A DNA stretch of 64,000 bases, from the NCBI GenBank assembly GCA_003142795.1, contig PLNN01000024.1:1078-65077 (forward strand). The letters run 5' to 3'. Positions 1-64,000 of the stretch are shown piece by piece. Source of the stretch: Candidatus Omnitrophota bacterium (GTDB lineage Bacteria; Omnitrophota; Gorgyraeia; 2-01-FULL-45-10). Made by a program: the position numbers and the translations under genes. How positions within the stretch are numbered: the first letter of the stretch is position 1; every line of letters begins with the position of its first letter. The notes beneath the pieces are model-generated. The model saw only the letters and a list, made by a program, of their open reading frames with translations, searched no databases and had not been told where the DNA came from.

Positions 1-567
1 GAAACAAATATAAGGTCGTCTGAGACAGGCGAAACGACAGGGCACACGCTCCCGGGGTTTTCCAGGCACGCCTTATTCTTGGCGCATGAAGTCGCGCTTT
101 TGACTATATTTGCGTCTATGTCCAATTTTTCTTTTTTAGGTTTGGTGTTTTCCGGCATATTTATTTCCTCTTACGTTTATTATTATTACTCAACCCCTCT
201 TCAGACAGTATCTTTTTGCATACTTCAGCCATGCATTTTTTACGTAAGACCGCGTCTTTTTCAAGGGTTGTCCAGAATGCCCTTGCCACTCTTCCCATAG
301 ACAAGTCAAGACCGGTTTGCGAGCGGACAGACCGGGTCGTCCTATCTATTATAGATTTTATCCGGCCGTTTATGCGGTACGAAGTCTTTAGCAGATGCTT
401 TGAGTCATTATTCATAATATTAAAAATGCGGATATTTGAGAGGTGCGTCTATATGTTAGGTTAAAAAGTTAGCTGGGTCAAGAACTATTTTGTCGGACAT
501 TGGATGAGGCCACAACTTACGGAAGGCCTTAAATTTGATAATTATTGACATTAAATTTTGAAGTATT

Positions 568-1284
568 ATGATATTCGATATGGCATTACACAATATAATC
601 CGCACGATCTCCAAATCAGGGCTATGTTCTCGGAAACAGGCGCTCTTACTCGTCCAAGAGGGTAAGGTCAGGGTAGGCGGGAAGGTAATCCTTGACCCTG
701 GACTTAAAGTGGACCATCCCGGCAAAATAACGGTCAATGGGAAACCTCTTGGCCAAAAAGCCAAGAGGTATATAATCCTGAACAAGCCTGCCGGATACGT
801 CACTACGCGCGTTGATGAGCTTAAGCGCCCTACGGTATATGAGTTCCTTAAAGATGTAAATGATTGGGTGTTTCCGGTAGGCAGACTTGATCTGGATTCC
901 GAAGGCCTTTTGATATTTACGAACGATACGAGATTCGGCGATGTCCTGACTGACCCTAAGTATGGGATCGAACGCACCTACGAAGTGCTTGTAGAGGGAT
1001 CCTTGCGAAGCGAGGATGTAAGGCATATCCTGAAAGGCGTAGATATAGGCTGCGGAGAAATAGCAAAACCAGTGCATTTAAAGGTCCTTGCCGCAAAAGA
1101 AGGATGCGCGCTTATCGAGATAACCCTTAGTGAAGGTAAGAACAGGGAGATAAGGCGCCTTTTCGAGTGCCTTGGGAAGCCTGTGAAGCAGCTAAAGCGA
1201 ATTAAATATGGCCCATTCAAGCTAGGGGCTATAAAGCCGGGCAAATGGGTCGAGATAAAAGACGCGCCCTCGAAGCTTCGATGA
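568..1284 (+). CDS. rRNA pseudouridine synthase (RsuA/RluB family), N-terminal S4-like RNA-binding domain
   Basis: 238 aa. Contains the VGRLDLDSEGLLIFTND motif that holds the catalytic Asp of the RsuA/RluB family, and an S4-like N-terminus (ICSRKQALLLVQEGKVRVGGK). Confidence 0.85.
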   Translation: MIFDMALHNIIRTISKSGLCSRKQALLLVQEGKVRVGGKVILDPGLKVDHPGKITVNGKPLGQKAKRYIILNKPAGYVTTRVDELKRPTVYEFLKDVNDWVFPVGRLDLDSEGLLIFTNDTRFGDVLTDPKYGIERTYEVLVEGSLRSEDVRHILKGVDIGCGEIAKPVHLKVLAAKEGCALIEITLSEGKNREIRRLFECLGKPVKQLKRIKYGPFKLGAIKPGKWVEIKDAPSKLR

Positions 1285-1381
1285 ATTTTCTTTAAAATCC
1301 TGATAATTATGATATAATATTATATGTAAATAAATATAAGGGGTCACGATGACCATTATAACTACAGATTGACGTATTGTC

Positions 1382-1415
1382 GAAGCTCTCGCAATAAGCG
1401 GGAGCTTTTCTATTT
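1382..1415 (+). terminator. Rho-independent terminator after the pseudouridine synthase gene
   Basis: GAAGCTCTCGC / GCGGGAGCTTT stem (about 10 bp, one G-U pair) followed by TTTTCTATTT. Confidence 0.5.
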
Positions 1416-1427
1416 GTAATATTAACT

Positions 1428-1790
1428 ATGGAGGTGGTTATGAAAAAGATCATGATGTTGATAGTGTTTTTAGCGGTGTTGGTGTGGAGCGTTTCCGGCT
1501 ATTGTCAGCCTTCGGGTCAAGCGGGAACTGGTAGCAGCGGCAGCAGCGTAGGAGACACAGGTAACGCGAGCAGCGCCGGGCAGGAAGCCCCGCCTTCAGC
1601 TCAAACTGGAAGCATGGGCAGCGCCAGCCAGGAATCCTCAGCAGTGAGCGAGTCTTCCAATAGATCTGACGCCATTGAGGATAACGCCCAGCAAGGGAGA
1701 GAGCAGTCTGAGAGTAATATAAATCATATGGAAGATCAGATGGCCTCTCACAGTACGTCGCAAAAAGAGGTTGATAAGATAGGCCGTTGA
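1428..1790 (+). CDS. secreted low-complexity protein (signal peptide, Ser/Gly/Ala-rich, acidic C-terminus)
   Basis: N-terminal hydrophobic signal MKKIMMLIVFLAVLVWSVSG, then SGSSGSS/ASSAG repeats. GGAGG ribosome-binding site upstream. Confidence 0.45.
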   Translation: MEVVMKKIMMLIVFLAVLVWSVSGYCQPSGQAGTGSSGSSVGDTGNASSAGQEAPPSAQTGSMGSASQESSAVSESSNRSDAIEDNAQQGREQSESNINHMEDQMASHSTSQKEVDKIGR

Positions 1791-1817
1791 AGCAGTCTGA
1801 TATTTTAGGAGATATTT

Positions 1818-2090
1818 ATGGCGGAGATTAAAGTCGAAAAGTTAGGGCGCGATGCGCTTGAGAAGATGGGTGTGTTCAAGTGGCCGGTATGGACTAAGGA
1901 AGTGTCGAAATTCGATTGGACCTATGACTCTGTCGAGCGCTGCTATTTTCTCGAGGGACAGGTTACGGTGAGTTGCAAAGGAGGCAAGGCGGTAAGTTTT
2001 GGGAAGGGTGATTTTGTGACGTTTCCGAATGGGCTAAGCTGTGTTTGGGATGTCAAGCAGGCGGTGAGGAAGCACTATCAGTTTGAGTAG
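1818..2090 (+). CDS. small cupin-fold protein (DUF861-like)
   Basis: 90 aa. The pattern GDFVTFPNGLSCVWDV resembles single-domain cupins. Confidence 0.55.
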   Translation: MAEIKVEKLGRDALEKMGVFKWPVWTKEVSKFDWTYDSVERCYFLEGQVTVSCKGGKAVSFGKGDFVTFPNGLSCVWDVKQAVRKHYQFE

Positions 2091-2098
2091 CGAAAATA

Positions 2099-2143
2099 GG
2101 GACTGTCCCCGGACTGGGGCTTGACTAAGGTGGGGACTGTCCC
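2099..2143. repeat. REP-like palindrome doublet (GGGACTGTCCC x2)
   Basis: gggactgtcccc...ggggactgtccc sits directly 3' of the cupin gene. The same GGGGAC/GTCCCC core recurs across the island. Confidence 0.4.
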
Positions 2144-2311
2144 AATTTTCGCTCGTGGTAGAATGTGCTGCGTCGAGTGGTTCGCAGGGACGCTCAATTT
2201 TGGACCATGCCAAAATTTTCGCTCGAAAAACTTGCTCGGACGCTGCCTCGCAAGTTTTCACGCCCTGCTCACCACATCGCCACATCACATTCCTGACGTA
2301 GCGAAAAATTT
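2144..2311. repeat. MITE-like / sRNA-like repeated element, copy A (terminal inverted repeat AATTTTCGC...GCGAAAAATT)
   Basis: About 90 % identical to 22161-22336. Termini are inverted repeats and the interior is strongly palindromic. It has no ORF. Confidence 0.5.
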
Positions 2312-2349
2312 AGCCATTATTGTTCGAGCGAGCAATTATTTAACTCTTG

Positions 2350-2380
2350 CGAGTCGAGAACTTCTCGACTCGGGATTTTT
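2350..2380 (+). terminator. Rho-independent terminator just downstream of MITE-like copy A
   Basis: CGAGTCGAG aactt CTCGACTCG perfect 9-bp stem followed by GGATTTTT. Confidence 0.5.
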
Positions 2381-2471
2381 CGTCAACGGGGCGGTGGCTG
2401 GTTCACTGACCGAGTGAGGCTGGTGCGTGATTGAATAGAGTGAGACGAACATTTTAAATAACGGAGGGGAC

Positions 2472-3152
2472 ATGAAAAATAAATTAATCGTATTATCTAT
2501 TTTATTAGGTTTACTGTTTCCCTCAACTCGAAATGCATATTCAGAAACTGCTCCAAGGCCTGCCTCCGACATAACAGTAATTTCGTTCAAGATCGAACAG
2601 CAGAAAGATACCTACCCTTATCCTGGCCCAATAGGGAGTAGCATAGATTCTATGGGCAACATTTATCGTAATAATGCCTATTTATGCGTTGATTTAAAAA
2701 ATAATAGCAATGCTTGGGAGTATGCCAACGTACCGTTAAGGATTTATTATTACGATAAAAATGATTTCAAGTTTTCAGAAGTGATAGTTAAAACTCCAAA
2801 TGGTGAAAAGATATCTTTGGGAGAAGAAAAGAAATTTAGAATATTTCTCGAAGGTTCAGAGTATCCCTATGAGCAAACAGTTGGTTTTAAATACAAGGTG
2901 ATCGTATCGCCTGAGGATATAAGGACAACCAGTGATTGGAGAAGCCTAAAGGTTGGTATGACCCAAGATGAAGTCCGCAAAATTTTGGGTGAACCCACGC
3001 ACATAGATGAGCCTGCTTCTGATAGCCCAACCTGGACATATTATGCAGGAGACTTGATCCCTTTATCAGGAAGCAGGGTATATTTTGGAACCATTGGGCC
3101 ATTATGGAATCAAAAGAAGTTGGTAGTAAAAAAATGGGAAGAGCCCCTGTAA
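2472..3152 (+). CDS. secreted protein with a C-terminal BamE/SmpA-OmlA-like domain
   Basis: Signal peptide MKNKLIVLSILLGLLFPSTRNAYS. The C-terminus has LKVGMTQDEVRKILGEP, typical of BamE-like domains. Its stop overlaps the start of the next gene (TAAATG), and the region is AT-rich. Confidence 0.45.
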   Translation: MKNKLIVLSILLGLLFPSTRNAYSETAPRPASDITVISFKIEQQKDTYPYPGPIGSSIDSMGNIYRNNAYLCVDLKNNSNAWEYANVPLRIYYYDKNDFKFSEVIVKTPNGEKISLGEEKKFRIFLEGSEYPYEQTVGFKYKVIVSPEDIRTTSDWRSLKVGMTQDEVRKILGEPTHIDEPASDSPTWTYYAGDLIPLSGSRVYFGTIGPLWNQKKLVVKKWEEPL

Positions 3153-3944
3153 ATGAATGTCAAATCAGTAAAGATGGAATTTAATACCATAAACGATGCA
3201 CGAAATTTAATTAAGGAGTTAGAATCTGAATCAAAAAAAGTTTTATTTAGAGGCCATTCTAATGCGGAATGGAAGCTACTGCCCTCGGTAGGAAGAAGTA
3301 ATAAGACCGTAATTGTTGAAAATAAGGAACTTGTTGAATTTAAGGCTACAGTCTTAGCGATATCAGAAAAGTATAAAGGCAACAAATATTTCCAAGAGTT
3401 TGGTTCGTCAGATTTTAGTTTATTTGCATTAGCGCAACATTACGAATTATTCCCTACACGGTTTCTTGATTGGACAGATCATGTATTAATTGCTCTGTTT
3501 TTCGCTAGTAATAATCATCCATCGTTAGATGGTTGTATTTGGATGTTTTCCGTGCCAGGTAATTCTAACCCCTGTTGGCGGATATCCGAAAGAAATGACG
3601 ACCCTTTAGCGTATGAGCAGTTAAAAATATTTTTTGTGCCATTCTTTATAGACGAATGGAGAGAGAAAATAGAAAATAAAACCTTTGGCAATCGGCGTCC
3701 ACAAGTACAGCGGTCCATAATGACCATCCATCCTAAAATAGAGAACAATTATAAGAGTTTGAACGAATTAATTGCTGGGGAAATGCTTTCTCAAATTAAA
3801 ATTCCAGCTCAAAGCAAGGAGAGTATTTTAAAAATTCTGTCCGAGGAATACTTCATTAATGCGGACACCATTTTAAATGGGAAAACTGCTCTAGACATAA
3901 AAAGTGAACAGGCTTGGAAAGATATCTTGCAGAAAAATATATGA
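3153..3944 (+). CDS. FRG-domain protein
   Basis: The N-terminal VLFRGHSNAEWKLLPSVGRS matches the FRG motif (F-R-G ... W.L.PS..R). 263 aa, translationally coupled to the upstream gene. Confidence 0.5.
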   Translation: MNVKSVKMEFNTINDARNLIKELESESKKVLFRGHSNAEWKLLPSVGRSNKTVIVENKELVEFKATVLAISEKYKGNKYFQEFGSSDFSLFALAQHYELFPTRFLDWTDHVLIALFFASNNHPSLDGCIWMFSVPGNSNPCWRISERNDDPLAYEQLKIFFVPFFIDEWREKIENKTFGNRRPQVQRSIMTIHPKIENNYKSLNELIAGEMLSQIKIPAQSKESILKILSEEYFINADTILNGKTALDIKSEQAWKDILQKNI

Positions 3945-3956
3945 ATTTGTAATAAC

Positions 3957-4011
3957 GGGGACGGTCCAGAAAGGGCCACCCCATGGGAGGGTACCAAAAG
4001 GACCGTCCCCA
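3957..4011. repeat. REP-like long hairpin (GGGGACGGTCC ... GGACCGTCCCC)
   Basis: 11-bp perfect inverted repeat with a loop of about 32 nt, lying between the FRG gene and the nuclease-domain gene. Confidence 0.45.
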
Positions 4012-4066
4012 GAAATTCATTAAAACGTGAAATAAAATATAAACCGAATAATTGGAAAACTAAACA

Positions 4067-5311
4067 ATGATAAATTCACAGGATGAACTATTGTTTCACG
4101 AAATAGATTTTCCAAATTTGCTCGGAGAAATGAAGAGAGGCCTTAATACAGAAATCTCGTCATTAAGTCGTGATCGAATGCTTAAAGAATCCGATGATGA
4201 TCTTTACGCTTTCTTTGTTGAAAAATACTCTCCCGTAGTCGCTGTATTACATGATGAACAAAAACATGTACTCCCTCCAAAGGATATTCGCATAGATGTT
4301 AGAGGTCGTTTTGATTACGCAATAGAGGATGAGAGGGCGCCTGCATTCGTCAAAGGAACTTTAATTACAATTGTAATTCCGTTTGAAGGCGACAGCCAAT
4401 ATTTTAAATTCCGGCCTTCAGCATATTCATTGTCCGGCGTTCGTGGTGATATTATTGATAATGAAGTGCATTTGAAATATTCGGGCCTCCCTCAAGACAT
4501 GAGTACAGAAGCTATAAAAACTAAAATGGAGCACGATATCAAACAGATAAAGGAATATTTAACACGATTGTCGCAAGAAACCGAAACTCATAATAAATAT
4601 GTAAAAGATGAAACACGAAAACTTCTTGATGCAAGAAGAAATGCGGTTCTGAAAGATGAATCATTAGTTGAGAGCCTCGGAATACCCATTAAGCGGCGGC
4701 CCGATGATAATTCAACTTTTACTATTCCAGTTGTAAGGAGGATGCCTGCGATTGAACAACATCACGATAAAACTCCTAAGCCAAGAGAGCCTATTTTACA
4801 AGAAGTAGAATATAACCACATTTTAGACTTGATTTCACGCATGGCTATTGTTATGGAGCGTAGCCCAAAAGCTTTTTACGAAATGGATGAGGAATCGATA
4901 AGATGGCAATTTTTAATTCCACTAAATAGCCATTATGAAGGCATGGCCTCAGGAGAAACGTTTAATTATTCTGGCAAAACAGATATACTTATTCGTTTTG
5001 AGGGCAAAAATGTGTTTATTGCCGAATGTAAAATTTGGCAAGGTGCAAAGGTATTTCTCGATACTATTGACCAAATTTTGAAATATACTAGCTGGCGCGA
5101 TACCAAAACTGCGATTATCTTGTTTAATAAAAATGAAAACTTTACATCAGTTCTTGCACAGATCCCGAATCTAGTTAAAACGCACCCATCTTTTGTATCT
5201 GATTTAGGAAAGCGAGACGAGACAATTTTTAAATTTATCCTTCATAACCCCGAGGATAAAGACAGAAAATTAATCATGACGGTTTTGGCATTTAACATTC
5301 CAAAAAAATAA
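4067..5311 (+). CDS. hypothetical protein with a C-terminal PD-(D/E)xK nuclease-like domain (Shedu/Mrr-like architecture; N-terminus unknown)
   Basis: 414 aa. The C-terminal motif GKTDILIRFEGKNVFIAECKIW reads as D-x(n)-E-x-K, the catalytic signature of the PD-(D/E)xK nuclease fold. AT-rich. Confidence 0.45.
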   Translation: MINSQDELLFHEIDFPNLLGEMKRGLNTEISSLSRDRMLKESDDDLYAFFVEKYSPVVAVLHDEQKHVLPPKDIRIDVRGRFDYAIEDERAPAFVKGTLITIVIPFEGDSQYFKFRPSAYSLSGVRGDIIDNEVHLKYSGLPQDMSTEAIKTKMEHDIKQIKEYLTRLSQETETHNKYVKDETRKLLDARRNAVLKDESLVESLGIPIKRRPDDNSTFTIPVVRRMPAIEQHHDKTPKPREPILQEVEYNHILDLISRMAIVMERSPKAFYEMDEESIRWQFLIPLNSHYEGMASGETFNYSGKTDILIRFEGKNVFIAECKIWQGAKVFLDTIDQILKYTSWRDTKTAIILFNKNENFTSVLAQIPNLVKTHPSFVSDLGKRDETIFKFILHNPEDKDRKLIMTVLAFNIPKK

Positions 5312-5401
5312 GGGATAACGGTGCTAGATTAATTGTGGGGACGGGGATGGAGGCGATCCCAGACCTGTTCCGGGACAAAAGATATAGGAGAGATAATGTA
5401 A

Positions 5402-5863
5402 ATGTGTCCTACGACTGGCTTGTTGCAATTGGTTCTCACTGGATTATTCCTCTTTCTCGTATTCCAGGTTATAAAGACGTATAATGCCGCTAAAACGAAT
5501 TTTGGGACACTTTCAGGATTGTTATCAACGCCGAAGACTAAATGGGGATATTTGTCTATCAGGCTTGAGGGGACTTATAAGGGCAGAAAGGCGGCATTGA
5601 ACTATTGGTTGGTGGGAGTTGAAGGGGGTTATCAAATAGACTTTTACATCGAACCGATAGGCGATTTAAAGAAACAAAAATTTATTTTTTTGAGTTATCC
5701 GAAGCCGACAGAAAACACTGTTTTAAGAGGAAAAAAGCTTCTCTATTCAGATCCCTATTTCCGCAATAGGCCGCATGAGATATATCCTGTTCAGAAATTT
5801 ACAGATATATTGGAAACGTTGACCCAGGCAGCCGGTATAGTGGAAAGTCAGGGGAGAAAATAG
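5402..5863 (+). CDS. hypothetical protein with an N-terminal transmembrane helix
   Basis: 153 aa with hydrophobic N-terminus LLQLVLTGLFLFLVF. No recognisable domain. Confidence 0.35.
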   Translation: MCPTTGLLQLVLTGLFLFLVFQVIKTYNAAKTNFGTLSGLLSTPKTKWGYLSIRLEGTYKGRKAALNYWLVGVEGGYQIDFYIEPIGDLKKQKFIFLSYPKPTENTVLRGKKLLYSDPYFRNRPHEIYPVQKFTDILETLTQAAGIVESQGRK

Positions 5864-5887
5864 CGAGTTTATGGAATTTGGAATTCA

Positions 5888-5900
5888 GGGGACGTTCCCC
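5888..5900. repeat. REP-like palindrome GGGGACGTTCCCC (left flank of the transposase)
   Basis: This is the exact inverted copy of GGGGAACGTCCCC at 6647-6659 on the other side of the Y1 transposase gene. Confidence 0.5.
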
Positions 5901-6047
5901 AAGGCGACAGACTGTTAGATTGTAACGCATTGTAAACAAAGATGTTGTAACTGCGTTAAGAAATATTTTAAAATAATTGCAATAATTTTCCTCTTTTTAT
6001 CGTCTATATATATGAGAAGCATATAGACTGAAAAAGGAGGATTTTTT

Positions 6048-6635
6048 ATGTCAAGACAAGCCCGCTTATTGGAAGATGGCGGCTATTATCACATCATTAC
6101 CCGTGGTAATGATCGCAAGCGGATATTCCGATCTGACCCTGATTTCATCTATTTTTTAAAACTTGTCAAAGAAGCCCTGGGAAAGAAGAGTATTAATATT
6201 CATCACTATTGCCTGATGAATAATCATCTGCATTTTCTGATAAGCGTTATTGATTCAAGGCTAGCGCCGAAGTTCTTCCAAAACATATTTCAGCGATATG
6301 CCTATTATTTCCGTAAACGTTACCGGCATGTAGGCTATCTATTTCAAAATAGGTATAAAAGCTATCCGATCGAAAAGGATGGCTACTTATTGGAATGCGG
6401 CCGATATATCGAAAGAAACCCTTTAAGGGCAGGCATTGTTAAAGATGCGGTGGATTATCGATGGTCCAGTTATTTACATTATGCCTGTGGCAAAAAAGAT
6501 GATATAATATTATCAAATCCTGCGTACATAGAATTATCACAGGATGATGATGAGCGTAAGCGTTTATATAGGGAATACATTCTTCAGGAAAGACCTTACG
6601 AACATCTTGTAGATAAAGGACTTAGGGTCGGGTAG
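6048..6635 (+). CDS. HUH/Y1 transposase, IS200-like / REP-associated tyrosine transposase (RAYT)-like
   Basis: 195 aa. N-terminal YHIITRGNDR, the HUH motif NNHLHFLI, the Tyr motif GYLFQNRYKSY, and the C-terminal NPLRAGIV...YRWSSY typical of IS200-like/RAYT proteins. Confidence 0.75.
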   Translation: MSRQARLLEDGGYYHIITRGNDRKRIFRSDPDFIYFLKLVKEALGKKSINIHHYCLMNNHLHFLISVIDSRLAPKFFQNIFQRYAYYFRKRYRHVGYLFQNRYKSYPIEKDGYLLECGRYIERNPLRAGIVKDAVDYRWSSYLHYACGKKDDIILSNPAYIELSQDDDERKRLYREYILQERPYEHLVDKGLRVG

Positions 6636-6638
6636 TGT

Positions 6639-6659
6639 GTCCCCGCGGGGAACGTCCCC
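6639..6659. repeat. REP-like palindrome GTCCCCGCGGGGAACGTCCCC (right flank of the transposase)
   Basis: Contains GGGGAACGTCCCC, the reverse complement of the left-flank copy, plus a nested CCCCGCGGGG palindrome. Confidence 0.5.
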
Positions 6660-6686
6660 GATAGTGAATAACTAACTAGGAGAATT

Positions 6687-6938
6687 ATGCGTAAATTTGT
6701 TATGGTTTTAGCGCTGATCGTGGGACTGTCTATTACGGTTTACGCCGCCGATGAGAAGAAAGTTAAAGGCATAGAGGTGGTGCCGGAAACAGTAACCGCC
6801 GTGGTTGATAAGACAAACGCATTATTGTCGGGCAAGCTGGAATTTACGATGACGGAAGATAGGTCCAAATATAATAAAAAATATACAGTGAACGCCCTCG
6901 GAAATAAAGTCCCGGCTTCAACTGTTACGAAAAATTGA
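6687..6938 (+). CDS. small secreted protein
   Basis: Signal peptide MRKFVMVLALIVGLSITVYAADEK, with an AGGAG ribosome-binding site. Confidence 0.4.
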   Translation: MRKFVMVLALIVGLSITVYAADEKKVKGIEVVPETVTAVVDKTNALLSGKLEFTMTEDRSKYNKKYTVNALGNKVPASTVTKN

Positions 6939-6958
6939 AAACGTTTAAATATGGAATC

Positions 6959-6992
6959 TGGGGACGGGCCATTTGGGGACACGCGGCGGAGG
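6959..6992. repeat. REP-like GGGGAC cluster containing the 21-mer TTTGGGGACACGCGGCGGAGG
   Basis: ggggacgggccatttggggacacgcggcggagg. The same 21-mer recurs at about 8232-8252. Confidence 0.4.
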
Positions 6993-7039
6993 GGGATGCG
7001 CCGAAGCAGGACGTTTACACAATGTCTGGGGCGACTGTA

Positions 7040-7434
7040 TGAAAATTGCGTTTAATGTTTTAGTTTTTATGTGCATATTTCTTTCTTTGGGGTTAACGGG
7101 ATGTCAAAATTCCGATCTTAAGGATCCGTACGAGATAAATGTAATCAAGGCAAAGACGCTTCCGCTAGGTATTCCAAAGGGCATGCTAATACCAGAAATG
7201 AGAGGTGCGCCTTTACAATCCTCTGGTTTTACGAAAGATGAAAAATATGAGATCATTTATTTTAAAACACCCCCCATCAATTCTGAGAATGTAGGCGTGC
7301 TTGTTGAAGTGAGTAGCCAACAAGTTGTAGGATTTCGGGTTTACGAGTGGGTATATAGAGCGCTTGATCAATATGTGGACGTAGTGCGAAAAGAATTTAA
7401 TATGACCTCAGATAAAGCACAACGGTTGCCATAG
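7040..7434 (+). CDS. lipoprotein (lipobox LTGC)
   Basis: The internal start MKIAFNVLVFMCIFLSLGLTGCQN gives a signal peptide plus lipobox. The track ORF begins upstream at 6973 with a glycine-rich unlikely N-terminus. Confidence 0.5.
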
Positions 7435-7480
7435 CAAAATAAGTCAAAGGAGTAAGAACCAGGATAGAAGGGACGAATAA

Positions 7481-7639
7481 ATGAAAAAATGTAAAAGGTG
7501 CGGGGTGCCGATGGAGGGGTTCATGTATAAGTGGGTGGCGGCGAAGCTATTTGGCGTAAAACCATCCGGGAAGAATGCGGATCTGTGCAATAAGTGCGAG
7601 GACAAGCCGGAGAAAACTTGGGGGTGCTGTAAATAAAAT
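7481..7639 (+). CDS. small zinc-ribbon protein (CxxC...CxxC, 52 aa)
   Basis: MKKCKRCGVPMEG...CNKCEDKPEKTWGCCK. Sits in an intergenic gap on the + strand and is below the ORF-track length cutoff. Confidence 0.3.
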
Positions 7640-7704
7640 TCGGGGATATGGGTCCTTGACAAGGTTCATCACTTATGATACACTTATAGCAGGAGGTGAA
7701 TGAT

Positions 7705-7935
7705 ATGGCTACAAAGATGCCGAGACTCAATGTGGTGCTTGAACCACCGATGTATTTTGCCATTGTCAGTATGGCCAAAAAGGAAGGGATATCTCTTTCC
7801 CTGAAAGCCCGTGATCTCATACGGGAAGCGTTGGATTTCTGCGAAGATAGCTTTTGGACTAAAGAAGCGAACAAAAGAGAAAGAACATTCAGCCGCAAAA
7901 GAGCGCTTTCCCATAAAAAGGTTTGGGGTAAGTGA
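7705..7935 (+). CDS. type II antitoxin, ribbon-helix-helix-like
   Basis: The ATG at ~7705 is preceded by AGGAGG. MATKMPRLNVVLEPPMYFAIVSMAKKEGISL has a beta-strand then helices. Its stop overlaps the toxin's start codon. Confidence 0.55.
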   Translation: MATKMPRLNVVLEPPMYFAIVSMAKKEGISLSLKARDLIREALDFCEDSFWTKEANKRERTFSRKRALSHKKVWGK

Positions 7936-8210
7936 TGAAGTATAGTTTGATCTATCATCCCGACGTATACGGTGAAGATATTAAGAATATTCCCGCCAAC
8001 ATAAAAAAGCGTATACGCAATGCTATCGAAACGCGCCTTCAGAACGATCCAATACTTTACGGTAAACCTTTGCGTCAAAGCCTCAAAGGGCATAGGCGGC
8101 TTCGCGTCGGCGATTGGCGTGTCATTTATAGAGTAGAAGCACATGAAGTTGTAATTCTCAGGATAGGGCACCGGAAAGAGATCTATAACAAGCCTCCCCG
8201 AAGATTCTGA
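7935..8210 (+). CDS. relE: type II toxin, RelE/ParE family
   Basis: LRVGDWRVIYRVEAHEVVILRIGHRKEIY matches the RelE/ParE C-terminal motif. About 91 aa, overlapping the antitoxin stop. Confidence 0.75.
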   Translation: MKYSLIYHPDVYGEDIKNIPANIKKRIRNAIETRLQNDPILYGKPLRQSLKGHRRLRVGDWRVIYRVEAHEVVILRIGHRKEIYNKPPRRF

Positions 8211-8220
8211 TAGGAAATCC

Positions 8221-8253
8221 GGGGGGCGGGAGTTTTGGGGACACGCGGCGGAG
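8221..8253. repeat. REP-like GGGG cluster containing the 21-mer TTTGGGGACACGCGGCGGAGG
   Basis: Exact 21-nt match to 6972-6992, immediately upstream of the start codon of the 8257 gene. Confidence 0.4.
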
Positions 8254-8256
8254 GAT

Positions 8257-8652
8257 ATGATGGATAAGAAGAAGCTGATAAAGAATATCGTGTGGATCAT
8301 TGCCATAGCGGTGTACGTGTGGTTATTTGTGTCGCTTGAGCCGTGGCGGATAAATGTTAAGGAATTGATGAGCGGATGGGGTCTATTTACCTTGCTTATC
8401 ATCATCACTATGCCGGGGCTTATCGTATCATGTATAGGCATGATCCTGGGCAAGAAGGGGTTCGGTAAGGCATTCGTGATATTCAATGGTATCTATTTGG
8501 TATGCGGGGCTTATATGGTATACTTTGCATGGACTTTTTACATATTTAAGGTCCCAACGCTGATGGAACGGCTCGCAAGCACGCGATCCAGTATATTGTT
8601 CGGCATCCTTATGCCGTTAGTCCTTTTTTATTATCTGGAAAGAACTAAATGA
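8257..8652 (+). CDS. integral membrane protein (about 4 transmembrane helices)
   Basis: 131 aa with hydrophobic segments IVWIIAIAVYVWLFV, LFTLLIIITMPGLIVSCIGMIL and FVIFNGIYLVCGAYMVYFAW. Confidence 0.45.
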   Translation: MMDKKKLIKNIVWIIAIAVYVWLFVSLEPWRINVKELMSGWGLFTLLIIITMPGLIVSCIGMILGKKGFGKAFVIFNGIYLVCGAYMVYFAWTFYIFKVPTLMERLASTRSSILFGILMPLVLFYYLERTK

Positions 8653-9386
8653 TCAAGAGTGTTGTACGGGCAGAAGCGGCAAAGAGGGCGTTGAGGAAAT
8701 ACGGAGATAAAGAAAAAGCAAGACTTCTTAAGCGGTACTTTAAGACAGGGCCGGGTGAATACGCGGAAGGGGATGTTTTTATCGGCGTTAACGTGCCGAT
8801 AGTCAGAAAGCTGGCGAAACGGTTCGAGGATCTGGGCCTCGCAGAGAATGTCAGATTATTGAAATCGTCGATACATGAAGAACGATTGCTTTCGCTTTTA
8901 ATTTTTGTTTCGAAGTTTTCGCGCTCGGACAACGATCGCAAAAAAGAGATATACGATATATATCTGAAGCACACCGGGTATATAAACAACTGGGATCTTG
9001 TCGACGTTACGGCCAAACGTATTGTCGGTGCATACTTGATGGATAAAAACAAGTCACCATTATACAGGCTGGCTAGATCGAGATCGGTATGGGAGAGAAG
9101 GATCTCGATATTATCGACGTTCCATTTTATCGATAGACGTGAATTTAGTGATGCGCTGAAGATAGCCGAAATGCTATTGTCCGACCGGCAGGACCTGATC
9201 CATAAAGCGGTGGGCTGGATGCTCAGGGAGGTCGGTAAGAAAGACGTTGCCGCGGAAGAAGGATTTTTACAAAAACATTGCGCAATAATGCCGCGGACAA
9301 TGTTGCGCTATGCCATTGAACGATTTCCTGAAAGGAAACGGCGCGGTTATTTAATTAATAGATATATAACCGGAGGTATAAAATGA
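8649..9386 (+). CDS. DNA alkylation repair protein (AlkD/AlkC-like HEAT-repeat glycosylase family)
   Basis: 245 aa. Motifs NNWDLVDVTA, WERRISILSTFHFI and HKAVGWMLREVGK are characteristic of the DNA_alkylation family. Confidence 0.65.
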   Translation: MIKSVVRAEAAKRALRKYGDKEKARLLKRYFKTGPGEYAEGDVFIGVNVPIVRKLAKRFEDLGLAENVRLLKSSIHEERLLSLLIFVSKFSRSDNDRKKEIYDIYLKHTGYINNWDLVDVTAKRIVGAYLMDKNKSPLYRLARSRSVWERRISILSTFHFIDRREFSDALKIAEMLLSDRQDLIHKAVGWMLREVGKKDVAAEEGFLQKHCAIMPRTMLRYAIERFPERKRRGYLINRYITGGIK

Positions 9387-9536
9387 GCCAGGAAGAACAC
9401 ATATTGCATGAATTGAAAGAGATGCATGTCTGGGTCGCGCATGCCGACAAGCAGATATCGCGCGTGAAGTGGTCGCTTTTCGGTCTTTTGAGCATCCAGA
9501 TAATTATCATATTACTGATGCTGGTCAAGAAATAAT
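9384..9536 (+). CDS. small membrane peptide (about 50 aa), hypothetical
   Basis: MSQEEHILHELKEMHVWVAHADKQISRVKWSLFGLLSIQIIIILLMLVKK. Overlaps the previous stop and was not in the ORF track. Confidence 0.2.
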
Positions 9537-9551
9537 ATTGGAGGCGAAAAC

Positions 9552-10589
9552 ATGAAAAATGAACGCTGGTTCGATCTCGGTCCGGTAAAAGAATTAAAAA
9601 AACACACACTTCAGCATATTATTATCGGTAAGATGCCTATCGCGCTGGTATACAAAAATGGGGAATTCAGCGCTGCCTCCGGAGAATGCAATCATGAAAA
9701 AGGGCCGCTGGGCAAGGGGCATATGGAGGGTGATTACATAGTCTGCCCATGGCATGGCTGGCATTATCACAGAAAGACCGGGCATTCCAAACCGCCGCAT
9801 GATGTGGCATGTCTGCCGCGGCATTCAGTAAAAGAGAAAGGTTCTCATTTATTTGTCAACTTGCGGCCGCAAAACCGCCGCGCTTATTTTCCCCATCCTC
9901 CGCATCCGCTGGCCAGAAAAATCGTACGCAAGCCGGGACCGATCAGGATAGCGGGCATATCGACAACGCCAATGGATGAAGTCCTAAAACGCTATTCAAC
10001 GTCGGAGCGCTTGCTCGAGACCGCGTTAGCTCACGCCAGGACAAAATTGAAGGCAGAAACAAAACTGATCAAGTTGCGCAACCTGAAGTTCAACCATTGC
10101 GGCGGGTTCTATTCGATAGATGAAAAGGCCTGCACGTGGCCGTGCACATACTCGCAAATCGATGAAAAAGATAAATTGGGCGAGGTGTATGAGGCGCTTG
10201 TATTCTGGGCAGATATTATTTTGATCGCCACTCCCATCAGGTGGGGAAGCGCGAGCTCTTTGTACTATAAAATGGCCGAACGCTTAAATTGTATCGAGAA
10301 CCAGGCAATGCTTTATGACAAGAAATTGATCAAGAACAAGGTTGCGGCGTTTATAATAACCGGCGGGCAGGATAATGTCCAGGCAGTAGCGGGACAGATG
10401 ATGACGTTCTTCAGCCAGCTTGGGTTTTTATTTCCCCGGGATCCTTTTGTCGGGCATAGCCGCGGATGGGCCGCCGAAGACATGGATAATAATATAAAGT
10501 ATGTGAGATCGAGTAACGAATTAAGAGTGGAAATTAATCGGCTGGTCGAAGGGGCAGTTGAAATGTCCAGATCGCTTTTGAAAAAATAA
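9552..10589 (+). CDS. Rieske [2Fe-2S] domain fused to a flavodoxin-like NAD(P)H-dependent FMN reductase domain
   Basis: The N-terminus has CNH...CPWHGWHYH, the Rieske CxH/CxxH ligands. The C-terminus resembles NADPH-dependent FMN reductases (ADIILIATPIRWGS, AAFIITGGQ). Confidence 0.6.
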   Translation: MKNERWFDLGPVKELKKHTLQHIIIGKMPIALVYKNGEFSAASGECNHEKGPLGKGHMEGDYIVCPWHGWHYHRKTGHSKPPHDVACLPRHSVKEKGSHLFVNLRPQNRRAYFPHPPHPLARKIVRKPGPIRIAGISTTPMDEVLKRYSTSERLLETALAHARTKLKAETKLIKLRNLKFNHCGGFYSIDEKACTWPCTYSQIDEKDKLGEVYEALVFWADIILIATPIRWGSASSLYYKMAERLNCIENQAMLYDKKLIKNKVAAFIITGGQDNVQAVAGQMMTFFSQLGFLFPRDPFVGHSRGWAAEDMDNNIKYVRSSNELRVEINRLVEGAVEMSRSLLKK

Positions 10590-10595
10590 TAATAT

Positions 10596-10865
10596 ATGAA
10601 CACGAAAGAAGAATACATAGAGCATGAAGCGCGGCGCCGGGCCGAATACGAAGCCCAGTGCATGCGATGCGGGACATGCTGCGGCGCTGATACCGATCCG
10701 TGCGCGAACCTTAAGGTCGACGGCGCCGGCAAATATTACTGTGACTCATATGACGATCGTTTCGGTGAGCGCTTTACGGTATCGGGCCTGAAATTTACCT
10801 GCGTTCCCATAAGAGATGTGTTGGTGTATGCGCCGCCATCTGCCGATTGCGGTTATGCGGATTAG
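10596..10865 (+). CDS. YkgJ/UPF0153-family cysteine-cluster protein
   Basis: CMRCGTCCGADTDPC fits the CxxCGxCC motif of the putative Fe/Zn-chelating domain. Confidence 0.5.
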   Translation: MNTKEEYIEHEARRRAEYEAQCMRCGTCCGADTDPCANLKVDGAGKYYCDSYDDRFGERFTVSGLKFTCVPIRDVLVYAPPSADCGYAD

Positions 10866-10875
10866 GAGATTTGAT

Positions 10876-11289
10876 ATGAGGATCATGATAATAGTTCTCG
10901 GTATAGTTTGTTTATTGGCTAATACTGCTACGGCAGCGCTGATGATGCGAGAGAGGTCCATGTCGGACAATGTCCCGGACCCGGTTCTCCTGTCTCCCGT
11001 ACAAGAGTCGGTCGATCTCACGGGCAAGGCTTCGCTTGAATTCAGGTGGAGTCCCCACGAGAGAGCCAGGGGTTTCAGGAGATTTTATGATTTCAGGCTA
11101 TATGAAGGCACAAACGAAGTAGAGTCTACGCGAATATATAAAGAAGAGGTGCCTCCGGAGCAGCATAATAAGAGCCTTCCAACGAAAATGTTCGACAACG
11201 GAAAAGTTTACACGTGGACATTGAGACAGGTCTATGATGAGGGAAGGAAGAGTAGGCGTAGTTATAATACGTTTAAAGTCGTAAAATAG
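10876..11289 (+). CDS. secreted hypothetical protein
   Basis: The internal start MRIMIIVLGIVCLLANTATA gives a signal peptide. The track ORF starts earlier at 10816. Confidence 0.4.
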   Translation: MRIMIIVLGIVCLLANTATAALMMRERSMSDNVPDPVLLSPVQESVDLTGKASLEFRWSPHERARGFRRFYDFRLYEGTNEVESTRIYKEEVPPEQHNKSLPTKMFDNGKVYTWTLRQVYDEGRKSRRSYNTFKVVK

Positions 11290-11294
11290 TTATT

Positions 11295-11558
11295 TTGTGG
11301 ATGATCCGGGGGTTTGAAAAGGTGATTATCGTAGCTATATCAGTGACGCTGGTTATATTGTCTTTCGGGATATTGTGCGTTCGGCGGCCGGAAAGAGCCA
11401 TAGAAATGCAAAAAAAGTTTTATGAAAAAATAAATTGGAGATTGGAGCCGATCGTCGTAAAAAGGGAATTGAAAAATACCAGGATCATGGGAATATTCAT
11501 GGTTGTCGCGGGCGCGCTGACCCTTCTTCTCATTATTCTGAGGACCATGAAGAAATAA
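11295..11558 (+). CDS. small membrane protein
   Basis: Two hydrophobic helices. 87 aa. Confidence 0.3.
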   Translation: MWMIRGFEKVIIVAISVTLVILSFGILCVRRPERAIEMQKKFYEKINWRLEPIVVKRELKNTRIMGIFMVVAGALTLLLIILRTMKK

Positions 11559-11569
11559 AGAGATAGATC

Positions 11570-11779
11570 ATGAAACGATGGATCGTGATATTAATATCGG
11601 CGGTTGTTATATTGGCGATGTTCCGCTTCCTTACAACGCGCGGGAAAGAGGGCGGGATGTGGAAATTCAGGGAGTGTTCGGGCGTGACGAGGTTTGGCCC
11701 TTCCGGGCCAGTCGAGGATAACGCCCAGCCTCTCAGCGATCATGTCTATGTCGTTCCTAAGGAAGGAGAATGCAAATGA
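11570..11779 (+). CDS. small membrane-anchored protein
   Basis: N-terminal transmembrane helix MKRWIVILISAVVILAMF. 69 aa. Confidence 0.25.
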   Translation: MKRWIVILISAVVILAMFRFLTTRGKEGGMWKFRECSGVTRFGPSGPVEDNAQPLSDHVYVVPKEGECK

Positions 11780-12261
11780 AGCCGGCTCTTGTTGGGACTT
11801 CCATATTGCTATTATCGGTCATTATCGCATCTACCCCTGCTTTGACATTTGCAGAATTAAAAAAAGATAATACTGGGAAAATATACGTTGTTAAAAACAA
11901 CGACAGGGCAGGGACGCCTGCCCGGGCGATAGAATTCCAGCCGGCAAAAGACCCGGCCTACAAAGACACGATCCAGAGCGATAACTTCTTCAGGAAACGT
12001 TATATGGATATTGTGAATGAGGGGATTTGCTGTGTGCAACAGGGCCAATATGAGCAAGCGGTCGAGAAATGTAATGCTGCTATCAAGATAGAACCGGGCC
12101 TGCCTTATGCATATGTCAATCTTGCCGACGCCTGCTGCGGGTTAAAAAGATATAAAGAGGCTAAGGATAATTATAAGAAAGCCGAAGAAATATTCCGGGG
12201 AACGGGGAACTCGGAAGGTATCAGGAAGGTAGAAGAGTCCCTCGCTCTTATTACGCAATAG
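11770..12261 (+). CDS. secreted TPR-like repeat protein
   Basis: Signal peptide, then TPR-like helices (QYEQAVEKCNAAIKIEPGLPYAYVNLADAC). Confidence 0.45.
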   Translation: MQMKPALVGTSILLLSVIIASTPALTFAELKKDNTGKIYVVKNNDRAGTPARAIEFQPAKDPAYKDTIQSDNFFRKRYMDIVNEGICCVQQGQYEQAVEKCNAAIKIEPGLPYAYVNLADACCGLKRYKEAKDNYKKAEEIFRGTGNSEGIRKVEESLALITQ

Positions 12262-12278
12262 AGACGAAAGGCGCAGGA

Positions 12279-12647
12279 ATGAAAAAGATACTGATCATAG
12301 ACGATGAAGAGGAATTCGATACTTTTATAAAAACGAACCTTGAATTAAGGGAGGATTATGAGGTCAGTTTTGCCCTGGACGGCGAAGAGGGTTTGAGGGT
12401 CGCGAAAGAGCTGAAACCGGATCTCATACTTCTCGATATCATGATGCCCAAGATGAACGGTTTCGAGGTGCTGAAAGGCCTGAGGGGGGACGAAAAGACG
12501 AAGTCTATTCCCGTTATTATGGTCACTGCCAGGAGCGATGATGATTCTATGATAGAGGCATTGAAATTGCACGACGACGGCTATATAATAAAACCGGTAA
12601 AGATAGAAGAATTGGAAAGAAAGCTGGAAGAAAAACTGGAAACGTAG
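12279..12647 (+). CDS. single-domain response regulator (CheY-like receiver)
   Basis: ILIIDDEE...DLILLDIMMPKMNGFEV...IPVIMVTA carries the conserved Asp and Lys pockets of the receiver fold. Confidence 0.8.
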   Translation: MKKILIIDDEEEFDTFIKTNLELREDYEVSFALDGEEGLRVAKELKPDLILLDIMMPKMNGFEVLKGLRGDEKTKSIPVIMVTARSDDDSMIEALKLHDDGYIIKPVKIEELERKLEEKLET

Positions 12648-12656
12648 GAGGCCCAA

Positions 12657-12998
12657 TTGAAGATATTATTTTTCGTTATGGTCGTGATAATGCTGGCTCT
12701 TAACGTAAGTTCGGCGGAAGAGAAAGATAAAGGCGGCGGCCTGTTCTCGGAAGGCAGTTTTCTTTCGGAAGCCATATCTTCCGTAACCGACAAGATAGGC
12801 AAGGTAACGTCCGGTGAGGAAAAGATCGTAGACGATAACGCAAAAGGCGTTGATAAGGATATCCTGTCTTATGACGCGGAGCGGTTCGGCAGGTCCAGGA
12901 GCGCATTAAATAACGATGATTACCGGAATTACCGAAAAAGAGTAATGCAGGAACAGGAACAAAAAAATGGGGTAGTGTCCGGGGATGGGACGCATTAG
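12657..12998 (+). CDS. small secreted protein
   Basis: Signal peptide MKILFFVMVVIMLALNVSSA. Confidence 0.35.
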   Translation: MKILFFVMVVIMLALNVSSAEEKDKGGGLFSEGSFLSEAISSVTDKIGKVTSGEEKIVDDNAKGVDKDILSYDAERFGRSRSALNNDDYRNYRKRVMQEQEQKNGVVSGDGTH

Positions 12999-13266
12999 AG
13001 AAGGAGGACGTTTGGATAATGTCATGATCATCGGGACCATAGCGGCAGTATGCACTACCGCATCTTTTGTTCCGCAGGTTATCAAGGTTTACCGCACCAG
13101 GCATACCAAGGACCTGTCATTGCCCATGTACGTGCTTTTTTCATTAGGTGTATTTATATGGATGTGCTATGGTTTCATGACCTATAGTTTTCCGATAATA
13201 TTGGCAAACGGCATAACGTTCCTTTTGTCGATATACGTATTGATAGCGAAGATGAGGTATAAATAA
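12985..13266 (+). CDS. SemiSWEET / PQ-loop sugar transporter
   Basis: Three transmembrane helices in 80-93 aa, with the PQ motif (SFVPQVIKVYRTR). The true start may be the internal Met at about 13024. Confidence 0.6.
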   Translation: MGRIREGGRLDNVMIIGTIAAVCTTASFVPQVIKVYRTRHTKDLSLPMYVLFSLGVFIWMCYGFMTYSFPIILANGITFLLSIYVLIAKMRYK

Positions 13267-13268
13267 TA

Positions 13269-13616
13269 ATGCATGACCTGACATTTGCAAATGAAATAAT
13301 CTCAGTCTTGCAGAAAAAACTGTCGGCAATGGGCAAGAGTTCTTTATCTAAAAGGGCCGTCATCAATGTGAGGTTGAGCCCGCTTACGCATGTTACACCC
13401 GACGGGCTTAACGAGATCTTTAAACAGATCGCCGAAAGCCGGGGGCTGGGCAGCGCCGTCTTGAGCATAAAACCTCTGGAATTCGGGATGCGCTGCAATG
13501 CTTGCGGGTTCGTATCGAGCCACTCAGCGCCGGTCTTCGAATGCCCGAAATGCGGAGGCAGTGATTTTGACATAAAAAAAGAAAAAGAATTCGTAATAGA
13601 TTCAATCGACATATGA
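13269..13616 (+). CDS. hypA: hydrogenase nickel-incorporation protein HypA
   Basis: The MHDLTFANEIISVL N-terminus and the C-terminal zinc finger CNACG...CPKCGG. About 115 aa, as expected for HypA. Confidence 0.8.
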   Translation: MHDLTFANEIISVLQKKLSAMGKSSLSKRAVINVRLSPLTHVTPDGLNEIFKQIAESRGLGSAVLSIKPLEFGMRCNACGFVSSHSAPVFECPKCGGSDFDIKKEKEFVIDSIDI

Positions 13617-13647
13617 AAAGAAGCTAAATTGCGGAAAGGAGGATGAA

Positions 13648-13722
13648 ATGGCTAAAAAAAATACAAGAAGATCGAAGAGACTTGCCATGAGACGCAGGAA
13701 AAGAAGAAAATTGAGAAAATAG
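13648..13722 (+). CDS. arginine/lysine-rich 24-aa peptide
   Basis: MAKKNTRRSKRLAMRRRKRRKLRK, with an AGGAGG ribosome-binding site 7 nt upstream. Below the ORF-track cutoff. Confidence 0.25.
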   Translation: MAKKNTRRSKRLAMRRRKRRKLRK

Positions 13723-13745
13723 CGTTAAATAAAAAAGGAGGAGGC

Positions 13746-14153
13746 ATGAGAAGATATAAGGCCGTATTGTTGGCGATGTGTATCATATTTTTTTCGGCCT
13801 CCCAGGCCGCGCAGGCGATATCGTGGGAACATGACCTGACGCAGGCCCTTAAAGAGGCATCCGGCAAAGGAAGCCCGGTAATGGCAGATTTTTATACAGA
13901 GTGGTGCGGTTGGTGCAAAAAACTCGATTCTGATACCTACTCGGATAAGTCGGTAAACGATCTTTCCGGCAAATTCATCTGCGTTAAGGTGGATGCAGAT
14001 AAATCCAGCGAACTGGCGGGTAAGTACGGAGTTCGCGGCTATCCCACCATAATTTTTCTGAACAGTAAAGGCGATGTCGTAGAAAAGGTCGTCGGCTATG
14101 TCGATGCCGAGGGTTTGAAAAAGACGATGAATAAAGTTTTGCAGCTTAAATAG
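13746..14153 (+). CDS. periplasmic thioredoxin-family protein (CxxC = CGWC)
   Basis: Signal peptide, then WCGWCKKL, the thioredoxin active-site motif. Confidence 0.75.
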   Translation: MRRYKAVLLAMCIIFFSASQAAQAISWEHDLTQALKEASGKGSPVMADFYTEWCGWCKKLDSDTYSDKSVNDLSGKFICVKVDADKSSELAGKYGVRGYPTIIFLNSKGDVVEKVVGYVDAEGLKKTMNKVLQLK

Positions 14154-14164
14154 GAGATCCCAGG

Positions 14165-14506
14165 ATGAGAAGGATGATCGCTTTTATATTGATCTTCGTA
14201 TTTATAATAGGCCTGGAGGCGCCAGGTTATTGTTACGGGCCGATCAGGAAGCTGGAGCGGGGCGTATGGAATATGCTTACGTGTCCTGCGGAAATTCCGC
14301 ATAGGATGATCGAGAAGACCAGAGACACAAAGTTCCCGGACGGCGTAGTTGTTGGTTTCATAGAAGGCTGCACTATGATGGTTTTCAGGGCAGGGATAGG
14401 TTTCTTCGAGGTGCTGCTTTTCCCGATCCCTATTCCGCCGAAATATGAACCTTCGCTAAAAGATCCCGAATTTTTCTTTTTGAAAGTCCCGGATGAGAAG
14501 AAATAG
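14165..14506 (+). CDS. secreted hypothetical protein
   Basis: N-terminal signal MRRMIAFILIFVFIIGLEA. Confidence 0.35.
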   Translation: MRRMIAFILIFVFIIGLEAPGYCYGPIRKLERGVWNMLTCPAEIPHRMIEKTRDTKFPDGVVVGFIEGCTMMVFRAGIGFFEVLLFPIPIPPKYEPSLKDPEFFFLKVPDEKK

Positions 14507-15017
14507 AAAAATATTTAAATTAGCGGCTGCGCTTATTTTTGTTTCATCGGTTTTCGCACCCATCTGCAGGGGTGAAGGGGAGGTCAAGGACCTGAAACAG
14601 TTCGAATACTGGGAAAACAAAAAGATCAGGACGTGCACAGTATTCGACGTCAGCGGTTATATCAAAACGAAGGCGTATTGCAGGCAGGACGGGACCGTAG
14701 AAAAGATAGACAAATTCGACCGTTACGGCAACAGGATAGAAGAAGGTTTCTACGACCAGAAGGGCAGGCTTAAGACAGGCGTGGACGGCTGGGCGGCGAT
14801 GCGGTGGTGGTATGACGGCACGCGCCTCACGGCGCAGGTATCATATGACGAAGGCGGCATGCCGATGGACAGGAGATATTTCAGCGAATCCGGGCGCCTG
14901 GTGCTCAGGCAATACAGGGATGACGTGAATTTTAATCCGTATGAGGACGCGGCAATGGCGATGCTCCTGGGCCCACAGAACGTTCCCTGTGTCATAAAAG
15001 AGAAGAGAGACCGGTAA
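14493..15017 (+). CDS. secreted protein with MORN/YwqK-like repeats
   Basis: Signal peptide, then repeated G..eG.w..yd..G.l motifs. Confidence 0.35.
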   Translation: MRRNRKIFKLAAALIFVSSVFAPICRGEGEVKDLKQFEYWENKKIRTCTVFDVSGYIKTKAYCRQDGTVEKIDKFDRYGNRIEEGFYDQKGRLKTGVDGWAAMRWWYDGTRLTAQVSYDEGGMPMDRRYFSESGRLVLRQYRDDVNFNPYEDAAMAMLLGPQNVPCVIKEKRDR

Positions 15018-15032
15018 AAAAAGGATGAAGGT

Positions 15033-15275
15033 ATGAATAAAGCAAATCTGCTTAAGATAACGAATGTTTTATTGTTTATTTCGGCAGCTATTCAGGTTTT
15101 AACAGGTGTGACGTTATTCTTCGATCTTTTTATTGCGCAGGCAAAAGTCTTTGAATTTATAACCCAGGTGCATAGACATAACGGCCCGGTCTTCGCTCTG
15201 CTTGTGGCTTTGCACCTTTCATTGAACTGGGGTTGGATAAAAAACCAATTTTTTAGCAAACATACAGCTAGTTAA
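15033..15275 (+). CDS. small membrane protein
   Basis: Two hydrophobic helices. 80 aa. Confidence 0.3.
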   Translation: MNKANLLKITNVLLFISAAIQVLTGVTLFFDLFIAQAKVFEFITQVHRHNGPVFALLVALHLSLNWGWIKNQFFSKHTAS

Positions 15276-15308
15276 GATTTCTAAAAGGTGAAGTTGGGTA
15301 TATTCTTC

Positions 15309-15337
15309 TTGACAGAGAATATTAGCTCAATATATAC
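15309..15337 (+). promoter_or_regulatory. sigma-70-like promoter upstream of the EF-G paralogue
   Basis: TTGACA, a 16-17 nt spacer, then TATATA(C), about 50 nt upstream of the ATG at 15386. Confidence 0.35.
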
Positions 15338-15385
15338 TTATAGAATTATTATTTAAAGACAAAAACAGGAAGGAGCCTTCTGATA

Positions 15386-17446
15386 ATGGGAATCCTTGAA
15401 CCAAGCGGTATCAGGAATATCATACTTCTGGGCCATTCCGGTTGCGGCAAGACCTCTTTGGCCGAGGCCATGCTTTACGCGGGCGGCGCCATACCCAAGA
15501 TGGGCAAGGTCGATGAAGGCAATACAATTTCGGATTATAACGAAGACGAGAAAGGGAAGAAGCATTCCGCAAGCTCATCCCTCATGAGCTTTGCATACAA
15601 TTCAAAGAAGATAAATATAATAGACATCCCCGGTTATACGGATTTTGTGGGAGAGATGATAGGCGGCCTGGCAGCTGCCGATGCCTGCATAGTTGTAGTC
15701 AATGCAACAGGCGGCATAGAGATAGGTACTGAGCGCGCATACAGGATGGCGATGGAAAAGGGAGTTCCCTGCATCTTCTTCATAAACATGCTCGACAAAG
15801 AGTATTCCGATTACGACAAATGCTTTGATGACATTAAGAAAAAATTCAGAAAACACTGCGTTGCCGTGGATGTTCCCGTGGGGAAAGAAGCGGCATTGAA
15901 AGATGTCGTAAATATAGTGAACCGTAAAGGGCTCGATACGCTCTCCGATGCCGATAAGGCGCACGCCAAAGGCCTTGCCGACGAACTTGCCGAAGCCGTT
16001 GCCGAGACCGACGATGCGTTACTCGAAAAATATCTTGATAAGGGAGAATTGCCGCTCGAAGACCTGAATAACGCTTTCAAAAAAGCCGTTGTGAAAGGCG
16101 ACGTAACGCCCATACTTTGCGGCTCGGCCCTGCGGAATGTGGGCATCAAAGAACTCCTGGAAATGACGGTGAATTATCTTCCGTCGCCCGCTGACAGGCC
16201 GGCGGTAGCGGCAGTCAAGCCGGACACGGGCGAAAAGGTGACTGTAGCGATAGATCCTAACGGCCCGTTCGCGGGGCTCGTTTTCAAGACCTTATCCGAC
16301 CCTTTCTTGGGTCAGATATCGCTCTTCAAGGTATATTCCGGCAAACTTCAATCTAACGGCAGTTTTTATAATGTAACTAAAGGCGTAAAAGAAAAGATCG
16401 GCGCTATATTCACTCTCATGGGCAAGACTCAGATACCGATGGATTTCGCGCTGGCCGGAGACATAGCGTGCGTCTGCAAACTGAAAGAGACACAGACCGG
16501 CGACTCGATAGCCGATGAAAAAAATCCGGTAAAGTTCGAAGATATACAATTCCCGGAACCCGCCATCTCTTTTTCGCTGAAACCTAAGACAAGAGCGGAT
16601 GAAGATAAGATATCCACCGCGATCCATAAGATAAGCGCCGAGGACCCGACTTTCAGGATGACCAGGGATGAGCAGACCAAAGAGATGATAGTCTCCGGTA
16701 TGGGCGACGTGCATATCAATACGATGATAAACAGGATGAAGATGCGCTACGGGGTCCAGGTCGAGGTCGGTACGCCAAAGGTTGCTTACAAAGAGACCAT
16801 AATGAGTAAGGGCGATGCCCAGTACAGGCATAAGAAGCAGACGGGCGGCGCCGGGCAGTTTGCGGAAGTGTGGATGCGCATAGAGCCGCTTCCGCGTGGT
16901 ACGGGTTTTGAATTTGTCAACGAAGTCGTGGGTGGGGCAATACCGAGGCCTTTTATCGTGTCATGCGAGAAAGGTGTAAGGATGGCTTTGCAGTCCGGTG
17001 GTATGGCAGGTTATCCGGTCGTCGATGTCAGGGCCATAGTATATGACGGAAAGACGCATCCGGTCGATTCCAAAGATATAGCTTTCCAGACGGCGGCGCG
17101 CCACGCGTTCAAGGAATCTATGGAGAAGGCAAAGCCGGTCCTTCTGGAGCCGATAATGGATGTCGATATTGCGGTGCCCGATGAGTTCATGGGGGACATA
17201 ACGGGAAGCCTGAATTCCAGGCGGGGCAGGGTAATGGGGATGGAGCCGGGAGACGGTGTGCAGACGATAAAAGCGAAAGTTCCGCTTGAAGAGATGTATA
17301 AATATGTGAATGAGCTGAAGTCTATTACAGGCGGCCGCGGCACGTATTCGATGAACTTTTCGCATTATGAGATAGTGCCGTCCGTCCAGGCGCAGGCTAT
17401 TATGGAAAAAGCGAAGCATAACAAGAAAGAGGAAGTGGAGGAATAA
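15386..17446 (+). CDS. elongation factor G family GTPase (EF-G paralogue)
   Basis: The G domain has GHSGCGKTSL (G1), DIPG (G3) and NMLD (G4). Domains II-V are EF-G-like. 686 aa. Confidence 0.85.
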   Translation: MGILEPSGIRNIILLGHSGCGKTSLAEAMLYAGGAIPKMGKVDEGNTISDYNEDEKGKKHSASSSLMSFAYNSKKINIIDIPGYTDFVGEMIGGLAAADACIVVVNATGGIEIGTERAYRMAMEKGVPCIFFINMLDKEYSDYDKCFDDIKKKFRKHCVAVDVPVGKEAALKDVVNIVNRKGLDTLSDADKAHAKGLADELAEAVAETDDALLEKYLDKGELPLEDLNNAFKKAVVKGDVTPILCGSALRNVGIKELLEMTVNYLPSPADRPAVAAVKPDTGEKVTVAIDPNGPFAGLVFKTLSDPFLGQISLFKVYSGKLQSNGSFYNVTKGVKEKIGAIFTLMGKTQIPMDFALAGDIACVCKLKETQTGDSIADEKNPVKFEDIQFPEPAISFSLKPKTRADEDKISTAIHKISAEDPTFRMTRDEQTKEMIVSGMGDVHINTMINRMKMRYGVQVEVGTPKVAYKETIMSKGDAQYRHKKQTGGAGQFAEVWMRIEPLPRGTGFEFVNEVVGGAIPRPFIVSCEKGVRMALQSGGMAGYPVVDVRAIVYDGKTHPVDSKDIAFQTAARHAFKESMEKAKPVLLEPIMDVDIAVPDEFMGDITGSLNSRRGRVMGMEPGDGVQTIKAKVPLEEMYKYVNELKSITGGRGTYSMNFSHYEIVPSVQAQAIMEKAKHNKKEEVEE

Positions 17447-18183
17447 TGAGCGGACATTCAAAATGGGCGACGATCAAACACAAGAAAGCTGCGACAGACG
17501 CAAAACGCGGTTCCTTGTTCACGAAACTGATAAAAGAAATAACGGTGGCGGCAAGATCAGGCGGTAAGCCCGAATCGAACCCGCGCCTGAGGGTTGCCAT
17601 CGAAAGAGGAAAAGAAGCGAGCATGCCTGCGGAAAACATCGAGCGCGCCATAAAAAAAGGGACCGGAGAGCTGGAGGGCGTAAGCTATGAAGATATAACG
17701 CTCGAAGGTTACGGCCCGGGCGGGATCGCGATCTACGTAGAAGGCGTCAGTGATAATAAGAACAGGACGACAAGCGAGGTGAGGACTATATTCACCAAAA
17801 AAGGCGGGAATATGGCAGGGGCAGGTTCCGTCGCGTGGATGTTCGAGAAGAAGGGGTATATCGTTGTAAGTAAAAAGACGATCGACGAAGATAAGTTGAT
17901 GGGCATAGTCCTTGATGCCGGCGCGGAAGACATGGTCGTGGAAGACGAGAATTACGCGATAACGACATCGCCCACAGAATTATTCAAGGTCAAGAAGGCG
18001 CTCGACGACAATTCCATAAAGACAGAGGACTCTGAGATCACGCGGATCCCGAAAACAACGGTTAAAGTGATAGGAGACGAAGCCAAAAAGGTCCTGGATC
18101 TGGTAAATTCTCTCGAAGAACACGAGGATGTCCAGCATGTCTATGCTAACTTTGACTTACCAGACGACCTGCTGAAGGAATAA
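17446..18183 (+). CDS. yebC: YebC/PmpR family DNA-binding transcriptional regulator
   Basis: MSGHSKWATIKHKKAATDAKRG is the canonical YebC N-terminus. Confidence 0.9.
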   Translation: MSGHSKWATIKHKKAATDAKRGSLFTKLIKEITVAARSGGKPESNPRLRVAIERGKEASMPAENIERAIKKGTGELEGVSYEDITLEGYGPGGIAIYVEGVSDNKNRTTSEVRTIFTKKGGNMAGAGSVAWMFEKKGYIVVSKKTIDEDKLMGIVLDAGAEDMVVEDENYAITTSPTELFKVKKALDDNSIKTEDSEITRIPKTTVKVIGDEAKKVLDLVNSLEEHEDVQHVYANFDLPDDLLKE

Positions 18184-18277
18184 TTCTGCTACGCTACTCC
18201 AATTAGACCGTGATGGAGCTTCGCAGCAATCGCTCCGAAGCTTCACTACGGTAAGACCATTGCAGCGAAGGAGGATA

Positions 18278-18760
18278 ATGCGGATACTCGGAATAGATCC
18301 GGGACTGAATACGACCGGATATGGGATAATCGAAGACGGGACGTTCAAACTGGTCGAGGCGGGTATAATCAAGACCAGGGCGAATACCCCGATCCAGGAC
18401 AGGATAAATAAGATATTCGACGAAATATCCGTTTTGATAGAAGAGCACAAGCCGGGCGTCCTGGTCCTCGAAAAGATATACTCGCACTACAAGCATCCCA
18501 CCACCGCAATACTGATGGCCCACGCCCGTGCAATGGCATGCCTGGTTTGCGGTAAATTCGACGTTAAGCTGGTGAATTATCCTTCCACCAGGATCAAGAA
18601 AGCCATAACGGGCAACGGGCACGCTTCAAAAGAGCAGGTCCAGCGCATGGTCCAGGGCATATTGAAACTGAAAGTTCCGCCGGAGCCTGTCGATGTGAGT
18701 GACGCGCTGGCAATGGCGATGAGTTATTGTTATATAGAAAATGGGCCGAGGGTAGGATGA
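18278..18760 (+). CDS. ruvC: crossover junction endodeoxyribonuclease RuvC
   Basis: MRILGIDPGLNTTGYGIIE. The ATG at about 18278 follows AGGAGG; the track ORF starts at 18260. Confidence 0.9.
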   Translation: MRILGIDPGLNTTGYGIIEDGTFKLVEAGIIKTRANTPIQDRINKIFDEISVLIEEHKPGVLVLEKIYSHYKHPTTAILMAHARAMACLVCGKFDVKLVNYPSTRIKKAITGNGHASKEQVQRMVQGILKLKVPPEPVDVSDALAMAMSYCYIENGPRVG

Positions 18761-19392
18761 TCTCGCAGATATCGGGAAAGATAAAGAAGAGGAAACAGTC
18801 GAGCGTTGTCGTAGACGTGAACGGGATATCGTATGAGGTGATGATACCGCCGTCCGTGATGCGCGGACTGGATAAGTGCGATAGCGCAGACGGCGTCGTA
18901 ACGCTCATAACATATCATTACTACCAGATGGACCCATCGAAGGCGATACCCGTCCTTGTAGGCTTCGCGAACGAGATAGAAAAGGAATTTTTCGAGCAAT
19001 TCATAACCGTTTCAGGCGTCGGGCCGAAAGCGGCGTGCAGGGCGCTGACTTTATCGATATCAGAGATAGCGGGCGCTATCGACAGAGGCGACATGGCAGT
19101 CCTGAAAAAGCTGCCGGGGATAGGCGACCAGAAGGCACGCGAGATAATAGCTAAACTCCAGGGTAAGGTCGGTAAGTTCGGCCTTCTTCAGGATAACGCC
19201 GGAGGCATCCACGCATCTGTAAAAGAAGATATAAAAGAAGAAGCCTTGAACGTGCTTTTACAGCTGCAGTATAAGAGGAACGAGGCGGGCGAAATGATCG
19301 ATAAGGCGATCAAACGCAATCCGAAATTGACAACGTGCGAAGAGATATTGAATGAAGTGTATAAAGGGTCTAGGGCCCAGATAAAGATATAA
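18757..19392 (+). CDS. ruvA: Holliday junction DNA helicase RuvA
   Basis: MISQISGKI...VDVNGISYEVMIP with a helix-hairpin-helix region. The start overlaps the ruvC stop (ATGA). Confidence 0.85.
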   Translation: MISQISGKIKKRKQSSVVVDVNGISYEVMIPPSVMRGLDKCDSADGVVTLITYHYYQMDPSKAIPVLVGFANEIEKEFFEQFITVSGVGPKAACRALTLSISEIAGAIDRGDMAVLKKLPGIGDQKAREIIAKLQGKVGKFGLLQDNAGGIHASVKEDIKEEALNVLLQLQYKRNEAGEMIDKAIKRNPKLTTCEEILNEVYKGSRAQIKI

Positions 19393-20453
19393 TGAAAAAA
19401 GATATCGAAAAAAAGAAAGTAATGCCGGCGGGACGGGAAAAGCTTATTGCGACCCAGGAGACGGACGAAGACCTGATCCTGAATATTTCGCTTCGGCCTT
19501 CGAAGCTGACCGATTTTGTCGGCCAGAAGGAACTGGTCGAGAACCTTAAGGTTTCCCTCGAGGCTGCAAAGAAACGGCGCGAGCCTATGGAGCACACACT
19601 CCTTTCAGGCCCCCCGGGTCTAGGCAAGACGTCATTGGCGCATATTATCGCTCATGAGATGGGCACAAAAATAACCGCGACGAGCGGTCCCGCTGTGCAG
19701 CGGGCCGGCGACCTGGTGGGTGTCCTGACAAACCTTGAAGAAGGCGACGTTCTGTTCATCGACGAGATCCACAGGCTTTCAAAGACCGTCGAAGAATACA
19801 TATACCCTGCAATGGAAAATTTTGAGATAGACGTGATAATGGATAAAGGCGCTTACGCCAGGACATACAAATTCAATCTAAAACGTTTTACGCTGATCGG
19901 CGCCACGACGCGCGCAGGCCTTCTCACTGCTCCCTTAAGGTCGAGGTTCGGCATATTCCATCATCTCGATTTTTATGAAATAGGCGACCTGGTAAAGATA
20001 ATAATGCGTTCGGCAAAAATACTCAATATCCCGGTCGATGATGATGCGACCGTCGAGATATCGAGGCGCTCCAGGGGATCGCCGAGAGTGGCTAACAGGC
20101 TCCTCAGGCGCGTCAGGGACTGGGCGCAGGTAAAGAAAGACGGCAAGATCACCATGGAAGCGACTGAGGAGGCATTGAAGAGCCACGGCATAGATAAGAT
20201 GGGGCTTGATAATGTGGACAGGAAGGTTATCAGCGTAATGCACGAATCTTTCGCAGGCGGGCCTGTAGGGATCGAATCGATCGCCGCGACGCTGAACGAA
20301 GAGCCGGATACGATAGTAGATATAGTGGAGCCTTTTCTGTTAAAGATAGGATTTTTAAAGAGAACCCCTCGCGGCAGAGAGCTTACAAAGTCCGCTTATG
20401 ATCACATGGGTTTTTCCCGTAACGCAAAAGAAGCTCAGAAAGAGATGTTTTGA
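19392..20453 (+). CDS. ruvB: Holliday junction DNA helicase RuvB
   Basis: LRPSKLTDFVGQ, Walker A GPPGLGKTSLA, and DEIHRL. Confidence 0.9.
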   Translation: MKKDIEKKKVMPAGREKLIATQETDEDLILNISLRPSKLTDFVGQKELVENLKVSLEAAKKRREPMEHTLLSGPPGLGKTSLAHIIAHEMGTKITATSGPAVQRAGDLVGVLTNLEEGDVLFIDEIHRLSKTVEEYIYPAMENFEIDVIMDKGAYARTYKFNLKRFTLIGATTRAGLLTAPLRSRFGIFHHLDFYEIGDLVKIIMRSAKILNIPVDDDATVEISRRSRGSPRVANRLLRRVRDWAQVKKDGKITMEATEEALKSHGIDKMGLDNVDRKVISVMHESFAGGPVGIESIAATLNEEPDTIVDIVEPFLLKIGFLKRTPRGRELTKSAYDHMGFSRNAKEAQKEMF

Positions 20454-20459
20454 AAATTA

Positions 20460-21008
20460 ATGAATATATTATTACATATATGCTGCGCTCCGTGTACCAT
20501 CTTTCCTTTAGAGGATATCAGGAAGGAAGGCCATAAGGCCGCCGGGTTTTTTTATAATCCCAATATACATCCTTATTCGGAATACATCAGGCGCAGGGAC
20601 GCCGTTGAAAAGTTTGCGATAGAGACGGCTTTAAACGTTATCGTATCCGATTATGACGTAGAAAAGTATTTTGAATTCGTCATATATAATGAGGCGCCGA
20701 AAAAAAGATGCGCTGTCTGCTGGTGGCTGCGGCTGGAGAGGGCCGCTCTTTTTGCCAAAGAGAACGGTTTTGACGCGTTCACGACAACTCTATTGGGCAG
20801 CCCTTACCAGGACAACGAGACCCTAAAAAGAATAGGCGAGGACGTGGCGGAGAAGGCAGGAATAAAATTTTACTACAAGGATTTCAGGCCCGGGTTCAGC
20901 AAGGCGCGCGAAACGGCGAAGTCAAAAGGCATGTACCTTCAGAATTATTGCGGATGTATTTTCTCGGAGATGGAAAAGCTGGAGAAGAAGGGTTCAGGGA
21001 AACGATGA
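20460..21008 (+). CDS. queH: epoxyqueuosine reductase QueH (DUF208)
   Basis: LLHICCAPC and CAVCWWLRLERAA motifs. Clustered with queA and tgt. Confidence 0.8.
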   Translation: MNILLHICCAPCTIFPLEDIRKEGHKAAGFFYNPNIHPYSEYIRRRDAVEKFAIETALNVIVSDYDVEKYFEFVIYNEAPKKRCAVCWWLRLERAALFAKENGFDAFTTTLLGSPYQDNETLKRIGEDVAEKAGIKFYYKDFRPGFSKARETAKSKGMYLQNYCGCIFSEMEKLEKKGSGKR

Positions 21009-22162
21009 AGAAAATATTTTATACAGTTTTGGCGCTCACATTACTCAGTTCTTTTGTTTTGGGCCCTCTGGTTTGGGCGGATGGTTCGGATACCGTGATG
21101 AGGGTGCTGATAATAGATGATAAGCCGTCCGTTTTTCTGGCGCTGAAAGGAAAATACAAAATATCCGAGATAAATTCGGGCAGGATTTTGATGGAGGGCC
21201 CGTACCTTGACGCCCAGATCGCCGGAACAAAAACAGGTCTTCGTATCGGAAATAAAGAGTCAAACGTCTACGGCTTCAAGGTCAAAGTATTACGCGATTC
21301 GAATATTTATGTCGATGGAAGAAGATTTAGGGGCGATATCGATATCATAAGAAAAGATAATTTGAAACTTGAGGTGATAAATTACATAGGTCTGGATGAT
21401 TATCTTTACGGAGTATTATATCATGAGGTTTCGCATCGCTGGCCCCTGGAAGTTTTAAAAGCACAGGCGATCGCGGCAAGGACGTTCGCCCTGTATCAGG
21501 CTAAACAGAATAAATCTCAACCCTACGATCTCCGGAGCGACATATATTCCCAGGTTTACGGAGGAAGAACGTCGGAGAAGTGGTCGACTACGCATGCCGT
21601 CGATGTTACAAGGGGGAGGGTATTGGCGTATAACGGGGACATCCTGCCGGCATATTATCACGCTACATGCGCCGGTTTTACCGAAGATGCCGTAAATCTC
21701 TGGAATGTGGACCTGCCGCCCCTAAAAGGCGTGAGCTGTAATTTTTGCGTGTATTCTCCGCATTATAAGTGGACCAAAAATATCGCTCTCTGGGACCTGG
21801 CGCGTAAGTTAAAAGACGCTAATTATAAAATAGATAAAATAGCGTCTGTGAATATTTTGTCAAAGAATAGGTCCGGGAGGGTGGACAAACTGGAAATAAA
21901 AGATGATACCGGGGTGGCCATAGTGCTGACCGGGAAAGATTTCAGGCAGATGATGGGCCCAAATGAGCTGCGCAGCACTAAGTTCGATTCTTCGATAAAA
22001 GGGAATAATCTGGTCCTTTCCGGTTTCGGCTGGGGACATGGCGTAGGCATGTGCCAGTGGGGGGCCTTCGAGATGGCCAAGCAGGGCAAAAAGGCGGAAG
22101 AGATCCTCCAGTATTACTATCCCGGCGCTGAGATCACAACTATCGATAAGGTGAAGCAGTAA
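21005..22162 (+). CDS. SpoIID/LytB-domain protein
   Basis: Signal peptide MKKIFYTVLALTLLSS. The C-terminal motifs AQAIAARTFALYQ and AYYHATCAG are characteristic of SpoIID/LytB. Confidence 0.75.
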   Translation: MKKIFYTVLALTLLSSFVLGPLVWADGSDTVMRVLIIDDKPSVFLALKGKYKISEINSGRILMEGPYLDAQIAGTKTGLRIGNKESNVYGFKVKVLRDSNIYVDGRRFRGDIDIIRKDNLKLEVINYIGLDDYLYGVLYHEVSHRWPLEVLKAQAIAARTFALYQAKQNKSQPYDLRSDIYSQVYGGRTSEKWSTTHAVDVTRGRVLAYNGDILPAYYHATCAGFTEDAVNLWNVDLPPLKGVSCNFCVYSPHYKWTKNIALWDLARKLKDANYKIDKIASVNILSKNRSGRVDKLEIKDDTGVAIVLTGKDFRQMMGPNELRSTKFDSSIKGNNLVLSGFGWGHGVGMCQWGAFEMAKQGKKAEEILQYYYPGAEITTIDKVKQ

Positions 22163-22336
22163 AATTTTTCGATGCCCGTGGTAGAATGTGCTGTGTCGAG
22201 TGGTTCGCAGGGACGCTCAATTTTGGACCATGCCAAAATTTTCGCTCGGAAAACTTGCGCGAACGCTGTCGCGCAAGTTTTAACGCCTGAGCTCACCACA
22301 TCGCCACATCACATTCCTGGGGATGTGAAAAATTTT
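22161..22336. repeat. MITE-like / sRNA-like repeated element, copy B
   Basis: About 90 % identical to 2144-2311. Starts on the TAA stop of the SpoIID-like gene (TAAAATTTTTCG) and ends GTGAAAAATTTT. Confidence 0.5.
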
Positions 22337-22368
22337 CATTTTGCAAAGACAAGGTCAGCTAAGAAGAT

Positions 22369-22938
22369 ATGAAGCAGAGACACATAAAAAAAGACGAGAT
22401 TTTTCGAATTTATCAAGCAACAGGCATTAATTATTTACGTTTTTTAATTCCAACTGTAATAACTATTTGCTTGTTAAGTAGTTACATTTATATAGGCCAA
22501 GGAATAAAAAAAGATTTTTTTACAACTTTTCTTATAAGTACACTTTTGCTTTTTGGATATGGCACGTATAAAACTTTGGTTTGCCCGCAACCTCTTATTT
22601 GGGGTACAAAACATGGCTTGTGGTTAAATATTGTTCCGTTTAACAAAGGTTATTTCGTTCCCTGGGTAGATCTTTATTCGGCTGAGTCTGATCAAATAGT
22701 GCATCGATATAGTAAGTATGATTTACTTGCGAAGTCTAGTCCGCCCCTAAAAATATTAGGAACAATGCAAGACGACCGTTTATTAAAGATACAGTTAGCA
22801 TTAAACAGTATGTCGGGATTGCCGATTTTCCGCAAAAATGTTATTATGTGCGACAAAGAAACTCTATGGTTTCGTGTCGCAGGAGATATTATTAATCACG
22901 TGAACGAAATTAAGAGGTATAGAGATTTAGCGAGATAG
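22369..22938 (+). CDS. hypothetical membrane protein on a very AT-rich, probably foreign segment
   Basis: 189 aa with 3 hydrophobic helices. Roughly one-third GC against about 48 % for the neighbours. Confidence 0.4.
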   Translation: MKQRHIKKDEIFRIYQATGINYLRFLIPTVITICLLSSYIYIGQGIKKDFFTTFLISTLLLFGYGTYKTLVCPQPLIWGTKHGLWLNIVPFNKGYFVPWVDLYSAESDQIVHRYSKYDLLAKSSPPLKILGTMQDDRLLKIQLALNSMSGLPIFRKNVIMCDKETLWFRVAGDIINHVNEIKRYRDLAR

Positions 22939-23338
22939 GTATATAGCAGCGCCTCGTATAAAAATATTTCTAACCTGGTTAGATTTGGCAGGTTAGTAGA
23001 CCTAATCCGAAGTTATGTGAGCACAACGAAAATTTTAGGCTGACGAATTTTAATTAAGACACGCGCGTGGCTTGACGCAGATTGTGTCTGGGGTTGATAA
23101 AAGTATCAAGATATTCATGTAGCTGTTAAATGGCCGACTGGCCATGGGGGTTGAGCCGAATAGATTTTGCGACCATATGCTCTACCACTAAACTATATAT
23201 AGAAGAGTTACCATCACAGTAAAGTATAAAAGTTTTAATTAAGTAAAGACTAAAAATTCATGAGAGCAAAATCCGGCGAAGCCCCCTGGCCTGGCGGCCA
23301 TTTATGGGAGAAGGCGAAAAATTTCAAAATGAGAGACC

Positions 23339-24364
23339 ATGAAACTATCCGAATTTGATTATAACCTACCCAAAGAACTGATCGCCCAGTATCCAGTCGA
23401 AAAGCGCGAGAAGTGCAGGCTGATGGTGCTTGACAGGAAGGCGGGCGCATCTTCTCACAAGACCTTCGAGGATATTACAGCCCATTTCAACAGCGGCGAT
23501 CTGTTGGTGCTGAATAATACTAAAGTTATCCCTGCAAGACTTTTCGGTAAGCGCCAGACGGGCGGTAAGGTCGAATTATTTTTGCTGGAGAGTAAAGGCC
23601 AGATTTGCGAAGCGCTCGTCAGGCCTTCGGGACGTCTTAAAGAAGGCGAGAGGATAACGCTTGAATCCGGAGATGAGGCAGAGATCCTGGGCTGGGGCGC
23701 TGTAGGAAGGATGGTTAAATTCAGCCGTCCTTTGAATGGAATAATGGAAACTGCCGGGCACGTTCCGCTTCCTCCTTACATAGACAGGGCCGACGAAGAA
23801 TGCGACAGGCATGATTATCAGACCGTCTATGCCGAGCGCGAGGGCGCGACGGCAAGTCCGACAGCGGGCTTGCATTTTACCAAAGAACTATTGGATAGGG
23901 TTACGGGTAAAGGGATAAGGATCGCGTATGTGACGCTGCATACGAATTACGGGACGTTTGCGCCCGTGAAGACGGACGATGTCGAGGGGCATGTGATGCA
24001 TAAGGAATATTTTGAGCTCCCGGAAGAGACAAAGAAGGCGGTCCTGGAAACGAAGAAGAGCGGCGGGAAAGTTTTTGCGGTAGGGACTACCACAACGCGC
24101 GTCCTGGAATATTGCGCCAGGTCCGATGAATATTACGGTTTAAGGATGAAGGCGCTGTGCGGTTATACCGATATGTTCATTTATCCCGGGTATAAATTCG
24201 CGGTAGTGGACCGCCTCATAACGAATTTTCACCTTCCGAAGTCGACACTGATGCTCCTGGTCAGCGCGTTTGCCGGGAAAGACCTCATATTTAAGGCCTA
24301 CGCGGAAGCAGTCAAAGACCGCTACAGGTTCTTCAGCTATGGCGATTCCATGCTGATAGTGTAA
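23339..24364 (+). CDS. queA: S-adenosylmethionine:tRNA ribosyltransferase-isomerase QueA
   Basis: MKLSEFDYNLPKELIAQYP is the canonical QueA N-terminus. 341 aa. Confidence 0.9.
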   Translation: MKLSEFDYNLPKELIAQYPVEKREKCRLMVLDRKAGASSHKTFEDITAHFNSGDLLVLNNTKVIPARLFGKRQTGGKVELFLLESKGQICEALVRPSGRLKEGERITLESGDEAEILGWGAVGRMVKFSRPLNGIMETAGHVPLPPYIDRADEECDRHDYQTVYAEREGATASPTAGLHFTKELLDRVTGKGIRIAYVTLHTNYGTFAPVKTDDVEGHVMHKEYFELPEETKKAVLETKKSGGKVFAVGTTTTRVLEYCARSDEYYGLRMKALCGYTDMFIYPGYKFAVVDRLITNFHLPKSTLMLLVSAFAGKDLIFKAYAEAVKDRYRFFSYGDSMLIV

Positions 24365-24544
24365 AATTTTTCGTTTTAAGCCGATAGGGCAGATTGACCG
24401 GCAGGGGCCCTTTCGGCTAATTTTGTGGCTCGCTGCAATTGGTATGTACAAGATTTGTATCATTCAATTGCGACGCTCGCTCACAAAATTTAACGCCTCA
24501 AGGGCACCCTGCCGGTATCTGCCCCTGACGTATCGAAAAATTTT
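24363..24544. repeat. MITE-like element, diverged copy C (perfect 11-bp terminal inverted repeat AAAATTTTTCG / CGAAAAATTTT)
   Basis: Begins on the queA TAA stop. The interior is a long imperfect palindrome. It shares its termini and the TTTAACGCCTCA segment with copies A and B. Confidence 0.4.
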
Positions 24545-24557
24545 ATTGAGAGAGTGA

Positions 24558-25673
<1,116 letters not shown>

Positions 25674-25685
25674 AGGAGAATCAAG

Positions 25686-25964
25686 ATGGGTCAGTCGATG
25701 AACATGACGTTTATATTGCAGTTTGCTTTGATAATAGTGGTATTCTATTTCCTCCTGTTCAGGCCTCAGAAAAAGGCGCAGGACGCGCACAAGAAGATGG
25801 TAGCCGGCCTTAAGAAGAATGACGAGGTCATAACATCCGGCGGCATTCACGGCACAATAATGAACATCAAGGATCATACGCTTATACTAAAATTAGACGA
25901 TAATGTAAAGGTCGAGATCCAAAAGAGCCATATCTCGACGATGAAAAGAAAAGCGGGGGAATAA
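25686..25964 (+). CDS. yajC: preprotein translocase subunit YajC
   Basis: 92 aa with one transmembrane helix, in the tgt-yajC-secDF arrangement. Confidence 0.8.
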   Translation: MGQSMNMTFILQFALIIVVFYFLLFRPQKKAQDAHKKMVAGLKKNDEVITSGGIHGTIMNIKDHTLILKLDDNVKVEIQKSHISTMKRKAGE

Positions 25965-28202
25965 ATGACGAACAGAACTACTCAATGGAAGGTTTTAGGG
26001 ATAATCGCCATTGCTGTCACGTGCGTGTGGTTGATATGGCCGCCGTTCGCTACCAAGGATAATGAAGGCAAGGTCGTCCAAAAAGGAAAGATAAATTTAG
26101 GTCTCGATCTTCAGGGCGGCATGCACATTGTATTGAAAGTCGATACAACCGGACTTTCTTCCGACGTTAAAAAGGACGCCCTGGACAGGGCCACTATTAT
26201 TATACGTAACAGGATAGATAAGCTCGGCGTCGGTGAAATGTCGATACTAAGGCAGGGCAAAGAACACATAATAATCCAGCTCCCCGGAGTTACAGACAGA
26301 GAAAGAGCCCTTTCCATTGTAAGCCAGGCCGCGCACCTCGAATTCAGGCTCGTTTCGGACAATGTCGAAGACCTGAAAAAGGCGATCGACAAACAGCCGG
26401 TCGAAGGGTACGAAATTAAATATATGGAGAACGGCCGCGCAGGCCGCGAACCGCTTCTTGTAGCAAAAGAGTCGCCTCTTGGCGGCGATACGATCGTCAA
26501 GGCGAAGACCGATTTCAGTTCCCGTGGTTTTGGTGAGCCGTATGTTTCGCTTACCTTTAACTCAAAGGGCGCCCAGGTTTTCGCCGATCTTACAGCGGCC
26601 AATATCGGCAAAAGGCTTGCCATAGTTCTCGACGGCAAGGTAGTATCCGCGCCGGTGATACGAAGCGCTATCCCGGGCGGCCAGGCGATGATAGAAGGCA
26701 ATTTTACCGTAGATGAGGCAAATGACTTATCCAATATCCTCGAGTCAGGCTCGCTTCCTGCGCCTGTATCCGTGGAAGAAGAGCGGACCGTCGGGCCGCT
26801 TCTTGGGGCAGATTCGATACGCGACGGTGTCCGTGCCGCGATAATAGGCACGTTACTTGTAATAGGTTTCATGATATTTTATTACAGGCTTGCCGGATTG
26901 GTTGCGAATTTTGCGCTGATCCTGAACGTCCTTATCATATTGGCGTGCCTTTCGTTATTTAAAGGGACACTGACATTGCCCGGCATAGCCGGTTTGATAT
27001 TGACTATAGGTATGTCTGTCGACGCGAACGTGCTTATTTATGAGAGGATACGCGAGGAACTGCATCTCGGGAAAAGCCTGCGCGCCGCGATAGCCTCCGG
27101 GTATCACAGGGCGTTGTCCGCTATTATAGACTCGAACCTTACTACAATAGTGGCAGCAGCTCTTATATTCAAATTCGGCACAGGCCCCATTAGAGGGTTT
27201 GCCGTTACATTAACGATAGGCCTTTTAGCCAACCTCTTTACCGCCGTTACGTGCACAAGGGTGATATTCGAACTGATGTGTGACCAGTTCGATCTCTCGA
27301 AACTTAACTTCATGCACATATTCAGCAAAGAGACGCATATCGATTTTATCGGCAAACGGCACATATGCTATGCAGCCTCGGCCATTTTGATCATAGCCGG
27401 TATAGTCCTCTTCGCGATGCGCGGCGAAAAGAATTTCGCCGTAGATTTTTCGGGTGGAACGTTGCAGCAATATATGTTTGATAAATCGGTCAAGATAGAT
27501 GACGTGCGAAAGGTTTTGAAGGATATAGGTTACGGGAATGCTTCGATCCAGCAATACGGTAATCCTAAAGAGATCATTATAAGGACTCAGGAGAATATCA
27601 GTACCAAGCTCAGTGAAACTTTCAGAAAAGAGATGAAGGATAACGCCTTCCAGATCCTGCGAGTGGAGAGCGTGGGCCCGGCAGTCGGAAAGAACTTACG
27701 GCAGAACGCGTTGCTTTGCCTCTTCCTGGGTTTGGCCGGTATCACTATTTATGTAATGTTCAGGTTCGATATAAAATACGGTATAGCGGGCGTCATAGCT
27801 CTTATACATGACGTGTTTGTAGCGATAGGCGCAATGGCGCTGACGCACAGGCAGTTCGATCTTACTATAGTGGCGGCGCTTTTGACTATTGCCGGCTACT
27901 CCATTAACGATACGGTAGTCATCTATGACAGGATAAGAGAAAACCTGAGGATCGTCAAGAAAGGCAGTTTTAGCGACATTGTGAATTTGAGCGTTAACCA
28001 GATGCTTGGCAGGACTATTCTGACTACAGGCATTACGATGCTTGCCGTAGTAGCCCTGCTTGTCTGGGGCGGGGAAGTGCTGAATGATTTCTCGTTCTGT
28101 ATATTTGTCGGTTTTCTGACAGGAGTCTATTCTACTGTTTACATCGCAAGCCCAATGGTAATATCCTGGCATAGGAAGAGAGTAGTGCTGAAGACCAAAT
28201 AA
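25965..28202 (+). CDS. secDF: fused protein translocase subunit SecDF
   Basis: 745 aa. SecD periplasmic domain followed by two six-helix SecD/SecF transmembrane bundles. Confidence 0.9.
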   Translation: MTNRTTQWKVLGIIAIAVTCVWLIWPPFATKDNEGKVVQKGKINLGLDLQGGMHIVLKVDTTGLSSDVKKDALDRATIIIRNRIDKLGVGEMSILRQGKEHIIIQLPGVTDRERALSIVSQAAHLEFRLVSDNVEDLKKAIDKQPVEGYEIKYMENGRAGREPLLVAKESPLGGDTIVKAKTDFSSRGFGEPYVSLTFNSKGAQVFADLTAANIGKRLAIVLDGKVVSAPVIRSAIPGGQAMIEGNFTVDEANDLSNILESGSLPAPVSVEEERTVGPLLGADSIRDGVRAAIIGTLLVIGFMIFYYRLAGLVANFALILNVLIILACLSLFKGTLTLPGIAGLILTIGMSVDANVLIYERIREELHLGKSLRAAIASGYHRALSAIIDSNLTTIVAAALIFKFGTGPIRGFAVTLTIGLLANLFTAVTCTRVIFELMCDQFDLSKLNFMHIFSKETHIDFIGKRHICYAASAILIIAGIVLFAMRGEKNFAVDFSGGTLQQYMFDKSVKIDDVRKVLKDIGYGNASIQQYGNPKEIIIRTQENISTKLSETFRKEMKDNAFQILRVESVGPAVGKNLRQNALLCLFLGLAGITIYVMFRFDIKYGIAGVIALIHDVFVAIGAMALTHRQFDLTIVAALLTIAGYSINDTVVIYDRIRENLRIVKKGSFSDIVNLSVNQMLGRTILTTGITMLAVVALLVWGGEVLNDFSFCIFVGFLTGVYSTVYIASPMVISWHRKRVVLKTK

Positions 28203-28216
28203 GGATTTAATCGAAT

Positions 28217-29104
28217 ATGCAAGACCCGACAAAGACACATTATAACCGTATACGCTGGGTCCTGATCTTTATCCTGGTGCTGAACTGGGGTGTTTCCGCG
28301 GCAAAGATGATCATTGGCTATCTGACCCGATGCGAAAGTATGATAGCCGACGGATTTCACTCGCTTTCCGACGGCGCTTCCAACATAATAGGCCTGATAG
28401 GTATAGCCCTCTCTTCTAAGCCTGTAGATGCCGACCACCCTTACGGCCACAGGAAATATGAAACGTTCTTTTCGCTGGGCATAGCAGTTCTTCTTTTTAT
28501 CCTTGCTATCAACCTGATAAGGGAAGGGTTCGACCATCTCTTTCATCCGGCCGCTCCGCAAGCCGACATGTGGAGTTTTAGCGTCATGATAATAACCATC
28601 GGCGTTAATATGTGGGTGATGAACTATGAATACAAAAAGGGGAAGTTCTTAAAAAGCGATTTTCTCATAGCGGATTCGATGCATACCAAGGCGGACATAT
28701 TCACTTCGCTGTCGGTTATAATCGCGCTCGTCTCGATAAAACTGGGTTTTCCTATCATCGATCCTATCGTTACAATGGTTATTTCCTTATTTATCGGTTA
28801 CGCCGGCATGGAGATCGTAAAAGACGCATCAAAGGTATTATGCGACACGGTTGCGATCATGGATATCAATAAGATCTCGACTGTGGTATTGACTGTTAAA
28901 GGGGTTAAGACGTGTCATAAGATAAGGACGCGCGGCAGGCCGGATGACATATGCGTCGACCTGCATGTCCAGGTAGATTCCGCAATGCATGTCGACGAAG
29001 CTCATAAGATATCTTTTGCCATTGAAGACGCGCTTAAGAAAAATATCCCGGAAGTGTCCGATGTCCTTGTTCACATAGAACCCAAAAAAGACAGGAAGGA
29101 ATAA
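28217..29104 (+). CDS. cation diffusion facilitator (CDF) family metal efflux transporter
   Basis: The HSLSDGASN motif in helix 2 and an HxxxD helix 5, with a C-terminal cytoplasmic domain. Confidence 0.8.
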   Translation: MQDPTKTHYNRIRWVLIFILVLNWGVSAAKMIIGYLTRCESMIADGFHSLSDGASNIIGLIGIALSSKPVDADHPYGHRKYETFFSLGIAVLLFILAINLIREGFDHLFHPAAPQADMWSFSVMIITIGVNMWVMNYEYKKGKFLKSDFLIADSMHTKADIFTSLSVIIALVSIKLGFPIIDPIVTMVISLFIGYAGMEIVKDASKVLCDTVAIMDINKISTVVLTVKGVKTCHKIRTRGRPDDICVDLHVQVDSAMHVDEAHKISFAIEDALKKNIPEVSDVLVHIEPKKDRKE

Positions 29105-29114
29105 CAGCGAGCCT

Positions 29115-30797
29115 ATGAGAAAAATATGGAAAGTAAAAGATTCGGATCCCGCCACAAGGGACAATCTTGCGTCCTCGCTCAACATATCTAAAGTCACTGC
29201 CCAGCTTTTATTGAACCGCGGCGTCGGAACGTCCGAAGAGGCGGCCGATTTCCTCAAATGTTCTCTTTCGTCCTGCCACGATCCGTTCCTTTTTAAGGAT
29301 ATGGATAAGGCCGTTTCCAGGATCAAGAACGCGATGGCTGACGGTGAGAGGATGCTGGTTTACGGCGATTATGATGTTGACGGCATGACGGGAGTCGCGC
29401 TTCTTTATTCGGCGCTCAATAACGTGGGCGCGCACGTATCGACCTATATCCCGAACCGGCTTGAAGAGGGGTACGGGCTGAATATGAAGGCCATAAAGAA
29501 CGCGCATAAAGACGGCATTAGTTTAATAATCACGGTCGATTGCGGGATAACCTCTTTTCAAGAGGTGGAGTATGCCTGCTCTTTGGGCATAGACGTTATT
29601 GTTACAGACCACCATGAAGTCCTGGAATCGCGGGTCCCTCCGGCGGTTGCAGTAATAAATCCTCTGCAGCCGGATTGTAAGTATCCTTTTAAGCACCTGG
29701 CCGGCGTGGGCCTGGCATACAAGCTTGCCAAGGCTCTTTATGAAGACACGCCGTTCTTTGCCGAAGATTTTCTCGATCTCGTGGGCTTGGGGACAGTAGC
29801 GGATATCGCGCCGATAGTGGGCGAGAACAGGATACTGACAAAACACGGGTTGACAGAGCTTAATACGCGCGGCCGCGTCGGGTTAAAAGCGCTGATGGAT
29901 GTCGCGGGCCTGGAAGGTAAAGATATATCGAGCACCCATATAGGGTTTATGCTAGGTCCAAGGATAAACGCGATGGGCAGGACCGGTTCCCCGCAGAAAG
30001 CGCTAGAACTTTTATTGAGCAAAGATCCCCTGGAGGCTGCAAAACTGGCAAAGATGCTCGATGCCGAGAACAAGAACAGGCAAAAGATAGAAGCGCGCAT
30101 CCTGGAAGAAGCTCTTTCTAAGGTTGAACGCGAGGTCAATTTCAAACACCACAGAGTAATAGTGCTTGCGAGCGAGAACTGGCATCCCGGGGTCATAGGG
30201 ATAGTCGCCTCGAGGATCGCCGACAGGTTCTATCGTCCCGCGATACTCATTTCACTGGACGGTAAATTGGGTAAAGGCTCCGGCCGCAGTATAGAGAATT
30301 TCCATTTATTCGAATATTTATTGAGGTGCAAGGATATTCTTACCGGCTTCGGGGGGCATGAATCCGCCTGCGGTGTGACTATCGAAAAGGACAGGATAGA
30401 TGAATTCAGGGATAAAATAAATGAAGAAGCTGCAAAGGACGCAGTGGAAACCATATTCAATCCGAAGCTCGATATCGATATGGATATCGAGCTTAACATG
30501 CTGAGTCAGGATGTGATCAGGGAGATCGAAAGTCTCGCTCCGTTCGGCGCCGACAATCCCAGGCCGGTACTTTCATCGCGTAACCTGATCATGAAAGACG
30601 GGCCGCGCCAGATAGGGAAGAGCGGATTCAAAATATGGGTTACCGATAATAAAATTACATGCGAGGCCGTGAGTTTCAGTAAGGGCAATCTCGACGTTCC
30701 AAATGCAGGATCGAATCTCAATCTTGCCTATATTCCGTCGATAAATGACTGGCAGGGCGTCCAATCCATACAGCTCGAGCTAAAAGACATACAATAA
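29115..30797 (+). CDS. recJ: single-stranded-DNA-specific exonuclease RecJ
   Basis: DHH-family motifs (VYGDYDVDGMTG, DHH) and a DHHA1 C-terminal domain. 560 aa. Confidence 0.9.
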   Translation: MRKIWKVKDSDPATRDNLASSLNISKVTAQLLLNRGVGTSEEAADFLKCSLSSCHDPFLFKDMDKAVSRIKNAMADGERMLVYGDYDVDGMTGVALLYSALNNVGAHVSTYIPNRLEEGYGLNMKAIKNAHKDGISLIITVDCGITSFQEVEYACSLGIDVIVTDHHEVLESRVPPAVAVINPLQPDCKYPFKHLAGVGLAYKLAKALYEDTPFFAEDFLDLVGLGTVADIAPIVGENRILTKHGLTELNTRGRVGLKALMDVAGLEGKDISSTHIGFMLGPRINAMGRTGSPQKALELLLSKDPLEAAKLAKMLDAENKNRQKIEARILEEALSKVEREVNFKHHRVIVLASENWHPGVIGIVASRIADRFYRPAILISLDGKLGKGSGRSIENFHLFEYLLRCKDILTGFGGHESACGVTIEKDRIDEFRDKINEEAAKDAVETIFNPKLDIDMDIELNMLSQDVIREIESLAPFGADNPRPVLSSRNLIMKDGPRQIGKSGFKIWVTDNKITCEAVSFSKGNLDVPNAGSNLNLAYIPSINDWQGVQSIQLELKDIQ

Positions 30798-30799
30798 TA

Positions 30800-31900
30800 A
30801 TGAAAAGATGCGCGTCTGTCGTACTCACCCTGTTGATATTGATGAGTCTCCAGGGTTATTGTGCCGCGCAGGAAAAAGAAAAGGCAGTCCCGCGCGTCGC
30901 GAGTTTCTGGCAGAAGCTGAAAGATAATGTAGTTCACTGCGAACTTTGCCCGCGCAGCTGCGTCATAAAGCCCGGCCAACGGGGTTTTTGCACGGCGCGC
31001 ATCAATAAAGACGGGATCCTCTATACTTTAGGTTACGCCAACCCCATAGCCGTTAACATCGACCCCATCGAAAAGAAACCCTTTTTCCACGTCCTGCCCG
31101 GAACGAACGCTTTTTCCATCGCTGTGGCCGGCTGCAACATGCGCTGTCTTTTTTGCCAGAACTGGCAGATATCCCAGGCAAAGCCCGATGAGGCCGCCTC
31201 TTACGACCTGCCGCCTCAGGCAGCGGTCGATCAGGCCGCTAAAAATAACTGTCCCTTCATCGTATATACCTACACCGAACCGACCATATTTTACGAATAT
31301 ATGCTTGATATCTCAAAACTGGCCAGGGCAAAAGGCCTCAGGAACGGCATGCATACATGTGGTTATGTAAACCAGGAGCCATTGAAAGAGTTGTTAAAAT
31401 ATATGGATGCCGTCAATGTCGATCTTAAGGGCTTCAATCCGGGATTTTATAAAAAGATGGGGTCGATGGCGGAGATAACCCCGGTCCTCGAAACGATAAA
31501 GACCATAAAGAAGGTTGGGGTATGGCTCGAGCTTACAAACCTGATCATACCCGGCCAGAATGACGATCCGAAAGAGATCCGCAGGATGTGCGAGTGGATA
31601 AAGGAAAATATCGGCGATGAAGTGCCGCTCCACTTCAGCCGATTTATGCCTTCTTTCCAGCTGCAGAACCTTCCGCCCACCCCCGTTGAAAAACTTGAGG
31701 AAGCGTATCGCATAGCTAAAGATGTGGGGCTTAAATACGTATATATAGGGAACGTTCCGGGGCATCCGCAGGAAAATACTTATTGCCCGAACTGTAAAAA
31801 GATCGTAGTCGGGAGGATAGGATATGAGATCCTTGAAAATAATATAAAAGACGGCAAATGTAAATTCTGCGGCAAAAAAATCGCCGGCATATGGAAGTAA
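30800..31900 (+). CDS. AmmeMemoRadiSam-system radical SAM enzyme
   Basis: HCELCPRSC...DPIEKKPFFH...GCNMRCLFCQNWQIS matches the family's CxxxCxxC radical-SAM motif. It has an unusual hydrophobic N-terminal extension. Confidence 0.7.
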   Translation: MKRCASVVLTLLILMSLQGYCAAQEKEKAVPRVASFWQKLKDNVVHCELCPRSCVIKPGQRGFCTARINKDGILYTLGYANPIAVNIDPIEKKPFFHVLPGTNAFSIAVAGCNMRCLFCQNWQISQAKPDEAASYDLPPQAAVDQAAKNNCPFIVYTYTEPTIFYEYMLDISKLARAKGLRNGMHTCGYVNQEPLKELLKYMDAVNVDLKGFNPGFYKKMGSMAEITPVLETIKTIKKVGVWLELTNLIIPGQNDDPKEIRRMCEWIKENIGDEVPLHFSRFMPSFQLQNLPPTPVEKLEEAYRIAKDVGLKYVYIGNVPGHPQENTYCPNCKKIVVGRIGYEILENNIKDGKCKFCGKKIAGIWK

Positions 31901-31906
31901 TCGGTA

Positions 31907-32566
31907 ATGCTTAATGCTCTCATAACTCATCTGCAGCTCTTCGGAATAGGATTCAGTCTCGGGATAGCGGGACCCTGCCTTTTAGTCTGCACGCCGGCGC
32001 TTCTTGCGTATACCTCCGGCACGAAAAGAAGGTGGAGCGGGGTATTGGGTGACGTACTTACCTTTTTATCAGGCAGGCTCGCGGCATATATTTGCCTTGG
32101 TTTTCTAGCCGGTTTATCCGCGCTCGTGCTCAGGCGATTCATTAATTCAGGGTTGATATCATTTTTCAAACCGGCAGCCGGCATATTTACCATTATTTTA
32201 GGCGTCCTGGTTTTTGTTTATAAAGATACTGACACCTGCGAATGCCGCTCAAACGGGAAAAGAATATACAATTTCGGCGGCCTATTCGTTTTTGGATTTC
32301 TTATCGGAATAACGCCGTGCGCTCCTCTTACGGCGCTTCTTTTCGAGATAGTCCTGATCTCGAAAAATGGCCTGGAAGGAGCGTCTTACGCCTTATCATT
32401 CGGACTGGGCACGGCCCTTTCAGGGCTTATTGTTTTGGGCCTTTTGGGAGGCGCATTGGCCCGGCTTCCTGTCAACGTATTGAAATCAAATACTGCCAGG
32501 ATTGTCTTTAAATGGATATGTTCTATATTCCTTATCTCAATGGGCCTGGTCCTGATAATATTATGA
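31907..32566 (+). CDS. polytopic membrane protein with Cys-containing helices (DsbD/CcdA-like transmembrane-domain family, tentative)
   Basis: About 6 transmembrane helices. Cys residues in helix 1 (GPCLLVCTP) and helix 4 (ITPCAP) recall thiol-disulfide transporters. Confidence 0.35.
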   Translation: MLNALITHLQLFGIGFSLGIAGPCLLVCTPALLAYTSGTKRRWSGVLGDVLTFLSGRLAAYICLGFLAGLSALVLRRFINSGLISFFKPAAGIFTIILGVLVFVYKDTDTCECRSNGKRIYNFGGLFVFGFLIGITPCAPLTALLFEIVLISKNGLEGASYALSFGLGTALSGLIVLGLLGGALARLPVNVLKSNTARIVFKWICSIFLISMGLVLIIL

Positions 32567-34839
32567 AAAAGACAATACCATTTTCCATATTCCTGATCGG
32601 CTTTACGGCTATGGCCATCCAGATCATTTTCATGCGGGAATTTTTGACGGTCTTTTACGGTAATGAGCTATCGGTTAGTTTCATCCTGGCGAACTGGCTT
32701 CTCGGCGGCGCTATCGGCAGCTTTATTTTAGGGAGGTCGAGCGACAGGATACGCGATAAAATAGCGGTTTTTTCACTATGCCAGATGACCCTGGCATGCC
32801 TTTTGCCCGCAGGCGTCATCGCAATAAGGCTTATAAAAAATACCCTCAACATCAGTCCGGGCGAGATAATACCTTTTTTCCCGATGTTGGCATCAAGTTT
32901 CATTATACTGGCGCCCATTTGCATGATATTGGGTTTTATGTTTTCCCTCGCATGCCGTATGTATGAATCCAGATCCCGCCTGGGCGCAATAACTATAGGT
33001 AAGGTCTATATCCTCGAATCTGTCGGGGCTATTGCCGGAGGGGCCCTTACGAGTTTCATTTTAATAAGATCATTCGGCTCCATCCATATCAGCGCAGCAC
33101 TTTGCCTGTTGAATGTCATCTTTTCCATGCTGATCTTGTCTAAAGATAATGCCGCTCATCAGAGACTGCTGAATGTCATAACATTTATTTTGGCGATCAT
33201 TGCGGCCATGTGGGTATTCAACGGCTGGGGCAGTATTGAGAAGCATTCGCTTGAAAAAGAATGGAAAGGATATCAGTTACTCGCTTCGAATAATTCTATA
33301 TACGGGAATATAGCCGTAACCAAGAGAGGCACCCAGGTGTCTTTTTTCGATAACGGCCTTCATCTTTACACGGTTCCCGATGAGCTTGTTTCAGAGGAGA
33401 GCGTCCATTTCGCGCTGCTTGAACATCCGCATCCGCGAAAAGTGCTTTTAGTGGGCGGCGGCGCCGGCGGATTGGTCGAAGAGATCGTTAAACATCCTGT
33501 CGAAAAAGTCGATTATGTGGAGCTTGACCCCCTCATCATAAAGATGGCCAGGCAATATCTCCCGTGGGCCCGCTTCATGCCACTGGAGGATAAGAGGGTG
33601 TCGATAATTAACGGGGACGGCCGCTATTTCATAAAGAGCACTGACCAAAAATACGACTGCGTCATAATCGCTTTGGGGGATCCCTGCACGGCGCAATTGA
33701 ACAGGTTCTACACCGTGGAATTCTTTAAAGATGTTTCGCGCGTCCTTAATAAGAACGGCATAATATCGTTCGGTGTGACGTCTTCGGAAAATTATATAGG
33801 CCGGGAACTGAATGATTTTCTGAGTTCGCTCTATGCTACACTAAGGAAAAGTTACGCCGATATTTTGATCATCCCGGGCGATACGGCATATTTTTTGGGG
33901 TCGGGCACCAGAGGAGCGCTGACCTATGATTATAAAGTGCTCATGGAACGGGCGCGGAAAAGGGGGCTTAAGCTCCAATATGTGCGCGAATATTATCTAT
34001 TCTCTAAGCTATCCCCGCAAAAGACATCATACATCGAAAAAACGATAATAAAAAGTGCCGGCATTAAGGCGAATTATGATTTCAGGCCGATCTCATATTA
34101 TTATGATATTATTTTCTGGTCGAGCCGTTTCAGGGGGTCGTTGTTCAGCACGATATTGAAGGCTGCTACCGAAGCCCGGATATGGCTGGCGCTTATATTG
34201 GTTTGTATCTTTATATTTTTGTACGCACTCTTACGATCACGAAGGAGAGGCTTCGTGAGACGAATAGCTTTGATCGCGATCATGTCAGCCGGCTTCAGCT
34301 CCATTGCGTTCCAGGTACTGATACTGGTTTCATTCCAGATCCTCTACGGTTACCTGTTTTATAAACTGGGGATCATACTGACTTCCTTTATGGCGGGGCT
34401 TGCGCTCGGTGGTTTTGCAGTAATAAAAATAATGCCAGGATTAAAAAAAGACAAACTGGCGTTTGCCGTTACCCAATGCGCAGTGTGTCTCTATCCGCTT
34501 ATCCTGCCCGTCATCTTATGGATGCTGGCGGGCTCAGGATCTAAGGCGATATTATGGCTTGGCTCGAATGTGGTTTTTATTCTTTTGCCGGCAATATCGG
34601 GTTTTATAGGAGGCTTCCAATTCCCGCTTGCGAATAAGATATACCTCGGGAAGAGGGAAGAGGTAGGCAGGATAGCCGGTTTAAGTTACGGGGTGGATCT
34701 TTTTGGCTCGTGTCTCGGAGCGCTTCTGACAGGAGCTGTCTTCGTCCCGGTCCTCGGGATACCTAAAACATGCCTGGCGATATCGCTTGTAAGCTTCGCG
34801 ATCCTCTTTGCTATGGCCTTTCAAAAAAAATCCGTTTAG
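32563..34839 (+). CDS. membrane-embedded spermidine synthase-like protein (polyamine aminopropyltransferase fold between multi-helix membrane domains)
   Basis: VLLVGGGAGG...VDYVELDP...INGDGRYFI...CVIIALGDP is the spermidine-synthase Rossmann signature. More than 12 hydrophobic helices. Confidence 0.7.
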   Translation: MKKTIPFSIFLIGFTAMAIQIIFMREFLTVFYGNELSVSFILANWLLGGAIGSFILGRSSDRIRDKIAVFSLCQMTLACLLPAGVIAIRLIKNTLNISPGEIIPFFPMLASSFIILAPICMILGFMFSLACRMYESRSRLGAITIGKVYILESVGAIAGGALTSFILIRSFGSIHISAALCLLNVIFSMLILSKDNAAHQRLLNVITFILAIIAAMWVFNGWGSIEKHSLEKEWKGYQLLASNNSIYGNIAVTKRGTQVSFFDNGLHLYTVPDELVSEESVHFALLEHPHPRKVLLVGGGAGGLVEEIVKHPVEKVDYVELDPLIIKMARQYLPWARFMPLEDKRVSIINGDGRYFIKSTDQKYDCVIIALGDPCTAQLNRFYTVEFFKDVSRVLNKNGIISFGVTSSENYIGRELNDFLSSLYATLRKSYADILIIPGDTAYFLGSGTRGALTYDYKVLMERARKRGLKLQYVREYYLFSKLSPQKTSYIEKTIIKSAGIKANYDFRPISYYYDIIFWSSRFRGSLFSTILKAATEARIWLALILVCIFIFLYALLRSRRRGFVRRIALIAIMSAGFSSIAFQVLILVSFQILYGYLFYKLGIILTSFMAGLALGGFAVIKIMPGLKKDKLAFAVTQCAVCLYPLILPVILWMLAGSGSKAILWLGSNVVFILLPAISGFIGGFQFPLANKIYLGKREEVGRIAGLSYGVDLFGSCLGALLTGAVFVPVLGIPKTCLAISLVSFAILFAMAFQKKSV

Positions 34840-34916
34840 ACTTGACAGGGATTCATTCTTGTGGTATATTTAACAGTGTTGATAGTTAACATAGTTAAAT
34901 ATCAAGGAGGTTTAAT

Positions 34917-35372
34917 ATGAGTAACCTGTCTTTAGCGGCGTTTGCAGATAAGGTGGGAGAGCTCATGCCGGTGATCGCTCGGGAATTCATAAGGCACCAG
35001 TCCAAAGATTTTTATAAGACCAAGATAACACCGCCGCAGTTTATCGTCCTTGATATCCTGGGTAAGCATGAAGAGTGCAAGATGAGCGAGCTGGCGCGTT
35101 TTATCAATGTGACGACTGCCGCCATGACAGGAATAGTTGACCGGCTGGTACGGGATGGATATATCGCAAGGATCAATGACCCCAAAGACAGGCGGATCGT
35201 TAAGGTGAAATTGACCCCCAAAGGCCGTAATGCCGTGGATAAAATGAGCGAGCAGAGAAAGAAGATAGCGATGAAACTGTTCGAGCGGATATCGGAAAAA
35301 GAGCGCGAAGATTATCTCGGCATACTTACTCATATAAGCGAGCAAATTGTGGAGCCGCAAAAAGGGCGTTAA
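34917..35372 (+). CDS. MarR family transcriptional regulator
   Basis: Winged helix-turn-helix ITPPQFIVLDILG...MSELARFINVTTAAMTGIVDRLVRDGYIAR...DRR. Confidence 0.85.
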   Translation: MSNLSLAAFADKVGELMPVIAREFIRHQSKDFYKTKITPPQFIVLDILGKHEECKMSELARFINVTTAAMTGIVDRLVRDGYIARINDPKDRRIVKVKLTPKGRNAVDKMSEQRKKIAMKLFERISEKEREDYLGILTHISEQIVEPQKGR

Positions 35373-35373
35373 G

Positions 35374-36744
35374 ATGAAACGGATAATCGTTATAATAGTC
35401 ATATTTACCTTTATCGCGGGGTGGCCGTATTACGCGGCGCCGGCAGATAATCCTGTGGCTCCTTTGTCTAAAGTTATACAGAATCGGTCCGGCTCGCCTG
35501 ATATCGATGTGCCGGAAACTGCGCCTTTAACGCTTTCCGACTGTTATGCTCTCGCGCTCAAACAAAGCGAGATCATTGCCATCGACGAGCAATTTATAAA
35601 GATTACGGAAGCGCATTTCCTGCAAGCCCTGTCTATCATGATGCCGAACGTCTCTTTTATTTCAAATGACATACAGCAGGCAAAAGCTAACGGCGGAGCA
35701 ACGGCTATAGCAGGTTCCGCCATATCGTCGACGAAAGATTCGCAAAGGCAGTTCAACGTTACGCAGACGCTTTTTAACGGGTTTAAGGCATTCGCGGCCC
35801 TAAAAGGAAGCAGGTTCGAACGCTATCAGCGTATAAATGAAAAGATACGCGCTGAGCAGCTGCTCCTGGTCGACGTTGCCAATGCATTTTATCTCCTGAA
35901 AGAGAAGAGGGAGGACCTGAAGGCACTTCAGAATATCAGGGTGGCCCTGAAAAACCGCATTAAAGAATTGCAGGGAAGAACAAATCTCGGAAGGTCGAGG
36001 CCGGCTGAAATAGTGAATGTGAAGGCACAGCTATACGGCGTTGAAGCAAATATCGAGCTTGTGAAGAGCCAGGAAGTATTGGCACGGGAACTTCTGGAAT
36101 TTTTGGTGGGAGGGTCTATCTATAGTACTGCCGACACTTACGACATCCCCGTGACTTTGCAGCCGGAGAGTTATTATGTGGCAAAATCGGACGCCCGGCC
36201 GGACGTGAAAGCAACTAAATTCGCGTGGGAACTGGCTAAAAAAGAGATCCAGATCGTAAACAGTGATTTTCTCCCTAATGCGTCCCTTGCGGCAAATTAT
36301 TATACCCAACGCACCGGCTTTGATAAAGGTATTAACTGGGACGCGACACTAACGATAACGGTCCCTATTTTTGACGGGGGCCTCACTATAGGCAGGTCTA
36401 ACGAAGCCATAGCTGTTGCGCGCCAGCAGGAACTTACTTATAGAAGGACAAGGCGCCTGGCGCCCTACGACATACGCGATTCATACATAAGCCTGAAAAC
36501 CGCCATTTCGGTATATAATGCGCTCAAAAAAGAATACTCAACCGCAAAACTTAACTATCATTTGCAGAAAAAAGATTACAAATTTAGCCTTGTCAACAAC
36601 CTGGATGTCCTTACCGCTATACAGACGTTGGAGAATGCCCAGAGAGATTCTATACATGCCTTGTATGAAGCAAAACGCCAGTATTGGCAGCTGCGCGTGT
36701 CTATCGGCGAGAGCATAACGGAGACCTTAAATGACATTATCTGA
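35374..36744 (+). CDS. TolC-family outer membrane efflux protein
   Basis: Signal peptide, two TolC repeats and long coiled-coil helices. The ATG at about 35374 follows GGAG. Confidence 0.75.
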   Translation: MKRIIVIIVIFTFIAGWPYYAAPADNPVAPLSKVIQNRSGSPDIDVPETAPLTLSDCYALALKQSEIIAIDEQFIKITEAHFLQALSIMMPNVSFISNDIQQAKANGGATAIAGSAISSTKDSQRQFNVTQTLFNGFKAFAALKGSRFERYQRINEKIRAEQLLLVDVANAFYLLKEKREDLKALQNIRVALKNRIKELQGRTNLGRSRPAEIVNVKAQLYGVEANIELVKSQEVLARELLEFLVGGSIYSTADTYDIPVTLQPESYYVAKSDARPDVKATKFAWELAKKEIQIVNSDFLPNASLAANYYTQRTGFDKGINWDATLTITVPIFDGGLTIGRSNEAIAVARQQELTYRRTRRLAPYDIRDSYISLKTAISVYNALKKEYSTAKLNYHLQKKDYKFSLVNNLDVLTAIQTLENAQRDSIHALYEAKRQYWQLRVSIGESITETLNDII

Positions 36745-39700
36745 TATATCCATTAAGAACCCGGTTTTTTCCTGGATGCTTATGGCAGCCCTTATAATAT
36801 TCGGCGCTATCAGCTATACCCGTTTGGGCGTAGGCCAGCTGCCTGACGTGGATTTTCCGATCGTGTCCATAACCCTTACCTGGGAAGGCGCCGCTCCGGA
36901 AGTAATGGAGACGGACGTCGTCGATATAGTGGAAGACTCCCTCATGAGCATCCAGGGCGTGAAGGAGGTATCAAGTTCCATAAGGCAGGGAATGGCAACA
37001 ATAACCGTTGAATTCGATCTGAATAAAAATATCGATGTCGCAGTCCAGGATGTGCAGTCAAAGATAGACCAGGCGCAGAGATCGCTTCCGAAAGATCTCG
37101 ATCCTGCCATAGTTACAAAAGTGAATCCGGAAGACAATCCTATCCTTATGCTGAGCGTGTCGTCTTCCACGATGCCGATCCGCGACATAATGACTTATGT
37201 CCAGGACCATCTTAAGGACCAGTTCGCGACCATAAACGGCGTCGGGGACATATTCCTCGGCGGGTTCGTCGACAGGAACCTGAGGATATGGGTCGATGCC
37301 GATAAATTGGAGGCGTATCAATTTACCGTACAGGATGTGATAGACGCCGTTAAGGCAGAGCATGAAGAAGTGCCTGCGGGCCGGATAGAGACACCGTCCA
37401 AAGAGTTTAACGTAAGGGTCATGGGCGAGGCCGCGACCCCTAAGGAGTTCGAGAATCTGCTCCTTCCAAAAAGGTCCGGCTTGCCCGTATTTAAGCCTAT
37501 ATATCTGAAAGAAGTGGCGACGATAGAAGACGGGCTTGCCGACGTCAGGCGCATCGCGCGTTCAAATAAACAACAGACGGTCGCGTTAGGCATCCGCAAA
37601 CAACGCGGGGCGAACGAGGTCGAGGTATCGCATAAAGTATTGAAGAAGCTGGAAGAGATAAAAAAATTCAAACCGAAGGACATAGATATAGGTATTCGTT
37701 ACAATCGGACCAAATTCAGCGAAGATTCTATCCATGAATTGACATTTACCCTTATTTTATCGGCTATAGTAACGTCTCTTGTCTGCTGGCTCTTCCTGGG
37801 ATCCTGGAGCGCTACGCTTAATATATTGCTCGCGATCCCGACATCGGTGCTCGGGACGTTCATAGTCATTTATTTCTTAGGTTTTACGCTCAACACATTT
37901 ACCGTGCTGGGGCTTTCCCTTGCCATAGGTATAGTTGTCGATGACGCGATAATGGTGCTTGAGAATATCGTGCGTTACAGGGAAAAGGGAGTTGATAAAG
38001 TCGAGGCCGCGCGCCGCGGCGCCAGGCAGATCACGTTCGCGGCCATTGCCGCCACCATTGCCCTGATAGCAATATTCCTGCCGGTAGCGTTCATGTACGG
38101 CATTATCGGAAAATTTTTCTTTCAGTATGGGGTTACTATATCGGTTGCGGTTGCGATCTCATTGCTGGAAGCACTTACGCTGGCGCCAATGAGATGCTCG
38201 CAATTCCTTGAGGTTGGGAGCCGCCATACCTTCATCGGAAAAGCTGTAGAAGAAGGATTCAAGGCTTTGGCCGTTACATACCATTCGTTCCTTGATAAGG
38301 CGTTAAATAAAAGGGCAATTATAGTCATCGTTGCGCTCATCTTTTTTGTAGCCTCGATCTTTTTACTGAAGCCGATCCGCAAAGAAATGCTTCCGTCTCA
38401 GGATATGAGCATGTTGATGTGCCGTCTTCAGACACCCGTGGGCTCGTCGATCGTGCTTACAGACGAGTGTTTCAAAAAGGCCGAAGATTATATTTCTTCG
38501 AGGCCCGAGATAGACGGATATTTTTCATTGATAGGCGGCTTCGGCGGCGGCGAAGTGAATTCCGGCATGATATTCTTAACGCTGAAAGAGCCTAATAAGA
38601 GGCCTGTAGTTCCCCCTAATAAGCGGCCTCTTACGCAAAGCGACATGATGGTGCTCCTGCGCAAAGAGCTAAATAAGATACCGGACGTGAAGGCAACGAT
38701 ACAGGACCTGTCGCTTTCCGGTTTTTCGGCCCAGAGAGGATTCCCGATAGAATTTTCTGTCAGAGGGCCGGAGTGGGAAAAATTATCGAAATACGCGACC
38801 GACATCAGGCTGGCTATGGAAAAATCCAATCTGATGATAGACGTTGACACGGACTTCCTTGCCAAGATCCCGGAAATTCGCGTCGAACCGGATAGACAGA
38901 AGGCCAATGACAGGGGCGTCAGCATCGATGCCATAGGCGGCGCCATAAACGCTCTCATAGGCGGAGAGAGAATAGGTAAATATACAAAAGGAGGCCGGCG
39001 CTATGATGTGCGCGTTCGGCTTGTGCCGTCTCAACGGACTGAAACAGAAGACATACAACGGTTGTGGGTGTGGAATAATAGGAATGAGCTCGTCCAGCTT
39101 AAGAACGTAATAACCATAACAGAGAAGCCCACTCCTTTGACTATAACACGGCGTAATAGGGAAAGGGCAATAACGATATTTGCGAACGTCGTCCCGGGAA
39201 AATCCCAGGCCGACGCGCTGAAAGAAGTAAACCGCATAGCTAAAAGTATCCTTCCTGAAGGGTACAAAACAGTATTTTCCGGGAGCACTCAGACTGCGAT
39301 CGAATCCCTTATAAGCCTTTTGATAGCGTTCGTTCTCGGGATACTGATCTCATATATGGTGCTTGCTTCGCAATTTAACAGCTACCTTCATCCTATATCG
39401 GTCTTGGTCGCTATATTTTTTGGTATATCCGGAGCGCTCCTTACTTTATGGGTATTTAATCAGTCTTTAAATATCTACAGCGCCATAGGCATAATACTTC
39501 TGATGGGTATCGTTAAAAAGAATTCCATACTTCTTGTCGACTTTACAAACCAGCAGCGAGAGCTGGGCCTTGAGGCCAAACAGGCGCTTTTAATAGCATG
39601 CCCGATCAGACTTCGGCCTATATTGATGACGTCGGTCGCAACGATCGCGGCTGCTGTTCCCCCGGCATTGGCAATAGGGCCCGGGGCCGAAACGCGCATA

Positions 39701-39850
39701 CCGATGGCTATAACGATTATTGGCGGCGTCATCGTTTCTACGTTGTTTACGTTATTTGTTGTGCCATGCGTCTACAGTCTCTTTACAAAGATCGAAAGAA
39801 AGAGCTATAAAGCGATCATCCTCGAGGAAGAACCTGCCGATAAATCCTGA
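36731..39850 (+). CDS. RND efflux transporter permease (AcrB/HAE1-like)
   Basis: 1039 aa with 12 transmembrane helices, two large periplasmic loops, and a canonical AcrB N-terminus. Confidence 0.9.
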   Translation: MTLSDISIKNPVFSWMLMAALIIFGAISYTRLGVGQLPDVDFPIVSITLTWEGAAPEVMETDVVDIVEDSLMSIQGVKEVSSSIRQGMATITVEFDLNKNIDVAVQDVQSKIDQAQRSLPKDLDPAIVTKVNPEDNPILMLSVSSSTMPIRDIMTYVQDHLKDQFATINGVGDIFLGGFVDRNLRIWVDADKLEAYQFTVQDVIDAVKAEHEEVPAGRIETPSKEFNVRVMGEAATPKEFENLLLPKRSGLPVFKPIYLKEVATIEDGLADVRRIARSNKQQTVALGIRKQRGANEVEVSHKVLKKLEEIKKFKPKDIDIGIRYNRTKFSEDSIHELTFTLILSAIVTSLVCWLFLGSWSATLNILLAIPTSVLGTFIVIYFLGFTLNTFTVLGLSLAIGIVVDDAIMVLENIVRYREKGVDKVEAARRGARQITFAAIAATIALIAIFLPVAFMYGIIGKFFFQYGVTISVAVAISLLEALTLAPMRCSQFLEVGSRHTFIGKAVEEGFKALAVTYHSFLDKALNKRAIIVIVALIFFVASIFLLKPIRKEMLPSQDMSMLMCRLQTPVGSSIVLTDECFKKAEDYISSRPEIDGYFSLIGGFGGGEVNSGMIFLTLKEPNKRPVVPPNKRPLTQSDMMVLLRKELNKIPDVKATIQDLSLSGFSAQRGFPIEFSVRGPEWEKLSKYATDIRLAMEKSNLMIDVDTDFLAKIPEIRVEPDRQKANDRGVSIDAIGGAINALIGGERIGKYTKGGRRYDVRVRLVPSQRTETEDIQRLWVWNNRNELVQLKNVITITEKPTPLTITRRNRERAITIFANVVPGKSQADALKEVNRIAKSILPEGYKTVFSGSTQTAIESLISLLIAFVLGILISYMVLASQFNSYLHPISVLVAIFFGISGALLTLWVFNQSLNIYSAIGIILLMGIVKKNSILLVDFTNQQRELGLEAKQALLIACPIRLRPILMTSVATIAAAVPPALAIGPGAETRIPMAITIIGGVIVSTLFTLFVVPCVYSLFTKIERKSYKAIILEEEPADKS

Positions 39851-39924
39851 TTTAATTATTTATCAAATTTTTGTTGACAAAAAGTAAAAGACGTGATATC
39901 CTCTCACAAAAACGGGAGGATTTT

Positions 39925-41511
39925 ATGTTTATGAAGGTTGCGTTTGCAGTGATTTTAGTAGTGATGCTGGCTGTGCCGGCATATTCGCAAGAGCTATGGG
40001 TCGGAAAAGACGGCAATATCCGCAATGTCGATTCGCGCGCTATGGTCTCGGACGGGAACCTGCTTTATCTTGCGACACGCAATGAAGTATACAAAGGTAC
40101 CGCCGGAAATGAAAAATGGGAGTCGATATTCTCCCTTGCGGCCGGCGATAATGAAGTAACGTGCCTTACCGGGAGGGGGAAGAACATACTTATAGGGACG
40201 AAGCGGGGGATATTCCGTTCCGAAGGCGGCGGGAAGGCATGGCGAAACGTCTTCAGGACGCTTTTCGCGGATAAGAGCAATATAATTTCGCTCGATACCT
40301 CTAAATATGATCTTAAGAAGGTTGCTGCGGTGACCGCAAAGGGCATATTCCTAAGTTACGATCTTGGCGAACATTGGAAAGACATAAGCGGAAATTTAAA
40401 AAATAAAAGCCTCCATTGTATCGCGCTTAATAAAGAGCTTATCTACGTCGGCGGCGAAGACGGCCTGTATGTTAAAAAAGAAGATTCTGATGCATGGGAG
40501 CGTATATGCGCGAGGTCAACGCCTGAGAGGCCCGAGGGTGAGGAAAGCGAAGAGCCCGCTGAGGAACCGGAATATAGAGGAGCGGTAAATTGTATCGCGG
40601 TTAAAGGTGCGAGCGTATATATCGGTATTGACGAAAAGATATTATACTCCGAGACCGGCGGTAAGGATTGGCGCGACTTTGAACGCCAGGGTCTGGGCGG
40701 CGTGATCAATGATATCATCATATCCAAAAAGGAAGATAAGCTGTATTGTGCTACGAGTAAAGGGGTATTTGAGTTCGACAAGGAGACATCCCGATGGCGC
40801 GAGCTATATAAAGGTATGGACAGGATCCGGGCGGTGAATGATATTGAGCTTGCCGGAGAGGAAGGAAGGTCGCTCTGGGCTTTAACGGAAAAAGGCGTAT
40901 ATAAATTCGAGCCCGGGAAATATACGGGAAACCAGTATACCGATATCGAAAATAGTCTTAAGACATTCAAGATAATCTTTGATGGCGAGCCAACCTACAC
41001 GCAGCTTGCGAAGGCTGCGATGAAATTTAACGAGGTAAGTCCCGATAAAATAGCGAAATGGAGAAAAGCCGCGCAGGTCAGGGCGCTCATGCCGAAAGTG
41101 TCGCTCGGCATGGACAAGCACCAGTCGACCAATTATGAGATATATACCAGCGCGACAAGAGATTATGTGACCAGCGGCCCGGACGATATCTATAATGCCC
41201 TGAATTTCTCAGTATCATGGGACCTGTCTAACCTCATATGGTCGGACGACCAGACTAATATAGACGTGCGCTCGCGTCTTACCACTCAGCTGAGGAATGA
41301 CATTCTCGATGATCTGAGGCGGACATACTATGAGCGCAAAAGGCTGCAGTTCGAGATCATGCAATCACCACCGCAAGACCAACGGTTGCTATTCGAAAAA
41401 CAGATGCGTATACGGGAATTGACCCAGGAGATAGATGACTTGACGGGAAATTACCTTACTGAAAATATGCGAAAGAATACCGATAAGGCGCTATTGGACG
41501 GTCGCGAGTAA
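39925..41511 (+). CDS. secreted beta-propeller (BNR/Ycf48-like repeats) protein with a C-terminal coiled coil
   Basis: The ATG at about 39925 follows GGGAGGA and gives signal peptide MFMKVAFAVILVVMLAVPAYSQ. Contains repeated G-G-K-x-W motifs. Confidence 0.5.
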   Translation: MFMKVAFAVILVVMLAVPAYSQELWVGKDGNIRNVDSRAMVSDGNLLYLATRNEVYKGTAGNEKWESIFSLAAGDNEVTCLTGRGKNILIGTKRGIFRSEGGGKAWRNVFRTLFADKSNIISLDTSKYDLKKVAAVTAKGIFLSYDLGEHWKDISGNLKNKSLHCIALNKELIYVGGEDGLYVKKEDSDAWERICARSTPERPEGEESEEPAEEPEYRGAVNCIAVKGASVYIGIDEKILYSETGGKDWRDFERQGLGGVINDIIISKKEDKLYCATSKGVFEFDKETSRWRELYKGMDRIRAVNDIELAGEEGRSLWALTEKGVYKFEPGKYTGNQYTDIENSLKTFKIIFDGEPTYTQLAKAAMKFNEVSPDKIAKWRKAAQVRALMPKVSLGMDKHQSTNYEIYTSATRDYVTSGPDDIYNALNFSVSWDLSNLIWSDDQTNIDVRSRLTTQLRNDILDDLRRTYYERKRLQFEIMQSPPQDQRLLFEKQMRIRELTQEIDDLTGNYLTENMRKNTDKALLDGRE

Positions 41512-41820
41512 TGCGTCTACCTCTGAAGGTTTTATGCGGGTAAATTCTATTCCGGCGTCTATCATGGGACTATATGTGGCAAGGCCTTCATTGACCCACC
41601 TTACCTTTCCTATTGCTTCAACGGTATTATCTTTTTCGGGATGGGATATTTTAATACGCAGGGTGTGCCCTTTTTTTATAATGCGCGATACCAGGATGCG
41701 CAGGCCGCCTTTTGAGATATCCTTAGCTATTGTAGAGCCTTCTATCGAAGCTATGCCATTTGTAGCATAGCATACCTTGAGCGAGCAATCGTAGCGGGGG
41801 AACCTTCTCCGTTCTTCCAT
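41491..41820 (-). CDS. PilZ-domain protein (c-di-GMP binding)
   Basis: RRFPR...DISKGG matches the RxxxR / DxSxGG PilZ motifs. 109 aa. This is the only clear minus-strand gene in the window. Confidence 0.75.
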   Translation of the reverse strand: MEERRRFPRYDCSLKVCYATNGIASIEGSTIAKDISKGGLRILVSRIIKKGHTLRIKISHPEKDNTVEAIGKVRWVNEGLATYSPMIDAGIEFTRIKPSEVDALLATVQ

Positions 41821-42009
41821 GTTACCTCACCTTTTATATTGAAAGTATAGCATAAAATTTCAAAAATGGTAGAGGGTAAAAAGTCCGTATAATTTTTTTT
41901 CAGGATCTATTTTTTTATCCCGACGGAAAATTTGGTTTTTCTTGTCCCGTTAGGAATCAAAAAATCTGGCTTTCTTTCTACTGTCTTAACAAAAATTGAA
42001 ACTTTTCTC

Positions 42010-42037
42010 TTGACAAAATATGGCTTGATGATATAAT
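42010..42037 (+). promoter_or_regulatory. near-consensus sigma-70 promoter for polA
   Basis: TTGACA, a 16-nt spacer, then TGaTATAAT (extended -10), about 135 nt upstream of polA. Confidence 0.45.
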
Positions 42038-42171
42038 TTATAACAGATTTGCAAGTCGAAAACCCTTTCTATAGATAGAAAATCTACTCGAAAGAAACTA
42101 AACCCCAATAGATAGCTTAAAGATGACGATATTATCCTTCTACATTCAAACCTTATAAGGCTTGCCGTATA

Positions 42172-44844
42172 ATGCCCAAGAGAAAATTATTTCTTATTGA
42201 CGGAAACTCATTCTGTTACAGGGCTTTTTATGCCATCCGTAACCTCACAAATTCTAAGGGCCAGCCTACAAATGCCATATACGGTTTTGTTACGATGCTC
42301 AATAAAATAGTGAAAGATAATGCGCCTGACATGCTTGCCGTGGCATTCGACCTTAAAGGGCCGACATTCAGGCATAAGAAGTTCGAAGAATATAAGATAC
42401 ACCGTAAGCCTATGCCCGACGACCTGGTTGGGCAGATGTCGCATATAAAAGATATGGTCCGGGCGTATAACATACCTATATATGAAGTCCAGGGATACGA
42501 GGCGGATGACGTGCTGGCAACTTTGGCGAAGAAGGCCGAAGAGCACGATATAGAGACGTTCATAGTTACCGGGGACAAGGACGCACTCCAGCTTGTCAAT
42601 CCCAACATAAAAGTTTACAGCACTCACAAGGACGGCTTTATATACGATGCCGCGAAGGTAAAAGAGGCATACGGCGTTGGACCGGAACGGATGATCGATA
42701 TTATGAGCCTGATGGGTGATGCGACCGATAATATTCCGGGCGTCAAAGGTATAGGCGAAAAGACAGCCGTGGAGCTTATAGGAGAATTTGGCTCTCTTGA
42801 CAACCTGCTGAATAATATTGATAAAATAAAGAGTGAATCAAGAAAGAAGATGCTTAAAGATAATATTGAAATGGCGCGCCTGTCGAGGGACCTGGCGGTG
42901 CTTGATATGGAAGTGCCTATAAAGATCGATTTTAAAGAACTTGAACTGAAGCCGCCGGATAATGAAAAGTTAGCGGAGATGTTCAAGGAGTTCGAGTTCA
43001 AATCGCTCCTTAAGGAATTTACTCCTAAAGGAACGCTCAAATCCATCTATGAGCTTATAGACGAAAAAAAGAAATTCGAGTCTTTGGTTGGCGAGCTTAA
43101 AGGCCTTAAAGGGTTTGTTTTCGATTTTGAAACTACGAGCCCCGATCCTATGCTGGCTGAACCTGTAGGAGTATCGTTTTCCTGGAAGATCGGTGAGGCG
43201 TATTATGTTCCTATGGCTAAATATTTGGACCGCGACGATGTGCTAAAAGCGCTCAAGCCGGTCTTTGAAGACGCGAAGATAAAAAAGACGGGGCAGAATA
43301 TTAAGTATGAATATATAGTTCTTGCGAATTGCGGCATACATTTGCAAGGCATCGCGTTCGATACGATGATCGCGTCATATCTTCTTAATCCTTCAAAATT
43401 GAATCATAACCTCGAAGACATATCCATTGAATATCTGAATCACAAGATGACGACCCCGATAGAAGAACTGCTTGGTAAGGGTAAGAATGCTATTACCATG
43501 GATAAGGTCGACGTTGACAAGGTCTGCAGTTACTGCTGCGAAGATAGCGACGTGACGCTTAGGCTAAAAGAGATACTTGAAAGGGAGATCTCGGAAAAGA
43601 ACCTCGACGTCCTTCTTTATAATGTAGAGATGCCTTTAGTGGAAGTGCTGGCCATAATGGAAATTAACGGTGTCGCGATAGATAAGGATTATCTTGGCGA
43701 CCTGTCAAAAGAGATGTCTTCAAAACTCGACAAGCTGACAGCCCATATTTATAAGATAGCGGGCGAGGAATTTAATATAAATTCGCCGAAACAGCTTTCG
43801 AAGATATTGTTCGAAAAGCTGAAATTGCCGATAGTGAAGAAGACGAAGACCGGCATATCGACCAATGAAGAGGTCCTTTTGAAACTTGCTCCTTCGCATG
43901 AGTTGCCGCAGGAGCTTCTATCATACAGGGAGCTTGCCAAGCTGAAATCGACTTATGTCGATTCACTCCCGGAGCTGATAAATCCGAAGACGGGAAGGGT
44001 CCATACTTCATTCAATCAGACAGTGACGGCAACCGGCAGGCTTTCATCAAGCGATCCAAATTTGCAGAATATCCCGATCAAGACCGAGGAAGGCAGAAAG
44101 ATAAGAAAAGCGTTCACGGCATCCGCGAAAGACGATCTATTGTTGTCGGCCGATTATTCCCAGATAGAATTGAGGATCGTGGCGCACCTGTCGGGCGACA
44201 AGTGCCTCGTTGATGCTTTTAAGTTGGGGCGCGACATTCACGCTTTTACCGCAAGCCTCGTCTTCGGCATTGAAGAAAAAGACGTTACGAGCGAGATGCG
44301 CAATATGGCAAAGACCGTGAATTTCGGCATCATATACGGCATGAGCCCGTATGGCTTGTCACAGAGTTTGAAGATAGACGTGAACAAAGCCAAAGATTTC
44401 ATAGACGCGTATTTTGACAGGTATCCCGATGTGAGACAGTATCTTGAGGGGCTGATCGCCGAGGCAAGAGAGAACGGATTTGTAACTACGCTTCTCGGAA
44501 GACGGCGCTACATCCCGGAAATAAACTCACCCGACATGCGCATAAGGCAGTTCGCGGAGAGGACCGCGGTGAATACGCCGATACAGGGCTCGGCTGCCGA
44601 CATCATTAAGGTAGCGATGATAGCGATCAATGAGAACATCTCTAAAGAAAAGCTGGAAACACGGATGACGCTGCAGGTCCATGACGAGCTTGTCTTTGAC
44701 GTTCCGAAAAAAGAGCTCAAGGCCGCCGCGGCGATCGTTAAAGAAGGAATGGAAAAGATCATAAAGTTAAAGGTACCCGTGGAGGCGCATATAGAAGTAG
44801 GACCGAATTGGCTGGAACAAGAATCGTATAAAATAGGAGAGTAG
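42172..44844 (+). CDS. polA: DNA polymerase I
   Basis: 890 aa with 5'-3' exonuclease, 3'-5' exonuclease and polymerase domains. Confidence 0.95.
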   Translation: MPKRKLFLIDGNSFCYRAFYAIRNLTNSKGQPTNAIYGFVTMLNKIVKDNAPDMLAVAFDLKGPTFRHKKFEEYKIHRKPMPDDLVGQMSHIKDMVRAYNIPIYEVQGYEADDVLATLAKKAEEHDIETFIVTGDKDALQLVNPNIKVYSTHKDGFIYDAAKVKEAYGVGPERMIDIMSLMGDATDNIPGVKGIGEKTAVELIGEFGSLDNLLNNIDKIKSESRKKMLKDNIEMARLSRDLAVLDMEVPIKIDFKELELKPPDNEKLAEMFKEFEFKSLLKEFTPKGTLKSIYELIDEKKKFESLVGELKGLKGFVFDFETTSPDPMLAEPVGVSFSWKIGEAYYVPMAKYLDRDDVLKALKPVFEDAKIKKTGQNIKYEYIVLANCGIHLQGIAFDTMIASYLLNPSKLNHNLEDISIEYLNHKMTTPIEELLGKGKNAITMDKVDVDKVCSYCCEDSDVTLRLKEILEREISEKNLDVLLYNVEMPLVEVLAIMEINGVAIDKDYLGDLSKEMSSKLDKLTAHIYKIAGEEFNINSPKQLSKILFEKLKLPIVKKTKTGISTNEEVLLKLAPSHELPQELLSYRELAKLKSTYVDSLPELINPKTGRVHTSFNQTVTATGRLSSSDPNLQNIPIKTEEGRKIRKAFTASAKDDLLLSADYSQIELRIVAHLSGDKCLVDAFKLGRDIHAFTASLVFGIEEKDVTSEMRNMAKTVNFGIIYGMSPYGLSQSLKIDVNKAKDFIDAYFDRYPDVRQYLEGLIAEARENGFVTTLLGRRRYIPEINSPDMRIRQFAERTAVNTPIQGSAADIIKVAMIAINENISKEKLETRMTLQVHDELVFDVPKKELKAAAAIVKEGMEKIIKLKVPVEAHIEVGPNWLEQESYKIGE

Positions 44845-46230
44845 ATGGAAAAGTTAAAAGTACTGTTAGCGTCAAGTGAGGTAGTACCGTTCGCGAAGAC
44901 GGGCGGGCTCGCGGATGTGGCGGGAAGCCTCCCGATCGCACTTGAAGAGATGGGCGTCGATGTCAGGGTCATCATGCCAAAATACGCTTCTGTGAAGGCG
45001 GGCGGTAATGAGGCTACTTTAGGCAAGAAAGTGAAGGTCTATTTCGTAGAGAACGACGGTTATTTCAATAGGAAAGAATTATATGGGGATAAATTCGGAG
45101 ATTATGCCGATAACCTTGATAGATTCGTCTTCTTCTCAAGGGGGATACTCGAAAGATGTAAGAAGGAAGGTTTCGCGCCGGATGTAATACATTGTAATGA
45201 CTGGCAGACGGCCCTCATCCCGGTCTATTTGAATACTATTTATAAATACGACCCGTTCTTTTCAAAAACGAAGACTTTATTAACGATCCATAATATGGCA
45301 TACCAGGGCCTGTTCGACAAGGAGCAATTCCCCAAGATAGGGCTCGACTGGGCGCTATTTTCCATAAATTATTTTGAATTTTACGGCAAGGTCAACCTGA
45401 TGAAGGCAGGCCTCATATACGCCGACGCCATATCGACGGTAAGCCCGACCTACGCCAAAGAGATACTCACGAAGGAATTCGGTTGCGGCCTCGAAGGCGT
45501 CCTGAAGACTCGGGAAAAATCTTTATACGGGATATTGAACGGCATAGATTACAACGTATGGAACCCGGCAAAAGATACCAAAATATTCAAGAAATACTCA
45601 GCTGACAACTTAGGCGATAAATACGTCAATAAGGAGAAGCTGCAGAAAGAGTTGGACCTGAAAGTCGACCGGGACATCCCGATGATCGGCCTTATCTCGC
45701 GGCTCGCGGACCAGAAAGGCCTGGACCTCCTGGCGAAAATAATAGACGAGCTTCTTAATATTAAAGTGCAATTCGTTCTTTTGGGGACGGGCGATAATAA
45801 ATATCATATCCTGATGGAAAAAATGGCAAAACGGCATCCGAAGAACACTTCTATAAATTTAAAATTTGACGCTACTCTCGCGCAGAAGATATATGCCTCA
45901 AGCGATCTATTTCTCATCCCGTCAAGATACGAACCCTGCGGCCTCGGACAAATGATAAGTTTTAAATACGGGACCATTCCGGTAGTGCGCCAGACCGGAG
46001 GCCTGAAAGACAGCGTGCAGGAATTTGATCTGAAGACCGGGAATGGCAGCGGTTTTACCTTTGAAGAATACAGGGCCGACCATTTCTTCGCAGCTATTAA
46101 AAGAGGCTTATCCGCTTATAGAAATACCGCGGCCTGGGAAGATCTGGTAAAGAAGGACATGGGGCTTGATTTTTCATGGAAAACATCTGCAAAAGATTAC
46201 ATAGATCTTTTTCGCAAGATGCTTAAATAA
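44845..46230 (+). CDS. glgA: glycogen synthase GlgA
   Basis: MEKLKVLLASSEVVPFAKTGGLADVAGSLP, the canonical KTGGL motif. Confidence 0.9.
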   Translation: MEKLKVLLASSEVVPFAKTGGLADVAGSLPIALEEMGVDVRVIMPKYASVKAGGNEATLGKKVKVYFVENDGYFNRKELYGDKFGDYADNLDRFVFFSRGILERCKKEGFAPDVIHCNDWQTALIPVYLNTIYKYDPFFSKTKTLLTIHNMAYQGLFDKEQFPKIGLDWALFSINYFEFYGKVNLMKAGLIYADAISTVSPTYAKEILTKEFGCGLEGVLKTREKSLYGILNGIDYNVWNPAKDTKIFKKYSADNLGDKYVNKEKLQKELDLKVDRDIPMIGLISRLADQKGLDLLAKIIDELLNIKVQFVLLGTGDNKYHILMEKMAKRHPKNTSINLKFDATLAQKIYASSDLFLIPSRYEPCGLGQMISFKYGTIPVVRQTGGLKDSVQEFDLKTGNGSGFTFEEYRADHFFAAIKRGLSAYRNTAAWEDLVKKDMGLDFSWKTSAKDYIDLFRKMLK

Positions 46231-46232
46231 AT

Positions 46233-46823
46233 ATGAGAACAATAGGTCTGACAGGCGGTTTTGGGACGGGCAAGACATTCGCGGCATCGATCTTCGGGCA
46301 TCTGGGCGCGCGGGTGATCGACGCAGATAAGATCGCTCACAAGGTGATCGCTAAAGGCGGGAACGCCTATAAAAGAATAGTTGCCGGGTTCGGTAAAGAT
46401 GTGCTCGACAGGCGCGGTAATATTGACCGGGCAAAACTCGCTAAGATCGTTTTCGCGAAAAAAAGCGAACTGAAGAAACTGAACGCTATTGTTCATCCCG
46501 AAGTGATAAGGTCCATAAAGGACAGCATAAAACGCTCGGACAGGAACGATATCGTAGTGATAGATGCCCCTCTCCTTATCGAGGCGGGCCTTACCGGCAT
46601 TGTCGACAAGCTGGTAGTGGTAACGGCAAAAAAGAAAAATCAGATAGAACGATGCAGTAAGAAGCTTAAAATAGGGAGAGAGGACATCCTGAAAAGGATA
46701 TCCAATCAGATACCGATGAAAAAAAAGAAGGCGTTGGCGGATTTTGTTATCGATAATGACGGTACAAGATCTGAAACGCGAGAACAGGTAAACAAAGTAT
46801 GGAGGAAGATGGTATGGAAATAG
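46233..46823 (+). CDS. coaE: dephospho-CoA kinase
   Basis: The [13 protein letters not shown]-loop. 196 aa. Confidence 0.85.
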
Positions 46824-48061
46824 CTGAATTAAAAACAATGAGTATAGTTGAATTGACAAAGCTTGCGAAGGACCTCAGTGTGAACGGTATAAGTGGCCTG
46901 AAAAAACAGGATCTTATATTTAAGATCCTGCAGGCCAAGACCGAGAAGGAAGGTCTCATCTTCGGTGAAGGGGTGCTCGAGATATTGCCGGACGGTTTCG
47001 GTTTTTTGAGAAGCCCGGATTATAATTATCTCCCGGGGCCCGACGATATATACATATCGCCGTCGCAGATACGCAAGTTCAACCTGAGGACCGGCGATAC
47101 GGTGAGCGGCCAGATAAGGCCGCCGAAAGAGGGCGAGAGGTATTTTGCTCTTCTTAAGGTCGAGGCAGTCAATTTCGGGAATCCGGACGAGGCTAAAGAT
47201 AAGACGCTATTCGATAACCTGACCCCGCTCTATCCGGACGAAAGGTTCGTCCTTGAGACTACGCCTCAGGAAGTGTCTATGAGGATAATGGACCTCCTGA
47301 CGCCGGTAGGTAAAGGGCAGCGCGGTTTGATAGTGGCCCCGCCATACAGCGGCAAGACCGTCTTATTACAGAAATTTGCCAATGCGATAACGACAAATTA
47401 TCCGGAAGCCGTCCTTATAGTCCTCTTGATCGATGAGCGGCCTGAGGAAGTCACTGATATGCAGCGCTCGGTCAAGGGCGAGGTCATAAGCTCCACTTTC
47501 GATGAACCCTCAGAACGCCATATTCAGGTAGCTGAGATAGTCCTCGAGAAGGCAAAGAGGCTTATCGAAAATAAGAAGGATGTAGTCATACTTCTCGATT
47601 CGATCACGCGCCTTGCGCGCGCGTATAACTCGTGCGTGCCGCATTCCGGCAAGATCCTGTCCGGCGGCGTAGATTCGAACGCCCTGCAGAAGCCGAAACG
47701 TTTCCTGGGGGCAGCGCGTAATATAGAAGAGGGAGGAAGCCTCACTATAATAGCTACCGCTCTTGTTGATACGGGCTCGAGGATGGATGAAGTCATTTTC
47801 GAAGAGTTTAAAGGGACGGGCAACATGGAATTACAGCTCGACCGCAATCTCTTCCAGAAGAGGATATATCCTGCTATCGATATAAAACGCTCGAATACGA
47901 GGAAAGAGGAACTTCTCGTCCATCCCGATGAGTTGAAGCGCATATGGCTGATGAGGAAAGTGCTCAATGAGCTCAATACCGACGAGGCCATGCAGCTTCT
48001 GATAGAGAAGCTTTCGAAGACGAAGACGAACGCGGAATTTTTAATGTCGATGAATAAGTAA
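46814..48061 (+). CDS. rho: transcription termination factor Rho
   Basis: N-terminal RNA-binding and cold-shock-like domain, then RecA-like ATPase (Walker A GKT, Q/R loops). The ATG at 46814 follows GGAGG. Confidence 0.9.
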
Positions 48062-48086
48062 AACTGATAAAAAAAGGAGAAGCAAA

Positions 48087-48362
48087 ATGAAAGACAAGAT
48101 CCATCCGGAGTATAAAGAAGCGACTATTGCGTGCGTATGCGGGAACGTGATACACACGCGCTCGACGAAGCCGACCATTCACGTCGACATCTGCTCGAAT
48201 TGCCACCCGTTCTTTACCGGCAAGCAGAAACTGATCGATTCGGCAGGCCGCGTCGAGAAGTTCGCGAAACGTTACGCCGGCAAAGTGAAGCCGCGCAAGG
48301 TGAAGGCCGTAGAAGAGACGGCGCCAAAAACGGAAGCTAAAAAAGAAGAAAAGTCAGCTTAA
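48087..48362 (+). CDS. rpmE: 50S ribosomal protein L31 (with Lys-rich C-terminal tail)
   Basis: [20 protein letters not shown]...[13 protein letters not shown]. Confidence 0.9.
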
Positions 48363-48368
48363 AGGCTC

Positions 48369-49448
48369 ATGATAGACAAGATACTGGAAGAGAAGAAGCG
48401 GCGTTACGACGAACTGCATACGCTCCTGGCAGATCCCAAGGTCATCGCGAATATGCCTGAATATCAGGGGTACGCCAGAGAGCTGTCCGGCCTTACGCCT
48501 ATGGTTAACGAGTATTCTAAATATCTTAAATTAGCCAACGATATAAAGGATCTCGATAAAGTCCTCAGCGATAAGACCCACGATAAGGATTTTTTCGTCC
48601 TCGCCGAAGAGGAGAAGCATAAGCTCGAGGCCCAATTTAAATCTCTCGAAAGCGCGCTTGAAGAGATGATCCTCGAAAAAGAATCCGGCAGCAACCGCAA
48701 CGTAATCCTGGAGATACGCGCCGGCACAGGAGGACTGGAGGCGAGCCTTTTTGCAGCGGACCTCTTACGGATGTACTCGAAATATGCCGGAAAAAAAGGA
48801 TGGACGGTCGAGCTGATCGATTCCAGCGTTACGGAGAAAGGCGGCTATAAAGAAGTCATAGTCGCCATCTCGGGAAAAGGTGCTTATGGTGCCCTTAAAT
48901 TCGAGAGCGGAACACACAGGGTCCAGCGCGTTCCTGATACCGAAGCTTCCGGCCGGATCCATACATCGGCCGCTACGGTCGCTGTGCTGCCTGACGTCGA
49001 GGACGTGGAGATAGACATTAAACCCGAAGAATTGAGAATAGACGTTTTTAGGGCGGGCGGCAAGGGCGGACAGAGCGTTAACAGGACCGACTCTGCTGTG
49101 CGCCTGACCCATATCCCTACCGGTATCGTAGTGACGTGCCAAGACGAACGGTCACAATTGAAAAATAAATCCAAAGCGCTCAAGGTGTTAAAAGCCAGGC
49201 TTTATGATATGAAGAAGAATGAACAGGATTCCAAGATCGCGCAATCTCGCCGCGCCCAGGTCGGCTCAGGCGACAGGTCAGAGAAGATACGGACTTATAA
49301 TTTTCCGGATAGGCGCATCACGGATCACAGGATAGGTTTCAGCGTGCATAATATGGAAGAAGTTCTGGAAGGCGAATTAGACGAACTTATAGGCGCATTG
49401 AAAAAAGAAGAGAGAGAACTCAGGTTGAAAGCGGCATCATTACGATGA
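48369..49448 (+). CDS. prfA: peptide chain release factor 1
   Basis: GGQ motif (RAGGKGGQSVN) and a PxT-type decoding tripeptide (RVPDTE). Confidence 0.9.
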   Translation: MIDKILEEKKRRYDELHTLLADPKVIANMPEYQGYARELSGLTPMVNEYSKYLKLANDIKDLDKVLSDKTHDKDFFVLAEEEKHKLEAQFKSLESALEEMILEKESGSNRNVILEIRAGTGGLEASLFAADLLRMYSKYAGKKGWTVELIDSSVTEKGGYKEVIVAISGKGAYGALKFESGTHRVQRVPDTEASGRIHTSAATVAVLPDVEDVEIDIKPEELRIDVFRAGGKGGQSVNRTDSAVRLTHIPTGIVVTCQDERSQLKNKSKALKVLKARLYDMKKNEQDSKIAQSRRAQVGSGDRSEKIRTYNFPDRRITDHRIGFSVHNMEEVLEGELDELIGALKKEERELRLKAASLR

Positions 49449-50119
49449 AAAGAATAAAACCTCATACGCCGGTGCAATATGTGATGGGCCATGTCCAGTT
49501 CTGCGATCTGGATCTTCTCGTTGACGAGCGGGTCCTCATTCCGCGGCCTGAGACAGAGATATTGGTGGATATTGCATCTGATATCATAAAAGGGGCCGGC
49601 ATCCCGGCTTCAAAGGCCAGGATTCTTGACCTGGGCACGGGTTCCGGCAATATCGCAATTGCGTTGACAAAAAAGATACCTGACTGTAAAATAATCGCTT
49701 CCGACATATCTGGCGGGGCGCTTGAAGTAGCGAAGCTGAATGCCGGCCGGAACGGCGTTTCGGACAGGATCGAATTCATAAAGAGCGATCTTTTCGCGAG
49801 CCTGGACGGTAAGTTTGATATAATCGTCTCGAATCCGCCTTATATTTCACGGCCGGAGTTCGAAAGTTTGCAGAAAGAAGTGCTGATGGAGCCTCACGTT
49901 GCCCTTGACGGCGGCAGCGACGGGCTGGATTTTTATAGAAAGATAATATCAGAAGCCGCCAAGCGCCTGACGAGCGGCGGATATATAATTTTCGAAATAG
50001 GGTTTGCGCAGAAAAAATTGATCTGCCGTATAATTGAAAAGGAAAGCGTCCTGAAGGTGATGCGGGTCGAGATAGACCATAATGAGATAGAAAGAATAGT
50101 CGCTGCAAGGAAAACGTAA
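49445..50119 (+). CDS. prmC: release-factor glutamine N5-methyltransferase PrmC/HemK
   Basis: IVSNPPYI (the NPPY motif) and SAM-binding LDLGTGSG. Overlaps the prfA stop. Confidence 0.85.
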   Translation: MKRIKPHTPVQYVMGHVQFCDLDLLVDERVLIPRPETEILVDIASDIIKGAGIPASKARILDLGTGSGNIAIALTKKIPDCKIIASDISGGALEVAKLNAGRNGVSDRIEFIKSDLFASLDGKFDIIVSNPPYISRPEFESLQKEVLMEPHVALDGGSDGLDFYRKIISEAAKRLTSGGYIIFEIGFAQKKLICRIIEKESVLKVMRVEIDHNEIERIVAARKT

Positions 50120-51384
50120 TGGATAAATTGGTTGTAGAAGGCGGCAAACGGCTGGCAGGGAATGTTACGATAAGCGGGGCAAAGAACTCGTGTCTGCCTA
50201 TTTTGGCGGCGACCCTTCTTTCGGAAGATAGATCCGTTATCAGGAACTGCCCGGATCTTCGTGATATATCGACGATGATCAAGATCCTGAAGAACCTCGG
50301 CGTCAGGGTCCAGCAGGACGGCAGCACAATAACGGTCGAGCCGGGAAATTATAAAAAATATACTGCATCGTATGAGCTTGTCAGCACGATGCGCGCGTCC
50401 GTATGCCTTCTGGGGCCGCTTCTCGCGAAGCAAAGAAAAGCCGAAGTCTCGTTCCCGGGAGGGTGCGTTATAGGTCCCAGGCCGATCGACCTTCACTTAA
50501 AAGGCATGAAAGCGCTGGGCGCGGACCTTAAGGTTGAGCGCGGTTACATCATAGCGGATGCAAAAAATTTAAAAGGCGGTAATGTCTATCTGGGCGGCCA
50601 TTTCGGTTCAAGCGTCCTCGCGACGGGCAACGTAATGATGGCGGCTACGCTCGCAAAAGGCACTACCGTCATAGAGAACGCCGCATGTGAGCCGGAAGTC
50701 ATAGACCTGGCTTGCTTTTTAATCAAGATGGGCGCGCGGATATCAGGCCATGCAACTCATCGTATAGTGGTCGAGGGCGTGAAAAAACTTCATGGCGCGG
50801 AGCACTCCATCATCCCTGACAGGATAGAGGCAGGTACTTACATAATCGCCGCTGCTATAACGAAAGGCGATATAACATTAAAGAATATGGAGCTCGATCA
50901 CCTGGTAGCTGTAACGGATAAATTGATGGAGTCGGGCCTGGAGATAAAAAAGACGATAAGCGGGGTCAGGGCACGATACGTAAAAAAACTTAAGCCCCTC
51001 GACATCATAACGCTTCCGTACCCCGGATTTCCGACGGACCTGCAAGCGCAGTTCATGAGCCTTATGACCGTCACGGACGGGATAAGCGTTATAACGGAAA
51101 AGATATATCCCGAAAGGTTCATCCACATAAGCGAACTGGGCAGGATGGGGGCCGACATACAGTTGGAAGGGCCGAATGCCATAGTGAAAGGCATGAAGTC
51201 ATTAAGCGGCGCGCCTGTGATGGCCAGCGACCTGAGGGCGAGCGCGGCTCTTGTGCTGGCAGGGCTTGTCGCGAAGGGAAGGACAGACGTTCACAGAATA
51301 TATCATCTCGACAGAGGTTACGAGAATATAGAGGCCAAACTTACGAAGTTAGGCGCAAAAGTATGGAGAGAAAAGGAGAAATAA
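50119..51384 (+). CDS. murA: UDP-N-acetylglucosamine 1-carboxyvinyltransferase
   Basis: MDKLVVEGGKRLAGNVTISGAKNSCLPILAA. 421 aa. Confidence 0.95.
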   Translation: MDKLVVEGGKRLAGNVTISGAKNSCLPILAATLLSEDRSVIRNCPDLRDISTMIKILKNLGVRVQQDGSTITVEPGNYKKYTASYELVSTMRASVCLLGPLLAKQRKAEVSFPGGCVIGPRPIDLHLKGMKALGADLKVERGYIIADAKNLKGGNVYLGGHFGSSVLATGNVMMAATLAKGTTVIENAACEPEVIDLACFLIKMGARISGHATHRIVVEGVKKLHGAEHSIIPDRIEAGTYIIAAAITKGDITLKNMELDHLVAVTDKLMESGLEIKKTISGVRARYVKKLKPLDIITLPYPGFPTDLQAQFMSLMTVTDGISVITEKIYPERFIHISELGRMGADIQLEGPNAIVKGMKSLSGAPVMASDLRASAALVLAGLVAKGRTDVHRIYHLDRGYENIEAKLTKLGAKVWREKEK

Positions 51385-51385
51385 T

Positions 51386-51634
51386 ATGGCAGCAGTAATA
51401 AGACTTAAAAGGATGGGCGCGATAAAGAAGCCGGCGCACAGGATAGTGGTAATGAACCGGGAGAGCGCGCGCGATTCAAGGCCGATAGAGATCCTCGGCT
51501 TCTATGATCCTAAAACTAATCCTGCGACCGTCAAAGTGAAAAAAGAGCGTGCCGAATATTGGATCGGCGTAGGCGCGACCCCTTCACCGGCTGTGAGAAC
51601 ACTATTGAAGAAGCAGGGCATCAAGGTCAGATAA
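51386..51634 (+). CDS. rpsP: 30S ribosomal protein S16
   Basis: MAAVIRLKRMGAIKKPAHRIVVM...EILGFYDP. Confidence 0.9.
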   Translation: MAAVIRLKRMGAIKKPAHRIVVMNRESARDSRPIEILGFYDPKTNPATVKVKKERAEYWIGVGATPSPAVRTLLKKQGIKVR

Positions 51635-51652
51635 CACTTAAAGTAGATATTT

Positions 51653-52333
51653 ATGAAAATCGATGTATTAACGCTCTTTCCCAAGATGTTCGAAAATATT
51701 CTGGGTGAATCGATCCTGAAACGCGCCCAGTCTAAAGGGCTCGTTAAGATAAATGTTCACAATTTGAGGGACTGGACGAGCGATAATCATCGTTCGGCCG
51801 ACGATAAGCCGTTCGGCGGCGGCCCGGGAATGGTGATGAAGGTTGAGCCGGTGTATAAAGCCCTAGAAGAATTGAAAATAGAGGCAAGGGTAATATTGCT
51901 TACACCTCAGGGGAAAAAGCTAAATCAGAAAATTGTAAAAGAGTTAGCTAAAGAAAAAAATCTGGTCCTGATCTGCGGGCACTATGAAGGCGTTGACGAA
52001 CGGATACGGGAAATTGCAGATGATGAAATATCGATCGGCGATTACATACTGACGTGCGGGGAGATACCGGCGCTTGTCCTGATAGATTCAGTTGTAAGGC
52101 TTGTCCCGGGCGTCCTGGGCGATGAAGGGTCGAAAATAGAAGAATCTTTTGAAAATAACATGCTGGAATATCCGCAATACACCAGGCCTGCGGATTTTAA
52201 AGGTATGAAAGTGCCGGAAGTCCTGTTGAACGGCGATCATAAAAAAATAGAGAAATGGCGCAAAGACGAGGCATTGAAAAGGACTCGCGAGCGCCGGCCG
52301 GATCTAATAAAGAAAGGGAAGAAAAATGGATAA
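51653..52333 (+). CDS. trmD: tRNA (guanine37-N1)-methyltransferase
   Basis: [13 protein letters not shown] and the SPOUT-fold motifs. Confidence 0.9.
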
Positions 52334-52724
52334 TAAGTATATGAACCTTGTAGAATCGAAATATCTCAAAAAAGATATCACGAAATTCAATATCGGAGAT
52401 ACCATCGACGTGGCTGTGAAGATCGTCGAAGAAGGTAAGACGCGCCTGCAGACCTTCGAGGGAGTGGTTATAGCGCGAGCAGGATCAGGCCTTACCGAGA
52501 CTTTTACCGTAAGGAAGATATCTTACGGCGAAGGCGTAGAGATGGTATTCCCGCTGCACTCACCGTCTATCGACAAGATAAAGGTAATGAAAAAAGGCGA
52601 TGTTAACCGCGCGAAGCTCTATTATCTGAAACGCAAAGTCGGAAAAGAGACGAAAGTTGACGAAAAGATCACGCACGCGCAAGGCGTCGAGGCAGTTACT
52701 CCTCCACGAGAGGAACCTAAATAA
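52326..52724 (+). CDS. rplS: 50S ribosomal protein L19
   Basis: [30 protein letters not shown]... Confidence 0.9.
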
Positions 52725-53301
52725 TTCCGGCTTTTTATTTATAGCCGGCGTTGACGAAGCGGGCCGCGGCCCTCTGGCCGGTCCTGTTGTCGCAGGCGCG
52801 TGCATATTAAAAACTACCGTTTTTACCGAAGAGATAGACGATTCCAAAAAGCTCACCCCTAAAAAACGCGACAAAGCCTTCCGGGAAATAATCGACAAAT
52901 GTATTGTGGGTATCGGTATCATCGATGAAAAGGTGATCGACGAGATAAATATCTACCGCGCTACTATCCGGGCTATGGAACAGGCGATAGCCACGCTCGA
53001 GAGAGCGCCCGATTACGTGATAGTGGACGGAAGGATGCGTCTTTCCACGAAGTGCCCGATCAGATGCATTATCGGGGGAGACGGCAAAAGTCTTTCTATC
53101 GCGGCAGCGTCTATAATAGCCAAGGTTACCAGAGACCGCATCATGTTAAAATACGACGAATTATATCCTCAATACGGCTTTGCCCGCCACAAAGGTTATG
53201 GCACAAAATTCCACATGCAAGCCCTCAGTAAACACGGCCCATCGCCGATCCACCGTTTCAGCTTCCGGCCTGTCAGAGAGTGTAAATTAAATTCTATTTG
53301 A
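52657..53301 (+). CDS. rnhB: ribonuclease HII
   Basis: [23 protein letters not shown]. The only in-frame start is a TTG at 52657, which overlaps rplS by 68 nt, so the start is uncertain. Confidence 0.8.
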
Positions 53302-53326
53302 CCCAGCCCCGCCTTTGTATTAAAAT

Positions 53327-53375
53327 AGTTAGCCTATTAGCTTTATATATCATTATTATATATAGCAGGCTAACT
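53327..53375. promoter_or_regulatory. inverted repeat (AGTTAGCCT ... AGGCTAACT) around an AT-rich core, upstream of fhs
   Basis: 9-bp perfect arms flank a 31-nt AT-rich, internally symmetric spacer, about 15 nt before the fhs start. Operator- or attenuator-like. Confidence 0.3.
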
Positions 53376-53390
53376 TAAGATGAGCGGCAA

Positions 53391-55064
53391 GTGAATAGAC
53401 CCAATCTAAAACCCATCGATCGTATAGCAAAAGACCTCGGCATACACGCAAAATATCTCGAACTTTATGGTGACCACAAAGCAAAAATATCATTAGATCT
53501 GCTTGGCGGGCTAAAGTCTGCGAAAAAAGGAAAATATATAGTAGTAACCGGCATAACGCCTACCCATCTTGGGGAGGGTAAGACCGTTACTACTATCGGC
53601 CTTGCCATGGCCCTGAGCAAGGGTAAAGAGAAGGCAGTAGTCTGTATAAGGGAGCCTTCGGTCGGGCCTTTCTTTGGAGTGAAGGGTGGAGGAGTGGGCG
53701 GCGGAAGATGCGAGGTTTTACCCGCCAATGACATAAGTCTTCATCTCACGGGAGATATCCATGCTGTGAGTGCTGCGCATAATCTGTGCGCTGCCTTCAT
53801 AGATAACCATCTTTTTCATGGCAACAGGCTGGGCATAGATAAAGCAAAAATATTCTGGAAACGGGTCGTAGATATAAATGACCGCGCTCTTCGCAGCGTC
53901 AGGATAGGATTGGGCGGCGGCGTGAACGGTATCGAGCGCGATACGCGCTTTGACATAACCGCGGCGAGCGAGCTCATGGCGATACTTGCCTTGTCCGAGT
54001 CGATCGCGGATATGAGGCAGCGGATCGGCAGGATAGTGATCGGCCTGACAAAGAATGGAAAGCCGGTGACCTGCGAAGACCTGAAATGCGCCGGTGCAAT
54101 GGCAGCGCTTCTAACGGATGCGTTAAAGCCGAACCTTGTCCAGACAACTGAAGGGACGCCATGCTTTATTCACACGGGCCCGTTCGCGAACATCACGCAC
54201 GGCAATTCCTCTATCCTGGCGGATAGGATAGCTCTGCCGCTCGCAGATTACGTCGTAACTGAGGCCGGGTTTGGTGCGGATTGCGGCCTGGAAAAGTTCA
54301 TCGATATAAAGTGCAGGGCGAGCGGCCTTAAGCCATTCGTGGTCGTTCTTGTCGCGTCGATAAGGGCGTTAAAGATACACTCCGGCATATATAAGATGGT
54401 CGTGGGCAGATCTCTTGATAAAGAGATCATGGGCGAGAACCTGGACGCCGTTGAAACAGGTTGTTCAAATTTAGAAAAGCAGATAGAGAATGTCAGGGCC
54501 TTCGATCTTCCCTGCGTTGTCGCGGTGAACAAATTCCCCACCGATACGGCCAGGGAACTTGCGATGGTGAAGAGTAAAGCGCTTGAAGCAGGCGCGTTCG
54601 CCTGCGAAGTAAGCGATATGTATAAGCGCGGGTCCGAAGGCGGCAGAGACATCGCGGAGGCCGTCAAAGCGGCTTGCCGCACAAATAATCATTTTAAATT
54701 TTTATATCCGCTGGATATCCCGATAAAGAAAAAGATATTGGTGATAGCAACGAAGATATACGGCGCCAAAGACGTTCGCTATGAGCCGGATGCCGAAAAA
54801 GATATAGCGATATTTGAAAAGTCGGGTTTCGGTGACCTTCCGGTATGCATGGCAAAGACGCACCTATCTTTATCGCATGATCCGCTCTTGAAAGGCGCGC
54901 CGCGGAATTTCACGCTTCCGGTACGGGAAGTGCGTCCGTCTATAGGAGCGGGATTTGTCTACGCCATTTGCGGTAAGACGCTTACGATGCCGGCATTGCC
55001 TTCTCGCCCCGTAGGCGAAAAGATAGATATAGATTCTAAAGGAAGGATGATATATGTACGATAG
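53391..55064 (+). CDS. fhs: formate--tetrahydrofolate ligase
   Basis: GTG start. YIVVTGITPTHLGEGKTVTTIGL and the full FTHFS fold. 557 aa. Confidence 0.9.
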   Translation: MNRPNLKPIDRIAKDLGIHAKYLELYGDHKAKISLDLLGGLKSAKKGKYIVVTGITPTHLGEGKTVTTIGLAMALSKGKEKAVVCIREPSVGPFFGVKGGGVGGGRCEVLPANDISLHLTGDIHAVSAAHNLCAAFIDNHLFHGNRLGIDKAKIFWKRVVDINDRALRSVRIGLGGGVNGIERDTRFDITAASELMAILALSESIADMRQRIGRIVIGLTKNGKPVTCEDLKCAGAMAALLTDALKPNLVQTTEGTPCFIHTGPFANITHGNSSILADRIALPLADYVVTEAGFGADCGLEKFIDIKCRASGLKPFVVVLVASIRALKIHSGIYKMVVGRSLDKEIMGENLDAVETGCSNLEKQIENVRAFDLPCVVAVNKFPTDTARELAMVKSKALEAGAFACEVSDMYKRGSEGGRDIAEAVKAACRTNNHFKFLYPLDIPIKKKILVIATKIYGAKDVRYEPDAEKDIAIFEKSGFGDLPVCMAKTHLSLSHDPLLKGAPRNFTLPVREVRPSIGAGFVYAICGKTLTMPALPSRPVGEKIDIDSKGRMIYVR

Positions 55065-55656
55065 CGGATCGATAAAAGATTACCTTCGCGACCTGTCAGC
55101 AAAATTACCGGCGCCGGGCGGCGGAAGCGCAGCTGCGTTGAGCGCAAGTATTGGCGCAAGCCTTATGTGCATGGTGGCGAATTATACCGTACACAATCCT
55201 AAATATAAAGACGTTGAAGAAAAAGCAGCTGATATTTTAGTAAGGGCCGGTAACTTCAGGGACGAGCTGGAACTTCTGGTGGATAAAGATATTGAGGCGT
55301 ATAAAAAATTGTCGAAGTTGACGAAAGAGTCCGATCCCGCTAAACTTGAAGAGGCGTATAAAGAAGCCCTAAAGCCGCCATTTGAGATATGTAAGGTTGC
55401 AAGCCGCGCCCTGGAGCTTTGCTCCGGCCTTGTGAAGGTCGGGAATAAGAACCTGATAACGGATACTGCGATCGCGGCGATACTGCTTGAGGGGGCATTC
55501 TTCTCCGCGAAATTCAATGTTTATATAAATTTAAAATATATAAAGGACATGGACTATGTAGGCGAGATCCATAAATTACTTGCGCCTCTGGAAGAATCGA
55601 TGCCAAAGCTAAAAGAAGATATCCTTGAAGCATGCGAGGATGTTATATCAAGATAG
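55054..55656 (+). CDS. fchA: methenyl-THF cyclohydrolase, FtcD cyclodeaminase-domain family (FchA-like)
   Basis: LSAKLPAPGGGSAAALSASIGASLMCMV matches the cyclodeaminase/cyclohydrolase family N-terminus. 200 aa. Confidence 0.7.
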   Translation: MYDSGSIKDYLRDLSAKLPAPGGGSAAALSASIGASLMCMVANYTVHNPKYKDVEEKAADILVRAGNFRDELELLVDKDIEAYKKLSKLTKESDPAKLEEAYKEALKPPFEICKVASRALELCSGLVKVGNKNLITDTAIAAILLEGAFFSAKFNVYINLKYIKDMDYVGEIHKLLAPLEESMPKLKEDILEACEDVISR

Positions 55657-55665
55657 GGGGATCGA

Positions 55666-56523
55666 ATGGCGGCAAAGCTATTGGAAGGAAAAGCGATCGC
55701 GGAAAAATTGAAAGCGGTGGTAAGACAGGAAGTTGATTTGCTTAGGGCAAAGCAGAATAGAGCTCCGAAGCTTATTGCACTTCAGATAGGCGAGAACGCA
55801 TCGTCCGCGGTTTACGTCAAGGCGCAGAGGAAAGTGGCCGAGTCACTGGGGATAGAATACTGGTTAGAAACTTTGCCCGACACTATTTCTCAGGCCGAGG
55901 CGGAACAAAAGATAAGCGACTTTAATAAAGACCATAGTATCACAGCCATTATAGTGCAATTGCCGGTTCCAAAGGGAATTGACGCCAAAAAGCTAGCTAA
56001 CACGATCTGGCCTGCGAAAGATGCTGAAGGCATGCATCCGCAGAATCTGGGCAGGATCCTGCTCGGTAATTACAAAATAGGCCCGTGCACTGCGATGGCA
56101 GTCATGGAACTGCTTGAGAGTACAGGCGAAAAGCTATACGGTAAAGAAGCCGTTATTGTCGGGCATTCAGAGATAGTGGGAAAGCCCTTGGCGCTCATGC
56201 TTCTCAATAAGTTAGCGACTACCACGGTTTGTCATATCGCTACGGGCGAACGCGGCGTCCTGGCCGATCACGTAAAACGCGCTGAGATACTTGTAGTCGC
56301 TGTCGGTAAGGCAGGGATCATAAAAGGCGATTGGGTGAAACCGGGCGCGGTCGTTGTTGATGTCGGAATAAATAGAGTCGGCGACAAAATCGTGGGTGAT
56401 GTCGAATTTGAAGCTGCGTCGCAGAGGGCCTCGTACATTACGCCTGTGCCTGGCGGAGTCGGGCCGATCACCACCACTATTCTTATGAGGAATACTGTAG
56501 AACTATTCAAAATAAGCTTTTAG
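55666..56523 (+). CDS. folD: bifunctional 5,10-methylene-THF dehydrogenase / methenyl-THF cyclohydrolase
   Basis: MAAKLLEGKAIAEK..., the YVKAQRK motif, and the GHSEIVGKP Rossmann loop. Confidence 0.9.
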   Translation: MAAKLLEGKAIAEKLKAVVRQEVDLLRAKQNRAPKLIALQIGENASSAVYVKAQRKVAESLGIEYWLETLPDTISQAEAEQKISDFNKDHSITAIIVQLPVPKGIDAKKLANTIWPAKDAEGMHPQNLGRILLGNYKIGPCTAMAVMELLESTGEKLYGKEAVIVGHSEIVGKPLALMLLNKLATTTVCHIATGERGVLADHVKRAEILVVAVGKAGIIKGDWVKPGAVVVDVGINRVGDKIVGDVEFEAASQRASYITPVPGGVGPITTTILMRNTVELFKISF

Positions 56524-56579
56524 CTTACAGCTTACAGTAAAAGCTTTTCCTGTGCGCTGTAATCTGTAAGCTGTTAGCT
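56522..56579. promoter_or_regulatory. 16-bp near-perfect inverted repeat (AGCTTACAGCTTACAG ... CTGTAAGCTGTTAGCT) between folD and metF
   Basis: One mismatch in 16 bp and a 26-nt loop that is itself palindromic (AAAAGCTTTT). No downstream T-run. Confidence 0.35.
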
Positions 56580-56601
56580 AAGCGAAGGGTTGGAGAGGAA
56601 T

Positions 56602-57474
56602 ATGACTTTCTGTGAAAAGATCAAGGCCGGTAAATTCATCGTTACAAGCGAGATCGGGCCCCCGAAAGGGACAGACGTAAAAGAGATGCTCGAGGACGCG
56701 GATCTTATTAAGAATAAGGTCGATGCGATCAATGTTACTGATCTGCAGAGTTCTGTAATGCGGGTGGGTTCACTGGCCGTGTGCCGGCTTCTTCTGGATA
56801 GAGGTATTACCCCAATATTTCAGATGACTTGCCGCGACAGGAACAGGCTTGCTCTTCAATCCGATCTTTTATCGGCAAGCATCCTCGGGATAGAAAATGT
56901 TTTGCTCCTGACAGGCGATTATCCAAGCCTCGGCGATCACCCGGAAGCAAAGCCTGTATTCGATCTGGGGAGCGTCCAGCTATTGGATGTTGCGAAGACA
57001 TTGCAGGAAGGTAAGGATATGAAGGGTAATGCGCTAAAGGGCGCGCCTAAATTCTGCATGGGCGCGGTAGTGAATCCTGGAGCGGACCCTCTTGAGCCTG
57101 AGATACTGAAGATGGAAAAGAAAGTAGAGGCAGGCGCGCAATTTTTCCAGACGCAGGCCGTTTACGATATCGATCTGTATAAAAGATTTCTGGATGCTAT
57201 TAAGCATATACAAGTGCCTGTATTTGCGGGAATAGTCCTTTTAAAATCTGCCGGAATGGCAAGATATATGAATAAGAACGTTGCCGGTGTTTTTGTGCCG
57301 GACAACCTGATAAAAGAGATGGAAGAGACGAAAGACAAGGCCGTGAAATCGATCGAGATAGCCGCGCGCCTGATAAAAGAATTAAAGCCTCTATGCAGAG
57401 GCATTCATATCATGCCGATAGGATGGGATAAAAAAGTGCCGCAAGTGTTGGATGCGGCAGGATTATCAGAATAG
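56602..57474 (+). CDS. metF: 5,10-methylenetetrahydrofolate reductase (MetF-like)
   Basis: The TIM-barrel MetF family N-terminus (FIVTSEIGPPKG) with FFQTQAVYD. The ATG at 56602 follows GGAGAGG. Confidence 0.8.
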   Translation: MTFCEKIKAGKFIVTSEIGPPKGTDVKEMLEDADLIKNKVDAINVTDLQSSVMRVGSLAVCRLLLDRGITPIFQMTCRDRNRLALQSDLLSASILGIENVLLLTGDYPSLGDHPEAKPVFDLGSVQLLDVAKTLQEGKDMKGNALKGAPKFCMGAVVNPGADPLEPEILKMEKKVEAGAQFFQTQAVYDIDLYKRFLDAIKHIQVPVFAGIVLLKSAGMARYMNKNVAGVFVPDNLIKEMEETKDKAVKSIEIAARLIKELKPLCRGIHIMPIGWDKKVPQVLDAAGLSE

Positions 57475-57483
57475 GAGAACGAG

Positions 57484-59688
57484 ATGTCAAAGACATCAGA
57501 AATCACGGTAATGACGGTAGCATCGCTCATGGTGAGCGGCGCTAAGAAAGTGCTTAATGAAACGGACGCTCTTTTGAGCAAGGCGATAAAAGATAAGGGC
57601 GCTGATGGCAAAATAGGCTTCCCGGAAACGGCATTTTATCTGCCTTTGTCGAACGCACTTTTGGGGGCCGAAGTAAAAACCTTAGCGGATGCCAAAAAAG
57701 TATTCGATACAGCCAGGACGCTAGTGATAAAAGAAGTGCCTGCTGAAGATAAGTGGAGCAGCTTTTTAAAGGATTCTCTCAACGCCGGCGTGGCGACGAT
57801 ACTATCAGAAGAGCTGATCGTTGCGCTGAAATATATCTATGGCGAAGAGCCGCAAGCGGATTGCCCGGGATTTTTCTCGGATACGCTTTTAAGGGCGCTT
57901 GGTATACAGCTCGTTGATGGCAGGATCTCGGGGATAGCCGTTATACTCGGTAAAGCCCCGGACTCCAAAACCGCGGTAGCGATCGTGCGGGACCTGCAGA
58001 AACGGAACATCCTGACGCTTGTGGGAGGCAACGTTGACGGGGTCAGCATCATCGAACAATTGAAAGAAGGCGGCCTGAACATGGGGTTAGAGTCTTACGT
58101 CGTTCCTTACGGCAGGGATACTATCTCGGTCGTCTATGTCCTTAATTTTGCCATTCGCGCTGCATTGACGTTCGGCGGCATAAAGGCAGGAAATACGGCG
58201 GCGTGCGTGGATTATATTAAAAATAGAGTGCCGGCATTCGTAATGCTTTTAGGCGGCGTAGATGAAGTGAAGGCCGCAACAGGCGCCGGAGCCCTGGCAG
58301 CAGGCGTCCCTATTATAACAGATCTTGATCTGCCAGAAGTAAAGGTCCCGGGCGTGTGCGCCCATGAGGAGTGCCTTGTAAAGGAAAAAGACTATAAGCG
58401 CATCGTCCAGAAGGCTATCGAGACCCGCGGGATAAAGATAAAGATAGCGAAGGTGCCGATACCTGTCCCGTTCTCTGCGGCGTTCGAGGGTGAGCGCGTG
58501 AGGAAAGAGAATATGTTCGTCCAGTTCGGCGGAAAATATTCTGCCGCGTTCGAATACCTGAAGATGAAGAAGTCCGATGAGATCATGGACGGGAAGATCG
58601 AGGTCGTAGGGCCTGAGATAGAATCGATGAAAGAGGGCCAGAGTTATCCGTTCGGCATAGTGATCGAAGTGGCAGGCCGTAAGATGAGCTCTGATTTCGA
58701 GCCGATACTAGAGCGGCAGATACACCGTTTTCTGAATTATGCGATGGGCATATTCCATATGGGCCAGCGCGATATGAACTGGATGAGGATCTCCAAGGAC
58801 GCCCAAAAAGCCGGATTCAAGATAAAACATTTTGGTGATATCCTTGTCGCGAAACTTCACGATGAGTACGGCGCGATAGTCGATAAGGTTCAGGTCACTA
58901 TTTATACAAATGATAAAGACGTGCAAAAGATACTTCCCGAAGCGCGTAAAGTATTTACTTTACGGGATGAGAGGCTCGCAGGAATGACGGATGAAGCCGT
59001 AGATACGTTCTACAGCTGCACGCTCTGCCAGAGCTTCGCGCCCGATCACGTTTGTGTGGTAAGTCCGGAGAGGCTTGGCCTTTGCGGAGCGTATTCATGG
59101 CTCGACGCAAAAGCGGCGCACGAAATTACGCCGACCGGAGGGAATCAGCCGATAAAGAAGGGGAATGTTCTCGATGCCGTTAAAGGCGTCTGGGAAGGCG
59201 TAAATAAGTTCGTGTTGGATAGCTCGCACCAGAAGACAAGCCGGATGACCGTATATTCTCTTATGGACTCGCCGATGACGTCGTGCGGATGTTTCGAGTG
59301 CATAGTGGCAGTCGTTCCGGAAGCGAACGGCGTAATGATAGTGAATAGGGAATATTCGGGCGAAACGCCGGTCGGGATGAAGTTTACGACCCTGGCAAGT
59401 TCGGTAGGCGGTGGAGCCCAGACGCCGGGCTTTTTGGGTGTAGGTAGATTATACATCGTGAGCAAGAAATTCATTTCCGCCGAAGGCGGATTAAAACGTG
59501 TTGTCTGGATGCCAAAAGAGCTAAAGGAAGCACTAGCGGACAAATTGAAACAGCGATGCAAAGAGATCGGCATGCCGGACTTGTTCGACAAGATCGCTGA
59601 CGAAACGGTCGCGACAGACGCCGCGGCGCTCGTCGAATATCTGACTAAAGTCAATCATCCGGCTCTTACAATGGAGTCGCTGGTATAA
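57484..59688 (+). CDS. acsB: acetyl-CoA synthase (CODH/ACS alpha subunit, A-cluster)
   Basis: 734 aa. The SCGCFEC Cys-Gly-Cys motif binds the Ni-Ni of the A-cluster. Overall ACS architecture. Confidence 0.9.
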   Translation: MSKTSEITVMTVASLMVSGAKKVLNETDALLSKAIKDKGADGKIGFPETAFYLPLSNALLGAEVKTLADAKKVFDTARTLVIKEVPAEDKWSSFLKDSLNAGVATILSEELIVALKYIYGEEPQADCPGFFSDTLLRALGIQLVDGRISGIAVILGKAPDSKTAVAIVRDLQKRNILTLVGGNVDGVSIIEQLKEGGLNMGLESYVVPYGRDTISVVYVLNFAIRAALTFGGIKAGNTAACVDYIKNRVPAFVMLLGGVDEVKAATGAGALAAGVPIITDLDLPEVKVPGVCAHEECLVKEKDYKRIVQKAIETRGIKIKIAKVPIPVPFSAAFEGERVRKENMFVQFGGKYSAAFEYLKMKKSDEIMDGKIEVVGPEIESMKEGQSYPFGIVIEVAGRKMSSDFEPILERQIHRFLNYAMGIFHMGQRDMNWMRISKDAQKAGFKIKHFGDILVAKLHDEYGAIVDKVQVTIYTNDKDVQKILPEARKVFTLRDERLAGMTDEAVDTFYSCTLCQSFAPDHVCVVSPERLGLCGAYSWLDAKAAHEITPTGGNQPIKKGNVLDAVKGVWEGVNKFVLDSSHQKTSRMTVYSLMDSPMTSCGCFECIVAVVPEANGVMIVNREYSGETPVGMKFTTLASSVGGGAQTPGFLGVGRLYIVSKKFISAEGGLKRVVWMPKELKEALADKLKQRCKEIGMPDLFDKIADETVATDAAALVEYLTKVNHPALTMESLV

Positions 59689-59703
59689 GGGAGAGAATAA
59701 ACA

Positions 59704-61038
59704 ATGGCTTTATCAGGATTGGATATCTATAAGCTTCTGCCGAAAACGAACTGTAAAGAGTGCGGTTTCGCGACGTGCCTTGCGTTCGCAATGGCGCTCG
59801 CGCAGAAGAAGGTTTCGCTCGACAAGTGCCCGAAAGTAACTGCTACCGCGCGAGAGGCACTGGAATCAGCCTCTCAGCCTCCGATAAAACTTGTCACTAT
59901 CGGCAAAGGCGAGGATAAACTTGAGATCGGCAATGAGACGGTCATGTACCGCCATGAGCAGAAATTTTTCCATCCTGCCGGCATAGGTTGTCTTGTAGAG
60001 GATACGCTTAGCGATAACGAACTTACAGCAAGAGTCGCGAAGATAAATGCCCTCACTTTTGAGCGTGTTGGCCAAAAGATAGGCGTGAGCCTCATCTGTA
60101 TTAAAAATAGTTCCGGAGATAAAACAAAATTTGTAAACGCCGTAAAAAAGGTCGCATCGGGCTCGAACCTGAATTTAGCGCTTTACAGCGGCAACCCGGA
60201 AGCTGTTAAAGAATCGCTCACGATAATAAAGGACAGGCGTCCCCTCATCATCTGCGCTGATAAGGCGAAGACGGACGATCTGGCCAGGCTTGCAAAAGAA
60301 TTCAGCGCGCCGCTTGCTATCACGGCCGCGTCATTAGACGAAGCGGCCGAATTGACGGATAAAGTGAAGAAGCTGGGCGTAGATGAAATAATGATCGATC
60401 TCAAGACAGATGACGTTTCGAAACGCATCCAGGATTTTACATTTATGAGAAGATTGGCATTAAAGAAGAATTTCAGGCTGCTTGGATATCCTGTATTGGC
60501 CTTCACGGGATCAAACACGCCCGACCTTGAATTGGCCGAAGCGGTCTCTTATGTTGCAAAATACGCCGGGCTCGTAATTGTAAAAAATATCGAAAAAGAA
60601 TTTATATTCCCGCTCCTGGTTGTGCGGCAGGATATCTACCAGGATCCCCAGAAACCCGTTCAGGTAGAGCCGAAGATATATGAAATAGGCAAGGTTACGA
60701 AAGACTCGCCGGTCCTTGTTACGACCAATTTTTCGATAACGTATTTCACGGTGGCCTGCGAGGTAGAATCGAGCAAAGTCCCGACTTACATAATCTGCTG
60801 CGACTCGGAAGGCATGTCTGTCCTTACTGCATGGGCAGCGGAGAAGTTCACCGCGGAGAAGATAGCCAATCTCCTGAAGACGAGCGGGATAACGGAAATG
60901 GTCGGCCATCGCAAGATCGTGATACCCGGTTACGTTTCTGTGTTGAGCGGCAAACTCGAAGAAGTATCAGGCTGGAAAGTGGCGGTCGGGCCGCGAGAAG
61001 CGTCGGGAATACCGAATTACTTGAGATCATATAAATAA
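59704..61038 (+). CDS. acsC: corrinoid iron-sulfur protein large subunit
   Basis: N-terminal [4Fe-4S] motif CKECGFATC...C, TIM-barrel and B12-binding domains. 444 aa. Confidence 0.85.
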   Translation: MALSGLDIYKLLPKTNCKECGFATCLAFAMALAQKKVSLDKCPKVTATAREALESASQPPIKLVTIGKGEDKLEIGNETVMYRHEQKFFHPAGIGCLVEDTLSDNELTARVAKINALTFERVGQKIGVSLICIKNSSGDKTKFVNAVKKVASGSNLNLALYSGNPEAVKESLTIIKDRRPLIICADKAKTDDLARLAKEFSAPLAITAASLDEAAELTDKVKKLGVDEIMIDLKTDDVSKRIQDFTFMRRLALKKNFRLLGYPVLAFTGSNTPDLELAEAVSYVAKYAGLVIVKNIEKEFIFPLLVVRQDIYQDPQKPVQVEPKIYEIGKVTKDSPVLVTTNFSITYFTVACEVESSKVPTYIICCDSEGMSVLTAWAAEKFTAEKIANLLKTSGITEMVGHRKIVIPGYVSVLSGKLEEVSGWKVAVGPREASGIPNYLRSYK

Positions 61039-61042
61039 TAAT

Positions 61043-61070
61043 TGTAGGGGAGGTTTAAACCTCCCCTACA
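61043..61070. promoter_or_regulatory. perfect 13-bp palindrome TGTAGGGGAGGTTT|AAACCTCCCCTACA between acsC and acsV
   Basis: Perfect dyad centred on TTTAAA. Either a stem-loop (terminator or processing site; no T-run follows) or a dimeric-regulator operator. Confidence 0.4.
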
Positions 61071-61084
61071 ATGTGGATAACTCT

Positions 61085-62977
61085 ATGCAAGAATTTACAG
61101 TAAAATTTACGCCTCAAAATAAATTGGTCCGCGTGCCGAAAGGGACGGACCTTTTGAGCGCGGCAATAAAGGCGGGGATCGTTCTCGCCGCATCCTGCGG
61201 TGGCGTTGGGTTGTGCGGCAAATGCAGGATCGTTGTCGAAAAAGGCACGTTCAAGAGCGAGGCGTCGCCTCTTGTCGGGGAAGAGGACAGAAAAAACGGC
61301 ATAGTTCTCGCCTGCGAGACTATTGTCGAAGGCGATCTTGAGGTGCGCATCCCGAAAGAATCGCTGGGGCTGCACGAAAAGATCAGCGGCGCTACAGAAG
61401 AATTCACCAAGGGCGTAGTGTTAGAGAAAGAAAAGTCGATAAAATATCTTCCGCTGGTGCGCAAGATCTATGTCGAGCTGACCGCCCCGACAGCCGATAA
61501 TAGCACAAGCGACCTTGAAAGAATATATGATGCGCTTGCTGAAAAGATAGATCACGTGCATATATCGACGAAAGTGGCGAGCCTTAAGCATCTGGATGAA
61601 TTGCTGCGTGACAGCGACTATAAGGTGACCGCGGTTATTGCGTATAACGATGATAGCGTCGAGATACTTACGATCGAGCCGGGCGATACTTCAAAGGCAA
61701 ATTTCGGCTTCGCGTTCGACATAGGGACGACGACGGTCGCAGGGCAGCTTATCGACCTTAACACAAAGAATATCCTCGGCACGCGCATAGCTTTCAACAA
61801 ACAGGCAAGTTACGGCAGCGATGTGATAACGCGCATAATTTACGCCTCCGAGCCCGAGGGGCTGAAAAAATTGAACGAAGCCGTCATGGAAAACATAAAT
61901 GATATAATCGGCGACCTTACGGACGCATGTAAAATAAATTTAAGCGACGTCTACGGCCTGGTGATGGCGGGTAATATGACGATGATGCATCTCTTATTAA
62001 AGATAGATCCCTCTAATATAAGGAAATCGCCGTATGTCCCGACCTCGGTCGTTTTTCAAAATATTAATGCCGCGGAACTCGGCGTGGAGACAAACCCTAA
62101 GGGAACAGTGGCCTTTGCTCCGGGAGTTACGACGTATATAGGCGGCGATATAGTCTCGGGCGTATTGGCATGCGGGCTTGCTGAAAGCGACGAAATGTCG
62201 CTACTTGCCGATATCGGCACGAACGGCGAAATAGTCCTTGGCACTAAAGACTGGATGATCGGCGCGGCCGCGAGCGCCGGGCCTGCGTTCGAGGGCAGCG
62301 GACTTTCGCACGGCATGAAGGCGGTCAGAGGCGCCATAGAAAAGGTGAGGATAAGTAAAAGCCTTGATGTCGAGATAGGCACTATAGGCAACGACGCGCC
62401 AAAGGGCATTTGCGGGTCCGGCTACATCGATCTATTGTGCCAGATGCTGAAGGCCGGCGTAATAGGTAAGGACGGCAGGATAAATCGCGATATCAAGTCA
62501 AAACGCGTCCGCAAATCGGACGTCAATTATGAGTTTGTCGTTTCATTCAAGAGCGAAAGCGCGATAGGCCGCGATATAGTCATCCAGGAGGACGATATCG
62601 AAAACCTGAAAAGATCTAAGGCTGCAATATATAGCGCGATAATAGCGCTATTGAATAAAGTCGAAAAGAACATCAACGAGGTAAATAAAATATACATTGC
62701 AGGCGGCTTTGGCAATTATCTCAACATAGAAAATTCCATATTCATAGGCCTTCTTCCCGACCTGAAAAGGGACGTGTATGAATTCATAGGCAATTCATCG
62801 CTGGCAGGCGCGAGGATGTCGCTCATCTCGCACGAGGCCTTCGAAAAGATGAGCACAATTTATAAAAATATAACGTATATGGATCTTTCGAGCGAACCGA
62901 ATTACATGGATGAGTATGTAGCGGCGCTTTTCTTCCCGCATACCGACCTGGGGAGGTTCCCATCGGCACGATCATAG
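61085..62977 (+). CDS. acsV: reductive activator of the corrinoid iron-sulfur protein (RACo/AcsV; 2Fe-2S ferredoxin + ASKHA ATPase, DUF4445)
   Basis: N-terminal plant-type ferredoxin CGGVGLCGKC, then an ASKHA-fold domain (DIGTTTVAG, GNMTMMHLLL). The ATG at 61085 is used; the track starts at the GTG at 61073. Confidence 0.8.
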   Translation: MQEFTVKFTPQNKLVRVPKGTDLLSAAIKAGIVLAASCGGVGLCGKCRIVVEKGTFKSEASPLVGEEDRKNGIVLACETIVEGDLEVRIPKESLGLHEKISGATEEFTKGVVLEKEKSIKYLPLVRKIYVELTAPTADNSTSDLERIYDALAEKIDHVHISTKVASLKHLDELLRDSDYKVTAVIAYNDDSVEILTIEPGDTSKANFGFAFDIGTTTVAGQLIDLNTKNILGTRIAFNKQASYGSDVITRIIYASEPEGLKKLNEAVMENINDIIGDLTDACKINLSDVYGLVMAGNMTMMHLLLKIDPSNIRKSPYVPTSVVFQNINAAELGVETNPKGTVAFAPGVTTYIGGDIVSGVLACGLAESDEMSLLADIGTNGEIVLGTKDWMIGAAASAGPAFEGSGLSHGMKAVRGAIEKVRISKSLDVEIGTIGNDAPKGICGSGYIDLLCQMLKAGVIGKDGRINRDIKSKRVRKSDVNYEFVVSFKSESAIGRDIVIQEDDIENLKRSKAAIYSAIIALLNKVEKNINEVNKIYIAGGFGNYLNIENSIFIGLLPDLKRDVYEFIGNSSLAGARMSLISHEAFEKMSTIYKNITYMDLSSEPNYMDEYVAALFFPHTDLGRFPSARS

Positions 62978-63747
62978 CAGTTAACGGTAAGGGCGGGACA
63001 GGCAAGACGACGATCGCGTCGCTTCTGGTAGCGTATTTGGCCAGTGATAAAAAAGGGAACATCCTGGCGATAGACGCGGACCCGAATTCATGCCTAGCGG
63101 AGTCGCTCGGCGTGAGTGATGCCGAGACGATCGTAGGTATCTGTGAGGAAGTCTCGAAGAACATGGACAAGATCCCGTCCGGCATGACTAAGGACAGGTA
63201 TATAGAGATGCGCGTGCAGGAAGCTCTCATAGAGCGCAATGGCTTCGATCTTCTGGTCATGGGGAGGCCGGAAGGGCCGGGCTGTTATTGTTACGTCAAT
63301 AATCTACTGCGGAACATAATAGACAAACTGACGTCAGGCTATGACTTTGTGGTCATCGACAATGCCGCGGGCATGGAGCATATCTCGCGGCGCACCATGA
63401 GGGAGATATCCAAGCTCGTTCTGGTAAGCGACTATTCCATCCCCGGCGTGCGCGCCGCCAAAAGAATATACGATCTTGCCAAAGAAATAGGCATAAAGAT
63501 CACAGACGCATATTTGATAGTGAATAAAGTATCGGGGCCGATAGATGCGCTGAAAAACGATATCAAAGATACGGGATTGAAGGATGCCGGCGGCCTGCCT
63601 TACAACGAAGAGATCGTTAAGTGGAACATCTCTAATCGTTCCATATTCGAGTTAAAAGATAAGGCAGCCTGGTCTGGCGTGAAAGAAATATTCAATAATC
63701 TTATAGGAGAGCGATATGCCGGTAGAGTTTGTAAAAGAAAAATATAA
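62962..63747 (+). CDS. cooC: CooC/AcsF-type Ni-insertion ATPase (MinD/ParA family)
   Basis: The P-loop IAVNGKGGTGKTT (62971-63010) lies upstream of the first canonical in-frame start (TTG at 63037). The 5' end is therefore inferred (ATC/ATA start or a sequence error). Confidence 0.7.
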   Translation: MGTIIAVNGKGGTGKTTIASLLVAYLASDKKGNILAIDADPNSCLAESLGVSDAETIVGICEEVSKNMDKIPSGMTKDRYIEMRVQEALIERNGFDLLVMGRPEGPGCYCYVNNLLRNIIDKLTSGYDFVVIDNAAGMEHISRRTMREISKLVLVSDYSIPGVRAAKRIYDLAKEIGIKITDAYLIVNKVSGPIDALKNDIKDTGLKDAGGLPYNEEIVKWNISNRSIFELKDKAAWSGVKEIFNNLIGERYAGRVCKRKI

Positions 63748-64000
63748 CGGGGCAATAAATACGATCGAGATCGGAAACGGCGCGAAGTGCGTTAAAATAG
63801 GCGGTGAGACCACCCTGCCATTCCTGTTCGAAGAAGGAGCGATGCCGAATCAACCGGTCATTGCGCTCGAGGTGCTCGATACGGAATCGCCTGACCAGGC
63901 CATCGCATGCGGCGGCCGTCTATTGTGCGTGCGCCTTGCAAGCATCCATCCGGATAATGGGAACAGGCCTGCGGATGAGGTTATCGCGTCGCTTGGGTTG
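63716..64000 (+). CDS. acsD: corrinoid iron-sulfur protein small subunit (AcsD-like), 5' partial at window end
   Basis: ATG at 63716 preceded by AGGAGA. MPVEFVKEKYNGAINTIEIGNGAKCVKIGGETTLPFLF resembles the CFeSP delta subunit N-terminus. Runs off the window. Confidence 0.55.
   Translation, partial: MPVEFVKEKYNGAINTIEIGNGAKCVKIGGETTLPFLFEEGAMPNQPVIALEVLDTESPDQAIACGGRLLCVRLASIHPDNGNRPADEVIASLGL

Follow-up and report, generated by a model that had tools for sequence, protein, structure and literature searches.

Probable non-autonomous mobile palindromic repeats at stop codons in operons of Candidatus Omnitrophota

The stretch of Candidatus Omnitrophota DNA analysed here (64 kb, referred to as the window) carries three copies of a non-coding element of about 175 bp, all at the positions given in a preliminary description, and every long ORF called around them lies on the + strand. 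Copy A (2141..2312, +) starts 50 nt past the stop codon of a cupin gene (2088-2090). Copy B (22161..22336, +) and copy C (24363..24544, +) start inside a TAA stop codon, as had been noted: the first bases of B are the AA of the spoIID stop (22160-22162), and the left end of C is inside the queA stop, its right end being 16 nt upstream of the tgt start. The identity of about 90% previously reported for A and B amounts to 90.1% over 162 nt (A 2144-2311 versus B 22174-22335), and C is indeed a diverged relative, since BLAST against A and B matches only its termini (20 nt, 95%). Terminal inverted repeats of the form (T)AAAATTTTTCG...CGAAAAATTTT(A) characterise the family. In C they are perfect over 12 nt (TAAAATTTTTCG / CGAAAAATTTTA), in B there is one mismatch (TGAAAAATTTT), and in A the 5' terminus is degenerate (CCCAATTTTCG), the 3' terminus being CGAAAAATTTA. 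A and B are type-1 elements, with covariance model scores of 143 and 152 bits, respectively. C represents a C-type, with homologues in three other loci (L081, L165, and L088), and is only weakly recognised by the covariance model made from A/B-type copies (32 bits, E 5e-5). A fourth type-1 or C-type copy was not found in the window by BLAST, covariance model, or subfamily queries; a candidate at 38107-38310, in which neither a rod nor inverted repeats are present and which is unmatched by the same three approaches, was rejected. The Logan contig L002 breaks off 43 nt into copy C.

Several other features lie close to the elements. Between the cupin stop codon and copy A, a palindromic REP-like doublet (2089..2153) contains GGGACTGTCCCC twice and is organised as AGCGAAAAT-AGGGACTGTCCCC ... 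GGGGACTGTCCC-AATTTTCGCT, with 22-nt arms. It overlaps the left terminus of copy A and belongs to a separate repeat family; the segment 2091-2143, which falls in the interval of the preliminary description, is a different repeat and not part of the element. The motif GGGGACNNNCCCC gave 8 strand-specific matches and 4 palindromic loci, versus 1.9 expected. Downstream of copy A and outside the repeat, a terminator-like hairpin (2350..2380, +) is present as described before, with a 10-bp stem (6 GC) followed by a T-tail. The intrinsic-terminator scan called only this hairpin (2350-2372) and the REP palindromes, and none of the elements.

Copy A adjoins the left end of an AT-rich island (2401..6700, +; GC 0.37-0.38 from 2401 on), which lies directly 3' of it and contains the genes of a BamE-domain protein (2472-3152), an FRG protein (PADLOC PDC-S15; 3153-3944), PDC-S54 (4067-5311), a 153-aa ORF, and a RAYT-like Y1 transposase (6048-6635). 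The latter is flanked by inverted palindromes of the same kind as the 2089-2153 doublet (GGGGACGTTCCCC at 5888-5900 and GGGGAACGTCCCC at 6647-6659). Next to copy B, between spoIID and queA, lies an AT-rich orphan ORF of 189 aa (ORF189; 22369..22938, +; GC about 0.36), which has no Pfam domain and no homologue other than itself and is absent in relatives. It is part of an insert of 1165 bp (22161-23325), likewise absent from relatives, whose bounds are the left terminus of B and a solo right terminus, CGAAAAATTTC (23315-23325, +), 13 nt before the queA start. The insert also includes a hairpin (23128-23310) that represents a fifth repeat class and may belong to the same superfamily. A tRNA-like stretch on the minus strand (around 23150-23200) was unsupported by ARAGORN or Rfam and was discarded, as was a third AT-rich patch (41.6-42.4 kb), which corresponds to the divergent promoter region before polA and is not an island.

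We scanned 185,579 species genomes for the exact termini pattern. The scan returned 15 mutually homologous matches, all in eight Omnitrophota MAGs, and one diverged match. The remaining matches to the pattern (Selenomonadaceae, Quinella, and others; 62 in all) are unrelated by BLAST to the element and mostly also among themselves; on inspection, they resemble coding sequence or palindromes of other kinds, and we consider them chance or unrelated matches. The covariance model R1 added further copies; in L037, their density reaches 4-5 per 8 kb. In total, 28 type-1 copies were collected. Two more copies lie in L163, a contig from the sample of the window that probably derives from the same genome; the window and L163 together comprise six superfamily members in 85 kb. 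All the genomes are MAGs or metagenome contigs, and homologues of A and B were seen only in Candidatus Omnitrophota MAGs.

The members of the superfamily range in length from about 40 to 470 bp, with 165-235 bp as the typical size. Inverted termini of 11-12 nt are common to at least four body types that are unrelated in sequence: type 1 (A and B), the C-type (C), and types 2, 3, and 4 in relatives. AAAATTTTTCG and CGAAAAATTTT hardly vary between copies or between body types; this terminus motif served to ascertain the first 15 copies, and those retrieved by the covariance model or BLAST carry it too. The length of the A/T runs is type-specific (A4/T4 in type 1, A3/T3 in type 3), so that a TAAAA/TTTT target preference, as initially suggested, is not demonstrable. 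In agreement with the earlier observation, no conserved ORF is present in the body, and a small protein gene was rejected, the ATG-led internal frame being broken in most copies. A known RNA family was rejected as well: Rfam gave no match over the whole window at gathering score and, at E up to 5, nothing meaningful over B and C; the type-1 and type-3 copies of L163 and the C-type and type-3 copies of L081 gave nothing meaningful either, and ARAGORN found no tRNA. Two viral-contig scans yielded one match, taken as chance, and none, and a phage origin was dismissed. A link between Omnitrophota or Omnitrophica and MITE or REP repeats was not found in the literature. A, B, and C belong to a previously undescribed superfamily which is, as far as sampled, confined to Candidatus Omnitrophota.

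The same gene junctions are filled in some genomes and empty in others. The existence of only these three copies, with no empty sites, had been named in the preliminary description as a refutation; there are many copies, and unoccupied sites are common at precisely the junctions held by B and C. The queA-tgt junction is empty (1-30 nt, e.g. TAATATG) in at least 13 relatives. Where it is filled, it contains a C-type element (window), a type-1 and a type-2 element (L091), a type-1-like element (L093), or a type-2 element in either orientation (L087, L097, L098, and L099). Likewise, 10 relatives have spoIID and queA overlapping (ATGA) or spaced by no more than 33 nt, and in 10 others the junction is filled, the length of the SpoIID C-terminus being equal at filled and empty sites. 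The xerC-kdtA and ilvC-leuA junctions show the same polymorphism.

Regarding the position of the elements, the stop codon of the upstream sense ORF is overlapped by 16 of the 28 type-1 copies, and 23 of them are located at most 12 nt from this stop. About 27 of the 28 are in sense orientation. Type-2 copies occur in both orientations (about 6:4), as does the C-type. The flanks are T...A in about 75% of the copies; these bases are palindromic and could equally be an extension of the inverted repeat, and in the copies examined a TA duplication is indistinguishable from a palindromic T...A terminus. No fixed 5' flank was seen beyond the T. Local GC skew is confounded by the coding strand and was abandoned as a means to part the transcriptional from the replicative strand. 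Copies at different sites of the same genome are on average 81% identical (up to 91%), versus 70% for copies at the same site in different genomes and 68% for unrelated pairs.

The multiple copies, the inverted termini, and the insertion polymorphism support the MITE-like reading of the preliminary description. As the insertion polymorphism is accompanied by within-genome homogenisation and by unrelated bodies with common termini, we favour a mobile repeat over a vertically inherited RNA gene, and the 3'-UTR sRNA put forward earlier as an alternative is not required. With a probability of roughly 0.7, these elements are a superfamily of short, non-coding, non-autonomous mobile palindromic repeats similar to ERIC, Correia, and REPIN elements. 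An enzyme acting in trans would copy or move the element into junctions between genes that run the same way, in most cases right at the stop codon. The leading AA of the element, together with the upstream T, would re-create the TAA stop, leaving the upstream protein unchanged. The inserted element would then join the DNA of the operon and presumably its transcript. The observed positions could result from insertion into the TA of the stop codon combined with selection against disturbance of the tightly packed flanking genes.

The body of the elements is strongly structured, as expected from its earlier description as palindromic: copy B has a fold z-score of -6.2, and copy C folds as a rod (-88.6 kcal/mol, z = -10.2). 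Type 1 adopts a Y-shaped rod composed of a terminal helix P1 and of helices P2-P4, ending in a three-way junction that bears two hairpins with the conserved loops ACCATG and ACSCTGCC. RNAalifold predicted 46 pairs, 21 of which show compensatory changes. In the covariation analysis, which had been proposed as a check, 34 of the 46 pairs change on both sides, a value reached by 0 of 500 shuffles. Among 24 sequences, 95% of the cells are paired, versus 83% for shuffles and 35-53% for slid partners. The hairpin loops of type 1 stay constant while their stems get replaced. G-U outnumber A-C combinations by 26 to 9, 13 of which come from one column, so these counts are too weak for a strand assignment. 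As the termini are conserved in sequence and the body in pairing, with covariation, a single-stranded folded form appears to matter for propagation. This implies either ssDNA, during transposition or recombination, or RNA.

Such a fold, together with the near-exclusive sense orientation, could also be that of an intercistronic or 3'-UTR RNA module kept for the benefit of the operon, its spread being secondary. This module could block 3' exonucleases, provide a processing site for RNase III/E, insulate the translation of uncoupled genes from each other, or attenuate read-through. Its position exactly at the stop would place the terminating ribosome on P1, the same junctions are occupied in several genomes, and ERIC and Correia repeats alter mRNA stability once co-transcribed (PMC2229807). 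The sharing of occupied junctions could also mean that the elements are old and functional, that they are inherited vertically, and that gene conversion homogenises them. Nevertheless, close relatives manage without the element at these junctions, unrelated bodies interchange at one site, and types 2 and C occur in both orientations. The within-genome homogenisation fits amplification better than a site-specific function, and no Rfam family matches. Moreover, P1 is A/U-rich, and the element itself is therefore not a canonical intrinsic terminator. We consider this explanation unlikely, and we argue that the conserved fold and the strong strand bias are real, yet that they do not define a new class of RNA gene.

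If the elements are mobile repeats, the enzyme that moves them would act in trans. A search of about 1.6 Mb of loci revealed no autonomous partner, in which a transposase gene would lie between the same termini. Where two termini are spaced by 0.5-3 kb, the sequence between them consists of host genes or AT-rich cargo ORFs, with no transposase among the enclosed ORFs examined. The only tyrosine recombinases near elements are of the XerC/XerD type. With a plain double-stranded cut-and-paste MITE, the strand bias of about 27:1 and the covarying stems around conserved loops would not be expected. A variant of the mobile-repeat reading, which contrasts with the double-stranded inverted-repeat MITE model, is that an HUH (RAYT or IS200-like) transposase or a tyrosine recombinase moves or recombines the elements in the form of folded single strands, as in REPINs, IS200/IS605 derivatives, integron attC sites, and the attP site of CTX phage. 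The conservation of structure rather than sequence around conserved loops and termini is the design of REPINs. The strand bias would arise from strand-specific insertion relative to replication in genomes whose genes almost all point the same way. The window encodes a RAYT-like Y1 transposase, and the Pfam-annotated gene tables for the loci L001 and L160-L165 list no DDE-type transposase. However, the GGGGACGTTCCCC palindromes, and not the termini of the element, flank the RAYT-like gene, whose product scores below the NCBIfam cut-off (63.8 versus 80) and has no homologue in the approximately 1.6 Mb of element-bearing loci. With a different flanking palindrome and no co-occurrence with the element, this RAYT was rejected as the mobiliser. 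In addition, perfect inverted termini of 11-12 nt are foreign to IS200/IS605 ends, type-2 copies are found in both orientations, and the strand signal of the G-U and A-C counts is weak. A single-stranded mechanism is a tentative refinement, possible but somewhat doubtful.

Inserted AT-rich genes lie next to several copies, and models of known or candidate phage-defence proteins match some of these genes. In the window, each of the two real AT-rich islands begins right after a type-1 copy. In L091, the order is spoIID, type 1, AbiGi, type 3, queA; in L163, it is xerC, type 1, AAA_15 (an AriA/GajA-like ATPase), type 3, kdtA. A type-1 copy is followed by a TIR-domain protein in L039 and by a membrane ORF and a C-type element in L165, while in L088 a C-type element, ORF148, and a type-3 element succeed each other. 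Cargo-free element pairs exist in L081 and L082, and a xerC or xerD-like gene precedes 5 of the 16 exact-termini copies. These recurrent arrangements could point to dispersed attC/dif-like recombination sites that capture small accessory (defence) cassettes into housekeeping operons, with the architecture [type 1 or C-type]-cargo-[type 3 or C-type]. Yet cargo is absent from most copies, an integron integrase and an attC core (RYYYAAC / GTTRRRY) are both missing, ORF189 is an orphan, and no identical cassette was seen at two sites. The xerC gene belongs to a conserved dprA-topA-xerC-kdtA operon whose xerC-kdtA junction is empty in L161 and L162, so its link with the elements may just reflect a permissive junction. 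Cargo and elements may also pile up independently wherever insertions are tolerated. Capture of cassettes is thus very unlikely to be what the elements are for.

A broader version would combine both ideas. Rather than ordinary double-stranded MITEs, the elements would be folded single-strand substrates of an HUH or tyrosine-recombinase system for recombination or transposition, possibly with the host XerC/D, that targets stop codons of housekeeping operons; element pairs with type 1 or C-type at the left end and type 3 at the right end would serve to capture and exchange small phage-defence cassettes. We regard this combination as improbable; if true, it would represent a chromosome-wide integron-like system in Omnitrophota.

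As mobile repeats, these elements would be the first interspersed repeat family described for Omnitrophota, an uncultivated phylum with compact genomes, and they explain many long intergenic gaps inside otherwise tightly coupled operons. They probably cause contig breaks as well, such as the end of L002 inside copy C. More generally, they suggest how a mobile repeat can colonise near-gapless genomes, by landing on a stop codon and rebuilding it from its own terminus. In MAGs, the edges of the elements could serve as markers for the entry of AT-rich genes into housekeeping operons and for small defence islets; among the genes marked in this way are homologues of established or candidate defence proteins (AbiGi, a GajA/AriA-like ATPase, PDC-S15, and PDC-S54). 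If the strand bias and the covariation do reflect a single-stranded mechanism, a hitherto undescribed enzyme-substrate pair would be at work.

Integron attC sites are imperfect palindromes in which the structure and the short termini are conserved, whereas the middle differs in both sequence and length. Their place is immediately 3' of an ORF, in many cases in contact with the stop codon, and they share one orientation; promoterless accessory genes are associated with them. The Omnitrophota elements resemble them in their palindromic architecture, their position 3' of ORFs, their single orientation, and the accessory genes. In contrast, they lack the R'' RYYYAAC / R' GTTRRRY core, intI, and an array beside attI, and they follow housekeeping genes all over the chromosome. 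Composite units flanked by MITEs, such as class 1 integrons between identical MITEs in Acinetobacter, also show accessory genes bracketed by two elements (PMC10969869), whereas the brackets in Omnitrophota usually differ in body type and the mobility of the unit is putative. Elements derived from IS200/IS605 differ by the absence of terminal inverted repeats, by subterminal hairpins, and by insertion 3' of a fixed tetra- or pentanucleotide.

REPINs possess conserved inverted ends and a hairpin with compensatory changes (PMC3116915). The inverted conserved ends, the compensatory hairpin middle, the within-genome variant families, and the non-autonomous, extragenic nature are common to both, as an architectural resemblance only. 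REPINs are doublets of 20-40-nt REPs, usually with a GTAG or CGTC tag, and flank their own RAYT gene; the 175-bp elements have no such tag and have A/T-rich termini, and the RAYT-like gene of the window is flanked by GGGGACGTTCCCC. Bacterial MITEs, generally, are shorter than 200 bp, with terminal inverted repeats, 5'-TA-3' and AT-rich ends, and a rod fold, and are co-transcribed (PMC2229807; PMC10969869). Among them, RUP of Streptococcus pneumoniae, which is mobilised by IS630-Spn1 and inserts at TA, is similarly small, inverted-repeat, and TA-flanked (PMC2229807). Insertion at a TA dinucleotide, as in RUP, would explain why TAA and TAG stops are hit and then rebuilt. For RUP, a parent IS with matching inverted repeats is known, whereas no IS630-like or other parent was found for the Omnitrophota elements.

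ERIC, also known as IRU (RU-1), and Correia, also known as NEMIS, are likewise non-coding elements of 100-200 bp with T...A-ended inverted repeats and a rod formed by pairing of the 5' and 3' parts. They are found between co-transcribed genes, at sites filled or empty in relatives, and have orientation-dependent effects (PMC2229807). For ERIC, too, the transposase and any target duplication are still to be assigned. The Omnitrophota elements share no sequence similarity with them and belong to another phylum. They are further distinguished by a single 11-12-nt terminus carried on at least four unrelated bodies, by the covarying three-way junction with conserved loops of type 1, and, for over half of the copies, by insertion precisely at the stop codon.

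The three copies first proposed for the window hold up: over 162 nt, A (2144-2311) shares 90.1% identity with B (22174-22335), close to the 90% originally estimated, and C (24363-24544), already considered diverged with shared ends, matches A and B by BLAST at the termini only. The inverted termini are present as described, with a perfect 12-nt pair in C (TAAAATTTTTCG / CGAAAAATTTTA). The TAA stop codons of spoIID and queA do contain the starts of B and C, respectively, and A starts 50 nt after the cupin stop. Of the interval 2091-2380 given in the preliminary description, only the part occupied by A belongs to the element; 2089-2153 is a separate palindromic doublet. The terminator reported after A is real as a terminator-like hairpin (2350-2372), but lies outside the repeat. 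When folded, C forms a long rod (-88.6 kcal/mol, z = -10.2), and the fold of B has a z of -6.2. No further copy of type 1 (A and B) or C-type was found in the window by BLAST, covariance model or other-subfamily queries.

The idea that only these three copies exist is contradicted by a scan of 185,579 species, each represented by one genome, with the pattern AAAATTTTTCG-N140-170-CGAAAAATTTT. Among its 78 matches, 15, for which perfect termini were the selection criterion, form one homologous cluster with A and B (identity 72-85%), all from eight Candidatus Omnitrophota MAGs; another Omnitrophota match, in locus L035 (L numbers designate the genome or metagenome loci compared), is a diverged relative. 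The other 62 showed no BLAST similarity to the element and were rejected as family members. They comprise coding-like Selenomonadaceae stretches and two unrelated kinds of repeat, namely GGGGCGAAAAATTTTTCGCCCC(TAC) palindrome arrays in several phyla (L004, L011, L053, L022 and L063; Bacteroidota, cyanobacteria and others) and near-perfect 180-nt Collinsella palindromes (L010, L018 and L044), with the same outer AAAATTTTTCGG...CCGAAAAATTTT. R1, a covariance model built from 17 type-1 copies, also recovered copies whose termini are imperfect, as many as 4-5 in the 8 kb of L037, and copies in metagenome loci fetched via queA and xerC. The comparison sequences are all MAG or metagenome contigs. 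In sample ERZ27254250, contig L001 is identical to the window in the queA region, and L163 contains two type-1 copies (88-91% identity) with P5/P6 variants peculiar to A and B, from which we infer that L163 and the window belong to the same genome. Scans of viral contigs yielded one match, taken to be chance, ARAGORN called nothing on the elements, and no literature linking Omnitrophota with MITE or REP repeats was found.

The type-1 fold comprises paired termini (P1), followed by pairing of AATGTGCTGTGTC with GCCACATCACATT (P2), GTGGT with ACCAC (P3) and CAGGG(A)CG with CGCCCTG (P4), and a three-way junction bearing hairpins P5 (loop ACCATG) and P6 (loop ACSCTGCC). RNAalifold detected compensatory change in 21 of the 46 predicted pairs. 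The covariation analysis, suggested beforehand as a check, favours the fold: across 24 sequences, two-sided change was observed in 34/46 pairs, a value reached by none of 500 shuffles, and pairing cells amounted to 95%, versus 83% for shuffled sequences and 35-53% for slid partners. The alignment was fitted to the model, which biases these figures towards structure, yet the effect is still large. Whole stems are swapped while the loops are kept (P5 and P6 in L076, P2/P3 in L030 and L070), and extra stems can be inserted, e.g. in L037:3290-3512. The body was correctly described as devoid of ORFs, the internal ATG-led frame being broken in most copies. Helix G-U and A-C counts stand at 26:9, with 13 from a single column, and do not decide the folding strand.

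Identical termini also bound bodies that are otherwise unrelated or distantly related. C-type homologues occur in L081, L088 and L165; type 2 is a hairpin with a covarying stem and a constant loop, CATGCCTAATG; type 4 was seen in L084. Type 3 (AAATTTTTCGGGTG ... GGACCCGAAAAATTT; 40 to about 470 nt) always lies immediately upstream of the queA or kdtA ribosome-binding site (L163:12856-13145, L081:9500-9975, L088:5250-5460, L091:9774-9989 and L082:9945-9990). Its interior of 20 to about 450 nt exhibits the recurring motifs CATAGATACGCGC and GATTGTAAACCC and has no match in Rfam; type 3 may be a separate, larger structured element. The A/T run differs in length between types (A4/T4 in type 1, A3/T3 in type 3) and is therefore part of the element, not a duplicated target.

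Of the 28 type-1 copies, 16 share bases with the stop codon, almost always TAA, of the sense ORF preceding them, and 23 lie within 12 nt of it. About 27/28 have the sense orientation, the antisense copy being L070:6685-6861 and the doubtful one L036. Type 2 occurs in both orientations (about 6:4), as does C-type, with one reversed copy among four. Ordinary housekeeping genes lie upstream (spoIID, queA, ilvC, dapB, argG, dnaK, ribH, hemN-like, xerC, xerD-like and a dGTPase-like HD-domain phosphohydrolase gene). A xerC (L039:4451-5323, L073:6597-7469, L035:708-1586) or xerD-like gene (L066:3776-4663, L055:4940-5827) directly precedes 5 of the 16 Omnitrophota elements with exact termini, a striking enrichment which may nevertheless reflect only a permissive junction.

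Comparison of filled and empty sites indicates that the elements are insertions. The queA-tgt gap is 1-30 nt in at least 13 relatives (TAATATG, TGATATG and similar), and after in silico removal of C the window flanks align across this junction. In other relatives, the occupant at the queA stop codon is different: L091 carries types 1 and 2, L093 a type-1-like element, and L087, L097, L098 and L099 type 2, in one or the other orientation. Hairpins of tandem 6-7-nt units and their complements, e.g. TATAAGC...GCTTATA or CAGCTGA..., are an alternative filling of queA-tgt (L079:1111-1175, L081:11093-11185, L083:1536-1610, L096:2010-2083, L100:1450-1600). The spoIID and queA genes overlap (ATGA) or lie at most 33 nt apart in 10 relatives whereas the junction is filled in 10 others, including the window, with the terminal residue of SpoIID at an identical position in both. 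The same pattern is observed at ilvC-leuA and at xerC-kdtA (empty in L161 and L162; filled in L160, L163 and L164). Copies within a genome share 81% identity on average, and up to 91%, whereas same-site copies across genomes share 70%, no more than unrelated pairs (68%). This argues against simple vertical descent and for either concerted evolution or a recent amplification of genome-specific master copies, which would have hit a few permissive junctions repeatedly.

The window has two genuine AT-rich islands, and each starts directly 3' of a type-1 copy. The island after A (2401-6700; GC 0.37-0.38 versus about 0.47 elsewhere) encodes a BamE-domain protein, an FRG-domain protein matching PADLOC PDC-S15 (4e-33), a 414-aa protein with a full-length PDC-S54 match (8e-136), a 153-aa ORF and a RAYT-like Y1 transposase; the FRG-domain protein and the PDC-S54 match are candidate phage-defence genes. 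A ParE toxin gene lies beyond the island (7932-8210). B is followed by an orphan 189-aa ORF and then 390 nt; these close with a solo right terminus, located 13 nt upstream of queA. Comparable layouts are found elsewhere: xerC, type 1, an AriA/GajA-like AAA_15 ATPase, type 3 and kdtA, as well as ilvC, type 1, an 82-aa ORF and leuA, in L163; spoIID, type 1, AbiGi, type 3 and queA in L091; type 1 and a TIR-domain protein in L039; type 1, a membrane ORF and C-type in L165; C-type, a 148-aa ORF and type 3 in L088. Element pairs without cargo occur in L081 and L082. Either the elements mobilise the cargo, or both merely gather where insertions are tolerated. Several cargo ORFs exhibit, after their stop codon, a palindromic motif TCTAACCTGGTTAGA or the related TCTAACCTAAT...ATTAGGTTAG (window 22970-22985, L091 about 9730, L087 about 1210-1260, L102 about 9800, L163:12822-12850), which may be a terminator or a site travelling with the cargo.

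The RAYT-like gene (6048-6635; IS200-like; Pfam PF01797 at 3e-14, and NCBIfam REP_Tyr_transpos at 63.8 bits, short of the cut-off of 80) was considered as mobiliser and rejected, since it goes with another palindrome and has no counterpart in the other loci. On either side of it are the inverted palindromes GGGGACGTTCCCC (5888-5900) and GGGGAACGTCCCC (6647-6659). The doublet between the cupin stop and A, consisting of GGGACTGTCCCC twice (2098-2110, 2132-2144), is of the same kind. Together, the gene and its palindromes look like a second, independent REP/REPIN-type system. A perfect 26-nt palindrome, GTAGGGGAGGTTTAAACCTCCCCTAC, resembling a GTAG-tagged REP, lies between two + strand genes (61044-61069) and recurs identically inside the L081 type-3 element. 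A fifth repeat class is a long hairpin at 23128-23310 (AAATGGCCGACTGGCCATGGGGGTTGAGCCG ... CGGCGAAGCCCCCTGGCCTGGCGGCCATTT), with relatives in L102 and L077; a stretch in its loop resembling a tRNA 5' half (about 23150-23200, minus strand) was discarded, ARAGORN and Rfam being silent.

The evidence best supports a non-autonomous mobile repeat that is mobilised in trans; among the paired termini whose enclosed ORFs were checked, none enclosed a transposase. The termini, invariant across bodies, would be a sequence-specific recognition site, and the body would have to fold, since compensatory changes have preserved its pairing. A location at the stop codon would follow readily from the genome layout, in which genes overlap or lie a few bases apart: only insertion at the stop codon would leave both reading frames intact, the stop being rebuilt from T and the element's AA. 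In the other two frames, the upstream ORF would run into the element, where no early stop is present. A TA preference (TAA/TAG), as in the IS630-mobilised RUP, would sharpen this targeting. A plain double-stranded cut-and-paste element would not be expected to show the strong strand bias of type 1, nor stems that covary around fixed loops. Both features suggest either that the substrate is single-stranded DNA, as it is for REPIN/RAYT, IS200/IS605 or attC, or that selection acts on a co-transcribed RNA, as has been reported for ERIC and Correia. The two are not separated by local skew, which is confounded by the coding strand.

In kind, the element is a bacterial MITE/REPIN-like interspersed palindromic repeat. 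Its size, inverted termini, copy number and filled and empty sites are those of a MITE, as the preliminary description had suggested. In contrast to REPINs, it does not flank the RAYT-like gene; it differs from attC in having neither core sites nor an integrase, and from IS200/605 derivatives in its true inverted termini. Every Rfam family failed as a home for it, no match to the elements being found at any threshold. Its noteworthy features are the one terminus common to several unrelated bodies, the well-supported Y-shaped fold, the insertion precise to the stop codon, which is regenerated, and the recurrence at the edges of small AT-rich islets of accessory genes, some of which match defence-protein models.

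Follow-up and report, generated by a model that had tools for sequence, protein, structure and literature searches.

The window analysed here comprises 64,000 nucleotides of contig PLNN01000024.1 from a Candidatus Omnitrophota bacterium. It carries three open reading frames on the plus strand at positions 2472–3152, 3153–3944 and 4067–5311, as described in an earlier note on this DNA. They encode an exported BamE-like protein (ORF1, 226 aa), an FRG-domain protein (ORF2, 263 aa) and a 414-aa protein with a C-terminal PD-(D/E)xK nuclease domain (ORF3). The GC content of the segment from 2472 to 6635 is 0.375 compared to 0.476 in the rest of the window, and GC3 is 0.30–0.35 versus 0.52–0.62 in the housekeeping genes upstream. 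The segment, AT-rich as claimed before, is a compositionally foreign island with REP/RAYT elements and a toxin-antitoxin pair as neighbours.

At the left boundary of the low-GC island lies a REP-like hairpin (2089–2153; arms of 22 nt, 91% complementary, including GGGACTGTCCCC). It is followed by an intrinsic-terminator-like hairpin at 2350–2372 (plus strand; 10-bp stem with 6 GC pairs and a subsequent T-run), which suggests that the BamE-like gene opens a new transcription unit. The FRG and the 414-aa genes are separated by 122 bp with a 54 nt REP-like palindrome (GGGGACGGTCC...GGACCGTCCCC; 3957–4010), in line with the hairpin-containing gap of about 120 bp noted earlier. Apart from this palindrome, no strong terminator was found between the three genes. 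Further downstream lies ORF4 (5402–5863, plus strand), encoding 153 aa with an N-terminal hydrophobic segment. ORF4 has no family match in Pfam, NCBIfam, PADLOC or PHROGs, is absent from every other locus surveyed for the family of the 414-aa protein (PDC-S54, see below), and is a passenger of the island. The REP-like repeats, the Y1 transposase and the RelE-type toxin-antitoxin pair listed in the earlier note were all found. The Y1 (IS200-like) tyrosine transposase (195 aa, 6048–6635, plus strand; Pfam Y1_Tnp, 3.3e-14) is located between inverted REP-like arms at 5888–5913 (26 nt, 85% complementary) and 6634–6659, the latter being the right edge of the low-GC island. This is the arrangement of a RAYT; with 63.8 bits the NCBIfam model REP_Tyr_transpos stays under its threshold of 80, so equivalog status is lacking for this RAYT-like protein. 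The type II toxin-antitoxin pair (7696–8210, plus strand) consists of a putative antitoxin of 79 aa (7696–7935) that overlaps a ParE/RelE-superfamily toxin of 92 aa (7932–8210; Pfam ParE_toxin, 1.2e-12). An Rfam scan of positions 1–9000 gave zero matches, and no tRNA or tmRNA gene is present in the window, so that a tRNA-linked integration site is absent here. NCBIfam gave zero matches for ORF1 to ORF4, and a PHROGs search returned only families of unknown function.

ORF1 has a Sec-type signal peptide (MKNKLIVLSILLGLLFPSTRNAYS followed by E) and a BamE-like C-terminal segment. The Pfam BamE match (E = 1.6e-6, 28.2 bits, cut-off 23.2) is restricted to residues 152–190 and to profile positions 5–41 of the 71 in PF04355, about half of the domain. 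The description as a secreted BamE-like protein is correct with regard to export and Pfam match, but the match is partial and a lipobox cysteine is absent. ORF1 shares this domain with the outer-membrane assembly lipoprotein BamE (SmpA/OmlA), from which it differs by the half-domain match, the missing lipobox cysteine, about 125 additional N-terminal aa, the foreign GC content of the island, and a very small, lineage-restricted family (5 clusters in a word search). It is not a BamE orthologue. The possibility that ORF1 is a core gene followed by a hotspot for insertions was rejected because of its island-like low GC and an upstream flank that is different in each context.

The stop codon of ORF1 was said to overlap the start of ORF2; in fact both directly adjoin (TAA/ATG). 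Three homologues of the FRG protein begin at the residue aligned with M8, so the real start may be the ATG at 3174, resulting in a protein of 256 aa. The Pfam FRG model (PF08867) matches residues 29–122 with E = 3.7e-18 and 66.7 bits (cut-off 25), which bears out the FRG assignment made from the motif FRGHSNAEWKLLPSVGRS. Within this motif the (F/Y)RG signature corresponds to F32-R33-G34, and R33 and G34 are invariant in 9 FRG homologues. Further invariant residues are P44, R48, Q95, T102-R103, D106-W107, R182, Q186 and H193. In PADLOC, 13 models of PDC-S15 match the protein (best E = 3.8e-33). The window protein belongs to a small subfamily (9 clusters in a word search) in which about 120 additional C-terminal aa are conserved, and its gene differs from PDC-S15 and Pfam FRG by the abutting gene for an exported BamE-like protein. 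The FRG protein has no signal peptide and is accordingly expected in the cytoplasm. A putative ADP-ribosyltransferase (ART)-like fold is ascribed to it; its structural neighbours are toxins of the ART fold, and the Aravind lab (PMC9503650) assigned FRG to the ADP-ribosyltransferase superfamily. NADase or ART chemistry is most likely for this protein, for which enzymatic activity is predicted. In the literature, PDC-S15 and PF08867 appear in defence-system inventories only, and FRG is just a prediction.

The 414-aa protein consists of three parts. Residues 1–205 (4067–4681) form an N-terminal domain in which a 56-residue helix (147–202) comes after an alpha/beta unit. Residues 206–244 (4682–4798) form a linker that is predicted to be disordered, with pLDDT below 50 at residues 216–237; G205, P207, T217, P221, E241 and P242 in the linker region are near-invariant. 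Residues 245–414 together with the stop codon (4799–5311) constitute the PD-(D/E)xK nuclease domain, the putative effector. The D...E-x-K motif (TDILIRF...IAECKIW) was recognised before, and its residues D306 (codon 4982–4984), E320 (5024–5026) and K322 (5030–5032) are invariant in 57 homologues, as are E275/E276 and Q336...Y340 in the same domain. D306 is located in strand 305–311 and E320-C-K322 in strand 314–323 (beta2/beta3), and the domain shows the alpha-beta-beta-beta-alpha-beta fold of restriction endonucleases. The N-terminal 300 aa had been regarded as a region without a family; this region is now divided into a domain of about 205 aa, a linker of about 40 aa and the beginning of the nuclease domain at about residue 245, and the protein matches PDC-S54 over its full length (residues 6–413 versus profile positions 4–408 of 410, E = 8.3e-136). 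With the same protein length and the same single-gene behaviour, it shows no family-level difference from PDC-S54. This family comprises 3,995 or more clusters (90% identity). It is present in no fewer than 512 species genomes, which span numerous phyla of bacteria and archaea, and was also seen on 23 plasmids, in 2 phage records and on 5 IMG/VR contigs. Between phyla, homologues share 40–45% identity, and the catalytic and linker motifs are near-invariant. PDC-S54 has neither a Pfam nor an NCBIfam model, no solved structure and no mention in the literature. Neither the single proteins nor the family profile matched the sequence of a solved structure, and Foldseek with the whole 414-aa model returned nothing from the PDB at E < 0.05.

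PADLOC classifies PDC-S15 and PDC-S54 as single-gene candidates, so that neither component is unrecognised. The view of the earlier note that FRG and PD-(D/E)xK proteins are defence-type components fits the flagging of both families as phage-defence candidates. Both come from 145 candidates that Payne et al. (preprint 10.1101/2024.01.29.577857) derived from BREX, DISARM and type I R-M loci by "guilt-by-embedding".

HMM searches for DUF4263/Shedu, Mrr_cat and DUF1837, proposed as checks in the earlier note, gave no match to the 414-aa protein. Shedu (SduA, DUF4263) is a single protein with a variable N-terminal domain and a C-terminal PD-(D/E)xK nuclease, encoded by a stand-alone gene in defence islands. 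The 414-aa protein follows the same design logic (a single polypeptide in which a regulatory or sensing domain precedes the PD-(D/E)xK effector at the C-terminus) but gave no DUF4263 match in Pfam (E up to 0.1) or PADLOC (E up to 1). No HMM match was seen for Hachiman HamA (DUF1837 with adjacent HamB helicase), and no Pfam match for Mrr-like type IV restriction enzymes (Mrr_cat, E up to 0.1). In structure, the catalytic domain is most similar to type II restriction endonucleases of the BamHI/OkrAI/BstYI/BglII group. Sequence identity to these enzymes is only 9–12%, and the 414-aa protein differs from them by the additional N-terminal region of 245 aa, the lack of a methyltransferase partner and the conservation of its family across phyla. 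No methyltransferase gene is present in the island, and none is a conserved neighbour in the surveyed loci.

A search with the N-domain alone retrieved 1,242 representatives, all of which carry it at the N-terminus. Among these matches, at least 7 have a TIR C-terminus and 1 has a Swt1-like HEPN domain; for such fusions PADLOC reports PDC-S54 (for the N-domain) together with PDC-S66/ThsB-like or PDC-M34B. These sister proteins share the N-domain with the 414-aa protein and differ in carrying an effector other than the nuclease. One of these sister proteins, P0148, is 37% identical over residues 7–207 (E = 2.8e-30) and matches positions 5–236 of the PDC-S54 profile. The odd C-terminal tails of P0209, P0179, P0184, P0193, P0215 and P0212 are rich in Arg, Ser and Pro and dissimilar to each other, and were discarded as frameshift junk. 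The N-domain itself has no match to known folds, DNA readers or modified-base readers. Since it is also fused to TIR or HEPN domains, it represents a putative sensor or regulatory module, and judging from this architecture it probably has a role in sensing.

Gene neighbourhoods were surveyed in species-representative genomes by crude ORF calling in flanks of ±8 kb, and FRG genes at PDC-S54 loci were searched by phmmer and by a profile HMM built from 9 FRG sequences. At none of the 84 other PDC-S54 loci (about 80 of them independent) was an FRG gene detected within ±8 kb of the homologue of the 414-aa gene. Clustering of the neighbours gave no cluster that is present in more than 6 of the approximately 80 independent loci. 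The immediate neighbours are mixed and include S and M subunits of type I R-M systems, NYN and MADS genes, integrases and, at many loci, ordinary housekeeping genes. The two nearest homologues (74–75% identity) sit in R-M/CBASS/integrase islands, and the genes preceding them are unrelated to FRG and to one another. The 253–269-aa genes upstream of the closest homologues were also considered as divergent FRG genes and dismissed (BLASTP E ≥ 0.3, mutually unrelated).

The FRG gene gave a corresponding picture. Next to its orthologues with 76% and 62% identity, the genes on either side are different ones, and homology of the orthologue loci to the window ends at the FRG stop codon. No BamE-like gene was found upstream of the orthologues with 76%, 62% and 36% identity, and no PDC-S54 gene beside any of those examined. 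Such variable flanks characterise a stand-alone gene, as PADLOC models PDC-S15. The combination of all three genes is restricted to the window and one identical metagenome contig. The BamE-like and FRG genes are adjacent in two of four BamE-like contexts, the window and locus L090. The two genes of L090 overlap; identity to the window proteins is 64% for the BamE-like protein and, across its full length, 33% for the FRG protein (E = 3e-41). The upstream flank there is the 3′ end of a tRNA-Ser gene and not the cupin gene and REP element of the window. In the other two contexts a gene for a secreted PLD/Nuc-like protein or unknown genes occupy the downstream slot. A metagenome scan for BamE-like loci added one locus only, so the statistics on this adjacency are thin.

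How do these data relate to the proposal of the earlier note, according to which the BamE-like, FRG and nuclease-domain proteins form one new cooperating multi-gene conflict or defence system? The common strand, the common foreign GC content, the abutting of the first two genes, the short distance of 122 bp to the third, and the lack of a strong terminator other than the REP palindrome would all be compatible with such a system. However, the combination recurs nowhere except in an identical contig, the FRG gene is missing at all of the about 80 independent PDC-S54 loci, the FRG orthologues examined have no PDC-S54 neighbour, PADLOC models both families as single genes, and a REP element lies between the FRG and 414-aa genes. 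The neighbourhood data largely rule out the three-gene system, which we regard as very improbable. A smaller unit, in which the BamE-like and FRG genes are a true two-gene cassette, one encoding an exported partner and the other a cytoplasmic effector of the ART fold, with the 414-aa gene as unrelated neighbour, is unlikely. The adjacency is repeated in L090 despite the different upstream flank, and with families of no more than 5 and 9 clusters it is unlikely to have arisen twice by chance; the island-like GC content of both genes also fits. Nevertheless, two BamE-like contexts carry other downstream genes, the closest FRG orthologues lack the upstream gene, the pair could stem from common ancestry within one narrow lineage, and there is no obvious route by which an exported protein and a cytoplasmic enzyme would interact. 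That such a cassette couples a cell-envelope event to an NAD+-dependent internal response, with PDC-S54 as a second, independent layer, has a still lower probability.

With respect to the 414-aa protein, the structural similarity to the BamHI/OkrAI/BstYI/BglII group and the R-M systems beside the nearest homologues are consistent with a solitary restriction-type enzyme (type IV, modification-dependent, or orphan type II-like) whose N-domain reads DNA. We consider this quite unlikely, since no methyltransferase is a conserved neighbour, the N-domain matches no known reader of DNA or modified bases and also occurs on TIR and HEPN effectors that need no positioning on DNA, and the cross-phylum identity with near-invariant motifs is unlike fast-diverging specificity domains. 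A restriction-type enzyme would still have a defence function. Some observations point away from defence: PDC-S54 and PDC-S15 are catalogued as candidates only, a toxin-antitoxin pair and a transposase are located nearby, and the ART and PD-(D/E)xK folds are also found in toxins (RES, Rhs, CdiA-CT), which are present among the structural matches. None of the genes would then be defensive. A mobile islet would carry them as selfish or addiction cargo (toxin-like ART, nuclease), or they would be hitch-hikers with a housekeeping role. Neither gene is accompanied by a conserved cognate antitoxin or immunity gene, and the exchange of nuclease, TIR and HEPN domains on one N-domain as well as the location in R-M/CBASS/integrase islands are typical traits of immune proteins, so that a non-defensive role likewise appears quite improbable.

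The view that we favour, with good but not complete confidence, is that a small islet associated with REP/RAYT elements and acquired by horizontal transfer occupies the region from 2.1 to 6.7 kb and harbours two independent single-gene anti-phage candidates and no cooperating module. The proteins of both families, PDC-S54 and PDC-S15, are candidates for a function in defence; the housekeeping neighbours at many PDC-S54 loci count against this view. The 414-aa member of the widespread PDC-S54 family may act as a self-contained sensor-effector: the N-domain would probably detect an infection cue and promote oligomerisation, which would activate the C-terminal PD-(D/E)xK nuclease, leading to DNA cleavage and abortion of the infection. 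In the sister families the same N-domain is wired to a TIR (NADase) or HEPN (RNase) effector. The FRG protein (PDC-S15) would be a cytoplasmic enzyme of the ADP-ribosyltransferase fold that on infection most likely uses NAD+ or ADP-ribosylates a target. The exported BamE-like protein appears to be co-transcribed with it here and in one other genome, and is not a required partner.

The window contains two neighbouring single-gene candidates from an existing catalogue and does not qualify as a new system. If the pairing of BamE-like and FRG genes were a true one, prokaryotic immunity would gain a new design, in which a periplasmic component is functionally linked to a cytoplasmic ART/NADase effector. 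The family of the 414-aa protein is among the more widespread unstudied candidates, occurring in bacteria, in archaea and on plasmids. The association of its N-domain with nuclease, TIR and HEPN domains leads to the hypothesis that this conserved domain is a new sensor controlling suicide effectors that can be exchanged for one another, and D306, E320, K322 and the conserved linker motif are targets for mutagenesis. Validation of this hypothesis would extend the immune repertoire of prokaryotes by a new sensor domain.

The three ORFs of the segment are real, all lie on the plus strand, and their earlier description needs minor corrections only. ORF1 (2472-3152, 226 aa) encodes the BamE-like protein, ORF2 (3153-3944, 263 aa) the FRG protein, and ORF3 (4067-5311, 414 aa) a protein that carries the D...ExK motif as TDILIRF…IAECKIW. 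ORF3 matches PDC-S54, one of the single-gene phage defence candidate families of PADLOC-DB, end to end (E = 8.3e-136, residues 6-413 against profile positions 4-408 of 410) and is a bona fide member of this family. ORF2 matched 13 PDC-S15 models of the same database (best E = 3.8e-33) as well as Pfam FRG (E = 3.7e-18), with the motif quoted in the earlier note in place, and is a bona fide PDC-S15/FRG member. The segment is therefore best read as two catalogued single-gene defence candidates side by side, in a foreign, REP/RAYT-associated islet that adjoins a toxin-antitoxin pair. The view that ORF1, ORF2 and ORF3 make up one new conflict/defence module is not supported.

The preprint from which the PDC-S families derive lists 145 single-gene candidates, obtained as genes located inside BREX, DISARM or type I R-M loci, and calls them untested (10.1101/2024.01.29.577857). 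In our literature search PDC-S54 was mentioned in no paper and PDC-S15 in defence-system inventories only, and an experimental study of FRG was not found. ORF3 had no match in Pfam or NCBIfam. PHROGs gave only weak partial matches, all to families without an assigned function, and none of the solved structures matched by sequence, whether the query was the single protein or a 57-sequence profile. The 414-aa protein resembles Shedu in that one polypeptide combines an N-terminal regulatory domain with a C-terminal PD-(D/E)xK effector. Membership tests assigned it neither to Shedu nor to HamA, Mrr or type II R-M, and the checks against DUF4263/Shedu, Mrr_cat and DUF1837 suggested earlier did not place it in these families.

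Whether FRG genes recur next to genes for the 414-aa protein was followed in 80 genomic PDC-S54 loci and around the two nearest homologues, using simple ORF calling in species-representative genomes. These loci were searched in six frames by phmmer with the window protein and then with a 9-sequence FRG profile HMM. No FRG ORF was found within ±8 kb in the surveyed loci except in a metagenome copy identical to the window (L001). This copy was also the only surveyed locus with relatives of ORF1 or of ORF4 (5402-5863), a 153-aa ORF with a hydrophobic N-terminus located 90 bp 3′ of the 414-aa gene. ORF4 matched nothing in Pfam, NCBIfam, PADLOC or PHROGs. All-against-all clustering of the ORFs within ±4 kb gave no neighbour family present in more than 6 loci. 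Among 146 immediate neighbours from the bulk scan we found specificity or methylase subunits of type I R-M (5-6), NYN (5), MADS mad5 (4), integrases (3) and Fic (2); the remaining ones include many housekeeping enzymes.

Both nearest homologues (74-75% identity) are located in islands carrying an integrase. In one case the adjoining genes form a type I R-M system that has a PDC-S31 gene embedded in it; in the other they belong to CBASS and to a type III-like R-M system. In the island of the 75% homologue (L002, 1350-9245) the PDC-S31 gene (3.2e-38) has hsdS on one side and a split hsdR on the other. Next come an unknown gene of 269 aa and then the PDC-S54 homologue, and the island ends with the integrase beside smpB. 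The 253-269-aa genes preceding the two homologues were considered as FRG relatives, and BLASTP showed no relationship, either to FRG or between the two.

The FRG orthologues likewise have differing surroundings. A 76%-identical orthologue (L086) is flanked by other genes on both sides, and DNA homology to the window stops at the FRG stop codon; a 62%-identical one lies between genes for a PEGA-like protein and for riboflavin synthesis, and a 36%-identical one lacks an upstream partner. Together with the missing FRG genes in the surveyed PDC-S54 loci, this indicates that the pairing of FRG and PDC-S54 is peculiar to this island. The lack of co-occurrence elsewhere is the very outcome that the earlier note itself had set against its three-gene module. 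The gene downstream of the L086 orthologue (1094-2080) matches PADLOC models of the pAgo-associated SIR2-APAZ type (5e-11), so that this FRG gene is also found beside a defence-type gene.

ORF1 encodes a Sec-type signal peptide (…RNAYS/E), which is kept in 4 homologues, and lacks a lipobox cysteine. It scored above the cut-off for Pfam BamE, yet only residues 152-190 are covered. The family comprises 5 clusters (identity 58-100%), and 4 distinct gene contexts could be read, a very small sample. In the window, a cupin gene, a REP hairpin and a terminator precede the BamE-like gene (100%), and the FRG gene abuts it downstream. On contig L090 the BamE-like gene (64% identical to that of the window) follows an apparent 3′ half of a tRNA-Ser gene and overlaps a gene for a 301-aa FRG protein, which is 33% identical to the window FRG over the full length (E = 3e-41). 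A gene with 76-77% identity (P0131 / L091) stands between an upstream cluster for Hsp70-like, Ser/Thr kinase, FHA and RDD membrane proteins and a downstream PLD/Nuc-like gene that encodes its own signal peptide, and one with 58% (P0134) between a contig-terminal, truncated ORF of 60 aa and two unknown genes plus a PEGA protein.

An FRG gene thus adjoins the BamE-like gene in 2 of the latter's 4 contexts; counted for this FRG subfamily, the adjacency is seen in 2 out of about 5. This exceeds chance for two such small families, though it is obligate in neither direction. It could mean that both genes form a functional cassette, but it is not obvious how an exported protein could interact with an enzyme that lacks a signal peptide; we consider such a cassette improbable, a minor rival to the reading of two single-gene candidates side by side.

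On the metagenome contig L090 (1-120) the BamE-like/FRG pair is found about 95 bp 3′ of the apparent tRNA-Ser(GCU) 3′ half, which ends ...GGTTCGAATCCCAGCCTCTCCGCCA. ARAGORN did not call this tRNA gene, which is cut by the contig end; the remnant may mark a tRNA-linked insertion site. The cluster on L091 (1110-6906, same strand, upstream of the 77% BamE-like gene) was identified by eye from translations as Hsp70-like (835 aa), Ser/Thr kinase, FHA and a zinc-ribbon/RDD-like membrane protein, and the downstream signal-peptide-bearing PLD/Nuc-like protein matches PADLOC DrmC models (1.4e-10).

The stop of ORF1 had been described as overlapping the start of ORF2, but the junction reads TAA/ATG and the genes abut. 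In three FRG homologues (P0123, P0124, P0125) the first residue aligns with M8 of the window protein; judged from this alignment, the true start may be the ATG at 3174, 22 nt past the BamE-like stop and without abutment. Invariant polar residues in the FRG subfamily are R33, R48, Q95, T102-R103, D106, D126, R182, Q186 and H193. The Aravind lab assigned Frg to the ART superfamily and predicted an antiviral effector, possibly an NADase (PMC9503650). Our FRG reading appears to agree with this ART placement, the FRG model itself being weak.

The low GC content previously noted for the segment is confirmed: it amounts to 0.375 in the island (2472-6635) versus 0.476 in the remaining window, and GC3 to 0.30-0.35 inside the island versus 0.52-0.62 in the genes for pseudouridine synthase and cupin upstream of it. 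ORF1, too, is foreign in composition. The REP-like repeats, the Y1 transposase gene (6048-6635) and the RelE-type toxin-antitoxin pair (a ParE/RelE-type toxin and an overlapping upstream ORF, 7696-8210) could all be located as well. Palindromes of the GGGGAC-N-GTCCCC type occur 4 times in the 64-kb window versus a chance expectation of 0.06, and 4 of 4 lie at 2098-6659; the stretch of about 5 kb from 2089 to 6982 is the only part of the window that contains them. No intergenic gap of the island is free of REP-like palindromes, which cut the island into one-gene or two-gene blocks. Related elements are located at 2089-2153, 3957-4010 (a 54-nt palindrome in the 122 bp that separate ORF2 from ORF3) and 6957-6982, and an inverted pair (5888-5913 / 6634-6659) flanks the Y1 transposase gene in the classic REP/RAYT arrangement. 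A terminator-like hairpin (2350-2372) is present upstream of ORF1.

Two other low-GC patches (1-kb GC 0.37-0.41 versus a mean of 0.47) occur in the window. The one at 22000-22950 contains an orphan 189-aa membrane ORF (22369-22938) with SpoIID-like and QueA-like genes on either side, and the one at 41250-42000 a 109-aa minus-strand ORF (41491-41820) that lies upstream of a gene resembling polA; these names were assigned by eye from the translated sequences.

The PDC-S54-type family of the 414-aa protein is large: clustering at 90% identity gives at least 3,995 clusters, almost all of 405-420 aa and none annotated. Relatives were found in at least 512 genomes in a scan of one genome per species, distributed over Omnitrophota, Planctomycetota, Chloroflexota, Acidobacteriota, Proteobacteria, Cyanobacteria, Firmicutes, CPR and several archaeal phyla. 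Further members come from 23 plasmids, 2 phage records and 5 IMG/VR contigs. On the Paludisphaera borealis plasmid PALBO2 (NZ_CP019084.1, 7004-8227) a 37%-identical homologue, annotated as "hypothetical protein", is flanked by umuDC on one side and by a block with a PD-(D/E)XK nuclease family protein and a 2.9-kb DNA methyltransferase gene on the other; an S8 peptidase/ATP-binding protein pair and a MobF relaxase are encoded nearby.

The AlphaFold2 model of the 414-aa protein (57 sequences, mean pLDDT 83.7) consists of an N-terminal alpha/beta unit whose last element is a helix of 56 residues (147-202), a linker modelled with low confidence (216-237) and a C-terminal domain (245-414) with the order alpha-beta-beta-beta-alpha-beta. 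D306 (strand 305-311), E320 and K322 (strand 314-323), E275/E276, Y340 and W343-R344-D345-T346 are invariant in the alignment, and Q336 is nearly so. Foldseek with the whole model returned nothing significant, and no match explained the N-domain. The linker region (residues 204-244, window 4676-4798) is predicted to be disordered (pLDDT below 50), and L204, G205, P207, T217, P221, E241 and P242 within it are near-invariant across phyla. It may represent a conserved short linear motif, e.g., an autoinhibitory or docking site.

Searching 1.84 billion representative proteins with the N-domain alone (residues 1-208) gave 1,242 matches, in which it was N-terminal every time. The best 148 of these comprise 49 full-length family members, 68 C-terminally truncated fragments and 31 proteins with a non-nuclease tail. 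At least 7 of the 31 (359-376 aa) carry a TIR tail (Pfam TIR_2, E = 1e-19 to 1e-22; tails mutually 49-64% identical), and one carries a Swt1-like HEPN tail; other inspected tails look like frameshift artefacts. PADLOC assigned the N-domain of the variants to PDC-S54 and the C-terminus to PDC-S66/ThsB-like or PDC-M34B. The combination of one conserved N-domain with effectors that can be exchanged (DNase, NADase or RNase) is the hallmark of sensor-effector immune proteins. In the favoured reading of the 414-aa protein, the N-domain would detect an infection cue, the long helix would mediate oligomerisation, and this would switch on the nuclease, leading to degradation of DNA and abortion of the infection. 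The lasting value of the locus lies in the PDC-S54 family, with its wide spread and the effector swapping newly documented on a conserved N-domain.

Follow-up and report, generated by a model that had tools for sequence, protein, structure and literature searches.

RAYTs and their REP sequences are the main example of a single transposase gene that is kept by its host while short, nonautonomous partners populate the genome, and knowledge of them comes almost entirely from Proteobacteria. One less familiar type, the TIRYT/TIRtron, was described by Di Nocera et al. (2013) with terminal repeats carrying GGGGWSAS (PMC3733652), a name found in only two papers of the literature that we searched. Quentin et al. 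(2018) equated the TIRYTs with TnpA_Y1 subclass 2.1 (PMC6006769), which is Group 1 among the RAYTs of Bertels et al. (2017; PMC5581495). The key motifs of this subclass are NHVH or NH[YF]H, W[EQ] or FQ, YIELNP or Y[IV]HLNP, and SS in the proximal tail, and class 2 as a whole carries a tyrosine motif of Y---NP versus the Y---Q of class 1 (PMC6006769). Subclass 2.1 had no REP-like sequences in the analysis of Quentin et al. (PMC6006769), and Bertels et al. counted only about 12 genome-wide copies of the 16-mers flanking Group 1 genes (PMC5581495). Our literature search found nothing linking Omnitrophota with RAYT/REPIN systems or tyrosine transposases.

We analyzed a 64-kb stretch of Omnitrophota DNA (the window), whose EF-G is 81 to 85% identical to named Omnitrophota EF-G proteins. 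Positions 5888-6659 probably constitute a unit of the TIRtron/REPtron type, in which a single-copy class-2 Y1 gene lies between inverted cognate 26-nt repeats and would act by the mechanism that we propose below. The unit contains the following features.

5888-5913, plus strand: left terminal inverted repeat of 26 nt, with outer module GGGGACGTTCCCC at 5888-5900 and inner module GGCGACAGACT at 5903-5913.
5989-6041, plus strand: leader hairpin, in which 5' arm TCCTCTTTTTATCGTCTATAT pairs with 3' arm ATATAGACTGAAAAAGGAGGA, followed by T6 and the ATG.
6048-6635, plus strand: Y1 HUH transposase-like gene (class 2, RAYT/TIRYT type), an intact ORF of 195 aa starting with ATG.
6634-6659, minus strand: right terminal inverted repeat, reading GGGGACGTTCCCCGCGGGGACACACT on the minus strand, with inner module GGGGACAC.

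The gene encodes a RAYT-type HUH enzyme of Y1 class 2 rather than an IS200 TnpA. The protein matched Pfam Y1_Tnp (PF01797) at 53.5 bits (cutoff of 23) and scored 63.8 bits with NCBIfam REP_Tyr_transpos (NF047646) versus 16.4 bits with the IS200 model NF033573 (cutoff of 55). The NF047646 score is below the curated cutoff of 80, which three plasmid homologs, two of them with verified GGGGWSAS repeats, also just missed at 75 to 77 bits; therefore, this model is tuned to other subclasses. Searching the PDB with the single protein by phmmer gave nothing at an E value of ≤1, and a profile of 30 homologs found 4er8 (E. coli TnpA_REP) as its best match over positions 4-143. The AlphaFold model (pLDDT of 88.2, pTM of 0.86) likewise had 4er8_A as its best Foldseek match (E = 1e-7, TMt of 0.74, 160 columns), with the IS608 and ISDra2 TnpA proteins aligning over about 104 columns at a TMt of about 0.6 to 0.66 (0.66 for IS608). 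The adjacent ORFs of 153 and 83 aa had no Pfam match and are too short to be TnpB.

The motifs of the protein allowed its active site to be predicted. As an earlier note on this sequence had correctly recognized in NHLHFLI, the HUH motif is NHLH at residues 59-62, with H60 and H62 invariant in 30 homologs and relative to TnpA_REP. Other motifs are FQ at 99-100, YIERNP at 120-125, and WSSY at 139-142. In an alignment including TnpA_REP, H60, H62, Y120, N124, and P125 are all invariant, and the first four correspond to H59, H61, Y115 (catalytic), and N119 of the solved TnpA_REP active site (PMC3479197). The same note had placed the tyrosine motif at GYLFQNRYKSY, which proved to be a misassignment: Y103 of this segment (QNRYKS) aligns with a Phe of E. 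coli TnpA_REP, and it is Y120 (RYIERNP) that aligns with catalytic Y115. Judged from the alignment, Y120 of the Y---NP motif is most likely the nucleophile, not Y103.

Together, NHLH, FQ, YIERNP, and WSSY fit class 2 and are nearest to subclass 2.1 of PMC6006769; FQ and the SS of WSSY match the subclass motifs, and YIERNP is one residue off. On sequence grounds, the TIRYT/TIRtron proteins (subclass 2.1, RAYT Group 1) thus appear to be the nearest described relatives. Plasmid proteins of P. aeruginosa and R. rubrum are 34 to 42% identical to the window protein over full length and are flanked by repeats beginning AAAGGGGACAG and AAAAGGGGTCAG, i.e., GGGGWSAS. The unit in the window resembles TIRtrons in its Y---NP protein, in flanks that are terminal inverted repeats and not canonical REP hairpins, in the presence of GGGGWSAS in the repeat (here GGGGACAC), in an FQ replacing W[EQ] together with a YIE-x-NP tyrosine motif and an SS tail motif, and in the occurrence of copies as singles, dimers, and clusters. 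In contrast to TIRYTs, the hydrophobic residue of the HuH motif is L/I instead of V/Y/F, GGGGACGTYCCC is present as an additional outer module of the repeat, and the protein has 195 aa versus a median of 238, with the distal C-terminal segment, reported to be HTH-like, missing. In our alignment, 35 to 55 distal residues of the plasmid TIRYTs have no counterpart in the window protein; Pfam detected no HTH in the window-type proteins or in the plasmid TIRYT set.

The bracketing repeats also proved to be more complex than a single short palindrome. We confirmed both positions that the earlier note had given for GGGGACGTTCCCC (5888-5900, plus strand) and its exact reverse complement (6647-6659), which are the only exact copies in the 64 kb; allowing up to two mismatches gave 4 matches versus 0.83 expected in the window. 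With gaps of 184 nt upstream and 51 nt downstream of the gene, the chance of an exact inverted 13-mer match between them is 184 × 51/4^13, or about 1.4e-4. This 13-mer, which had been taken as the repeat, is indeed exactly inverted but is merely the outer half of a two-part repeat of 26 to 28 nt, the inner half of which carries GGGGWSAS. In the window, the full inverted repeat spans 26 nt (5888-5913 and 6634-6659) with 22/26 positions complementary and 4/26 mismatched between the arms. The inner module of the right arm, GGGGACAC, matches GGGGWSAS, and that of the left arm, GGCGACAG, matches at 7/8 positions; the family consensus is GGGGACAC or GGKACCAC. The left arm lies 134 nt 5' of the ATG (65 to 150 nt in homolog loci), and the inner end of the right repeat shares 2 nt with the transposase stop codon. 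An nhmmer repeat model built from homolog loci scored the right arm at 16.5 bits and the left arm weakly at 10.7 bits (E = 0.86).

A single arm folds weakly, with only a hairpin of 5 to 6 bp (−4.6 and −7.4 kcal/mol; z = −1.2 and −1.4), and a GT[AG]G foot is absent from both arms. A GTAGG start was seen only in rare relatives (loci L065 and L068). RNAalifold predicted no pairs across 76 repeat arms, and covariation was no better than in shuffled or slid controls when we tested either the GGGGA/TCCCC hairpin or a pairing of module 2 with the 3' half of module 1. An Rfam search had no match in the window or for a 232-nt repeat-bounded family that is described below. Hence, the proposal of a REP-RAYT-REP unit holds for the inverted cognate bracketing but not for the single arm as a canonical REP, and because the arm lacks the GT[AG]G foot and folds weakly, TIRtron is a more exact name than REPtron.

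The association of gene and repeat extended well beyond this genome. The best 80 homolog loci came from 78 assemblies, and examining ±10 kb around the matches, we found the gene bracketed by an inverted repeat (flanking inverted repeat score of ≥12) in 63/73 Omnitrophota homolog loci versus 7/476 control genes. These counts, with the NF047646 score and 4er8 as the first structural match, bear out the earlier suggestion of a RAYT-like Y1 transposase with cognate inverted repeats. The repeat sequence varies between genomes, both arms of one unit change together, and repeat and protein covary across the phylum. Thirty-two dispersed copies were 96% identical to the flanking arm of their own genome versus 73% to the arms of other genomes. 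Copies were mostly extragenic, with 22% lying within ORFs of ≥120 aa versus 84.5% of the bases in the same contigs.

Among 120 metagenome contigs chosen by the repeat alone, only 4 contained a clear homolog of the gene, with a weak fifth at 33% identity. The repeat occurred there mostly as gene-less inverted pairs, and adjacent repeats were arranged as 54 +−, 3 ++, 3 −−, and 0 −+ pairs. In contrast to the reports for subclass 2.1 and Group 1, gene-less inverted pairs are common in the related genomes and metagenomes that we analyzed. A 232-nt element bounded by the repeats was found at ≥6 unrelated sites, twice on one contig, with homology stopping sharply at the repeat ends. Direct-repeat matches were at expectation, giving no sign of target-site duplication. 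Tandem duplications across the outer repeat edge occurred at 23/302 copies versus 3/4984 random sites, and their commonest junction in relatives follows GGGGACG. Single repeats showed no orientation bias relative to flanking genes (14 versus 10).

Within the window, additional candidate copies were found in the same neighborhood as the unit.

2089-2153, no strand assigned: inverted pair AGCGAAAATAGGGACTGTCCCC ... GGGGACTGTCCCAATTTTCGCT, 91% complementary, with the outer GGGGAC-N-GTCCC module alone in common with the family.
3957-4010, plus strand (3957-3983) and minus strand (3984-4010): gene-less, REPIN-like inverted pair of degenerate copies with outer ends GGGG, 11.6 bits on the repeat model.
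6960-6985, plus strand: single degenerate copy GGGGACGGGCCATTTGGGGACACGCG in the gap downstream of the ORF at 6687-6938.
8222-8247, plus strand: single degenerate copy GGGGGCGGGAGTTTTGGGGACACGCG, 88% identical to the copy at 6960.

The 3957-4010 pair sits between ORFs at 3153-3944 and 4067-5311 and can form a long hairpin (−16.4 kcal/mol, z = −3.5). The last 11 nt of the copy at 8222 open an 18-nt stretch (8237-8254) that is identical to 6975-6992 and ends in GGAGG just 5' of an ATG at 8257. The 2089-2153 pair folds strongly (−22.1 kcal/mol, z = −7.1), but its inner module is unlike that of the family, and its kinship is tentative because the repeat model built on homolog loci gave no match to it. 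Of the five related palindromes listed in the earlier note, those at 2099-2143, 3957-4011, 6959-6992, and 8221-8253 can be counted as relatives, and that at 5337-5380 is doubtful since GGGGACG is all that it has in common. The two-part pattern GGGGNC-N8-12-GKNMCAC had 4 matches versus 0.11 expected, a number reached in 0/100 shuffles, and all lie between 2.1 and 8.3 kb. Counting both strands, GGGGAC occurred 24 times, and 11 of these occurrences fell in non-ORF sequence, which makes up 7.3% of bases (binomial P = 3e-7). The additional repeat copies are degenerate, sharing about 65% identity with the flanking arms and scoring no more than 11.6 bits with the repeat model, and none was found in the other 55 kb of the window, including gaps of 350 to 490 nt. 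The repeat copies shown for this genome are therefore only a local degenerate cluster at 2 to 8.3 kb.

Comparison with better-characterized systems places the unit between several of them. The best profile and structural match, E. coli TnpA_REP (YafM; Ton-Hoang 2012; Messing 2012; PDB 4er8), belongs to subclass 2.2 and RAYT Group 2. The two systems share the HUH, Tyr, and Asn active-site residues and an apparently single-copy gene with inverted cognate repeats, but the proteins are only 17% identical, W94 of TnpA_REP is replaced by F, and the helical C-terminal tail of the window protein is longer; furthermore, the window repeats have neither a GTAG foot nor a long bulged hairpin. Relative to canonical REPtrons (subclasses 2.2, 2.4, 2.5, 2.7, and 2.8), the inverted cognate flanks are present and the stable imperfect hairpin with a 5' GT[AG]G foot is not. 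As in the REPIN-RAYT system of Pseudomonas (Bertels and Rainey 2011; PMC3116915), extragenic, gene-less units of two inverted repeats with a short spacer occur, and genome-specific repeat families are matched to a Y1 gene that appears to be single copy and vertically inherited. Unlike that system, the protein belongs to another RAYT group, spacers are very variable (2 to 236 nt), and the 232-nt family has a conserved interior that makes it more MITE-like. With the TnpA proteins of IS200/IS605 elements (IS608, ISDra2, and IS200; subclass 1.1), the window protein shares the HUH/Y1 core fold, the lack of target-site duplication, and presumably a single-strand cut-and-rejoin chemistry. It differs from them in Y---NP instead of Y---Q, in the absence of tnpB, in ends that are inverted repeats and not same-orientation subterminal hairpins, and in single divergent copies versus many near-identical ones. 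Clustering with IS200/IS605 TnpA proteins that have canonical IS ends, which had been named as the outcome that would speak against a RAYT, was not borne out.

These differences bear on whether the 772-bp segment could be an autonomous IS that moves whole, with the gene-less pairs being internal-deletion derivatives (MITEs) and not partners of a domesticated gene, an explanation that we consider unlikely. Its anatomy is IS-like (terminal inverted repeats, one transposase gene, and an expression-insulating leader), the ends of the gene-less pairs are arranged as in the full unit, and only one RAYT group is more IS-like than Group 1 (PMC5581495). Neighbors were also unrelated at most homolog loci, which leaves room for the whole unit to have moved horizontally or within genomes in some cases. 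A few genomes or loci had two homologs (L031/L056, L049/L052, L066, and L071), but in the pair L049 and L052, which share a genome, both proteins and repeats differ and are not near-identical copies. Against whole-unit movement, we found one transposase copy in the 64 kb, the gene in only 5/120 repeat-selected contigs, and an IS200 score far under the cutoff for a protein without Y---Q, same-orientation subterminal hairpins, or tnpB. Moreover, the insertion site is a fixed chromosomal one, common to related species, in three groups (L011/14/16, L038/45/51, and L042/74/69), in which protein identity of 68 to 83% lies within the 42 to 97% range of neighboring genes.

In another explanation, the protein would have been fully domesticated as an HUH enzyme whose role in the host has nothing to do with repeat mobility, and the repeats would be regulatory or operator sites, terminators, or mRNA-stability elements that spread otherwise. 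Long vertical persistence with an intact ORF, intergenic repeats often directly 3' of stop codons, pairs folding strongly as hairpins (z = −3.5 and −7.1), the copy adjoining the SD of the ORF at 8257, and the argued host co-option of RAYTs (PMC5581495) are consistent with this explanation. We nevertheless regard it as quite improbable considering that the 232-nt element occupies unrelated sites with sharp ends, that pair orientation is strictly +− (54 versus 0 −+), and that the repeat sequence follows its cognate protein; these observations therefore point to transposase-mediated spread, with which a host benefit could coexist. It is scarcely credible that the palindromes on either side of the gene arose by chance or are generic hairpins, G+C rich and terminator-like, that have no particular connection with it. 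Single arms do fold no better than shuffles, and the coding strand of the window is rich in GGGG runs (188 GGGG versus 76 CCCC), but the exact 13-mer occurs at these two places only and inverted, and the bracketing counts together with the excess of the two-part pattern refute this reading.

For the TIRtron/REPtron-type unit that we favor, analogy with E. coli TnpA_REP and IS608 TnpA suggests that the protein would bind the repeat as single-stranded DNA, coordinate a metal through H60/H62 (and N124), and cut and rejoin DNA via a covalent 5'-phosphotyrosine link at Y120. By the same analogy, repeat pairs with the same ends may be mobilized or amplified in trans, while the gene itself would keep one site and be inherited vertically. 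The inner module (GGGGWSAS with an invariant CAC) may be a recognition tag common with proteobacterial TIRYT repeats, and the outer GGGGA-CGT-TCCCC mini-palindrome may be a lineage-specific addition. We place putative strand breakage near this mini-palindrome because the tandem-duplication junctions in relatives cluster after GGGGACG. A broader possibility, which we advance tentatively and hold somewhat doubtful, is that Omnitrophota harbor a phylum-wide, mostly vertical, tail-less TIRYT-like lineage driving REPIN/MITE-like pairs, with the duplications marking an in vivo break inside the mini-palindrome. If so, the position of this break would be unlike that in E. coli TnpA_REP, where CT cleavage next to the hairpin has been described, and a RAYT branch earlier reported without REP-like partners would drive populations of repeat pairs.

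The arrangement is of an already known kind (RAYT/TIRYT), which we found throughout this uncultivated phylum alongside numerous repeat pairs that lack a gene. The locus thereby places the same design across a phylum of small genomes and in the least-studied branch (TIRYT, subclass 2.1, or Group 1), for which repeat partners had been doubted. A compact enzyme of 195 aa with a putative two-part substrate of 26 to 28 nt, natural covariation, and junction footprints makes rules of recognition and cleavage directly testable. Annotators should keep such genes out of their counts of IS200 insertion sequences, and the short repeat pairs account for many of the intergenic hairpins and assembly breaks in Omnitrophota MAGs.

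Lastly, the leader of the gene may limit its expression. On the gene's strand, the sole sigma-70-like site (5945-5974) was within chance expectation, and the leader hairpin went uncalled in a consensus terminator scan because its loop is longer than the scan allows. The hairpin nonetheless folds well as DNA (−10.3 kcal/mol, z = −5.0; 0/200 shuffles as good), and its 3' arm, ATATAGACTGAAAAAGGAGGA, contains the Shine-Dalgarno sequence GGAGG at 6036-6040. Pairing of the SD with the upstream CCTC tract would probably hold expression low; IS200 likewise masks its ribosome-binding site with a stem-loop in the leader. Across 64 homolog leaders, the SD was wholly paired to upstream sequence in 72%, versus 23% of shuffled controls.

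The 64-kb window contains one copy of the transposase gene, an intact 195-aa ORF (6048-6635) with GGAGG upstream at 6036-6040. The earlier note had bracketed this gene with a 13-mer, GGGGACGTTCCCC (5888-5900), and the exact reverse complement of that 13-mer (6647-6659); we recovered this arrangement and found no other exact copy in the window. By our own arithmetic, an exact inverted 13-mer between both short flanking gaps would arise by chance with a probability of ~1.4e-4. After extension, the inverted repeat spans 26 nt per arm (22/26 complementary), and 2 nt of its right arm fall within the stop codon. Because EF-G from 15386-17446 is 81-85% identical to EF-G of named members of Candidatus Omnitrophota, the host belongs to this phylum. 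Nearly all long ORFs of the window are on the + strand, GGGG outnumbers CCCC by 188 to 76, and no Rfam family, tRNA included, scored above threshold in the 64 kb.

The motif GGGGAC occurs 24 times on both strands of the window, 11 of these in non-ORF sequence, which makes up 7.3% of bases (p = 3e-7), and the pattern GGGGNC-N8-12-GKNMCAC has 4 matches where 0.11 would be expected. We distinguish an outer module of the repeat (the terminal GGGGA-CGT-TCCCC half) from an inner, GGGGWSAS-type module.

Repeat copies in the window
5888-5913 and 6634-6659: arms flanking the transposase gene
3957-4010: abutting inverted pair, hairpin z = -3.5
6960-6985 and 8222-8247: single copies
2089-2153: inverted pair with the outer module alone in common, z = -7.1

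Related palindromes had also been proposed at five places, and those at 2099-2143, 3957-4011, 6959-6992, and 8221-8253 correspond to repeat copies (the first by its outer module only), while that at 5337-5380 is doubtful. The extra copies are degenerate, with ~65% identity to the flanking arms, and all lie <4 kb from the gene. Since the other 55 kb of the window contained no repeat copies, its 350-490 nt gaps included, we can describe only a local cluster, not genome-wide dispersal, for the source genome.

The cluster falls within a series of short ORFs without Pfam matches (1400-9400), several with signal-peptide or lipoprotein-like N-termini (e.g., 6687-6938), alongside a weak BamE-like ORF (2472-3152) and an FRG-domain ORF (3153-3944). 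An LTGC lipobox lies downstream of the ATG at 7040, and the TTG at 6973 that the gene caller chose as start is probably too far upstream, extending the lipoprotein ORF into the repeat. The 18-nt stretch GGGGACACGCGGCGGAGG, composed of the inner repeat module and GGAGG, occurs at 6975-6992 and 8237-8254; because the latter stops 2 nt upstream of the ATG at 8257, the ribosome-binding site of that ORF appears to be part of, or adjacent to, a repeat copy.

The window protein matched Pfam Y1_Tnp (53.5 bits) and, below the cutoff of 80, NCBIfam REP_Tyr_transpos (NF047646; 63.8 bits), and scored 16.4 bits against the NCBIfam IS200/IS605 transposase model (cutoff, 55). A search over 5.8 billion proteins returned 824 homologs; among the best 120, nearly all were 194-203 aa long and the named sources were Omnitrophota metagenome-assembled genomes. 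When the profile was searched exhaustively, 3,565 cluster representatives passed E <= 1e-30 and 26,329 passed E <= 1e-10, with the 195-200-aa clade merging gradually with 220-330-aa proteins that match profile positions 1-180. The top match of a 30-homolog profile was the E. coli RAYT TnpA_REP (4er8; positions 4-143), with IS608 and ISDra2 TnpA behind. The closest PDB structure to a confident AlphaFold model (pLDDT 88.2, pTM 0.86) was again 4er8_A (E = 1e-7, 160 columns, TMt 0.74), and the IS608, ISDra2, and IS200 transposases aligned over only ~104 columns.

Residues H60, H62, Y120, N124, and P125 were invariant in our alignments, which bears out the HUH motif assigned from the sequence alone. 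H60, H62, Y120, and N124 of the window protein correspond to active-site residues of TnpA_REP (PMC3479197), namely H59, H61, Y115 as the catalytic residue, and N119 as a metal ligand. The tyrosine originally proposed as catalytic, Y103 in QNRYKS, is unlikely to be the nucleophile because the aligned TnpA_REP residue is Phe.

TnpA_Y1 proteins are divided into class 1 (Y---Q; IS200/IS605) and class 2 (Y---NP; RAYT sensu lato) (Quentin et al. 2018, PMC6006769), and the window protein is a class 2 member. Judged by sequence motifs, its family (NH[LI]H, FQ, YIERNP, and WSSY) appears nearest to subclass 2.1, which has a median length of 238 aa and whose motifs are NHVH or NH[YF]H, W[EQ] or FQ, YIELNP, and SS in the tail (PMC6006769). 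In the scheme of Bertels et al. 2017, this subclass is RAYT Group 1, and Quentin et al. (PMC6006769) equated it with TIRYTs (Di Nocera et al. 2013, PMC3733652), Y1 genes with flanking terminal inverted repeats sharing GGGGWSAS ("TIRtrons") rather than GTAG-footed REP hairpins. Full-length homologs with 34-42% identity were identified on plasmids by tblastn, and GGGGWSAS was present in the gene flanks of both P. aeruginosa (AAAGGGGACAGATTTATTTTCC) and R. rubrum (TTAAAAGGGGTCAGACCCC); the corresponding region of the window's arms reads GGGGACAC (right) and GGCGACAG (left). The three plasmid proteins that we fetched (P. aeruginosa, R. rubrum, and Skermanella rosea) were 230-250 aa long and scored 75-77 bits, slightly below the NF047646 cutoff. 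These TIRYT-type relatives differ in having 35-55 distal residues that are absent from the Omnitrophota proteins, and Pfam detected no HTH in either set.

A canonical REP is a stable hairpin with a GT[AG]G foot, and the repeat described here differs from that form: a lone arm folds into a 5-6-bp GGGGA-CGT-TCCCC mini-hairpin that shuffled sequences form equally well, RNAalifold predicted no pairs on 76 arms, and explicit pair counts revealed no significant covariation in the arms. "Terminal inverted repeat" is therefore the better description. The feature is real, and the REP-RAYT-REP reading of the earlier note was right in kind, as a Y1 gene lies between cognate repeats, but the unit is of the TIRYT rather than the canonical REP type. 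It is a new example, in an unstudied phylum, of an already known type of system; the literature that we searched contained no link between Omnitrophota and RAYT/REPIN or tyrosine transposases, and the name TIRYT appeared in just two papers. At two homolog loci (L065, 9897-9925; L068, 9835-9856), the outer module reads GTAGGCGTCCTAC; it forms a perfect stem of 5 bp and begins with GTAG, the tetranucleotide typical of canonical REPs, and CCTAC recurs at the inner end.

Across 80 genome loci encoding homologs at 41-61% identity, the gene was bracketed in almost all cases by a 24-38-nt inverted repeat with the consensus (A/T)GGGGACGTYCCC-N3-5-GGGACACCCTA, with 65-150 nt separating the left arm from the ATG and 0-57 nt between the stop and the right arm. 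Inverted-repeat scores of >= 12 were obtained for 63/73 testable homolog loci versus 7/476 other genes of the same loci. The repeat differs among genomes (GTAGGCGTCCTACTTTGGTACACCCTAC in L065, GGAGCCATCCTCCGGGGGGACACCCTC in L042 and L074, and GGGGCCATACACTTAGGGGACACACCT in L069 despite its synteny with L042 and L074), and both arms of one unit vary in step; C21, A22, and C23 are invariant positions. Scanning 1.09 Mb with a 28-nt HMM derived from 24 arms, we matched 118 flanking copies and 46 others, the latter including inverted pairs and seven same-strand copies in a row (L012). Dispersed copies were 96% identical to the flanking arm of their own genome versus 73% to the arms of other genomes, and 22% of all copies lay inside mechanical ORFs of >= 120 aa versus 84.5% of bases in the same contigs. 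At one locus (L072), a 130-nt inverted repeat (1532-1661 / 2341-2470; 129/130) flanks the homolog and reaches the end of the 2470-nt contig; an assembly artefact or a far longer terminal repeat of that lineage could account for it.

We also scanned metagenome contigs with the pattern GGGGACGTNCCNNNNNGNNNCACCC, yielding 120 contigs selected on the repeat alone, in which four clear homologs (49-55% identity) and one weak homolog (33%) were found. Adjacent copies <300 nt apart were oriented "+-" in 54 cases, "++" in 3, "--" in 3, and "-+" in none; pairs therefore have the end geometry of a full unit, with GGGG outermost. Pair spacers ranged from 2 to 236 nt, 61 copies were single, and the outer flank was A/T-rich. 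Because direct-repeat matches of 2-6 nt occurred at expectation, we conclude that no target-site duplication is present. One family of pairs, with a conserved 232-nt body, forms a non-coding element of 232-238 nt without an Rfam match and occupies at least six sites whose flanks are unrelated, including two on a single contig, at 76-94% identity.

Repeat-bounded elements of 232-238 nt in comparison contigs
L142: 917-1148
L149: 3372-3603
L123: 1389-1620
L196: 4942-5178
L179: 117-346
L193: 1432-1668 and 5803-6038

Repeat-bounded units have moved, and this family is the direct evidence. On the model of TnpA_REP and IS608 TnpA, it would probably act on single-stranded DNA as an enzyme of this family, recognizing the inner GGGGWSAS/CAC module and cleaving through Y120 with a metal on H60/H62/N124. 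Rejoining of ends would then allow repeat-bounded pairs to be excised or copied and to insert again with no duplication of the target; the gene itself would remain at its site.

Exact tandem duplications of 8-30 nt, comprising the outside flank and the first few repeat bases, crossed the outer edge of the repeat in 23/302 copies from relatives versus 3/4984 random positions (among others, at loci L006, L007, L013, L015, L018, L029, L030, L058, L060, L107, L134, L143, L145, L169, and L191). The commonest right-hand junction (7/23) follows GGGGACG, the center of the terminal mini-palindrome, and could mark either the point of strand breakage or polymerase slippage at the palindrome center.

A conserved leader lies between the left arm and the ATG (5963-6047 in the window) and recurs as 85 nt upstream of each homolog in L002-L081. 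In order, it contains a -35-like box (TTGAAAGAA / GTTAGATT / TTGCAATAAT), a tract of CCTCC, the box CGTCTAT(T/A), and GGAGG, with a T-run often preceding the ATG. The Shine-Dalgarno sequence pairs with the CCTCC tract, with co-variation between the two arms, such as ACCAC/GTGGT in L038, and L012 has a perfect stem of 14 bp; full upstream pairing was predicted in 72% of 64 leaders versus 23% of shuffled controls, and the window hairpin (5989-6041) had z = -5.0. Such a hairpin would hold down translation and protect the gene from read-through. IS200 has a comparable leader device.

The neighbors of the gene are unrelated in most homolog loci, and the same insertion site is kept in three species groups (L011/14/16, L038/45/51, and L042/74/69), within which protein identity (68-83%) is within the range of adjacent genes (42-97%). 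Two homologs in one assembly (L049/L052 and L031/L056) have different repeats. Together, the shared sites, the differing repeats, and the one copy in the 64-kb window appear to fit a RAYT-like resident, diverging gene better than an insertion sequence. Where compared, the homologs of a multi-homolog genome each come with a distinct repeat variant, a pattern also reported for Pseudomonas genomes with several RAYTs, and L066 and L071 each contain a second homolog <6 kb away.
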